NCBI GenBank assembly: GCA_023700845.1
Contig: JAMPYD010000003.1
Coordinates: 1 to 38,171, forward strand
Reading direction: 5' to 3'
Length of the DNA: 38,171 bases
Origin: Elusimicrobiota bacterium
GTDB taxonomy: Bacteria; Elusimicrobiota; Elusimicrobia; UBA1565; UBA9628
How positions within the stretch are numbered: position 1 is the first letter of the stretch; the number at the start of each line of letters is the position of its first letter. Both the position numbers and the translations under genes were made by a program. Shown piece by piece: positions 1 to 38,171 of this stretch. Below the pieces are notes generated by a model that had not been told where the DNA came from, did not search any database, and was given only the letters and a program-made list of their open reading frames with translations.

Positions 1-186
1 CAGGAGATCGGCGCCGACTTCATGCTCAGCGGCGCGCTGAACCAGATCGTGGACCAGGAAGGCGGCAAGGCGGTGGTCTTCTATCAGACGAACCTCAAGA
101 TGCTCGACCTCAAGACGAACCGCATCGTCTGGAACGGCCAGAAGAAGCTCAAGAAGTTCGTCAAGCGTTCCAAGGCCGGCTGGTAG
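1..186 (+). CDS. lpoB: 3' end of LpoB-family (penicillin-binding protein activator-like) lipoprotein, partial
   Basis: Frame 1 reads QEIGADFMLSGALNQIVDQEGGKAVVFYQTNLKMLDLKTNRIVWNGQKKLKKFVKRSKAGW*. The GADFML.G...Y...L.M.DL.T..IVW pattern is typical of LpoB C-termini, and COG3014 is the usual neighbour. Not in the ORF track. Confidence 0.75.
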   Translation, partial: QEIGADFMLSGALNQIVDQEGGKAVVFYQTNLKMLDLKTNRIVWNGQKKLKKFVKRSKAGW

Positions 187-194
187 GCTGAGCG

Positions 195-1544
195 ATGGGC
201 GTTGACCGGCCCCGCCTTTCTCCCAAGAGAGGCGGGGCCGTCCTTTTTCTGCCGCTGCTGGCGCTGCTCGCGGCGTGCGGCGGCCCGTCCGGCTCGATGC
301 GCAAGGACGTCAACGGCCTGATCGCCGCCCGGAACTACGACGGGGCTCTGGCCCGCGTCGAGAAGGCCAAGGAAGGCTCCTACGGGAAGAAGAACCAGGT
401 CCTCTATTACCTGGACCTCGGCGCGGTCCAGCACGACGCGGGCCGGTTCAAGGACAGCGACGAGAGCCTCGACAAGGCCGAACGGCGCATGGAGGAGCTC
501 TACACGAAGAGCGTGACCAAGGCCGCCGGGACCTTGCTCCTCAACGACAACACGACCGAGTACGCGGGCGAGCGCTTCGAGCGCGCGATGGTCAACGCCT
601 ACCGCGCGCTCAATTACGTGTTTCTCTCCGATCTGGAGAACGCACTCGTCGAGGTGCGCAAGCTCTCCCGCCTCCTGCAGGAGTACGCGGACACATTGCA
701 GGGCAAGAAGACGGCGTACAAGGAAGACGCCTTCGCCCAGTTCCTCGCCAGCCTGCTGTACGAGGACGACGGGCGCGCCGACGACGCGCGCATCGCCCGG
801 GAGAAGTCCCGGGCCGCCTACAAGCTCTACGCCTCCGCCTACGGCCTGCCCTCCCCCTCCCTGGAGCCCGTGGGCGCCAAGAACGGCGGGGAGCTCGTGT
901 TCCTCCATTATAACGGCGTCGCCCCCCGCAAGGTCAGCAAGTCCTTCTCCGTGGCCTGGAAGGACGCGGCGGTCGCCCTCGACGCCTCGCAGGACGACGA
1001 GGCCGAGGCCGCCAGGGCCAAGAACGCCATCCGCGGGGGCTTGCTCGGCAAGTCCATCACGGTCTCCTACCCTGATTACGTCCAGGACCCGTTCCAGATC
1101 GCGGGCTCGGCCGTCGAGGCGGCCGGCGTGACGGCCCCGACGGAGCTCGCCCAGGACCTCGCGGCGATCGCGCGCAAGGACCTGGCCGAGCGGCAGGCCG
1201 TCATCCGCACGCGCGCCATCGCGCGAGCGACGGTCAAGTTCGTCCTGGCCAAGGCCGTCTCCGACGAGGTCTCCAAGAAGTACGGCAAGAACTCCTGGCA
1301 GCACCTCCTCGCCCAGGCCGGCGGGGCCGCCACGTCGGCCGCCACCGAGGGCGCCGACACCCGCGCCTGGGCCACCTTGCCCGCGCAGTTCCGCGTCGCC
1401 CGCCTGCGCCTGCCCCCCGGCACCCACGACGTCGTCGTGAGGTACGTGGGCGCGTCGGGCGCCGAGCTTTCGAGCCGCACCTTCGAAGACGTCGTCATCC
1501 GCAAAGGACGGCGAACCTACCTCCACGACAGGACCGCTCTATGA
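195..1544 (+). CDS. COG3014-family TPR-like lipoprotein
   Basis: Lipobox LLAAC, Y.GE.FE.AMVN.Y.ALNY and ADTRAW.TLP motifs; follows lpoB. Confidence 0.75.
   Translation: MGVDRPRLSPKRGGAVLFLPLLALLAACGGPSGSMRKDVNGLIAARNYDGALARVEKAKEGSYGKKNQVLYYLDLGAVQHDAGRFKDSDESLDKAERRMEELYTKSVTKAAGTLLLNDNTTEYAGERFERAMVNAYRALNYVFLSDLENALVEVRKLSRLLQEYADTLQGKKTAYKEDAFAQFLASLLYEDDGRADDARIAREKSRAAYKLYASAYGLPSPSLEPVGAKNGGELVFLHYNGVAPRKVSKSFSVAWKDAAVALDASQDDEAEAARAKNAIRGGLLGKSITVSYPDYVQDPFQIAGSAVEAAGVTAPTELAQDLAAIARKDLAERQAVIRTRAIARATVKFVLAKAVSDEVSKKYGKNSWQHLLAQAGGAATSAATEGADTRAWATLPAQFRVARLRLPPGTHDVVVRYVGASGAELSSRTFEDVVIRKGRRTYLHDRTAL
207..250 (+). terminator. Intrinsic-terminator-like hairpin inside the 5' end of the COG3014 gene
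   Basis: 15-bp stem CGGCCCCGCCTTTCT / AGAGAGGCGGGGCCG (one G-U pair), 4-nt loop, followed by TCCTTTTTCT. Confidence 0.55.
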
Positions 1545-2584
1545 AAAACATGATGCTCGTCGTCCTCGCCGCCGCCGTGCCCCTGCTGTCCGCGTGCGGA
1601 GGCGGCGCCGCCCGCAAGTCCTCCTCCGGCGGGCCGCGGCCCGCCTGGGTGGAGGCCGAGAGCCCGAAGTGGACGCGCGCCCAGAACGTGCTCGGCGTCG
1701 GCAGCGGCGACGACGAGGAGTCCGCCGCCGACCGCGCCCGCGGCGAGATCTCGCGCGTGTTCTCGAGCGCCGTCACCGTGGACACCTCCGTCGACGAGAC
1801 CGAGACCAACCTGACGCAGGGCGGGGCGACGAACTCCTCCTTCTCCCAGGTCGTGGCGCAGAACGTCAAGACCGCGTCGAAGAAGATGCTGGAAGGCGTG
1901 GAGGTCGTCGAGCGCTGGAAGGACGGCGCGACGAACCGCTACTACGCGCTCGCGGTCCTGAACAAGGGCAAGGCCATGGCCGCCGTCGCCGAGCGGACCT
2001 CCGCGCTCGACGCGGACGCGTCCCTCTGGAAGGGGCGCCTCGACGCGTCCACCGACCGCTTCGAACGCGCCAAGGCCGGAGCGAAACTCGCCGCCTTGCT
2101 CAAGGGCCGCCTCGACCTCGAGAACGACCGCCGCGTGCTGGGCGGCGGCGCGCTCGCGTCCACGGTCGAGGTCTCCGCCGCGAAGGCCGCGGCGGCCCGC
2201 GCCCTCGAGGCGCTCGACGTCGTCGTCATCGCGACGGGCGAGCACTCGGAGGAGCTCGAAACGGGGATCGTCTCCGGCCTCGCCGCCTCGGGGCTCACGG
2301 CCAAGCGAGGCGACTCAGGCGCCGCCGGGGATCTCATCGTCGAGTCCGTCTCGGGGGCCCAGGCCGTCGAGGGCGGCGACGCCCGGTGGAAATGGTCCCG
2401 CGGGTCGGCGACGATCACCCTCAAGGACGGCCGCGCGGGCAAGTCCTTCGCCCGCTTCGAGGTGAGCGAGCGCCAGGCCTCCGCCGACGCCGGAGAGGCC
2501 CGCCGCCGCGCCGCCGCCGGCCTGGCCAAGAAGGCCGCCGAGCAGACCGCCGCGGCCATCGCCGCCTTCTTCGAGAACCAGTAG
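1541..2584 (+). CDS. LPP20-family lipoprotein
   Basis: Lipobox LLSAC, RPAWV...GVG....A...AR.EIS pattern; ATGA overlap with the upstream gene. Confidence 0.7.
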   Translation: MKNMMLVVLAAAVPLLSACGGGAARKSSSGGPRPAWVEAESPKWTRAQNVLGVGSGDDEESAADRARGEISRVFSSAVTVDTSVDETETNLTQGGATNSSFSQVVAQNVKTASKKMLEGVEVVERWKDGATNRYYALAVLNKGKAMAAVAERTSALDADASLWKGRLDASTDRFERAKAGAKLAALLKGRLDLENDRRVLGGGALASTVEVSAAKAAAARALEALDVVVIATGEHSEELETGIVSGLAASGLTAKRGDSGAAGDLIVESVSGAQAVEGGDARWKWSRGSATITLKDGRAGKSFARFEVSERQASADAGEARRRAAAGLAKKAAEQTAAAIAAFFENQ

Positions 2585-2590
2585 CCCCGG

Positions 2591-5350
2591 CTAGCGCCGG
2601 AGGAGGCCTTCGATCAGGTTCTTGCCGGCGTTCTCGAGGAGCTTGCCGACCTTGACCTTGGTCTTGGGGGTCGTCACGGTGCCGGTCACCGCCACGTCGA
2701 CGGCGGGCAGGTTGCCGACCTGGGCGGTCACGGTGAGGTCCAGCGCCTCGGCGGGCAGGTCGATGGTGCCGAGCGCGGAGAGCTGGGCGGCGGTCGAGTC
2801 CATCTCCGACTGGCGAAGGGTCATCACCCCGTCCTTGAAGAGATAGTCGCCGGAGATGCGGCGGACGGTGATGTCGTTGAGGTTCACGCCGAGGCTGAGC
2901 TTCTGGAAGATCAGGATCGGGAAGATCAGGACCTTCACGACCGGCGACTGCAGGGCCATGTCGCCTACGGCGTGGAGCTTCCCCTCGCCGGTGCCGATCT
3001 TGGCGTCGCCGCTGAGCTTCTTCATGTCGGGCGTCACGCCGTAGAGCTCCCAGGACGCCGTGACCGCCTGGAGCCGGGCGTTCGGGTGGAGCAGCGCGCC
3101 GATCTCCACCTTGCCGCGCGTGCGGATCGGAGTCGCGGGCTCGGCCGCGGCGGGCTTGCCGGCCGTCGCGGCCTGGGCGGTCTTCGCGTCGGCCTCGAGC
3201 TTCTTCTTGGCGGCGAGGTAGCGGCCCAGGTCGAAGCGGTCGAGCGAGGCCTCGACCTGGATCTCCGGGACCTTGGCGTAGTCCTTGACCGTCAGGTCCA
3301 TCGTCAAGGTCCCGTCGGCGACCTTGCCCTTGAGGTTCGGCACGTCGATGCGCCGCTCGTCGAAGGAGGCGGTGCCGGTGAAGTCCGCGAGCGCGAGGTC
3401 CGCGACGGTGGCGCCGAGGCCGTTGAACTGCAGCTTGCCGCCGAACAGGGGTTTCTCCTTGGTCCCGGTGACCGACAGCGCGAAGAAGCCCGAGCCCGCC
3501 AGCTTCAGGTCTCGGGTCCGCGGCGTCAGGCGCGTCAGCTCCTCGAGGACGAAGCGGCGGCATTTGACCAGCAGGTCGAAGGCGCCGCGCCCGGTGGGGT
3601 CGGAGACGCCGCCTTCGACGGAGAGCTCGTTGCTCGCGATCTTCACGGCGAAGCGCCGCAGGCGGATGGCGCGCGGGGTGTAGGAGAGGTCCGCGTCCCA
3701 GCGCGAGGGCGGCAGCTCGAGGCCCGGCGGCACGCCGGGGAAGGGAAGGTCCTTGTCGGTCAGCGCCGGGAGGTCGAGGTCGGCGACGACCTCGAGCGCC
3801 GGCTCGGGCGTCCCCGCCAGGGCCTTGGCGACGACGCCGTCGAGGCGCAAGGTCCCGCTCCTGCCCTTGATCACGGCCTTCTCGAAGACGAGGTCGTCGC
3901 CTTTCACGCGCGCGCCGCCGTCGAGGCGCACCGCGGGCACGACGAAGCCCGGCGGCAGCGCGGTCACGGCGACGGGCAGCTCGGAGATCTTGAAGGCGGG
4001 CACGTCCACGGCGAATCGCAGGGCCAGGTCCGGGACGAGCTTGGCCCCGCCCAGCCCGCGCACGACGCCGGAGGCCGACGCCGTCCCTTGCTTGAACTTC
4101 GCCTCGAGGGCCGCGAGCTTCACCTCGCCGCCGGAGCTCGAGGCCTCGCCGTCGAGGCGCATGGCGGGGATGTAGGCCTTGGGCGGGAGCTTGAGCCAGG
4201 GATAGCTGCCGGCGCGGATCTCGGGCACGTCGACGCCGAACTTGGCGCGTCCCTCATAGACCGGAGCCGGCCCGCCGAGGCCCCGGGCGGAGCCGGAGCC
4301 CGAGATCGTCCCCTCGGCCCAGCTGACGCGGAAGGCCTTGAGCGAGGCGGTGGTCCCGTCATAACGCCCCTCGAGCGAGGCGCTCCCGGCGGGGATGCTC
4401 ACGGCCGGGACGCCGGCCGACGGCAGCCACTTCGCGAGCAAGACCGTGTCGAGCCCGGACGTCTTGAGCTCGAGGTCCGCGCCGATGACGGAGGGCGAGG
4501 AGACGGCGATCCGCCCTTTCGCGTCGAGCACAGTCTTCCCCGCCGCGGTCAACGTCGCGTCGAGCTCGGCGACGGGGGCCTCGAGGCCGGAGATCTTGCC
4601 CTTCGCGGTGAAAGCGAGCCCGTCCTGGGCGGCGCTGAGGCGGCGGACGTCCACCTTGAACTTCGCCCGGTCGCCGCGCGCGGGGTGGATGGTGCCCTCG
4701 AAGGCCAGCGCGGCGTCGATGGGCCGCTCGCCCGCCTTGCCTTTGACGCGCGCCGACGCCTCGAGGTCGAAGGGCTCGGCGAGGCTGAAGTCGTCGAGGC
4801 GCAACGTCAGACCGGAGGCCGACCAGACCGCGCCCGAGGCCTTGTCGACATAAGCTGCCGCCCCCCGGGCAACGCGCAGGTGCCGCACGTTGAACTCGGC
4901 CGGGGCTTCCTCGGATGGTTTCTCGGCGGGCGCCGCGGCCGCGGGGGCGGAGGAAGCGAGGGTGTCGTAGTTGAAGGACCCGTCGGCGTTGCGCACTATG
5001 CTCAGCACCAGCCCGTCGGCCGAGGCGGAGGCGATCACGAGCTTGCGCCGCAGCAGGGCCTTCCAGCTCGGGCGCAGGCTGAACGTCTCGACGCTCACGA
5101 AGGTCCCCGCGGCGAAGTCCGGGAGCTCGGAGACCTCGAGGCCCTGCAGGTGCAGGCCCGTCAGGCCGGCGTCGATGCGCGCCAGGCGCACCTCGCGGCC
5201 GAGCTGCTTGCGGGCCTTCTCCAGCACGAAGGCACGGGCCTTCGGCTCCGGGAAGAAGGCCTTGAGCGCGAGCACCGCCGCTCCCGCCGCGAGGACGGCG
5301 AGCAGAGCGAGCGAGACCGAGACCTTGAGCCAGAGCCGGGCGCGTGCCAT
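2591..5350 (-). CDS. AsmA-family (repeating beta-groove) protein
   Basis: N-terminal TM anchor, LSIVRNADGSFNY motif, C-terminal G.IDL...LDL.......V.V.GT...P; 919 aa. Confidence 0.8.
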   Translation of the reverse strand: MARARLWLKVSVSLALLAVLAAGAAVLALKAFFPEPKARAFVLEKARKQLGREVRLARIDAGLTGLHLQGLEVSELPDFAAGTFVSVETFSLRPSWKALLRRKLVIASASADGLVLSIVRNADGSFNYDTLASSAPAAAAPAEKPSEEAPAEFNVRHLRVARGAAAYVDKASGAVWSASGLTLRLDDFSLAEPFDLEASARVKGKAGERPIDAALAFEGTIHPARGDRAKFKVDVRRLSAAQDGLAFTAKGKISGLEAPVAELDATLTAAGKTVLDAKGRIAVSSPSVIGADLELKTSGLDTVLLAKWLPSAGVPAVSIPAGSASLEGRYDGTTASLKAFRVSWAEGTISGSGSARGLGGPAPVYEGRAKFGVDVPEIRAGSYPWLKLPPKAYIPAMRLDGEASSSGGEVKLAALEAKFKQGTASASGVVRGLGGAKLVPDLALRFAVDVPAFKISELPVAVTALPPGFVVPAVRLDGGARVKGDDLVFEKAVIKGRSGTLRLDGVVAKALAGTPEPALEVVADLDLPALTDKDLPFPGVPPGLELPPSRWDADLSYTPRAIRLRRFAVKIASNELSVEGGVSDPTGRGAFDLLVKCRRFVLEELTRLTPRTRDLKLAGSGFFALSVTGTKEKPLFGGKLQFNGLGATVADLALADFTGTASFDERRIDVPNLKGKVADGTLTMDLTVKDYAKVPEIQVEASLDRFDLGRYLAAKKKLEADAKTAQAATAGKPAAAEPATPIRTRGKVEIGALLHPNARLQAVTASWELYGVTPDMKKLSGDAKIGTGEGKLHAVGDMALQSPVVKVLIFPILIFQKLSLGVNLNDITVRRISGDYLFKDGVMTLRQSEMDSTAAQLSALGTIDLPAEALDLTVTAQVGNLPAVDVAVTGTVTTPKTKVKVGKLLENAGKNLIEGLLRR

Positions 5351-5356
5351 GCGGCG

Positions 5357-5365
5357 ATTTTATCA
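5357..5365 (-). promoter_or_regulatory. Extended -10 (TGA-TAAAAT) 6 nt before the AsmA-family ATG; leaderless
   Basis: Minus strand reads TGATAAAAT-cgccgc-ATG; no Shine-Dalgarno. Confidence 0.6.
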
Positions 5366-5414
5366 CACTTCTCCGTTGCCGCTATGCAATGAAGAGGAAC
5401 CGCCGCCAGGCGGG

Positions 5415-5439
5415 CATGTTTATCTTGAGATAAACGTGC
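5415..5439. repeat. AT-rich palindrome, copy 1 (GTTTATCTTGAGATAAAC core)
   Basis: Near-perfect 18-bp palindrome at 5418-5435; 23 of 25 nt identical to 27394-27418. Confidence 0.8.
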
Positions 5440-5460
5440 GGCCGAGGCTTATCCGTCGCC

Positions 5461-5489
5461 TTGACAAGGCGTCCCAGGGGGGCCATAAT
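5461..5489 (+). promoter_or_regulatory. sigma70-type promoter TTGACA-17-CATAAT, 6 nt before ATG 5496; leaderless
   Basis: Near-consensus hexamers with a 17-bp spacer. Confidence 0.75.
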
Positions 5490-5495
5490 CGCTTC

Positions 5496-7229
5496 ATGCG
5501 CCACCTCCTCGTCGCCGCCATCCTGGCCGCCGCTCTGCCCTCCGTCGCGGCAGAATCCTCCTCCTTCTCCTCCTTGCTCAAGCGCGTCTCCTCTTATCTT
5601 GGCGCGCCAGCGGTCCGCGACGCGCGCCGCCATGCCGCGGTCGCGGCCGTGCGCGGCGGCATCCCGACCGACCAGGGCGAGGACCTCGACCTGCTCCTGC
5701 TCGACCGCGCGGGCGCCCTGCGCGCGGCGCTGCGCCGTCCCGACGCGTCGGCCGCCGACGAGGCCGCCCTGCGTCCGGTCTACGACGGTCTGGCCGCCTC
5801 GCAGTACGTGCAGGCGCTCTCCATCGTCGGCGCCCCCGAGGTCCGCGGCGAGGCCGCCGCCGCCCTCGAGGCCTGGACGAAGGAGCCGCGCACGCCCGCC
5901 CCGGCCCCCGCCGTGCTGACTTTCCTCGCCGGCCCCGCCGCGCGCATCGACGACCAGGAGCTCGTGAGGGCCGGCTGGGGCGCCTACGCCCGCCGCCTGG
6001 CCGCCTCCTCCTCCCCCGCCCGCTCCGCCGCCCCCGGCTGGACCTCCGGCGCGGACGCCGCCAAGCTCGACGAGACCCTCAAGGGCCTCTCCGACTCCTG
6101 GCTGCAGAAGAAATTGACTCCTGAGGCGGAAGCCAAGGCCCATCTCCTCGCCGGCTATGTCTACGCGGCGTTGGCGAAGGCCGATTTGAAAGGCCGCGCC
6201 CCCGCCTCCGCCGCCCCCGCCGTCCTCGCCAAGGACGACGCCGCCCCGGCCGCGCCCGAGGCCGCCGTCGCCTTCGAGCCCAAGGCCGTCTATCAGAAAG
6301 CGGCGAAGTCCGTCGTCCTCATCCTCTGCTCCGCCTCGGGCGGCTCCGGCGAGCTCGGCACCGGCTCCGTCGTCGACGCCGCGCGCCGCCGCATCCTGAC
6401 CAACGCCCACGTCGTCATCGCCGACTCCACGCGCAAGCCCTGGGAGCGCGTCAACGTCTACTTCAAGCCCGCCAAGCTCACGGGCAGCGCCCAGCGCGAC
6501 CTCGTCGAGCCCGTCTCCGCCAAGGTCCTCGCCTGGGACTCCGGCCTCGACCTCGCCTTGCTCGAGGTCGAGCGCCTTCCCGCGGGCACGCCGGCCATCG
6601 CCTTCGGCCATCCCGACACCGTCTCCGTCGGCGACCGCGTCGCCGCCATCGGCCATCCCGAGCAGGGCGGCCTGTGGACGCTCACGACGGGCGTCATCAG
6701 CACCGTCCAGGCCGACCTCGGCGGGGTCAAGGGCAAGGACGCCTACCAGACCGACGCCTCCATCAACCGCGGCAACTCCGGCGGCCCCCTGCTCGACGCC
6801 TCCGCCCGCCTCGTCGGCGTCAATACCCTCATGTCGCGCAAGGCCGCCGACGGGCTGGCGATCACCTCGGTCAACTTCGCGGTCAAGTCCGACATCGCCA
6901 AGCGCTGGCTCGCCGCCCAAGGCGCGGCGCTGGCCTACGGCGGCGCCTCCGCCCCGGTCCTCACCGCGAGCGTCCCCGCTCCCGTCGCCGCCCCTCCGGC
7001 CGCCGGGCTCAAGCTCGTCGCGGCCGCGCCCTCGGTGTCCGGGACGCTCTCCGCCTCGCCCGCCCCCGCGCCGCGCGTCCTCACCGTCGCCAAGCCGGCC
7101 GCGCCGCGCGTCATGATCACCGAGAGCAAGCCGTTCAAGACCGCGAGCCTCATCGAGGCCGAGATCTCTAAAATGGAAGACCTCGGCGACGAGATGCGCG
7201 ACGAGATCAGGAGCAAGCTCAAACGATGA
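5496..7229 (+). CDS. Secreted trypsin-like (S1C/HtrA-type, no PDZ) serine protease with uncharacterised N-terminal domain
   Basis: Signal peptide from [10 protein letters not shown]; triad motifs LTNAHV, DLALL, GNSGGP. Start moved from 4971 to 5496 because of the promoter and the overlap with the AsmA gene. Confidence 0.85.
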
Positions 7230-8503
7230 ACATCTCCCCCGTCCTCCTCGCCCTCCTCCTCGCCGTCCCCGCCTCCGCCCAGCCTCGCAAGAACGTGCTC
7301 GAGACCTTGAGCGAGGCCCTCGACTCCGACAAGGGCTACGAGCCCGCCGAGCGCGCCGCCCTCATGTCCGCCATCAAGGACCGCTTCGCCGACTACGGCG
7401 TGCAGGTCGTCAACCCTCAGCGCGCGAAGGCCATCCCCGTCGTCCTCCACATCCTCACCGAGGGCTCCTTCGACCAGGCTCCCCCCGAGCGCGTCGCCGA
7501 CGTCGCCTTCGCCGCCTATCAGGCCATGTCGCGCGGCGCCGATCCCGAGGTCGTGGAGGGCGTCGCCCTGTACGGCTACCGCAAGAAGGTCTCCGCCGAC
7601 ACCCTCTCCACCTGGGCCAACGGCTACAAGCAGCTCGTCGACGGCAAGGTCCCCGGCGACGTCGCCGCCGACCTCGTGCGCGTCTCCATGGAAAAGAACC
7701 TTCCGGACTCGGACTTCAACACGTTAAAATGGTCGCTCGTCGACGGTGTTAAAAATGGTTTTGATCCAAAGGACTACGCCAGCTATCTGTTCGGCACCTT
7801 GCTGGAAGGAAAGAAAGGCCCCGGCCGCATCAGCGCCGACGCCAAGGCGGTCTTTTTGAAAGCCCGTCGAGCCAAGGCCAAGCCCGTCATCCCCGACTAC
7901 AAGGGCGTCTTCACCAAGGCGCTGCCCCCGCCCCCGGTCTACGTCCCCCCCGCGGTGAAGTCCGTGATCGCCGAGGTCCCCGTCGTCAAAGAGGTCCAGA
8001 AAAAGACCACCGACGCCCTGGGCCGCCTCGGCCTGGGCATCCCGCAGATGCCGCGCGTCACCGCCCCCAAGCCCGGCCGCCCCGCCCCGCCGCCCGCCGA
8101 GGAAGCTCCCGTCGCACTCTCCCCGGGCATCCAGAAGCTATGGCCCGGCCTCGACGCCTCCGCGCGTTCCTATCTGGGCACTCCCTACGTCTGGGGCGGC
8201 ACCACGCATCAGGGCATCGACTGCTCCGCCCTCACGCAGAACACCTTCGGCGAGAACCGGGTCAAGATCCCGCGCGTCAGCCGCGATCAGTGGAAGACGG
8301 GAGACAAGACCGAGACTCTCCGCGAGGGCGACCTCATCTTCTTCAACACCATGGGCGCCGGCGTCTCCCACGTGGGCATGGTCACCGACCCCAAGACCAA
8401 GAAGTTCATCCACGCCTCTTCCTCAAAAGGCGTGATGGTCGCCGACCTGAACAACAAGTGGTTCGGCCAGCGCTACCTAGGCGCGCGCCGCGTCGTTCCT
8501 TAG
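7226..8503 (+). CDS. Secreted NlpC/P60 (C40) peptidoglycan endopeptidase
   Basis: [25 protein letters not shown]; signal peptide; Pro-rich linker; ATGA coupling. Confidence 0.9.
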
Positions 8504-9682
8504 CGCGAACCGCAGGCACGGCCACGCGGCCAAGGTGCCCGCCGTGCCGACGAGGGACAGGATCACCATCGCGGCATACGCGCCGTGCGAGGCGCTGAGG
8601 CTCTCGTACAGGCGCCCGCCCAAAGTGTTCGACGCCGACGCGGCGATATTGAACACCGCCATGTACGCCGCGAACACCGTCGCCTCGGCCCCCTCGGGGC
8701 AGGACTTCGCCGCGAGATCCATCCACGCCAGGCGGAACACGACGCCCGTCAGGCTGAACAGCAACGTCAGGATCAGGATCGAGAGAGGTCCCCGGTAGAA
8801 CAGATACAGCAAGGTCAGGGGCGCGCCGAGCCAGATCGACGCCCGCGCCACCTTCTCCGTCCCCCCCGCCGTGAGCCGCCCGAACAGCGCCGCTCCCGCC
8901 AAGCCGGCGAAGCCCCCCGCCGTGGACAAGCCTCCGATGAAGATCGGCGACAGCTTGAGCGCCTCGCTCTGATAATAGAATTGCGCCGTTCCGAGGAAAG
9001 GGCAAAAGCTCCATAAAAAGATACCCAGCGCGACGGCCCATGCCTTCGGGTCCCGGAACATGCCGGTCAAGCCGCTCCAGCCCCGCGCGGCCGTCTCCTT
9101 CACGTCTCCGACGCCCGACTCGTCGAGCCATCGGGCCGACCACGCCGTCATCAACGGGAAAACAGCCGTCAGTATGAACACCCAGCGATAAGGCGCGTGC
9201 TGCGACAGCCAGCCTCCGCCGAACCCCGTCACGATCAAGGTCCCATACAAGGTCCCGATCGACACGGCCTGATAGATACCGGTCTTCCCTCGCTCCTTGC
9301 CGCGCTCCACCATGACGCCGTCGCACACGACGTCGGACAGCACGAAGCCGACATTCACCAGGATCAGGAGCGTGAGGGCGGCGAGGTAATTGGGCTCCTT
9401 GAGCCCGGCCAACAGCAGCCAGCCCACCGAGGTCAGCAGCGAGACGGCGATCAGGTGCGGCGCGCGCCTTTTCCCCGCCCACGGCAAAAAGTCGGTCAGC
9501 ACGCCGAACAGGGGCTTGATGGTGAGCGGCAAGGTCATCCATGCGACGAACAGCGCGGCCTGGCCGGAACCGAGCTGGAGGGCATCCTTCAGGTAATACG
9601 ACACCGGCTCGTAGGCGAGCCCGCCCATGCCCTGGGCGAAATAGTTCACCGCGAAGAACAGGTAGATCTTGTCGCGCTTCAC
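8477..9682 (-). CDS. MFS transporter, folate-biopterin transporter (BT1)-like
   Basis: YFAQG, LP.TIKPLFG.LTD..P..G.RR.P, SDVVCDG.MVE, CPEG.EATVFA motifs; about 12 TM; GTG start with GAGG. Confidence 0.8.
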
Positions 9683-9692
9683 GCGGTCAACC

Positions 9693-10085
9693 TCAGCCGC
9701 AGGACGACGAGCTTTGGTCTTCTTTGCCCGGGAACCAGGGCATCACGATCACGTCCACGCCCATGTCCTTGACCGCCTTCTCCGTCTCCGGGTCGGGCAG
9801 CTTCTGGTCGTAGCCGAGCACGAGGATGTCCGGATTCTCCTTGCGCATCGTCTCGGCGAAGCTCTTGGCGTTGCCGATCACCACCTTGTCGGCGATGCCC
9901 AGGGCCTCCACCCACTTCTTCCTCTGCTTGGCGGGGACGGCGTTGGGCTTGCGGTTGTGGGAGTCGTTGGACAGCACCACGACGAGGGTGTCGCCCAGGA
10001 CGCGGGCGGAGCGCAGCAGGCGGATATGCGCGGCGTGGACGCGGTTGAAGCAGCCTGCGGCGAAGACGATGACGGGCTTGTTCAG
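9693..10085 (-). CDS. Cytidylyltransferase-like nucleotidyltransferase (TagD/RibL-like); probable CTG start
   Basis: GCFNRVHAAH (HxGH-like), LGDTLVVV, PDILVLGYDQ. The domain begins at a CTG overlapping the tatA stop. Confidence 0.7.
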   Translation of the reverse strand: MNKPVIVFAAGCFNRVHAAHIRLLRSARVLGDTLVVVLSNDSHNRKPNAVPAKQRKKWVEALGIADKVVIGNAKSFAETMRKENPDILVLGYDQKLPDPETEKAVKDMGVDVIVMPWFPGKEDQSSSSCG

Positions 10086-10267
10086 GGTTTCTTGGCCGGG
10101 TCGTCTTGCTTGGGGGCATCGTCGTCGATGCCTTCCTTCAGGCCCTTCTTGAACATGTTCATGGCGCGGCCGCACTGCTTGGCGAATTCAGGGATCTTGC
10201 TGGGTCCGAAAAGGATGAGCGCGACGACGGCGATGATGACGATTTCCGTTGTTCCGAGACCGCCCAT
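10082..10267 (-). CDS. tatA: Twin-arginine translocase TatA/E subunit
   Basis: MGGLGTTEIVII..VALILFGPSKIPE....GRA...FKKGL; GGAGG SD; TGA-TAAAAT upstream. Confidence 0.9.
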   Translation of the reverse strand: MGGLGTTEIVIIAVVALILFGPSKIPEFAKQCGRAMNMFKKGLKEGIDDDAPKQDDPAKKP

Positions 10268-10411
10268 AACGTTCCTCCAGGGTACAGTCACATTTTATCA
10301 TTATTCGGGTTGGGGTGGATTGGGACGATGTGATGCGGTGATGCCTATCACGTCTAAAAAGGAGTCAGGTTTTAGTGGCAAATTGATGGAATTCGCTCTA
10401 CAATCCGGGGA

Positions 10412-10461
10412 TAGGCTGATTCGGACCGGAATTAAGCTGGTCAGCCTAATAGGCGTTAGCG
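10412..10461 (+). mobile_element. Partial/degenerate attC-like site (right half) upstream of the TA cassette
   Basis: GCTGGTCAGC (identical to the L' region of the downstream attC) then GTTAGCG at 10455-10461; TAGGCTGA/TCAGCCTA inverted repeat; no clear RYYYAAC. Confidence 0.5.
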
Positions 10462-10493
10462 TGCCACTAGGCATGACCACTGGCAAGACCTTA

Positions 10494-10514
10494 TATAGTG
10501 TGTTACACTATACT
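10494..10514 (+). promoter_or_regulatory. Palindromic operator TATAGTGT-gtt-ACACTATA overlapping -10 TATACT of the cassette TA operon
   Basis: Perfect 8-bp inverted repeat; TATACT at 10509-10514 lies 6 nt before ATG 10521; typical of TA autorepression. Confidence 0.65.
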
Positions 10515-10520
10515 ATCTGA

Positions 10521-10631
10521 ATGGCCAAGTTTAAATTCGTCGCCAGAAACGGGAAAGTCAGACCTATCAGCACCCGACCCGCTCACAAGAAGGAGAGAGA
10601 ACTCTATGAAGCCTACTTACGCGAAATCTGA
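10521..10631 (+). pseudogene. Internally deleted BrnT-family toxin (36 aa)
   Basis: MAKFKFVARNGKVRPISTRPAHKKERELYEAYLREI*: keeps the BrnT C-terminal R.ISxR.A...ER..YE motif and the overlap with the antitoxin, but lacks the WD..K...N..KHG core. Not in the ORF track. Confidence 0.7.
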
Positions 10632-10854
10632 AAAGGCATACGCAAGCACTTCCGTATTCGAAAGGAAGAAGATCCTTGCGTCCGCCAAACGGCTGAAGAA
10701 GAGCCGCAAACTGCCCACGAGCATCGCGCTCGAGGAAAGCACCATCACTGAGCTAAAGGCTCTTGCTGAGTGGCGAGGCGTGCCCTACCAGGTTCTTATG
10801 CGCATGTTCATTCTGGATGGCCTTCACAAGTCGCAGGCAGCAGTCGCACGCTAA
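10606..10854 (+). CDS. CopG/BrnA-like ribbon-helix-helix antitoxin
   Basis: TSIAL......LK.LA..RGVPYQVLMRM; AAGGAG SD; the stop TAA forms part of attC R''. Confidence 0.8.
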   Translation: MKPTYAKSEKAYASTSVFERKKILASAKRLKKSRKLPTSIALEESTITELKALAEWRGVPYQVLMRMFILDGLHKSQAAVAR

Positions 10855-10928
10855 CCATTGGCTAGACCAGCCGGCGGCCTCGTTTGGTTGGACTGTTGAA
10901 GCGCCGCTGGTCAGCCCCTGCGTTATGC
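10849..10928 (+). mobile_element. attC integron recombination site (80 bp)
   Basis: R'' CGCTAAC, 5 nt, L'' GCTAGACC ... L' GGTCAGC, 6 nt, R' GTTATGC. The L boxes pair with one extrahelical base; AGCCGGCG/CGCCGCT extend the stem with a second. Confidence 0.85.
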
Positions 10929-10958
10929 GCACATTAACATCGGAGGGCGCTAAAACGA

Positions 10959-11234
10959 ATGGCTAATCCGAAGCTTATCTTTGGATTTATTGCATACGGT
11001 GTGGGATCGCTTTTCCTCCTTGTCTCCATCCTTGCTGCCGGATACAGATGGAAAACGGGGTTTTACAGCTCCGGCGTGAACATCGTCCCAACAGTGGCGG
11101 CGCTGCTCGGCAGTCTAAACGGGGTTCCCTGGAAGGCCTTTTTTGTGTTTGCAGTTCTCGACATTGTGAGTTTCTTTATCGGATCGGGCGCAAAGCATTT
11201 ATCGATTGAGCAGAGGAATCCGAACGACGCATGA
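10959..11234 (+). CDS. Small hypothetical membrane protein (about 3 TM), likely the second cassette ORF
   Basis: AT-richer codons, GGAGG upstream, starts just after attC R'; ends CGCATGA, resembling the expected CGCATAAC. Confidence 0.6.
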   Translation: MANPKLIFGFIAYGVGSLFLLVSILAAGYRWKTGFYSSGVNIVPTVAALLGSLNGVPWKAFFVFAVLDIVSFFIGSGAKHLSIEQRNPNDA

Positions 11235-11320
11235 GTGCCTCGGTCCGGTGAGGAATAGCCGCCGCCATTCATCCAGACGCGACGAGACCGCTTCCGGCGT
11301 GAGACGTCGAATGGAGTACT

Positions 11321-11593
11321 ATGGTCGCGGCTTCCAAGGTCATAGTGAAACGCAAAATCACCCGCGCCGCCGCCCATCGCCCGCCCTCGGATCTCCGCAA
11401 AGCGATCGCGTCCGACGCCGCCGCGAGGACCGTTTGGGCCGATATCACGCCGTTGGCGCGCAATGAGTGGATCTGCTGGGTCACATCCGCCAAGAAAGCC
11501 GAGACTCGGACGCACCGTATAGCCGTCGGCCTCGATAAGATGCGCAAAGGCATGCGCCGGCCGTGCTGCTGGCCGGGCTGCCCCCACAGGTGA
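11321..11593 (+). CDS. YdeI/OmpD-associated family protein
   Basis: P.DL..A......W..ITPLARNEWICWV.SAKK.ETR..RI and terminal RRPCCWPGCPHR. Confidence 0.75.
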   Translation: MVAASKVIVKRKITRAAAHRPPSDLRKAIASDAAARTVWADITPLARNEWICWVTSAKKAETRTHRIAVGLDKMRKGMRRPCCWPGCPHR

Positions 11594-11627
11594 AGGTCCC
11601 CGACTCTCATCCCGACGGAGGAGCGCC

Positions 11628-12113
11628 ATGAGCAAGATCGCGAAGAACACCATCTGCCTCTGGTACGAACGCGACGCCGAGGAGGCGGCGAAGTTCTACG
11701 CCAAGACCTTCCCGGATTCATCGGTCGGCGCCGTGCATCGCGCGCCGGGAGATTTCCCCTCGGGCAAGCAGGGCGACGCGCTGACCGTCGAGTTCACCGT
11801 GCTGGGCATCCCCTGCCTCGGGCTCAACGGCGGGCCCGCGTTCCAGCCCAGCGAGGCGTTCTCGTTCCAGGTCGCGACCGAGGATCAGGCCGAGACCGAC
11901 CGCTATTGGAACGCGATCGTCGGCAACGGCGGCCAAGAGAGCGAATGCGGCTGGTGCAAGGACAAGTGGGGCATCTCCTGGCAGATCACGCCGGTCGCGC
12001 TGACCAAGGCGTATACCAGCCCCGATCGCGCCGTCGCCAAGCGGGCCTTCGACGCGATGATGACGATGAAGAAGATCGACGTCGCCAAGATCGAGGCCGC
12101 GGTCCGCGGCTAG
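11628..12113 (+). CDS. VOC/PhnB-like (3-demethylubiquinone-9 3-methyltransferase domain) protein
   Basis: CLWY..DAEEAA.FY, LNGGP.F..SEAFSFQV, CGWCKDKWG.SWQI; GGAGG SD. Confidence 0.9.
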   Translation: MSKIAKNTICLWYERDAEEAAKFYAKTFPDSSVGAVHRAPGDFPSGKQGDALTVEFTVLGIPCLGLNGGPAFQPSEAFSFQVATEDQAETDRYWNAIVGNGGQESECGWCKDKWGISWQITPVALTKAYTSPDRAVAKRAFDAMMTMKKIDVAKIEAAVRG

Positions 12114-12147
12114 CGCCCGGCCGTTTTTAGGTAGACTGTCGGCCGCA

Positions 12148-12166
12148 ACTCGGTCCTGGACCGAGT
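12148..12166. repeat. GC-rich palindrome, copy 1 (ACTCGGTCC-T-GGACCGAGT)
   Basis: Perfect 9-bp arms; the 17-bp core is identical at 27336-27352. Confidence 0.75.
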
Positions 12167-12177
12167 CCGGCTGACCC

Positions 12178-12951
12178 TTGAACTACCTGATCATCTGCGC
12201 CGTCGCTTTGGTCGCCTCGGGCCTGACCTTCTTCTCCGGGTTCGGCCTCGGGACCTTGCTCCTGCCCGCCTTCTCGCTGTTCTTCCCCGTCAGCGAGGCC
12301 GTGGCCTTGACCGCCGTCGTGCACGGGCTCAACAACCTCTTCAAGCTCTTCCTGGTCGGACGTCACGCGAACCGGAAGGTCCTCCTGACCTTCGGGCTTC
12401 CCGCCATCGCCGCGTCCTTCGCCGGCGCCGCCTTGCTCCTGTGGCTCTCGGCCATCCCCCCCGTCGCCAGCTACGAGGCCTTCGGCCGGCTCTGGCTCGT
12501 CATGCCCGTCAAGCTCGTCATCGGCTTCCTGCTGCTCGTGTTCGCCGCCATCGAGGTGGTCCCGAGCCTGTCGTCCCTGACATTCGGCCCGCGCTACATG
12601 GCCCTGGGCGGAGCGCTCAGCGGGTTCTTCGGGGGCCTCTCGGGCATGCAGGGAGCCCTGCGCTCGGCGTTCCTGGTGCGGGCCGGATTGGCGAAGGAGG
12701 AGTTCATCGCCACCGGGGTCGTCATCGCCTGCCTGATCGACGCCTCGCGCATCGGCGTCTACGCGCGCTCCGGAGCCTTCGCCGACGGCGGGCGCGACCA
12801 CGGCCTGCTGGCCGCCGCCGTCCTGTCCGCCTTCGCCGGAGCGTACCTGGGCAACCGCTATCTCAAGAAGCTCACGATGCAGGGCATCCAGAGGCTCGTG
12901 GCCGCGATGCTCGCGGCGCTGGCGGTTGGTTTGATGGCCGGAATCCTGTAA
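12178..12951 (+). CDS. TauE/SafE (TSUP) family membrane transporter
   Basis: SGFGLGTLL.P and GALSGFFGGLSG.QGALR motifs; TTG start. Confidence 0.8.
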   Translation: MNYLIICAVALVASGLTFFSGFGLGTLLLPAFSLFFPVSEAVALTAVVHGLNNLFKLFLVGRHANRKVLLTFGLPAIAASFAGAALLLWLSAIPPVASYEAFGRLWLVMPVKLVIGFLLLVFAAIEVVPSLSSLTFGPRYMALGGALSGFFGGLSGMQGALRSAFLVRAGLAKEEFIATGVVIACLIDASRIGVYARSGAFADGGRDHGLLAAAVLSAFAGAYLGNRYLKKLTMQGIQRLVAAMLAALAVGLMAGIL

Positions 12952-13047
12952 ATCCACGGAACAAATCGGGCCCCTCGATCGTATGTATAGTGATGAGGAA
13001 TCCCCGAACCCCGCCGCCCTCCCGCCCCTTTCGATGGGCCCCGCCCA

Positions 13048-13076
13048 TTGAATTGTATAGACATTCGTATTACACT
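13048..13076 (+). promoter_or_regulatory. Promoter TTGAAT-17-TACACT, 8 nt before the toxin ATG
   Basis: Hexamers with a 17-bp spacer. Confidence 0.55.
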
Positions 13077-13084
13077 ATATCGAG

Positions 13085-13345
13085 ATGACCGATCTGCGCT
13101 GGTCATCGTCGAAGAGCGAGGAGCTCAAGTCCGAGCGAGGCGTCTCCTTTGAAGAGATCATTCTCGCGAGGCTTGTCGGGGCGAAGGACCATCCGAGCCG
13201 CCCGAACCAGAGCATCCTTCTCTTCGAGCTCCAAGGGTACATATGGGTCGTGCCTTACGTTATCCGCGACGACGAAATATTCCTGAAGACGCTGTTTCCC
13301 AGCCGGAAATACACGAAGCTCTGGAAGCAGGGAGACCTCGAATGA
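13085..13345 (+). CDS. BrnT-like (RelE superfamily) toxin
   Basis: W...K...LK.ERGVSFEEI, HP.RPNQ, Y..VVPYV, FLKT.FPSRK.TK. Confidence 0.85.
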   Translation: MTDLRWSSSKSEELKSERGVSFEEIILARLVGAKDHPSRPNQSILLFELQGYIWVVPYVIRDDEIFLKTLFPSRKYTKLWKQGDLE

Positions 13346-13590
13346 AGAAGTCCGCATTGAGCCGTTCCGAGAAAACCATCGAGAACGCGCTGTTGCGCGG
13401 CGAGTACCGCCCCGCCAAGCCCGCCGACCTGTCCGCCATCGCGGAGGCCATCGCGCGGCGGAAGAAGAACGCCGTGCTCAATATCCGGGTCAACCGTGAG
13501 GACCTCGAAAGCATCAAGCGCAAGGCCAAGCACCTCGGCATCCCCTATCAGACCCTCATCTCCGAGCTGATCCATCACCACGCGATCTGA
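13342..13590 (+). CDS. CopG/BrnA-like antitoxin
   Basis: K...LNIRV...DL..IK.KA...GIPYQTLISE.IH; ATGA overlap with the toxin. Confidence 0.85.
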   Translation: MKKSALSRSEKTIENALLRGEYRPAKPADLSAIAEAIARRKKNAVLNIRVNREDLESIKRKAKHLGIPYQTLISELIHHHAI

Positions 13591-13633
13591 CGCCGGCCTT
13601 GCCCCCGGGCGCGTACAACGCTAGAATCGCGTC

Positions 13634-14314
13634 ATGAAACGCTTCCTCCCCCTATATCTCCTCCTCGCCGCCGCCTGCAACCAGACCGCCGCCTCCGGCC
13701 CCGCCGCGGGCAAGGCCATGTTCAACCAGGCCGGCTGCGCGTCCTGCCATAAGGTCGGAGAGCTGGGCAGCGCCGTCGGCCCGGACCTGACCATGGTGGG
13801 CCTGCGCCACAGCCCCGAGTGGCTCGAGCTGTACATCAAGGATCCCCAGGCCTGGAAGAAGGATACCTTGATGCCCAACCGGCGCATGTCCGACGAGGCG
13901 CGCAAGGCCATCGTCGAGTACATGGCCATGCTCAAGGGCCAGGACTGGGGCAAGGGCGAGCGGCCCTGGGATAAGCCTTCACTATTAAAGGATCCGGTCG
14001 CGCGCGGCCGCGTGCTCTACAACCGCGCCGGGTGCGTGGGCTGCCACGGCGCCGACGCCGCGGGCGGCTATCCTAATAATAACGTGAAGGGCGGCCTGAT
14101 CCCCCCGCTGAACAAGGCCGTCGAGGGCTTCACCAAGGCGGAGCTGATCAAGAAGATCAAGTCGGGCGTGCCGGAGACCCAGAAGGAAGACCCGAAGGGG
14201 CCGGCGCCGATGATCCGCATGCCCGCGTGGGGCGAGGTCCTCGACGAGAGCGAGCTCGACGCCGTGGCGAGCTACCTGCTGAGCCTGAAGTCGGGCGAAA
14301 AAGCCGACTTTTAG
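13634..14314 (+). CDS. Lipoprotein dihaem cytochrome c (paralogue 1)
   Basis: Lipobox LAAAC; CASCH and CVGCH; Met ligands in LMPN and RMPAW; TTGCCC-17-TAGAAT 6 nt before the ATG. Confidence 0.9.
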   Translation: MKRFLPLYLLLAAACNQTAASGPAAGKAMFNQAGCASCHKVGELGSAVGPDLTMVGLRHSPEWLELYIKDPQAWKKDTLMPNRRMSDEARKAIVEYMAMLKGQDWGKGERPWDKPSLLKDPVARGRVLYNRAGCVGCHGADAAGGYPNNNVKGGLIPPLNKAVEGFTKAELIKKIKSGVPETQKEDPKGPAPMIRMPAWGEVLDESELDAVASYLLSLKSGEKADF

Positions 14315-14364
14315 TCACGCGGCGGCTATGCCCAGGGACGGGGTCCGGTCGCTAGAATGCGGCC

Positions 14365-15183
14365 ATGCCGTGCGCCCTCGCCGCGGTCCTGCTGACCTTC
14401 GCCGCGAACGCCGCGGCGGCGCCGGTCGTCGACGTGTTCCCCCGCGCGGACCAGGTGTTCCAGGAGCTGAAGGCGGACCCCCGCGCGATCCGGCTCGGCG
14501 CGTCGTATTATCGTCTGGAAGGCCTGGACCGCTCCGACATCGCCCTCGGGCATAGCTGGGGCATGACGCGATGGCGTTCGAGCTCGGATGAATGGACCTG
14601 GCAGTGGAACATCGAGGCGATGGCCTACTCGAGGTTCACGCTCAGCGGGGAGCTGAACTCCTTCGAGACCGTGGACTTCTTCGGGAACCTGCCGCTCGCG
14701 GCGAGGCGCGGGAAGCTCTCGGCGCGCGCGATGCTCTTCCATGAGAGCTCCCACCTCGGCGACGATTACATACGACGGACGAACGATCAGGGCTTCCGCT
14801 ATTCCATCGACGGCCTGAGGCTGACCTTAGCCCATGATCTGACGGGCTGGGCGCGCGTCTACGGCGGCGGGACGTACCTGCTTCATTCGGTGCCGGACCC
14901 AGCGCGAAAGGCGGCGCAGGCGGGCGTGGAGCTGACGTCGGGGAAGCTGGGGTGGTCCAAGATGTATCCGCTGCGGCTTTTCGCGGCCCAGGACCTGCAG
15001 TATCGGGAAGCCACCGGCTACCGGACGAACTCCCGCACCGTGGTCGGAGCGATCATCGGCTTCGACAGCGTGCCGCGCTCGATGAGGATCTACGGCGGGC
15101 GGTATGACGGATACTCCGCCTTCGGCCAGCTTTACCGGAGGAAGGAGAGCTTCACCGATATCGGCATCAGCCTTCATTTTTAG
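14365..15183 (+). CDS. DUF1207-like outer-membrane beta-barrel protein (paralogue 1)
   Basis: Signal peptide, ADPR, FHESSHLGDD, alternating beta pattern, C-terminal Phe (DIGISLHF). Confidence 0.75.
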   Translation: MPCALAAVLLTFAANAAAAPVVDVFPRADQVFQELKADPRAIRLGASYYRLEGLDRSDIALGHSWGMTRWRSSSDEWTWQWNIEAMAYSRFTLSGELNSFETVDFFGNLPLAARRGKLSARAMLFHESSHLGDDYIRRTNDQGFRYSIDGLRLTLAHDLTGWARVYGGGTYLLHSVPDPARKAAQAGVELTSGKLGWSKMYPLRLFAAQDLQYREATGYRTNSRTVVGAIIGFDSVPRSMRIYGGRYDGYSAFGQLYRRKESFTDIGISLHF

Positions 15184-15995
15184 AAGTAGGCGTGGAGGCC
15201 GAGCCCGGCCTCCTCGACGATGTCGGCGAAGAACTGGCCGTTCGGGTCGCGCCCGCGGTAGTATTGAAGGAGGAGCTGGAGACGGCGCGTGCGCAGCTGG
15301 AGGTTCTCCATCTGCACGCCGGCGCGCAGCGAGACGCCGGTGGTCTGCCAGCCGTGCTGCTGCCATTTCTGAAGATCCGCCGCCGCGATCGGACGCAGTA
15401 GGCCGCGGAGGAACTTAGGTCCGGCCGCCTCGCCGCCGAGCTGGAAGAAGAGCGGCTTGATCTCCGGGGGGTGCTTGCGGATCATGGAGCCGGCGCCGCC
15501 GTAGGCGCGCAGGCCGCGGTCGAAGTCGTAGGAGAGCTTCGCGTCGACGGCCTCGTAGCTGAGGTTGACTCGCGCGATGTCCCGGTTGGCGATGACGAAC
15601 TCGTCGCCGAGGTGGGTGCTGACGTGGAAGAGGCGGTACATCCCCGTCCAGCGGCCGCGGCGCCAGGTGTAGGGGAAGCCGACGATGAAGTCGGTGTTGA
15701 TGAGCTCCTGGGACTCGGTCTGCACGTCCCAGATGGTGAACACCGCGGCCTGCAGGCCGAACTGCCAGCGGTCGCTGCCGCGGCTGCCGGCGAACGGGAA
15801 GGACTCCCCGAAGGTCGCCGCCCACAGCACGCGCGAGCCGGGACGGCGGAAATATTTCTGCATGGCCCCGGAGAACGCGGGCCAGCGCGGGTCGGCGGAG
15901 AGCGGCTCGAAGATGAGAGTGCGCGGGAAGGCCTCGGCCGCCTGGGCGGGAGCGCCGGCGCAAAGAAGGAGCAGAGGCAAAAGAATGCGGAGCAT
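15180..15995 (-). CDS. DUF1207-like outer-membrane beta-barrel protein (paralogue 2)
   Basis: Start MLRILLP at 15995; ADPR, LINTDFIVG, FHVSTHLGDEF, GQFF, C-terminal GLGLHAYF. Confidence 0.8.
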   Translation of the reverse strand: MLRILLPLLLLCAGAPAQAAEAFPRTLIFEPLSADPRWPAFSGAMQKYFRRPGSRVLWAATFGESFPFAGSRGSDRWQFGLQAAVFTIWDVQTESQELINTDFIVGFPYTWRRGRWTGMYRLFHVSTHLGDEFVIANRDIARVNLSYEAVDAKLSYDFDRGLRAYGGAGSMIRKHPPEIKPLFFQLGGEAAGPKFLRGLLRPIAAADLQKWQQHGWQTTGVSLRAGVQMENLQLRTRRLQLLLQYYRGRDPNGQFFADIVEEAGLGLHAYF

Positions 15996-16090
15996 CGGCG
16001 CTAGGATAGCAACGCCCATATTGCCGCCGGACGTTATTTTCGTCACTTTTGGTTGAAATTGACGCGAATTGGACTTTTTGTTGCATGTCT

Positions 16091-16149
16091 TTGCGCCCTT
16101 CGCGTCCTCTTTGATAGAATCATGCCGCGCAGATTTTTCTCTGAGAGGA
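16091..16149 (+). promoter_or_regulatory. cox operon promoter (TTGCGC-18-TAGAAT with TGn extension) and GAGAGGA SD
   Basis: Motifs read directly in the AT-rich intergenic region. Confidence 0.55.
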
Positions 16150-16153
16150 TCGA

Positions 16154-17011
16154 ATGGGACAATACGGATGGTCGCTGCCGGTCGCCGCTTCCAGCTACGC
16201 CGGCAAGATCGACTTCGGCATCTGGCTGATCCACGCGGCGATGCTCGGCATCTTCGTGCTGTGGGGCGCCTTCTTCATCTATCTGCTCGTGAAGTTCCGC
16301 GCGCGCCCCGGCCACCGCGCCGAGCGCGAGGACCATGACGAGACGCCGGCGCATATCTCGGTGCCCGACTCGCTCTCCAAGTTCCCCTTCGCCCAGCTGC
16401 TGTACAAGAACAAGGGCGAGCTGAAGTCGCTGATCCCCGACATGGTCATCATGAGCTTCGAGGTCGCGCTGATCGTGTTCTACGCCATCCCCGTGTGGAG
16501 CAGCATCAAGATGGGCGTGCCCGACGTGAAGGACCCGGTGGTCATGGAGATCGTCTCCGAGCAGTTCGGCTGGAACATCCACTACGCCGGGCCCGACGGC
16601 AAGCTCGGCAAGCGCAAGATGCCGCTCGTGCACTTCAGCAACCCGATCGGCCTCGACCGCGAGGACCCGGCGTCGGCCGACGACGTGGTCATGGGCAACG
16701 AGCTGCGGCTGCCGGTGGACCGGACCGCGGTCATCGACCTGCTGTCCAAGGACGTCATCCACAGCTTCTTCATCCCCGAGTTCCGAATCAAGCAGGACGC
16801 GGTGCCGGGGCTCAGCATCCCGGTCTGGGTCACGCCGACCAAGGTCGGCAAATACGAGATCACCTGCGCCCAGCTGTGCGGCTTCGCCCACAGCCTGATG
16901 CGCGGCGACGTGTACGTGCAGACCCAGGAGGAGTTCGACGCCTGGTACCAGAGCCGTCTTTCGGCCAACCCCGCCGCGCCGGCGGCGTCCAACCCCGCGG
17001 AGGAGTTCTAG
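16154..17011 (+). CDS. coxB: Cytochrome c oxidase subunit II (CuA), no fused cytochrome c
   Basis: QFGW, DVIHSF, KQDAVPG, CAQLCGFAHSLM. Confidence 0.95.
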   Translation: MGQYGWSLPVAASSYAGKIDFGIWLIHAAMLGIFVLWGAFFIYLLVKFRARPGHRAEREDHDETPAHISVPDSLSKFPFAQLLYKNKGELKSLIPDMVIMSFEVALIVFYAIPVWSSIKMGVPDVKDPVVMEIVSEQFGWNIHYAGPDGKLGKRKMPLVHFSNPIGLDREDPASADDVVMGNELRLPVDRTAVIDLLSKDVIHSFFIPEFRIKQDAVPGLSIPVWVTPTKVGKYEITCAQLCGFAHSLMRGDVYVQTQEEFDAWYQSRLSANPAAPAASNPAEEF

Positions 17012-18745
17012 ATGAGCCACGATCCCCATGGCAGCGCCGAGCACCACCCCCTGACGTTCTGGGAGCGCTACGTCTTCTCCGTCGACCACAAGGTCATCGG
17101 CCTGCAGTACCTGATCACCTCGTTCATCTTCCTGCTCGTGGGCTTCGCCCTGATGGGGCTGATGCGCTGGCAGCTCGCGTGGCCGGGCACGCCGATCCCG
17201 TTTTTCGGCGGCCTGTTCCCCGCCGACCTGGCGCCGAATGGGGTCATGAGCGGTGAATTTTATAACTCGCTCGGCGCGATGCACGGCACCATCATGGTGT
17301 TCCTCGGGGTCGTGCCGCTCGCGGTCGGCGCCTACGGCAACTACGTCCTTCCGCTCCAGATCGGAGCGCCGGACATGGCGTTCCCGCGCATGAACATGAT
17401 GTCTTACTGGACCTACCTGCCCGGCGGCATCCTGATGCTGGCGTCGTTCCTGATGCCCGGCGGCGCGGCCCAGTCCGGCTGGACCTCCTACCCGCCCCTG
17501 TCCATCATCAACCCCGGCCAGACGGTGTGGCTGCTGTCGATGGTCATCCTGATCACCTCCTCGCTGCTCGGCGCGATCAACTTCCTGGTCACGACGATCA
17601 ACATGCGCGCGCCCGGGATGAGCCTTTGGCGCATGCCGGTGTTCGTGTGGGCGCAGTTCGTCACGTCGGTCCTGCTCCTGCTCGCGTTCCCCCCGCTCGA
17701 GGCGGCCTCGATCCTGCAGCTGATGGACCGGGTGTTCCACACGAGCTTCTACATGCCCAAGGACCTCGTCATCCTCGGCCAGGCGTACGCGGGCTCCGGC
17801 GGCGGGCAGCCCCTGCTGTGGCAGCACCTGTTCTGGTTCCTGGCGCACCCCGAGGTCTACGTCCTCGTGCTGCCGCCCATGGGCATCGTCGCCGAGATCA
17901 TCGCCAACAACACGCGCAAGCCGCTGCACGGCTACAAGACCCTGGTGCTCTCGATGGTCGCCATCGGCGTGATGAGCTTCATGGTCTGGGCCCACCACAT
18001 GTTCATCTCCGGCATGAGCGCCTCGCTGAGCAACTTCTTCCTGGTGACCACGATGATCATCTCCGTGCCGTCGGTCGCGATCCTGACCTGCCTCATCTTC
18101 TCGCTGAAGGGCGGCGCGATCCGCTACAACGTCCCGATGGCGTTCGCGCTCGCGTTCCTGCCGCTGTTCGGCATCGGCGGCCTGACGGGGCTGCCGCTGG
18201 GCCTGACCGTGACGGACATCTACCTGCACGACACCTATTACGTGATCGGCCACTTCCACTTCGTCGTCGTCACGGGCTCGATCATCGCGCTGATGGGCGG
18301 GACCTACTACTGGTTCCCGAAGTGGTACGGGCGCAAGATGAACGACAAGCTCGGGTGGATCCACTTCTGGGGCTCGGTGATCACGATGTGCGGCATCTTC
18401 GGACCGATGCTGTTCATGGGAATGGGCGGCGCGTCGCGCCGGCTGTACGACCCGACGGCGCAGCTGCACAACCTCCCGGTGCAGGGCTGGAACGTGGTGG
18501 CGACCTATTCGGCCTACCTCCTGGCGGCCTTCCAGCTTCCGTTCATCTACAACTTCTTCAACAGCATGTGGCGCGGCGAGAAGACGCCGGAGAACCCGTG
18601 GCAGGCCACGACCCTCGAGTGGGCGTGCCCGTCGCCGCCCCCGCACGGCAACTTCGAGAAGACGCCGACGGTATACCGCGGCCCGTACGAGTATTCCGTC
18701 CCCGGACGCAAGGACGACTTCTGGATGCAGTCGGACAAGAACTAA
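17012..18745 (+). CDS. coxA: Cytochrome c oxidase subunit I, A1-like
   Basis: DHKVIG, MHGTIM, DMAFPRMN, HPEVY, WAHHM, HDTYY, HFH, RR. Confidence 0.97.
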   Translation: MSHDPHGSAEHHPLTFWERYVFSVDHKVIGLQYLITSFIFLLVGFALMGLMRWQLAWPGTPIPFFGGLFPADLAPNGVMSGEFYNSLGAMHGTIMVFLGVVPLAVGAYGNYVLPLQIGAPDMAFPRMNMMSYWTYLPGGILMLASFLMPGGAAQSGWTSYPPLSIINPGQTVWLLSMVILITSSLLGAINFLVTTINMRAPGMSLWRMPVFVWAQFVTSVLLLLAFPPLEAASILQLMDRVFHTSFYMPKDLVILGQAYAGSGGGQPLLWQHLFWFLAHPEVYVLVLPPMGIVAEIIANNTRKPLHGYKTLVLSMVAIGVMSFMVWAHHMFISGMSASLSNFFLVTTMIISVPSVAILTCLIFSLKGGAIRYNVPMAFALAFLPLFGIGGLTGLPLGLTVTDIYLHDTYYVIGHFHFVVVTGSIIALMGGTYYWFPKWYGRKMNDKLGWIHFWGSVITMCGIFGPMLFMGMGGASRRLYDPTAQLHNLPVQGWNVVATYSAYLLAAFQLPFIYNFFNSMWRGEKTPENPWQATTLEWACPSPPPHGNFEKTPTVYRGPYEYSVPGRKDDFWMQSDKN

Positions 18746-18746
18746 C

Positions 18747-19352
18747 ATGAGCCAAGCCCAAAACCCCGCCGCGATCATGAACAATCAGGACACGCACAGC
18801 GGCGTCACGAACGCGAAGCTCGGAGTGTGGCTGTTCCTCGCCTCCGAGATCATGCTGTTCGCGACGCTGTTCACGAGCTACATCGTCCTGCGCATGGCCT
18901 CGACCTCCTGGCCGTGGGGCTGGGACGTGCTCAACGTGCCTCTGGCCACGCTGAACACCGTCATCCTCATCTCCTCGTCGGTGACCATCGTGATGGCCTA
19001 CGCGAAGGCCTACGACAAGGACAAGGGCGGCTTCCAGAAATGGATGGCGGCGACCATCCTGCTGTCGCTGGGGTTCCTCGTCGTCAAGGGCTTCGAGTAC
19101 GGCCACGAGTTCGGGCTCGGCATCGGGCCGCACACGAGCGTCTTTTACGCGATATACTTCACGATGACGGGCCTGCACGGCATCCACATCCTCGGGGGCA
19201 TCGCGGTCAACGCCGGGCTGCTGTACATGAGCACGGTGGACGGCCATTGGAGGAACCCGCTGTTCCTCGGACGCGTCGAAGGAGCCGGCCTGTACTGGCA
19301 CTTCGTCGACATCGTCTGGATATTCCTGTTCCCGGCGCTGTACCTGCTCTAG
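18747..19352 (+). CDS. coxC: Cytochrome c oxidase subunit III
   Basis: WLFLASE.MLF, NTVILISSS, TGLHGIH, YWHFVDIVW. Confidence 0.95.
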   Translation: MSQAQNPAAIMNNQDTHSGVTNAKLGVWLFLASEIMLFATLFTSYIVLRMASTSWPWGWDVLNVPLATLNTVILISSSVTIVMAYAKAYDKDKGGFQKWMAATILLSLGFLVVKGFEYGHEFGLGIGPHTSVFYAIYFTMTGLHGIHILGGIAVNAGLLYMSTVDGHWRNPLFLGRVEGAGLYWHFVDIVWIFLFPALYLL

Positions 19353-19360
19353 GAGGAGAC

Positions 19361-19771
19361 ATGTCCGCTGATACCGACGCCGCCAAGCACGACGAGCACC
19401 GCCCGAACGTGGCGCTGTACGTCAAGGTCTTCGCCGCGCTGATGGTGCTCACCTTGGTCACCGTCGCGATCTCGAAGATCCATCTCCCCCCCGCCCAGGC
19501 GGTCGCCCTAGGGCTGTTCGTGGCCCTGATCAAGGCGGGCCTCGTCGGCGCGCTGTTCATGCACCTGTGGGGCGAGAACAAGCTCATCCATAAGGCGCTG
19601 TGGATCACCGTCGGCTTCGCGGTGGTCCTGATCCTGCCCATCATCGACTTCGTCCTGATCTCCGGACGCAGCACGAGCCCGATGGCGGTCGCCGACCAGC
19701 ATCCCGCCGGCCACGACACCGACAAGGACAAGGCCGGCGAAGCGGCCGAGCCGATGAAGGCGGGGCACTGA
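19361..19771 (+). CDS. coxD: Cytochrome c oxidase subunit IV
   Basis: L.VLT.VTV and A.IKAGLV...FMHL..E; AGGAGG SD. Confidence 0.85.
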   Translation: MSADTDAAKHDEHRPNVALYVKVFAALMVLTLVTVAISKIHLPPAQAVALGLFVALIKAGLVGALFMHLWGENKLIHKALWITVGFAVVLILPIIDFVLISGRSTSPMAVADQHPAGHDTDKDKAGEAAEPMKAGH

Positions 19772-19772
19772 T

Positions 19773-19967
19773 ATGTCGCTCAAGATCTTCCACCGGTTCT
19801 TCGTCGTGCTGTGCCTGTTCCTGTTCGCCTTCACCGGCTACTGGGCCGCGGGCGGCAACGCGACGGCGCTCGTGACGCCCTGGCTCGTGTGGGCCAGCGC
19901 CGCCGGCGCGGCCGCCGTCACGGGCTACTTCGTCTGGCACGTCCGCAGGGTCCGCCTGCCCGCATGA
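19773..19967 (+). CDS. Small 2-TM hypothetical protein in the cox operon
   Basis: MSLK.FH.FF; tightly coupled to its neighbours. Confidence 0.7.
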   Translation: MSLKIFHRFFVVLCLFLFAFTGYWAAGGNATALVTPWLVWASAAGAAAVTGYFVWHVRRVRLPA

Positions 19968-20185
19968 GAGCTCTCGGGGCCGCCTCCTTGCTCGCCGCGC
20001 TGCCCGGCTCGGCCGCGGCCTGCGCGGTGTGCTTCGGCGGCTCCGCCGCGAACAAGGGCCTCCTCGACGGCATCTGGTGGGGCATCGTCGTGCTCCTGAC
20101 GGTCACGATGTTCATGGTCGGCGGCATCGGCTGGCTCCTGTACAAGGTCGAGAAGGACCGCCCCGCGGACGAGCACGGAGGATGA
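19964..20185 (+). CDS. Small membrane protein with exported CxxC (CAVC)
   Basis: Signal-like leader, ACAVCFG, one TM; ATGA overlaps on both sides. Confidence 0.7.
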   Translation: MRALGAASLLAALPGSAAACAVCFGGSAANKGLLDGIWWGIVVLLTVTMFMVGGIGWLLYKVEKDRPADEHGG

Positions 20186-21066
20186 ACACCTTGGCCGCGC
20201 GACCGGCTCGCCTGACCGCACGCCCCGCCTCGGGAGACGCGCCGTTCACCTCATGGTCCAAGGCCACGGCCGCCTCCGCTTTCTTCCTGTTGTTCGCGGG
20301 CGGGATGGTGACCTCGACGGGCTCCGGCCTCGCGGTCCCCGACTGGCCCCTCTCCTTCGGCGGCATGAACCCGCCCATGGTCGGCGGCATCTTCTACGAG
20401 CACGGCCACCGGCTGATCGCCGGCGCCGTTGCCGTCATGACGTTGATATCGCTGGGGCTCTCTCGCCGTCCCGGTGTGCCCTCGGGCGCCCGGACCGCGA
20501 CGTTCATCGCCTCGGGCGGGATACTCCTCCAAGCCCTCCTCGGGGGCTTGACGGTCCTGCTCAAGCTCCCGCCGGCCGTTTCTATCTCCCACGCCTGCCT
20601 CGGCCAGGCCGTCTTCCTCGTACTGCTGTCCGCCGTCGTCCTCTCGGTTCCCGGGACGACGTTCGGGCCCGGCTATTCCCGCGTCTTCAAGTTCGCCGTT
20701 CTGGGCCTCGGCGCCGCCTATCTCCAGCTGGCGCTCGGCGCGCTCGTCAAGCACACCGGCCAGGGCCTGGGCTGGCATATCCTGTGGGCAAGCACCGTTG
20801 CCGTTCTGGCCGTACTGGCCTGCTTCACCGCTTTCCGTTCCCGCGCCGCGGTCCTCAAAGGTCCTGCGCTTCTCCTCGCCGTCGCCGTGCCTCTGCAGGT
20901 AGCCCTGGGGCTTTTCGCCATGCTCGTGCGCGTGGACTCGACCGTCGTCCTCGGCTTCCGGGAGGCCGCCCTGTGGCGCACCGCCCATCTCTCCGGCGGC
21001 GCGCTGACCATGGCCGCCTTCCTGCTCCTGGCCCTGCGTTCGCGCCGGACCGCGGAGGCGCCGTGA
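20182..21066 (+). CDS. ctaA: Haem A synthase (COX15/CtaA)
   Basis: GG.VTSTGSGLAVPDWP, EHGHRL, Q..LGG.TV, further His ligands. Confidence 0.85.
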   Translation: MNTLAARPARLTARPASGDAPFTSWSKATAASAFFLLFAGGMVTSTGSGLAVPDWPLSFGGMNPPMVGGIFYEHGHRLIAGAVAVMTLISLGLSRRPGVPSGARTATFIASGGILLQALLGGLTVLLKLPPAVSISHACLGQAVFLVLLSAVVLSVPGTTFGPGYSRVFKFAVLGLGAAYLQLALGALVKHTGQGLGWHILWASTVAVLAVLACFTAFRSRAAVLKGPALLLAVAVPLQVALGLFAMLVRVDSTVVLGFREAALWRTAHLSGGALTMAAFLLLALRSRRTAEAP

Positions 21067-21902
21067 AGGATTACCTCCAGCTGGCCAAGCCCCGCATCGC
21101 CTTGATGGTGGCCTTGACCGTCTGGCTCGGCTGGGCGCTGGCCGGAGGCGAGGCGACGCTGTCCCTCCTCCTCGTCGCCGTCGGTTCGTCGTTGGCGGCC
21201 GCCGCCTGCGGGGCGCTCAACCAGCGCCTGGAGATCGTCGAGGACGGGCTGATGAACCGCACCCGCAACCGCCCCCTGCCGACGGGGAGGGTCTCCCCTC
21301 GCGCCGCCCTCGTCTTCGGCCTCGTCCTCGCCGCGGCCGGCCCGGCGTTGGTCTGGGCCGCGGGCGGAGCCCTGGCGGGCGCGCTCACGATCGCCACCAT
21401 CGTCCTCTACGTCCTCGTCTACACCCCGCTCAAGAAGGTCACGCCGCAGACCACCTGGATCGGCGCCGCCGCGGGCGCCACCTCTCCTCTCATCGGCTGG
21501 GTGGCCGCGGGCGGCCCGCTCGACGCGCGCGCCTTCACCTTGTTCGCGATCCAATTCCTGTGGCAGATCCCGCATTTCCTCGCGCTGTTCTGGATCTACC
21601 GCGAGGACTACGCGCGCGCCGGCTTCAAGGTGATGCCCGTCGTGCACCCGAGCGGCGGCACCACCGCCATCCAGATCGCCGTCCACTCCTTCACCTTGCT
21701 GCCGGCCACCATCGCGCCCTCTCTCGTCGGCCTGGCGGGACCGGGCTACGCGATCGGCGCCTTCGCCGTCTCCGGCTCCTTCCTCCTGCTCGGCCTGCGC
21801 GCGAGCTGGACGATGACCGTCGCCGACAACCGCCGGCTGTTCCTGGCCTCTCTCGCTTTTCTTCCTCTCATCTTCGGCATGATGCTCTTCGGAGGCGTCT
21901 GA
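21063..21902 (+). CDS. ctaB: Protohaem IX farnesyltransferase (haem O synthase)
   Basis: KPRI, D..M.RT..RPLP.G, YTPLK, WQIPHF, EDY..AG; GTGA coupling. Confidence 0.95.
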   Translation: MKDYLQLAKPRIALMVALTVWLGWALAGGEATLSLLLVAVGSSLAAAACGALNQRLEIVEDGLMNRTRNRPLPTGRVSPRAALVFGLVLAAAGPALVWAAGGALAGALTIATIVLYVLVYTPLKKVTPQTTWIGAAAGATSPLIGWVAAGGPLDARAFTLFAIQFLWQIPHFLALFWIYREDYARAGFKVMPVVHPSGGTTAIQIAVHSFTLLPATIAPSLVGLAGPGYAIGAFAVSGSFLLLGLRASWTMTVADNRRLFLASLAFLPLIFGMMLFGGV

Positions 21903-21903
21903 C

Positions 21904-22602
21904 ATGAACCGCTGGCTTATACCCGCCCTGCTCCTCTGCCTCGCCGCCTGCTCCCCGCAGGCCGACCTCGCCGACCCCGTCGCCCGCGGCGAGCGGGACT
22001 TCAACGGCCTCGGCTGCGTGAAATGCCACGTCGTCGGCGACGTCGGCAACGACTGGGGCCCCGACCTCACCAACCTCGGCTTCCGCAAGTCCGCGGACTG
22101 GATCGATCATTGGCTCAAGGACCCTCACGCCTGGAACCCGAAGACGGTCATGCCAAACTTCAACCTGAAGGACAAGACCCGCGCCGACCTCGTCGCCTAT
22201 CTGTCCGCGCAGAAGGGACAGGCCTGGAAGGTCAAGCCGTGGGAGACCGAGGCCGCGAAGGCCCTGCCCGCGCCCGAGCGCGGCCGCATCCTCTTCAACT
22301 CCGTCGGCTGCGTGTCCTGCCACGCGAAGGACGGCTACGGCGGCTACCCGAACAACAACGTGGCCGGCGGCCTGATCAGCTCGCTGAGCAAGGTCACCGA
22401 GGGCTACAGCAAGACCGAGCTGCACGACAAGATCAAGCACGGCGCGGTGCCCATCCCGAGCGACTCGAAGGCGCCGGCGCCCATGCTCCAGATGCCGAAG
22501 TGGGGCGACCAGCTCAGCGCCAAGGAGATCGACCTCGTCGTCGAGTATCTGTACTCCTTGGCCCCGAAGAGCACGGGCCCGGCCTCCAAGGACGACTTCT
22601 AG
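21904..22602 (+). CDS. Lipoprotein dihaem cytochrome c (paralogue 2)
   Basis: Lipobox LAAC; CVKCH and CVSCH; shares GPDLT, MPN, GGYPNNNV.GGLI, MP.WG with 13634..14314. Confidence 0.9.
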   Translation: MNRWLIPALLLCLAACSPQADLADPVARGERDFNGLGCVKCHVVGDVGNDWGPDLTNLGFRKSADWIDHWLKDPHAWNPKTVMPNFNLKDKTRADLVAYLSAQKGQAWKVKPWETEAAKALPAPERGRILFNSVGCVSCHAKDGYGGYPNNNVAGGLISSLSKVTEGYSKTELHDKIKHGAVPIPSDSKAPAPMLQMPKWGDQLSAKEIDLVVEYLYSLAPKSTGPASKDDF

Positions 22603-22617
22603 CCAAGCCCAGGAAGG

Positions 22618-22650
22618 ACCCCGCCCCTCATATGAGGGGCGGGGTTTTTT
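22618..22650 (+). terminator. Rho-independent terminator of the cox operon
   Basis: Perfect palindrome ACCCCGCCCCTCAT-ATGAGGGGCGGGGT followed by a T run. Confidence 0.9.
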
Positions 22651-23869
22651 ATTTGGCGAGGCGCTTGCGCAGGGCGTCGACGTAGGCGTTGGGCCCCAGG
22701 GCCCGCAGCGCGGGCGTGTCCTGGCGCGCGAACACCTTGCGCGCGCGCGCGGCGCGGCCGGCGGCGAGCTCGGCCTCGATGACGGCCCACTGATCGCTCG
22801 GCCAGTCCTCGAGGCCTCCCGGCGAGCGCAGGACCTTCCCGTCGCGCACGAAACGCGTCCAGATGAAGTCGAGGGTGCGGCGCGCGTGGGCCTTCTGCGC
22901 GGGCGTGGCCGCCGGCGAGAGCAGGACGGCGCGGGCCATGTCGGCGTTGGGCCCCGAGAACAGGCGCCGGTCGACCTCGGGCAGGCCCGACGCGCGGCGT
23001 CCGGCGTCGTCCTTGGCGAAGTAGGAGGCCCCCTCCTCGACGCGCCCATCGGCCAGGGCGACCTCGCCCATGACCGAGGAGGCGTAGCCGCCGCCGGGCA
23101 AAGACATGAAGGCCTCCACGAAGCGCAGGACGGACGCGGCGCGCGCGGCGTCCGTGGACAGGACGACGGCCGCCTGATCGGCGAGCGTCTTGGCGTGCTC
23201 CGCCGGGGAACGGTGGACTCCGCCCCACACCGCGTCGTCGGGGCCCGGCGCGGGCTCGGGCCGCCGCCGGACGGCCTCGAGCCGCCGCCGGGCGTCGGCC
23301 GCGAACCCGTCGGCCTTGGCGGGGTCCTCCTTCACCGTGCGCGCGATCAGGCTCGCCCACGGCAGCAGCAGCTTGGACGTCAGACGCGCCGCGCCCGCCA
23401 GCTCCCGCCCGTCGGGATGGACCAAGGCCGTCGTCGGCCAGGCCCCCACGCCGTACATGAAGGCCAGGTCGGGCCGCTCGTCGACGTCGGCCCGCGTCGC
23501 CACCAGGTTCTCGGCGATCCACTTCGCCGTCTTCGGGTCCGCGTAGGCCGTCTCCTCCATGACCCGCGCCTCCCGCGACCACACGGGAGCCAGGTGAAGC
23601 AGCACGAGCCTGTCCTGAGCCTTCGCCCGCGCCAGCGCGCCGGGGTAGAACTCGGAGAATTCCACGAGCATCCGCGACGGCGTCCTGTACGCGGGCGCAT
23701 TACCGCGCCCCCACCCCCCCGTCATCCATGAAGGGAAAACGCCGGGGCTGATCGCGATGAGACCGGCGGCCAACGCGCAGACGGACATGATCGCGCCGAG
23801 GATCATCATGACAAGCGCATGAGTGCGTTTGGATTTGAGTTTTTGTTCTTCCGTTCGGTTGTCGGCCAT
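22649..23869 (-). CDS. Membrane-anchored, degenerate YyaL/DUF255-like protein lacking CxxC
   Basis: ALARAKAQDR, WSREARVMEE, D.DERPDL...Y...WP.T, GG.HR....HAKTL.DQA, P.VD.RLFSG.NA mirror YyaL motifs. Confidence 0.7.
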   Translation of the reverse strand: MADNRTEEQKLKSKRTHALVMMILGAIMSVCALAAGLIAISPGVFPSWMTGGWGRGNAPAYRTPSRMLVEFSEFYPGALARAKAQDRLVLLHLAPVWSREARVMEETAYADPKTAKWIAENLVATRADVDERPDLAFMYGVGAWPTTALVHPDGRELAGAARLTSKLLLPWASLIARTVKEDPAKADGFAADARRRLEAVRRRPEPAPGPDDAVWGGVHRSPAEHAKTLADQAAVVLSTDAARAASVLRFVEAFMSLPGGGYASSVMGEVALADGRVEEGASYFAKDDAGRRASGLPEVDRRLFSGPNADMARAVLLSPAATPAQKAHARRTLDFIWTRFVRDGKVLRSPGGLEDWPSDQWAVIEAELAAGRAARARKVFARQDTPALRALGPNAYVDALRKRLAK

Positions 23870-23872
23870 GAA

Positions 23873-25936
23873 TCAGTCCATCCTCCGGCGCAATTCCTGG
23901 GGGTCTTCGATAGGAAGCCCGCACGCGTGTTCCACGCATAGGTAGGCTCGTGCTTTGGTCCCTTCAGCGAACTCCTTGACGATCGGTACGATCGTCGATA
24001 ACGCCGCCTTATCGGCTCGTCGATAGGCGGCGAAAACGAGTCCCGGTCCAAGCTTCTCCCGGGCGACGCCGACAAGTTCCTTTCCCCCGGGCAGATCCAT
24101 GTCGGAGATGATCAAAGTCGTCTTCTTCCCGACCGCTCTGTCCCAAGCGGCCAAAAGAAAGGGCATCGCGAGCGGCCGCGAAGTTAAGGAAGCCCCGAAC
24201 CGTTCCAATGTCTCGTCCGCGAAGCGCCGAAACTCCTCGCGGCCCGTCAGATCATAAAGCCGCAAGCAAACGTCGGCCATCACCGAGCTCGGCGCCGGTT
24301 CCACTCCGTCGTGATCCTCTATCGCCCGCGTGAAAAGTTCGCCGCCGTCATTCTGTCCCGTCTGAAAGAGCCCCCCGCCGTCCGCCGCGAAGCGGCGAAT
24401 GGTTTCCATCGCGAGGTCGTTCGCCCAAACGAGATGGCCGGGCTTGAACGAGGCCTCGTACAGCCCCAGCATCCCGTACGCCATGTTCGCATAATCATCC
24501 GCCATGCCGTTGACCGCTTTCTCCCCGTCGCGCCATCGTCGCCATAAGGCTTTCCCGTCGGGCGACGATAATTCGCGGCGGACGAAGTCCGCGGCGCCCT
24601 CGGCGAGCGCCAGATACGTTCCGTTGCCGGTCGCGCCGAAGGCGCGAGCCAGCCCCGCGATCGCGAGCCCGTTCCACGAAGTCAATATCTTGTCGTCCAG
24701 CGAAGGCCGCGGCCGCTTCGCCCGTTCCTCGAACAGCTTGGCCCGCATGACGCCCGCCGTCTTTTCGTCGAGCGCCCCCGGATCCTTCTCGTACAGCACG
24801 CACTTCCCCTCGAACTCCCCATGCGGGTCCGCGATCGCGTTCGAGCCCTCGACCACGCCGTACCTCGCGCAGACCCCCCCCGCGCCGTTCCCCAAGATCG
24901 CCTCGATCTCGGCCTTCCGCCAAAGATAGAACGCCCCCTCCTTCTTATGCCCATGCGGCTCGTCGTACGGCAGGCTGTCCGCGTCTTCCGCGGACCAGAA
25001 CCCCCCGCCCGGGGCCCTCAGGTCCCTCTCGAGATACCCGATCGTGCGCTCCAAGGCTCGTAAAAGCTCCCCGTCCTTCGACACGTTCACCGCGTCGGCC
25101 AGATTCTCGACCAGCTGCGCGTTGTCGTACAGCATCTTCTCGAAATGCGGCACCCGCCACGCGTGGTCCGTCGAGTACCTCGCGTACCCGCCCCCGAGCT
25201 GATCGAACAGGCCTCCCCGCGTCATCGCCCGCAAGGTCTCCACCGCCATGGTCCGCAGGTCGACGTCCCCGGTCCGCGCGTGACGGCGCAGCAGGAAGCG
25301 GACGTTCGCCGGCATCGGGAACTTGGGCGCCTCGCCGAAGCCGCCGTGCTCCGCGTCGAAGGAAGCGCGCAGGGCGGATTCCGCCGCCTCGAGCGCTCCT
25401 TCCTCCGGGCGCCCGCGCGCCGCGTCCGACGCGGAGGCGTACGCCGTCACCGCGCGCGCGAGCCCCGCGGCGTCGTTCTCGATGTCGGCGCGCCGCTCCT
25501 TCCAGAGCGACGCCAGCCTCTCGAGCAGGCTCGTCCACGACGGGCGCCCGTACCGCGAATCCGGCGGGAAGTAGGTGCCCCCATAGAACGGCTTGAGGTC
25601 CGGCGTGAGGAACACGTTCAGCGGCCAGCCGCCCTGACCCGACATCGCCTGCACAGCGGTCATGTACACCTTGTCGACGTCGGGGCGCTCCTCGCGGTCG
25701 AGCTTCACGCAGACGAAATGCCGGTTCATCACCTCGGCGACGGCGGGGACGGAGAAGCTCTCGTGCTCCATGACGTGGCACCAATGGCAGGTCGAGTAGC
25801 CGACCGACAGCAGGATGGGCTTGTCCTCGGCCTTCGCCCGGGCGAAGGCCTCCGGCCCCCACGGGTACCAGTCGACGGGGTTGTCCTTGTGCTGGAGCAG
25901 GTAAGGGCTCTTCTCGGCGGCGAGGCGGTTGGCCAT
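23873..25936 (-). CDS. yyaL: YyaL/SSP411 thioredoxin-domain protein with six-hairpin glycosidase-like domain
   Basis: [55 protein letters not shown]; start overlaps the crcB stop (TGATG). Confidence 0.92.
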
Positions 25937-26307
25937 CAGCGCCCGCCCAGGACCGCGCCGGCCCGGAACAGGGCCAGGCCCGCCGCGACGCTGAACAGGA
26001 CGTAGCCCCCGGCGCGCAGGGGCGCGACGCGCAGGAGGACGTCGAGCTCCAGGATCAAAGCGGAGAAGGTGGTGTAGGCGCCGCAGAAGCCAGTCATGAG
26101 CAGCAGGCGGCCGTTGGGCCCGCCGAAGCCCCGCTTGGCGGCGGCGGCGTCGATGAACCCGATGAGAAGGCAGCCGCTGAGGTTGACGGCCAAGGTCCCC
26201 CACGGCAGCCAGCCCCCGAAAAGGCCGAACAGCCCCGCCGACAGCGCCCACCGCGCCAGCACGCCCGCGGTCCCGCCGGCCAGAAGGGCGCCTATGCTCT
26301 CGATCAT
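25936..26307 (-). CDS. crcB: Fluoride channel Fluc/CrcB
   Basis: GG..G...[20 protein letters not shown]. Confidence 0.9.
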
Positions 26308-26352
26308 GGAGCCATTCTATCATCCCCCGACGGGCCAATGATATAATCGCCC
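26308..26352. promoter_or_regulatory. 45-bp divergent promoter with two extended -10 elements, both leaderless
   Basis: Minus: TGA-TAGAAT-6nt-ATG (crcB). Plus: TGA-TATAAT-5nt-ATG (radical SAM). Confidence 0.7.
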
Positions 26353-27327
26353 ATGGCCGTCGACAAAAGGTTCGTCCTCACCGGCGCGAAGAGGGTCCTG
26401 GACTCGCGCCCCATGTACGCGCAGGTCGTCGTCACCGACGACTGCAACCTGACCTGCTCCTACTGCGACGAGTACACCCCGGGCGCGCCGATCATCCCGC
26501 TCGAGACGATGAAGGCAAGAATCGATAAGTTGGATGAGCTCGGCGTCCTCGTCTACGATTTCCTGGGCGGCGAGACGATGATGCATCCGGACATCGCTGA
26601 GCTGGTGCGCCACGTCAAATCCAAGCGCGGCGGCTCGAACCTCGCGACCATCATCACCAACGGGTTCTTGCTCACGAAGAAGAACATCCTCGACCTGAAC
26701 GAAGCCGGTCTCGATTTCATGCAGGTCTCGGTCGACACTCTCCATCCCACCGACTGGTCGGACAAATCGCTGAAATCCGTCCTGCCGAAATTGAAGCTGC
26801 TCGCCGAAACCGCAAAATTCCAAGTGGAAATCCAGTCGGTGCTCAACGAAGAGAACCTCAACAACTACGACGAATTCCGGGCCACTTTGAAAGACCTGCC
26901 TTTCGCATTCGGATTTTCAATTATGCATGGCAAAGGCGGCCAGATCGCCATCAAAGGCGAGAAATATCTGGCGCTGCTCGACAAGTACGGCGTCTTCGAG
27001 GGCGTGAACTTCTACGGCGAGCACCTCAAGGAGATGCTCGCGGGCGATTTCTCCCGCCCGTGGAAGTGCCTCGGCGGCTTCAAGTTCCTCTACGTGACCG
27101 CCGCGGGCTCCATCCAGTGGTGCGCCCAGCAGCGCGGCGTCTCCTTCGACCTGATGAGCGCGACCCCGGAGCGCCTGAGGACGAACAATGTCCACAAGCC
27201 CTGCGAGGCCGGCTGCTCCCTGGGCTGCGTGCGCATGGTCTCCCACACCTTGGGCGAGCCGCTGAAGACCTTCGGCGCCAGCGTCAAGCTCGCGATCGGC
27301 ATGAGCCGGCCCAAGTCTCGTCATTGA
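26353..27327 (+). CDS. Radical SAM protein with C-terminal Cys cluster (SPASM/twitch-like)
   Basis: [17 protein letters not shown]; [16 protein letters not shown]. Confidence 0.9.
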
Positions 27328-27335
27328 ATCCGCGG

Positions 27336-27352
27336 CTCGGTCCTGGACCGAG
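27336..27352. repeat. GC-rich palindrome, copy 2 (CTCGGTCCTGGACCGAG)
   Basis: Identical to 12149-12165. Confidence 0.75.
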
Positions 27353-27393
27353 TTCTTGATGGATGGCGCCGCGTCGCGCTCGAGCCCGGGAGA

Positions 27394-27418
27394 CAGGTTT
27401 ATCTTAAGATAAACGTGC
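27394..27418. repeat. AT-rich palindrome, copy 2 (perfect GTTTATCTTAAGATAAAC)
   Basis: 18-bp perfect palindrome at 27397-27414; matches 5415-5439. Confidence 0.8.
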
Positions 27419-27495
27419 CGGAGCTGACCAACACCGGGAACGGGAAGTGAAATACCCCTGGCGAAAATCAGGTCGACCTGTTAGACTGTTCTCCC

Positions 27496-28368
27496 ATGAT
27501 ATTGGCGCTCGCCGCCGTCCTGCTGTCCGCGCCGGCCGCCGCGAACCCGGCGTTCGCGCCGTATCCGCGCTACGGGACCCCCGAGGCGCGCACGGAGGAC
27601 TTCCCGCCGAACGCCAAGCTCCTGGGCGAGGCCGAGGATCCGCTCGCGGCGTTGACCGCCGAGGACGACGACCTGCGCGATGCGCTGAACTCCCCGCCCT
27701 CCCCGGCGTGGCTGATGGGCGGCCTGCGCGCGGGGAACCCGGCCGACCGCCTCGCGGCGGTCAATTCCGCGGCGGTGCCCCGCCACGTCTCCGCGGTCCC
27801 GCCGCTCTCGGCCGTCATGCTCCGTCTCGATGAGCTCCCCGAGATCCGCGCCGCCGCGGCCACGGCCTTGGGACGCATCGGCGACGCGGTCGCCGCCCCC
27901 GCCCTCGGGGAGGCCCTCAGCGATCCCTCGACCGACGTCCGCTACGCCGCCGCTCTGGCCTTGGGCCGCATCCCCGCCGACGGGGCCTCCACCCGCCTGA
28001 CGCGCGCCTTGCGCACCGACAGCTCCTGGTGGGTCCGCTACGCGGCCGTCCTGGCGCTGGGCCGGACCAAGAAAGGCTTCGTCGTGGGCGCGCTCGAGGA
28101 CACCTTGCGCCTCGAGCCGAAGTGGCAGATCCGCATGCTCGCCGTGCGCTCCCTGCAGGACGTGGGCACCCCCCGCGCCGCCGAGGCCGTCGTCCTCGCC
28201 CTACGCGACCGCGACAGCGGCGTGCGCACCGCCGCCGCGCTCGCCCTGGCCGACATCGGCGCGGAAGCCGACCTCCCCTTCCTGAGCGAGGCCCTCAAGG
28301 CCGAGACCGACCTCTCCGCCCGCTCGGCCCAGTCCGCCGCCTTCCGCCGCATCCTCGCCAAGCCCTAG
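27496..28368 (+). CDS. Exported HEAT-repeat (PBS-lyase-like) protein
   Basis: Signal peptide; repeated L.D....VR.AAA.ALG.IG; TGT-TAGACT 8 nt upstream. Confidence 0.85.
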   Translation: MILALAAVLLSAPAAANPAFAPYPRYGTPEARTEDFPPNAKLLGEAEDPLAALTAEDDDLRDALNSPPSPAWLMGGLRAGNPADRLAAVNSAAVPRHVSAVPPLSAVMLRLDELPEIRAAAATALGRIGDAVAAPALGEALSDPSTDVRYAAALALGRIPADGASTRLTRALRTDSSWWVRYAAVLALGRTKKGFVVGALEDTLRLEPKWQIRMLAVRSLQDVGTPRAAEAVVLALRDRDSGVRTAAALALADIGAEADLPFLSEALKAETDLSARSAQSAAFRRILAKP

Positions 28369-29195
28369 TCGAGGACGCGGTCGAGCCAGCCTAGGAGCGG
28401 GGGCCGGTATTGGGAAGCCCGGGAGTAGAGGGCCTCGGTGTGGCCGGCGCTGTCGAGCTTCCAGAACTCCTTGGGGCCGGGGGCCAGGTCGAAGAGCCTG
28501 CGGCCCTGGGCGTAGGGGACGATGGGATCGTTCACGGCGTGGAGCATCAGCAGCGGCACCGGCTTGCGGCAGGCGATGAGGCGCTTGGGAGCCCAGCGGT
28601 CGGAGATCAGCAGGGCCGACAGCGGGTACTGGAAGAGCCAGGTCGGCCAGACGCTCCCCAGCTTGATCCGGGCGGTCTCCCGGTAGGACGCGAAGGTCGA
28701 GTCCAGGATCACGCCGCGCACACCTTCCCCCCCGTCGCGGTCGAGAGCGGCGAGCGCGAGCGCGCCCCCGAGGCTTTGGCCCAGGACGATGAGGCGGTCG
28801 CTGGAGCCGCCGGCGCGGGCGCGGGCGAGGCGCAGGGCGGCGACGGAGTCCGACACCGAGCCGGTCAGGGACTTCTTGCCCCCCGAGCCGCCGTAGCCCC
28901 GGTAGTCGAAGGTGAACACGTCGTAGCCCTCGCCCGCGAGCCAATACACGAACAGGTAGTGGCTCGTCATGTTCTCGCCGTTGCCGTGGAAGTGGACGAT
29001 CACGCCCTTCGAGGGCGTCTTGCGGGCGTTGAACCAGATGCCCAGCAGCTCGGTGCCGTCCTCGGACTTGAACCTCGCCTCCTGCCAGTTCCCCTCCTCG
29101 CGCGTCGGGAGGTAGCGGTGGACCTGATCGGGCTGAAGGAAGATGTTCGTGCACCCGGACAAGGCCAGCGCGCAGAGGAGGATCAGCCGTTTCAT
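28365..29195 (-). CDS. Lipoprotein alpha/beta hydrolase
   Basis: Lipobox LSGC, HGNGEN, FDYRGYG, GQSLGG, D.IVP, GH; TGATG coupling to DUF4105. Confidence 0.9.
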   Translation of the reverse strand: MKRLILLCALALSGCTNIFLQPDQVHRYLPTREEGNWQEARFKSEDGTELLGIWFNARKTPSKGVIVHFHGNGENMTSHYLFVYWLAGEGYDVFTFDYRGYGGSGGKKSLTGSVSDSVAALRLARARAGGSSDRLIVLGQSLGGALALAALDRDGGEGVRGVILDSTFASYRETARIKLGSVWPTWLFQYPLSALLISDRWAPKRLIACRKPVPLLMLHAVNDPIVPYAQGRRLFDLAPGPKEFWKLDSAGHTEALYSRASQYRPPLLGWLDRVLD

Positions 29196-31084
29196 CAGAA
29201 GAAGTAGAAGAACATCCCGCCCGCCTCCTCGTCGGGCACGCGGCGGTCGAGGGTGACGCGGAACTCCGTGTTGCGCGTCAGCCGCACGGAGCTCGTCAGG
29301 CGCAGCCTTTGGCGCGGGGCGGAGCGCTGCGCGTACTCGATATACGTCGCCTCCCCGAGGACGCGCCAGCGCGCCGTCAGGTCCACGATCACGCCCGCGG
29401 TGCCGCCCGCCCCGGCGCGCCAATCCTGGGGCAGGATCGGGCCGAAGCCGAGGTCCGCCTCGGCCAGGACGTAGTACAGCTCGCGCCGCAGCAGGCGGCT
29501 CTGCGCCGAGACGCCCATGCCGCCGTTGAGGGCGTAGTACATGCAGGCGGCGCCCGAGCAGCCGAGCTCCTTGGCCTGGTCCACCCCGGTGGAGAGCTTC
29601 CAGGAGGGCTTGCGCACCCACGGGTCGAGCGGCGAGAGCGAGACGATGCTCGCGATGTCGAGCCGCTCGACGTACAGCTGGCGGTCGGCGTGGTCTATGC
29701 GCAGCCGGCCGGCGCCCATCTCGAGCTGGCTGTCGGGGATATAGCCCTCGTCGACGGAGGAGAGGTCGTGCAGCGAGGGCCTCCAGGCCACCTCGGTGAA
29801 CGACCCGCTGCGCGCGACGCCCGCGCCGACGCCCGCGCGCGCGGTGTCGTGGCCCGCCTCGAGCGGGGTGGGCCGCTCGACGGGGGCCGGGGCGGGCGGC
29901 AGCCCCAGGCGTCCGCGGGCCCGCAGCAAGGTATGGATGGCCGTGAACGTCTCGGTGCTCTGCTGCAGGTAGTAGCCTTTGCGGTAGCGCAGGTAATCGT
30001 TGGCCGACTCAAGGATCAGGGCTTGGCGCTCCTTCGGGTAGAAGGCGACGCGCTTGAGATCCTCGTCCGTGACCTCGCGGCCCAGCCGGGTGGCGAGGGC
30101 CAGCTCATCGCCGGTCTGCCGGGCGCGCCGCGCCTTGATCTCGGTGACGAACGAAGGACGGAAGAGAGGCGCCTCGACGAAGCCGGGACGAGCCTGCAGC
30201 ACCCGGACGGTGTCGCCCGGGATGACGCCCCAGAAGAAGCCGGAGCTGACGTCGAGGGTCTCGTCGGCCGCCTCGAGCAAGGTCAGGAGCTGATAGGAGC
30301 AGTTCTTAGTGAAGAAGTAGTAGTTGAAATGGGTGCTGCCCATCTCCCAGCCGTGGCGTATCAGGTCGTCGATCTGGGAGGGCGTCAGGTTCAGGCGATA
30401 GTCCCAAAGATCGCGCATCTCGAGGCTGCCGTACTCCTGCGTCTTCATGTAAAAAGGAAGGAGCGAGTACTCGCCCTTGAAGGAGCCGTTGAGCCCCTTG
30501 AGCGTGTACATCAGGGCGTTGCTCGTGTCCGGGGTCGCCGCGAAGTTGATCGTGTAGTCGAGCAAGGCGTCCCCGCCCCCGCGGCGGTGCAGGCGCAGGA
30601 AGGTGTGGCCGTACATCGAGGCGGGGTTATTGAGGAAGGCGCTCGCGAAGACCACGGACACGGCCTCCGCGTCGATGGCCCCTCTCCAGGCCTCGAAATC
30701 AGGACAGGCCCGCTCGGGGAGGCGCGCGGGATCGAAGGCGAGCCGTTCCTTGAGCCAACGGTACCTGGCGGGAAAGCGGCATTGCGGATGCTGGCCCTTG
30801 GGGGGCTCGGGCGCGAAGAAGGCCGCGAGGTCCGCCTCGAGCTCGGCCGCCGGGTCCGTGCGTCCCTCCGGGGCGAGGAAGAAGCCTCCGCCGTCGGCCT
30901 CCGAGCGCCAGCCCTTGCCCTTGGGACGGTAATGGAGGAGCTTGAGCCACTTCGTCTCCCCGGCGAGGCGCGCCTCGCGCGCGCGGGCGGTCAACTCCGC
31001 CGCGTACGCCCCGTCGGGCGCGGCGGAGGCGCCGAGGGGCGCCAGGAGCAAGGCGAGCGCCAGGAGGAGGCGCGGGGTGTTCAC
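29195..31084 (-). CDS. DUF4105 (Lnb_N-like) domain protein with C-terminal beta-barrel-like region
   Basis: WLKLLHY, CRFPAR, NPASMYGHTFLR, E.RDLW.Y.L.L, YYFF..NCSY; C-terminal aromatic beta-signal; GTG start inferred. Confidence 0.85.
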   Translation of the reverse strand: MNTPRLLLALALLLAPLGASAAPDGAYAAELTARAREARLAGETKWLKLLHYRPKGKGWRSEADGGGFFLAPEGRTDPAAELEADLAAFFAPEPPKGQHPQCRFPARYRWLKERLAFDPARLPERACPDFEAWRGAIDAEAVSVVFASAFLNNPASMYGHTFLRLHRRGGGDALLDYTINFAATPDTSNALMYTLKGLNGSFKGEYSLLPFYMKTQEYGSLEMRDLWDYRLNLTPSQIDDLIRHGWEMGSTHFNYYFFTKNCSYQLLTLLEAADETLDVSSGFFWGVIPGDTVRVLQARPGFVEAPLFRPSFVTEIKARRARQTGDELALATRLGREVTDEDLKRVAFYPKERQALILESANDYLRYRKGYYLQQSTETFTAIHTLLRARGRLGLPPAPAPVERPTPLEAGHDTARAGVGAGVARSGSFTEVAWRPSLHDLSSVDEGYIPDSQLEMGAGRLRIDHADRQLYVERLDIASIVSLSPLDPWVRKPSWKLSTGVDQAKELGCSGAACMYYALNGGMGVSAQSRLLRRELYYVLAEADLGFGPILPQDWRAGAGGTAGVIVDLTARWRVLGEATYIEYAQRSAPRQRLRLTSSVRLTRNTEFRVTLDRRVPDEEAGGMFFYFF

Positions 31085-31095
31085 GCGGGAAATGA

Positions 31096-31128
31096 AGCGG
31101 GCGGGACGCCGAGGGCGCCCCACCCGCT
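31096..31128 (-). terminator. Hairpin between DUF3015 and DUF4105 (leaky terminator or stabiliser)
   Basis: Minus strand AGCGGGTGGGGCGCC-ctc-GGCGTCCCGCCCGCT then TCATTT. Confidence 0.55.
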
Positions 31129-31146
31129 GATCATGAGTCGTCTCGC

Positions 31147-31638
31147 TTAGAGCGTCGCGAGCTTGGGGTTGACGGCCATCTCCGCGCGCAGGTTGCGCAG
31201 CATGGTCGCCGAGTCCGTGTTCGCCGTAGGGAACAGGGTCTCGTATTTCTCCTGGGTCAGGGAGATGAAGGCCTTCTTGGAGGCATCATCGTTGGCGCCC
31301 ATGAGCGAGGCGAAGGCGTTGAGGTACTCGCCGCCGCCCTGAGCCATCTCGGTGGAGAGCTTCTGCAGGTTGACTTCCGCGTACGCGGCCTGCTTCTTCT
31401 CGTTGCGCACCCAGCCGCCCTTGACGTTGCAGCCCGCGGTCTCGGAGCTGATGCCGAAGGTCTGAGTGTAGGTCCCGTTGGTCGTCCCGCCGAGGAGCGC
31501 GAAGACCTTCTTGTCGAGCTTGCCCGCGAACAGCTCGGTGCCGAGTCCGCAGCCGATGTTCGGATCGCTGCCGCCCGCCGCGTGAGCCGCGGAAACGAAA
31601 GACGTCAGAACCAACATCGCCAACAGTGCTTTTTTCAT
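31147..31638 (-). CDS. DUF3015-family exported protein
   Basis: GCGLG, TTNGT..QTFGISS.T.GC, MAQG.GEYL; CAGGAG SD. Confidence 0.85.
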   Translation of the reverse strand: MKKALLAMLVLTSFVSAAHAAGGSDPNIGCGLGTELFAGKLDKKVFALLGGTTNGTYTQTFGISSETAGCNVKGGWVRNEKKQAAYAEVNLQKLSTEMAQGGGEYLNAFASLMGANDDASKKAFISLTQEKYETLFPTANTDSATMLRNLRAEMAVNPKLATL

Positions 31639-31669
31639 GTTTTCTCCTGTTTTACGGCCACGACACGTG

Positions 31670-31708
31670 CGCCGGGGTTAGTCTAGCCCCGGCGTTCCGG
31701 CTTGTCAA
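31670..31708 (-). promoter_or_regulatory. Promoter TTGACA-17-TAGACT with the -10 centred in a 25-bp inverted repeat
   Basis: -35 at 31708-31703, -10 at 31685-31680; CGCCGGGG arms span 31670-31694. Confidence 0.65.
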
Positions 31709-31719
31709 GTGCGGCCAGG

Positions 31720-32313
31720 TCACTTCTTGGCGGGAGCCTTCAGCACGGCCTCGATGTCGAGGGAGATCGCGACGTCGTCGCCGAGCATGACCCCGCCGGT
31801 GTCGAGAGCCTTGTTCCAGACGATGCCGAAGTCCTTGCGATCGATCGTGCCCGTGGCCGAGAAGCCCGCGCGGATGTTCCCCCACGGGTCCTTGGTCGTG
31901 CCGCCGAGCTCGAGGTCGAGCACCACGGGCTTGGTCACGCCGTGCATGGTGAGCTCGCCGTGGAGCTTGGCGGTGTCGCCCTTGACGTTCGTCACCTTGG
32001 TGGACTTGAAGGACATCTCGGGGTACTTCGCGACGTCGAAGAAATCCGGGGCCTTGAGGTGGCCGTCGCGCTTCTCGTTGTCGGTGTTGATGGACGCCGG
32101 GTCGATCGTCGCGTCGACCTTCCACGACTTCGGCTGCCCGGGCGTGTACTCGACCGTGCCGGAGAACTTCGTGAATCGGCCCGGGACCTTCCCGACGAGA
32201 TGGCGGATGCGGAAGCCGACCTGGGAATGCGACGCGTCGATCTCGTAGGTATCGGCGTGGACGGCGGGAGCGGCGACGGCGAGCACGGCGGCGAGGGCGA
32301 GGATCTTGCGCAT
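31720..32313 (-). CDS. yceI: YceI-family polyisoprenoid-binding protein
   Basis: ID.SHS.VGF..RHL, SI.T....RD.HL...DFFD, G.LT.HGVTK, IDRKDFG; AGGAGG SD. Confidence 0.92.
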   Translation of the reverse strand: MRKILALAAVLAVAAPAVHADTYEIDASHSQVGFRIRHLVGKVPGRFTKFSGTVEYTPGQPKSWKVDATIDPASINTDNEKRDGHLKAPDFFDVAKYPEMSFKSTKVTNVKGDTAKLHGELTMHGVTKPVVLDLELGGTTKDPWGNIRAGFSATGTIDRKDFGIVWNKALDTGGVMLGDDVAISLDIEAVLKAPAKK

Positions 32314-32341
32314 GGTGTAGCCTCCTGTGACGATGCGGCAT

Positions 32342-32370
32342 ATGTAACAGGAATGATTACATCTTGTCAA
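32342..32370 (-). promoter_or_regulatory. yceI promoter: -35 TTGACA plus operator-like ATGTAA-N9-TTACAT
   Basis: AT-rich inverted repeat at 32342-32362 immediately downstream of the -35. Confidence 0.6.
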
Positions 32371-33635
32371 GAGGGGCGGGGATGAGAATACGGGCGCGCG
32401 CAGGCGCGCAGGACGAACCCCGCCGCCAGCACGACGGCGCACGCGGCGACCTGCAGCCAGCCGCCCTGGGCGCTGAGCCAGAGGGTGGCCGCGATGCCGG
32501 CGAGCGGGACCGCCGCGCCGAGCAGCGCGCGCGGGCCCCTTCCGGAGCGGCGCAGGCGGCGGCTGAGGACGACGGCGCAGGTGGACAGGAACTGGGCGCC
32601 GATGACGACGTTGGAGAAGTCCACGAGACCGTCGAAATCGAGCAGGAGCGCGGCGGCCAAGGCGCAGCCGGTCGACCAGACGATCGACGCCGAGGGCGTG
32701 CCGAATCGGGGATGGGGCGCCGCGAGGGCTTTGGGAAGATGCCCCTCCTCGGCCAGCGCCACGAGGTAGCGCGGGCCGCCCAGGGCGGAGCCCGCCACGA
32801 AGCCGGTCATCGAGACCACGGCCCCCGCCATGACGAAGGTCCCGCCCCAGGGACCCATCAGCGCCGCCGCGGCGTCCGCCAACGGGCGCTCGGAGACGGC
32901 CAGCCCCGGAACGAGCGACAGCGCGGCGATCTGCACGAGGACGTAAAGGACCGCGGCCCCGATGAGCGCCGACAGCACCGCGAAGGGCACGTCGCGCTTG
33001 GGGTCGCGGGCCTCGCCCGCGGGGACGGGGACGGTCTCGAAGCCCTGAAAAGCGAAGTAGGCGAGGAAGCAGGCGGCTCCGAGGGGCCCCCAGCCCTCCG
33101 CCGGCGCCTGCGGCCGCCAGGCGGGCAGCGCGTGCAGCCCGGCCAGGGCGATCAGGCCGATCGGGATGAGCTTGGCGACGGTGAAGAGGTCCGTGGTCGT
33201 CGCGCCGAGGCGCAGGCCGCGCAGGTTCATGGCCCCGAAGCCTCCGATCGCGAGGCAGGCGATGGCCTTTCCGATCTCCGGGCGTCCCGCCGCCCACGGC
33301 AGATAGGACGCGATGCCGTTGGCGACGGCGGCCCAGGCCACGATCATCGTGACCCAGCACAGCCAGCCGATGGCGAAGCCCCAGCCGGGCCCGAACTCGG
33401 TGTGCGCGTACAGCGCGGGCCCGCCGGCGCGGTCGTGCTCCGAGGCGGCCTCGGCGAAGCACAGCGCCACGGGCGCCAGCAGCAAGGCGGTCAGGGCGTA
33501 GGCGAAGGGCGAGGCCGAGCCGAGGTGCCCGGCGAGACGTCCCGGGAAGAGGAAGACGCTGGAGCCGACCACGGCGTTGATCCCGAGGCAGACCAGGTCG
33601 AAGCGCGTCAGCTGGCGATGGGCCGGAGCGCTCAC
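32367..33635 (-). CDS. APC-family amino acid permease
   Basis: GINAVVGSSVF..P, FAE.......GG...Y, FAFQGFE....AGE..DP.RD.P, HPRFGTP; GTGA coupling. Confidence 0.9.
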   Translation of the reverse strand: MSAPAHRQLTRFDLVCLGINAVVGSSVFLFPGRLAGHLGSASPFAYALTALLLAPVALCFAEAASEHDRAGGPALYAHTEFGPGWGFAIGWLCWVTMIVAWAAVANGIASYLPWAAGRPEIGKAIACLAIGGFGAMNLRGLRLGATTTDLFTVAKLIPIGLIALAGLHALPAWRPQAPAEGWGPLGAACFLAYFAFQGFETVPVPAGEARDPKRDVPFAVLSALIGAAVLYVLVQIAALSLVPGLAVSERPLADAAAALMGPWGGTFVMAGAVVSMTGFVAGSALGGPRYLVALAEEGHLPKALAAPHPRFGTPSASIVWSTGCALAAALLLDFDGLVDFSNVVIGAQFLSTCAVVLSRRLRRSGRGPRALLGAAVPLAGIAATLWLSAQGGWLQVAACAVVLAAGFVLRACARPYSHPRPS

Positions 33636-34411
33636 TTTCCCCCCGGGGACAGCAGTATCCTGGTGCCGACGAAGCTGCGGCCATAGAGCCTCGCGGCGAC
33701 CGCGCGCGGCAGGGAAAGACACAGGTGCGGGAACGCCTCGTGCTCGAGCGCCTTGAGCGGAGGCCCGTGCAGCACGAGGCCCTCCTTCGTGAACAGCACG
33801 AACTCGCCCAAGGCGTTGGCGCGCACGGAGGTCCCGGCCTGGGGCGGCTCCCACTGCAGCAGGCCGCCGACCTGGGCGGACTTCGGGCGCTCGGTCCCGG
33901 CGAAGCGCTCCTTGCTGATGATGGCCGCGGACCGGGGCAGGGGGCGCGCCGGCTCGCCCACGGCGCGCGCCCGCGCGCCGCCGAGGAGCAGGGACTCGGC
34001 GGCCTGGTCCCCGCTCATGAGGTGCATCCGGTCGGCGCTCTCGTCGAGCTGGACCCAGAAGGACATGATCTCGAGCTGCTTCTCGAGCAGGCGCTTCTCC
34101 TCGGACAGCGCCAGCCCCCCCTCGAACATCGCCTTGCGCGCCCGCGACAGCGTCGCGGCGCTGGCCTTCGCGCGCGCGAAATCGCGGCTGACGAGGGCGC
34201 TGAGGGCCTGCCGCTCCCCGAGGTCCAGCTCGAGGTCTTCTCGCGCGACGGTCAGCGCGGCGCGGTCGCCGGCGGCGCGCTCGACGTGAGCCGAGACCCA
34301 GCGGCCCGTGAGCCACAGCCCGGAGAGCACCGCGGCCCCGGCGGCCGCCAGCCTCAGGGCCCCGACGCGGCGGTCGCAGGCGTTCAGGGCGCGCGCCAGG
34401 TCGATGCTCAT
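33632..34411 (-). CDS. Divergent L,D-transpeptidase (YkuD)-like protein with TM anchor and coiled coil
   Basis: ALG..........LHG.........PHLCL.L....A..LY.....GTRI parallels the upstream LDT. Confidence 0.65.
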   Translation of the reverse strand: MSIDLARALNACDRRVGALRLAAAGAAVLSGLWLTGRWVSAHVERAAGDRAALTVAREDLELDLGERQALSALVSRDFARAKASAATLSRARKAMFEGGLALSEEKRLLEKQLEIMSFWVQLDESADRMHLMSGDQAAESLLLGGARARAVGEPARPLPRSAAIISKERFAGTERPKSAQVGGLLQWEPPQAGTSVRANALGEFVLFTKEGLVLHGPPLKALEHEAFPHLCLSLPRAVAARLYGRSFVGTRILLSPGGK

Positions 34412-35184
34412 TCGAAGATGAACACCCGCGTCCCGTTCGGCGCGGACGCATACAGCTTCTCGAGGTCCGCGGCGCCGACGCGCACGCAGCCGTGCGAGGC
34501 GGGGCGCCCGAGAAGCTCCTCGCGCTTGGTCCCGTGGATCAGGTAGCCGTCGCCGAGGTTGAGGACGAACGCGCCGAGCTCGCCCGACACCATGCGCGAG
34601 GGGTCTCCCGGCGGCGGCACCGGCTCGCCGGCTTCCACGTACGCCCAGTCGGGCTTGCGCCACATCGGGTTGACCGCCTTGCCGATCACGCGGAACTCGC
34701 CGCGCGGCGTGACGAACTCCCACTTCCGCCCGCTCTTGGCGTCCTTGAGGACGCCGCCCCGTCCCACGGAGACGTCGGCCTGCCAGAGGAGCTGTGAGCC
34801 CTTCTTGACGTAGAGCTTGTTGGCCTTCGCGTCGATGACGAGGTGGGGCGCGCCCTTGAGCCTCTTGGCCAGCTTCGCGCGCAGCAGCCGGACCTCTCCC
34901 TCGATGGCCTTCTGGGTTCTCAGATACCCCTTGTCCTCGGGCAGAATATTCGGGATGTCCTGCAGGAACCTCGCGTCCCCCGCCCGCTCGCCCGACGCCC
35001 GCACCAGCTCGCCCAGCCGGCGCGCGCCCACGTCGAGCGCGGCGGCCTCGTCCTCGAGGCGGCCCGCCTCGCGCGCCAGCTCGGCCCCGTCCCGGGAGAG
35101 CGCGCACGCCATCCAGCCGAACGCGCCGGTCCACAGGATCAGGGCCAGGGGATAGAGCGTGCGTCCGAAAGGGACCTCGCTCAC
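34408..35184 (-). CDS. L,D-transpeptidase (YkuD/ErfK family) with TM anchor and coiled coil
   Basis: TPRG.F, P.W..PDW, YLIHGT, ASHGCVR; GTG start overlapping the upstream stop. Confidence 0.9.
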   Translation of the reverse strand: MSEVPFGRTLYPLALILWTGAFGWMACALSRDGAELAREAGRLEDEAAALDVGARRLGELVRASGERAGDARFLQDIPNILPEDKGYLRTQKAIEGEVRLLRAKLAKRLKGAPHLVIDAKANKLYVKKGSQLLWQADVSVGRGGVLKDAKSGRKWEFVTPRGEFRVIGKAVNPMWRKPDWAYVEAGEPVPPPGDPSRMVSGELGAFVLNLGDGYLIHGTKREELLGRPASHGCVRVGAADLEKLYASAPNGTRVFIFE

Positions 35185-35717
35185 GGCAGAGGGAGCTCGT
35201 CGGCGGGCGCGTCGGAGCGGGTGGCGCGAGGCGTTCGGCGCTCGGTGGCCAGCGAGGAGAGGGCTCGGGCCGCGGCCTCGGCGACCTCCGCGGCGTCGGA
35301 GAAGGCGTCCCCGCGAGGGTGGGCCGCGGAGCGCAGGACGGCGTCGCCGGAGCGCGCGTCGAGCGCGGAGACCTCGAGGGAGCGCCATGACGGGTCGAGG
35401 GACAGGAAGACGACCGCGTCGGCGCCGGTCGCGCGGCGGATCTCGTCGAGCAGCCGCGGGTTGCGCGCCGCCTCGAGCCCGATCGCCGAGCCGGCCAGGA
35501 CGCTGTCGGATTCCTCGAGCGCCGAGGCCTTGAGGCCTAGGCCCTCGAGGCGGGCGACGAGGTCGCGCGAGATCTGCACGCCCTTGCCGCGCGCGCCGCG
35601 CGTGGCGGCGACGGCGATGGTCCGGGCCCGGAAGGACGGCGCGCGGGAGAGCTCCTCGCGGCGGTCGCCGGTGCCGCAGCCGGCCAGCAGGAGAAGCGGC
35701 AGGAGCAACCGCCTCAT
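35181..35717 (-). CDS. Lipoprotein, probable CsgG/LpoB-like fold
   Basis: Lipobox LLAGC; TIAV, I..ATGADAVV, L.V...DARSG..V pattern. Confidence 0.65.
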   Translation of the reverse strand: MRRLLLPLLLLAGCGTGDRREELSRAPSFRARTIAVAATRGARGKGVQISRDLVARLEGLGLKASALEESDSVLAGSAIGLEAARNPRLLDEIRRATGADAVVFLSLDPSWRSLEVSALDARSGDAVLRSAAHPRGDAFSDAAEVAEAAARALSSLATERRTPRATRSDAPADELPLP

Positions 35718-35724
35718 GCGGGCT

Positions 35725-36234
35725 CTACCAGCCGTCGTTGTCGTCGTCTTCGTGGCCTTTGCCCTTCTTGCCGCCCTTGCCGCCGAAGCCGCCTTTCTTC
35801 TCGAAGCCCTCGCCGCGGGGCTTCTTCTTGTTGTCGTAGCGGTTCTTGCGGTCGGAGAAGGCCTTGCTGTCCGCGCCGAAGTTGGGGTTGCGCTCGCCGA
35901 AGCCGCCGGCGGGCCGGGGCGCGCCGCCGCCGGGGGCGCCGCCTCCGAAGGCGGGCCGGGGAGGGTAGCCGCCGGCGGGCCGGGGCTCCATCGGACGCGC
36001 CTCGTTGACCATGATGCGGCGCGCGCCCAACGTGAAATTGTTGTACTTCAGGAGGGCGGCCTGGGCCTGCTCGTCCGTGGACATCTCGACGAAGCCGAAG
36101 CCCTTCGAGCGGTTGGTCAGCTTGTCGATGATCACCTTCGCGCTCACCACTGCCCCGCACGCCGCGAACAGCTCCTTCAGTTGGGCGTCATTCGTCTCGT
36201 ACGGCAGGCCGCCCACGAACAGCTTCTTACCCAT
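35725..36234 (-). CDS. RRM RNA-binding protein with Gly/Lys-rich tail
   Basis: RNP2 LFVGGL, RNP1 KGFGFVEM, VNEARP; AGGAG SD and TATAAT upstream. Confidence 0.92.
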   Translation of the reverse strand: MGKKLFVGGLPYETNDAQLKELFAACGAVVSAKVIIDKLTNRSKGFGFVEMSTDEQAQAALLKYNNFTLGARRIMVNEARPMEPRPAGGYPPRPAFGGGAPGGGAPRPAGGFGERNPNFGADSKAFSDRKNRYDNKKKPRGEGFEKKGGFGGKGGKKGKGHEDDDNDGW

Positions 36235-36281
36235 TATCGGTTACTCTCCTTGCGTTTTGACCGTCTATAAATTATACACCA

Positions 36282-36668
36282 TCATCCGCGCCCAAGGGCC
36301 ATCCAACCGACGACGGCCAGGGCCTGGGACAGGGCCGTGCCGTACAGCGGCACGTAAGCGATCCAGGCACGGTCCCCGCTCTTCATCCAGGCCCGGGCCC
36401 AGCGGGTCGAGGGCACCTTGTCGATCCAGGCCGCCCCCCTCCTGATCTCGGGCTCCCCATAACGGGCGATGAGGAAGCACGACAGCCCGACCGCGGCCTT
36501 GCCCAGGAACAGCGCGGGGACGATCCCGATGCGCGCCATCAGCGCCCGCATGACGGGGTTGCCCTCGAGCGACAGGTCCCCGCCCATCCCGGCCACGGTC
36601 CAGCGCATGTCGGCCAGCGCGGCGGCGCAGTAGAAGACGGCGCCGAAGGTCAGGGCTTTGCGGTCGAT
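36282..36668 (-). CDS. DUF5658-like small membrane protein; start uncertain (ATC 36668 or ATG 36608)
   Basis: D..WT......EGNP.M motif and three hydrophobic segments; the first helix lies upstream of the ATG. Confidence 0.55.
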   Translation of the reverse strand: MDRKALTFGAVFYCAAALADMRWTVAGMGGDLSLEGNPVMRALMARIGIVPALFLGKAAVGLSCFLIARYGEPEIRRGAAWIDKVPSTRWARAWMKSGDRAWIAYVPLYGTALSQALAVVGWMALGRG

Positions 36669-36687
36669 GGCGATCCCGGGTGGGCGG

Positions 36688-37140
36688 CTACTTCGGGCTC
36701 ATGAGCCCCGGGACGACGGGGTTCTGCTTGCCGAACAGCTCGAGGACGGCGGGGTCTTCCTTCGGGGCCTTGTTCACGAAGCCGCGCAGCTCCTCGGGGA
36801 CGAGCTCGGGCGACTGGAAGACGGCGTGGTCGTGGGTGAGCTGGGAGTCGAGGGAGGTCTGGTCCATCGCGACCGTGGGCGTGGGCACCATCCTGATGGT
36901 GTCCCAGGGGCAGTCCTTCGCGCACAGGTTGCAGCCGATGCAGATGTCGTAGTTGACGTAGACGCCCTTGGCGGCGGGCACGTCGTCGCCGAATTTTTCA
37001 ATACACGACGGAACCGGGCAGACGGCGATGCAGACCTCGCAGCCGGTGCAGGCGTCGAGGTTGATGAGCGCCTTGATCTTGGCCTTGGACGCGCCCTTGA
37101 CGAGGGCGGCGCGGCGAGAGTCGTTCTGGGGAGCGGGCAT
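36688..37140 (-). CDS. 2[4Fe-4S] ferredoxin-domain protein
   Basis: CTGCEVCIAVCP and CIGCNLCAKDCP. Confidence 0.9.
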   Translation of the reverse strand: MPAPQNDSRRAALVKGASKAKIKALINLDACTGCEVCIAVCPVPSCIEKFGDDVPAAKGVYVNYDICIGCNLCAKDCPWDTIRMVPTPTVAMDQTSLDSQLTHDHAVFQSPELVPEELRGFVNKAPKEDPAVLELFGKQNPVVPGLMSPK

Positions 37141-37611
37141 TTAGACGGCCTCCAGGATGGCTTCGGCGTGGCCGGCGACGGACACCTTGCGCGCCGCCTG
37201 CACGATCCGGCCCGTGGGCCCGATCACGAAGGTGGAGCGCACGACGCCCATGAACTTGCGGCCGTAAAGGGACTTCTCCTGCCAGACGCCGTAGGCCCGG
37301 CATATGTCCTTCTCCTCGTCGACGAGCAAGGGGAAGGGCAGGCCGTGCTTGGCCTTGAAGCCGGCATGGGACTTGGCCGCGTCCGGGCTCACGCCGAGGA
37401 TGCGCGCGCCTTTCTTGACGAAGGCGTCGTACCGGTCGCGGAAGTCGCAGGCCTCGGTCGTGCAGCCGGAGGTGTTGTCCTTCGGATAGAAGTAGAGCAC
37501 CACGGTCTTGCCTTTGAGCGCCTTGAGCGACCACGTGCGGCCGGTCTCGTCCTGCGCGGAGAAATTGGGAGCCTTGTCGCCGGCGGCGACGGGCTTCTTG
37601 GTGGCGGGCAT
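37141..37611 (-). CDS. bcp: Peroxiredoxin Q / Bcp
   Basis: YFYPKDNTSGCTTEACDFRD, GVVRSTF; start set at ATG 37611, 7 nt after TGT-TACAAT. Confidence 0.93.
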   Translation of the reverse strand: MPATKKPVAAGDKAPNFSAQDETGRTWSLKALKGKTVVLYFYPKDNTSGCTTEACDFRDRYDAFVKKGARILGVSPDAAKSHAGFKAKHGLPFPLLVDEEKDICRAYGVWQEKSLYGRKFMGVVRSTFVIGPTGRIVQAARKVSVAGHAEAILEAV

Positions 37612-37653
37612 CGCGTTCATTGTAACAGGTATCGCCGGGGATGGTCAAACGTA

Positions 37654-38171
37654 CTATGAGAGGAGGCGGCGCACGGCCTGTCGAAGCTCATCGATGTCGA
37701 AGGGCTTGGGCAGGAACTCGGACTTGGTCCGGGAGAGGAACTCGAGCACCTTGGGGTTCAGGATATCCCCGGTCACGAAGAGCAGCCTGGCGCTCGAGCC
37801 GTTCGAGGACAGGCGCTCGTAGATGTCGGAGCCTTTGACCCCCTCCATCTCCATGTCGCTGATGACCAGGTCGAACGTCCCCGTCTCGAGGAGCTTGAGG
37901 GCCTCGGCGCCCCCGTGGGCGAGGACCGCCTCGTCGCCGTCCTCGCGCAGCAGGCGGGCGATCACCTCGGCGATGTCGGCCTCGTCGTCGGCGACCAGGA
38001 CGCGCTTGCCCGGCACGGCGGGGTGCCGCAGCCGCTCCTCCACGGCCTCGAGACTCTCGAAATCCTCCTCGCGGCCCTCGGGCAGGTCGAGCGTGAACGC
38101 GCAGCCGAGACCCGGGCGGTTCTCGAGGATCACGTCCCCCCCGTGCTCGCGGGCGATCTGCCGGCAGATCG
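37654..38171 (-). CDS. 3' end of a hybrid sensor histidine kinase (HATPase C-end plus receiver domain), partial
   Basis: ICRQIAREHGG.V......G.G..F...LP then VLVADDE, DLVISD, TG, KPF. Confidence 0.88.
   Translation of the reverse strand, partial: ICRQIAREHGGDVILENRPGLGCAFTLDLPEGREEDFESLEAVEERLRHPAVPGKRVLVADDEADIAEVIARLLREDGDEAVLAHGGAEALKLLETGTFDLVISDMEMEGVKGSDIYERLSSNGSSARLLFVTGDILNPKVLEFLSRTKSEFLPKPFDIDELRQAVRRLLS

Follow-up and report, generated by a model that had tools for sequence, protein, structure and literature searches.

A block of small genes lies beside tatA in the DNA analysed here (the window: 38,171 nucleotides, positions 1 to 38,171 of contig JAMPYD010000003.1 in the metagenome-assembled genome (MAG) of an Elusimicrobiota bacterium, GCA_023700845.1), and part of this block resembles integron gene cassettes with no integrase gene next to them. 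The locus raises the question of whether these genes are integron cassettes at all and, if so, whether they were inserted into an ordinary spacer, were left behind by a complete integron, or stand at a recombination site of their own.

Locus and composition

The conserved backbone of the locus consists of tatA facing a cytochrome c gene (at 13634 in the window), and tatA was syntenic in every tatA locus retrieved from relatives. The spacer between the two genes measures 3.3 kb in the window. An initial annotation, made from the letters of the window, had described a block visibly richer in A+T than its flanks, and G+C was indeed 0.48-0.58 across 10200-11300 and 0.62-0.75 in the flanking DNA. 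The MAG is 71% complete, and its bin may mix two related strains, as suggested by contig C410, which duplicates part of the window at 85% identity. The features assigned in and around the block are collected in Table 1.

Table 1. Features of the tatA locus, in window coordinates.
Feature	Position	Strand	Basis or remark
tatA, conserved left flank, outside the element	10082..10291	-	Pfam TatA_B_E, 60.6 bits
attI and Pc-like promoter module (putative activity)	10375..10459	+	core GTTAG at its end; inferred crossover between G and TT, 10455/10456
Sigma-70-like promoter (predicted), GTGGCA-18 nt-TACAAT	10375..10404	+	consensus scan, 9/12; reads into the cassettes
Cassette 1 (468 bp): deleted brnT, brnA, attC	10456..10923	+	ends form a 10-bp exact inverted repeat
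Palindrome TATAGTGT-GTT-ACACTATA upstream of brnT	10494..10512		sequence; conserved in the G011 and G013 copies
brnT remnant, 36 aa	10521..10631	+	in-frame loss of 78 codons (234 bp)
brnA-type (CopG/RHH) antitoxin gene, intact, 82 aa	10606..10854	+	Pfam CopG_antitoxin, 24.8 bits, under the cut-off of 28
Intact attC of cassette 1	10846..10929	- (bottom strand = minus strand of the window)	R1 score, hairpin fold, family covariation
Cassette 2: ORF and decayed attC	10924..~11290	+	starts at the TT of R'
attC remnant, second subfamily	11228..11283	-	loop and L' arm kept; L'' arm diverged or lost; R' GTT lost
OmdA-family gene	11321..11593	+	Pfam
3-dmu-9_3-mt/VOC-like gene	11628..12113	+	Pfam

The attC site of the first cassette

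A complete attC had been proposed at 10849-10928, together with a check of its bottom-strand fold. Every sequence feature that the initial annotation had listed for the block was located in the window. The core of the site was found to run from R'' GCACGCTAAC (10846-10855) to R' GTTATGC (10923-10929); R'' proper is CTAAC at 10851-10855, and GTTATGC fits GTTRRRY, the consensus of R', at 6 of 7 positions. These inverted core sites enclose imperfect inverted repeats, L'' (GGCTAGACCAGCC) and L' (GCTGGTCAGCC). The brnA stop codon falls inside R'', so that the attC sits at the 3' end of the cassette ORF and in the same orientation. The minus strand of 10845-10932 folded into a single long hairpin with the R and L boxes paired and an internal loop, and a T and a G, 8 nt apart, were bulged on the 3' arm, in agreement with the two extrahelical bases described earlier. 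The fold was predicted at -21.2 kcal/mol (z -2.25), and 5 of 200 shuffled sequences folded equally well. Folding energy by itself is weak evidence for an attC, and because it only moderately beats shuffles, the case rests on comparison with relatives.

In a DNA search of 40 relatives, the 75-bp core recurred often, and frequently in rows, in genomes of the same genus. Fifteen full-length copies had a mean column identity of 87%, and the family consensus hairpin comprised 26 pairs, 7 of them with compensatory changes, with 99.5% of cells paired; this level of covariation was reached by 0 of 500 shuffles, and slid controls came nowhere near it. A family-specific attC covariance model, R1, was built from full-length same-genus copies and scored the window site (10844-10931) at 95.8 bits (E 3.9e-25), the next minus-strand match in the 38-kb window having 14 bits. 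With filters off, R1 found nothing above 17.5 bits elsewhere in the window besides a weak opposite-strand echo of the same site. A match of 17.5 bits at 27048-27131 had many broken pairs and was treated as noise.

Arrays of roughly 20-30 sites were found by R1 in relatives, and in G010 and G019 such arrays abut integrases that match TIGR02249 at 411-434 bits (cut-off 265). An exact pattern for the family occurred in 53 stretches of a species-level genome collection, 48 of them in MAGs labelled Elusimicrobia, Elusimicrobiota or Endomicrobium; 4 of the other 5 differ in match length and are probably chance matches. This distribution suggests that the window derives from an uncultured member of the phylum. 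The initial annotation had also recommended searching the MAG for sister sites by exact GCTGGTCAGC. That search gave 17 matches against 12 in the reversed control, a result that was uninformative.

The site could also be unrelated to integrons, either a palindrome arisen by chance or an extragenic element of some generic repeated kind. In favour of this, the fold taken by itself beats shuffles only modestly (z -2.25), and an Rfam scan of 9500-14000 returned no matching family and a single sub-threshold match to an unrelated one. The compensatory changes in 7 pairs, the arrays that directly adjoin TIGR02249-positive integrases, and cassette ends that obey the rule of closure between G and TT speak against this reading, and its probability is considered negligible. 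On these comparative grounds, the site at 10844-10931 is a genuine integron attC.

The first cassette

Cassette 1 begins with GTTAGCGTGC (10455-10464), the exact complement of GCACGCTAAC at its far end, as had been pointed out, and as expected of a unit that was once circular and closed between G and TT. The unit recurs at 83-93% identity in G011:C26, G013:C90 and G010:C1. In G013 the homologous cassette is bounded by the same pair of ends; in G011 the contig stops at the cassette start. The homologue lies behind an attC in G013, in G010 and in a contig of run X4, and, judged from these placements, the brnT-brnA cassette is mobile. Within it, the palindrome at 10494-10512 is likely the operator of the cassette's own promoter.

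The toxin gene has been shortened. The window brnT retains codons 1-7 and the last 29, joined in frame, homologous copies are 234 bp longer, and contigs of run X4 run on into undeleted brnT exactly at 10542. The remnant matched Pfam BrnT_toxin over profile positions 58-77 only, the last 20 (17.4 bits, cut-off 34.5); the full-length BrnT of G011 (114 aa) passed with 58 bits. The brnA product is 92.7% identical in amino acids to the copy in G010. With the complete BrnT domain absent, the window does not hold a complete BrnT/BrnA toxin-antitoxin pair, and cassette 1 is read as a toxin-antitoxin cassette minus its toxin, of which only the antitoxin could function. The joint expected from its excision (10455-10924, attI to cassette 2) was unseen in the contigs of four runs (X1-X4), and contigs drop rare forms. 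A second BrnT/BrnA-like pair is present at 12945-13627; no attC-like ends were found around it.

The second cassette and the genes behind it

Cassette 2 starts with TTATGCGCAC at 10924, and its ORF (10959-11234) ends in CGCATGA (11228-11234), both as described in the initial annotation. The ORF encodes a hydrophobic protein of 91 aa without a Pfam family, predicted to be an orphan membrane protein. The protein was found in only 3 relatives (80-89% identity), in all cases on contigs of ~1 kb; no DNA match to the cassette turned up across 37 further genomes from the genus, and 594 pattern matches for the protein in metagenome loci yielded 0 that were confirmed.

Downstream of the ORF, at 11240-11283, the sequence corresponds to the loop and 3' arm (GGTGAGGAAT..GCCGCCGCC..TCATCC) seen in ~30 attC copies in the arrays of relatives. 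This remnant had no R1 match and formed no hairpin (z -0.67); it lacks the R' box and most of the 5' arm and, judged by these losses, is a dead attC. Together with the in-frame deletion in brnT, this agrees with the earlier view of an array in decay.

The OmdA-family and VOC-like genes that follow sit inside the block that is missing at this locus in G015 and G011 (see below). No attC-like ends were found in the window behind these two genes or behind the TauE gene. In G042 an OmdA homologue follows an attC at a distance of ~290 bp, and in G010:C2 a VOC homologue follows an attI and one attC at ~2.9 kb. Both genes may be fossil cassettes.

A putative attI and promoter module at the left boundary

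The DNA just downstream of the integrases of G010 and G019 has a recurrent layout, consisting of a promoter-like TGGCGAA...TACAAT, ~45 variable bases, and GACCAGC.TAATC...AA followed by GTTAGG, with the boundary between AA and GTTAGG, after which cassette sequence begins. Integrase genes were collected from the genus (22 intI matches above cut-off in 17 of 38 genomes), and two of these loci, in which the contig ends at the gene, were left out. A module of ~100 bp was present within 1.1 kb downstream of intI in 18 of the remaining 20 loci, in integrase orientation and ending in GTTAG where cassette sequence starts; the two intI loci without it have only 643 and 135 bases available. A profile and a sequence-only model, R2, were both built from the 18 intI-linked modules alone.

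No attI had been thought evident in the window. The intI-linked profile (nhmmer) gave a single match in the window, which lies at 10375-10459, spans positions 9-96 of the 96 in the profile and has 34.7 bits (E 1.1e-9), and R2 scored the same sequence at 33.6 bits (E 7.4e-10), with nothing else below E 0.08. For its family the window module is weak: most integrase-linked sites reach 50-75 bits, and it reaches 34 bits. Homology to the cassette copies of G013 and G011 begins at 10453-10455, at the GTT of the module, and only 83 bp separate the module from the start of tatA. By position and homology, 10375-10459 is thus a putative attI, at which recombination would take place.

Its promoter-like site is the sole one on the plus strand at the head of the array by a simple consensus scan, and TACAAT is invariant or almost so in the 18 intI-linked modules; the consensus and this conserved -10 hexamer suggest Pc-type promoter activity. 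The stretch that leads into cassette 1 (GCTGGTCAGCC...GTTAG, 10436-10459) had previously been taken for the right half of an attC. In it, GCTGGTCAGCC (10436-10446) has exactly the sequence of the attC's L' arm; the stretch formed no hairpin (z 0.03) and was rejected as an attC half, being by homology the core of the attI. A regular expression for the tatA-type attI core matched tatA loci only, and the homology to integrase-linked sites emerged by eye and then from the profiles.

The tatA-cytochrome c spacer in relatives

The spacer varies widely in length. It measures only 40-150 bp in G013, G023, G017 and G009, 0.9 kb in G005 and G018 (that of G005 including the attI module's promoter half), and 2 kb in G014. 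In G001 it reaches 3.7 kb and contains an attI module of 69 bits. The 4.9-kb spacer of G004 has the promoter half of an attI by model, with the rest visible by eye, and two weak attC matches; that of G012 exceeds 5.4 kb and holds an attI module and five attC sites (R1, filters off). Sequence of attI type was thus present in the same spacer of four other species (G001, G012, G004 and G005), in none of them with an integrase beside tatA. The unit behind the GTT is brnT-brnA in the window, a different one common to G004 and G012, and a third in G001. The locus appears to be common to several species while its content turns over; alternatively, the differing first cassettes could reflect separate histories and not turnover at one inherited site.

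A comparison of this locus with relatives for an empty site had been suggested. The closest relatives, G015 and G011 (89% identity), do lack the block; its extent, ~10329-12120 of the window, is larger than had been assumed, and the site in G011 is not clean. In G004, G012 and further arrays, attI is followed by a unit of which the 80-bp spacer of G011 retains a fragment, and this favours loss from G011 over gain in the window.

These comparisons bear on the earlier suggestion that free cassettes had entered an ordinary spacer at a secondary (attG-type) site, leaving a SALIN (a single attC) or a small CALIN (clustered attC sites without an integrase). This route has been proposed for SALINs and small CALINs in the accessible text of 10.1101/2022.09.11.507474, and it would account for a single detectable attC, the lack of an integrase and the absence of the block from G015 and G011. 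The left junction, however, is homologous to the integrase-linked attI along ~85 nt, promoter included, the same module occupies the same locus in other species, and the remnant in the 'empty' spacer of G011 points to loss there. Secondary-site insertion is therefore considered very improbable.

Integrases and attI heads across the genus

The absence of intI had been noted from the window, and it extended to the rest of the assembly as far as this is complete. TIGR02249 had no match on the contig of the window (C365), and the best match in the whole MAG (71% complete) had 77 bits, against the cut-off of 265. Three integrases of the genus served as tblastn queries against the 2-kb upstream stretches of the window attI and of 10 other attI sites lacking an integrase, and no integrase remnant was found (best E 0.19).

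Modules of attI type outnumber integrases in the genus. At E<=0.001, R2 matches were present in 34 of 38 genomes and numbered 155, compared with 22 intI genes, and ~119 among the 150 matches listed were near full length (counted by eye); a control on 5 genomes of sister families gave 1 match. In G019 (1 contig) and G010 (3 contigs), one integrase-linked attI and four others were found each. Correctly oriented attC sites (1 to >6) follow five of these eight integrase-less attI modules; the other three are without attC. Integrase, module and cassettes are co-oriented in the integrons of the genus. An integrase in cassette orientation is also a feature of integrons of Treponema and other lineages.

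Three further attI matches lie in the MAG of the window. One, on contig C203 (70 bits), lies behind a gene for a 227-aa secreted protein, not an integrase, and is followed by an attC; another, at the start of contig C362, is followed by two attC sites; the third, on C471, has no attC. The window array would count among several attI-headed, integrase-less 'satellite' arrays in the genus, where such satellites appear to be common.

Origin and state of the array

Taken together, the intact attC, the complementary cassette ends and the attI homologue at the left junction make it probable that the locus is an integrase-less, attI-headed, partly decayed integron cassette array in the tatA-cytochrome c spacer. 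An integrase encoded elsewhere, serving the site in trans, would have inserted the cassettes at the attI between G and TT. Cassette 1, placed between this attI and an intact attC, would in principle still be excisable by such an enzyme; cassette 2 and what follows it would be frozen in place because the attC of cassette 2 has decayed. The promoter of the attI module probably transcribes the array. The toxin deletion and the attC decay point towards an inactive relic.

The main rival takes this last point further and holds that a complete local integron once lay between tatA and the cytochrome c gene, that its integrase was deleted, and that no recombination has occurred since. An attI would be present after integrase loss, as it is here, brnT carries a deletion and the attC of cassette 2 has decayed, no integrase was found in the MAG, and loss of the integrase is one named origin of CALINs in the available part of Cury et al. 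2016 (PMC4889954). Against it, the interval between the start of tatA and the attI module is short, and no integrase remnant came up within 2 kb on the upstream side of the 11 attI sites searched by tblastn. Moreover, G001, G012, G004 and G005 are also without an integrase at tatA, yet the first unit differs among the window, G004/G012 and G001. The local relic is judged unlikely, and it fits these data less well than an attI-headed array served from elsewhere.

A broader proposal may be put forward tentatively, at somewhat less than even chances. The genus would possess a distributed integron. Several attI-plus-promoter sites per genome, each at the head of its own array at a fixed locus such as the tatA-cytochrome c spacer, would depend on a single integrase (in some cases on two or three, and frequently with none detected), and many CALINs and SALINs would then be working platforms and not debris or attG insertions.

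Comparison with known systems

CALINs and SALINs, both lacking an integrase, are well documented, and the origins proposed for them in the accessible portions of two reports are integrase loss, rearrangement and insertion at attG (PMC4889954; 10.1101/2022.09.11.507474). The window array resembles both in its attC-bounded cassettes, the absence of an integrase nearby, its small size, its chromosomal position and the possibility, in principle, of mobilisation in trans. The initial annotation had called it CALIN-type. That description holds in that integrase-less integron cassettes are present; the class itself does not apply, since one attC passes R1 and the default threshold is two, as given in the part of PMC4889954 available. 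Nor is the array a SALIN. The available text of 10.1101/2022.09.11.507474 uses this term for one attC that has neither an integrase nor a further att site in its vicinity, and in the window an attI homologue is found 390 bp upstream of the attC. The array also differs from both in that an origin by attG insertion is unsupported for it.

Compared with a complete integron, the window has an attI head by homology but no intI beside the array. Sedentary chromosomal integrons such as the Vibrio superintegron carry near-identical, lineage-specific attC sites, and in the parent system of this genus the attC copies, ~20-30 in number, likewise fall into a few conserved subfamilies; a further likeness is the presence of toxin-antitoxin cassettes in the genus system. 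The window array differs in having no integrase and only two recognisable cassettes. With the integrons and CALINs of Xanthomonas (10.1101/2025.06.18.660453, as far as its accessible text goes) it has in common a chromosomal position that stays the same between species, the loss of the integrase, and decay; that text, however, defines those CALINs by attC only and does not say whether an attI heads them. The role of BrnT/BrnA-type toxin-antitoxin cassettes in chromosomal integrons has been discussed (PMC13108822, in the part available). Cassette 1 is like these in being a two-gene cassette with a predicted promoter of its own and an operator-like palindrome inside an integron array, and unlike them in that its toxin lacks 78 of 114 codons.

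In the available text of PMC4889954, attI was searched for in classes 1-3 only, and an attI-headed origin of integrase-less arrays would consequently be systematically invisible beyond these classes. The literature consulted, itself in part, contained no account of Elusimicrobiota integrons and no statement on attI-headed CALINs, and the search was too limited for the idea to be called unpublished. A lone attC of the kind that standard integron finders would discard, or would class as a secondary-site insertion, can be part of an attI-headed platform. If satellites are active, one integrase could feed several expression sites, and models of cassette expression and of array stability would change. 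The window locus itself is a real integron-derived element, of a known, CALIN/SALIN-like kind.

attC regions of the brnT-brnA cassette

Copies of the brnT-brnA cassette from different genomes (83-93% nucleotide identity) were found by sequence comparison to carry three different attC bodies, with homology between copies ending immediately past R'' plus CATT. The canonical G|TT crossover in R' does not account for such a swap of the attC body. The brnT start codon was ATA rather than ATG in one relative (G013, stretch L039), and this may be a second, independent route to silencing the cassette's toxin. At the integrase loci of two further relatives, a BrnT/BrnA-like pair was observed between the integrase gene intI and attI (G010, L054), and the single integrase was seen to contain an in-frame TAG (G019, L056).

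Surroundings of the array

A second BrnT-like/BrnA-like pair was located in the window between TauE and a cytochrome c gene; it was present in the close relative G011, 12 bp stood in its place in G015, and neither end of the pair yielded an attC. Immediately after the VOC-like gene, at the right edge of the block absent from both of these relatives, the sequence contains a terminator-like hairpin with TTTTT behind it. One contig of X4, another groundwater sequencing run, joined window position 10281 to 10375 with 93 bases skipped, and the attI module therefore lies even closer to tatA in a related population.

A second copy of window 8477-10123 (85% identity) was found on contig C410 within the same MAG. 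This copy suggests that the bin may mix two related strains, in which case the attI and attC contigs assigned to the window's own genome need not all belong to the window's strain.

Palindrome unit behind attI

Several attI sites, some linked to an integrase and others not, were followed first by an ORF-less unit that starts with GTTCGAC and contains the perfect palindrome ACTGTTTCCGGAAACAGT; a remnant of this unit was present in the tatA-TauE spacer of G011.

Coordinates of features in the window, its MAG and relatives
Feature	Location	Remark
brnT-brnA cassette attC regions	window 10846-10929; L037 ~4410-4500; L038 2490-2605; L039 1875-1985	
Second BrnT-like/BrnA-like pair, segment	window 12945-13627	
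Second BrnT-like/BrnA-like pair	window 13085-13345, 13243-13590	weak Pfam matches
Terminator-like hairpin	window 12106-12124	
Second copy of window 8477-10123	C410:4924-6568	
GTTCGAC palindrome unit	L032 ~1440-1500	G004
GTTCGAC palindrome unit	L040 ~5150-5225	G012
GTTCGAC palindrome unit	C203 ~900-980	own contig
GTTCGAC palindrome unit	L024 ~1420-1500	G011

In form the palindrome is CTGT-N8-ACAG, a pattern that would match the E. coli LexA box.
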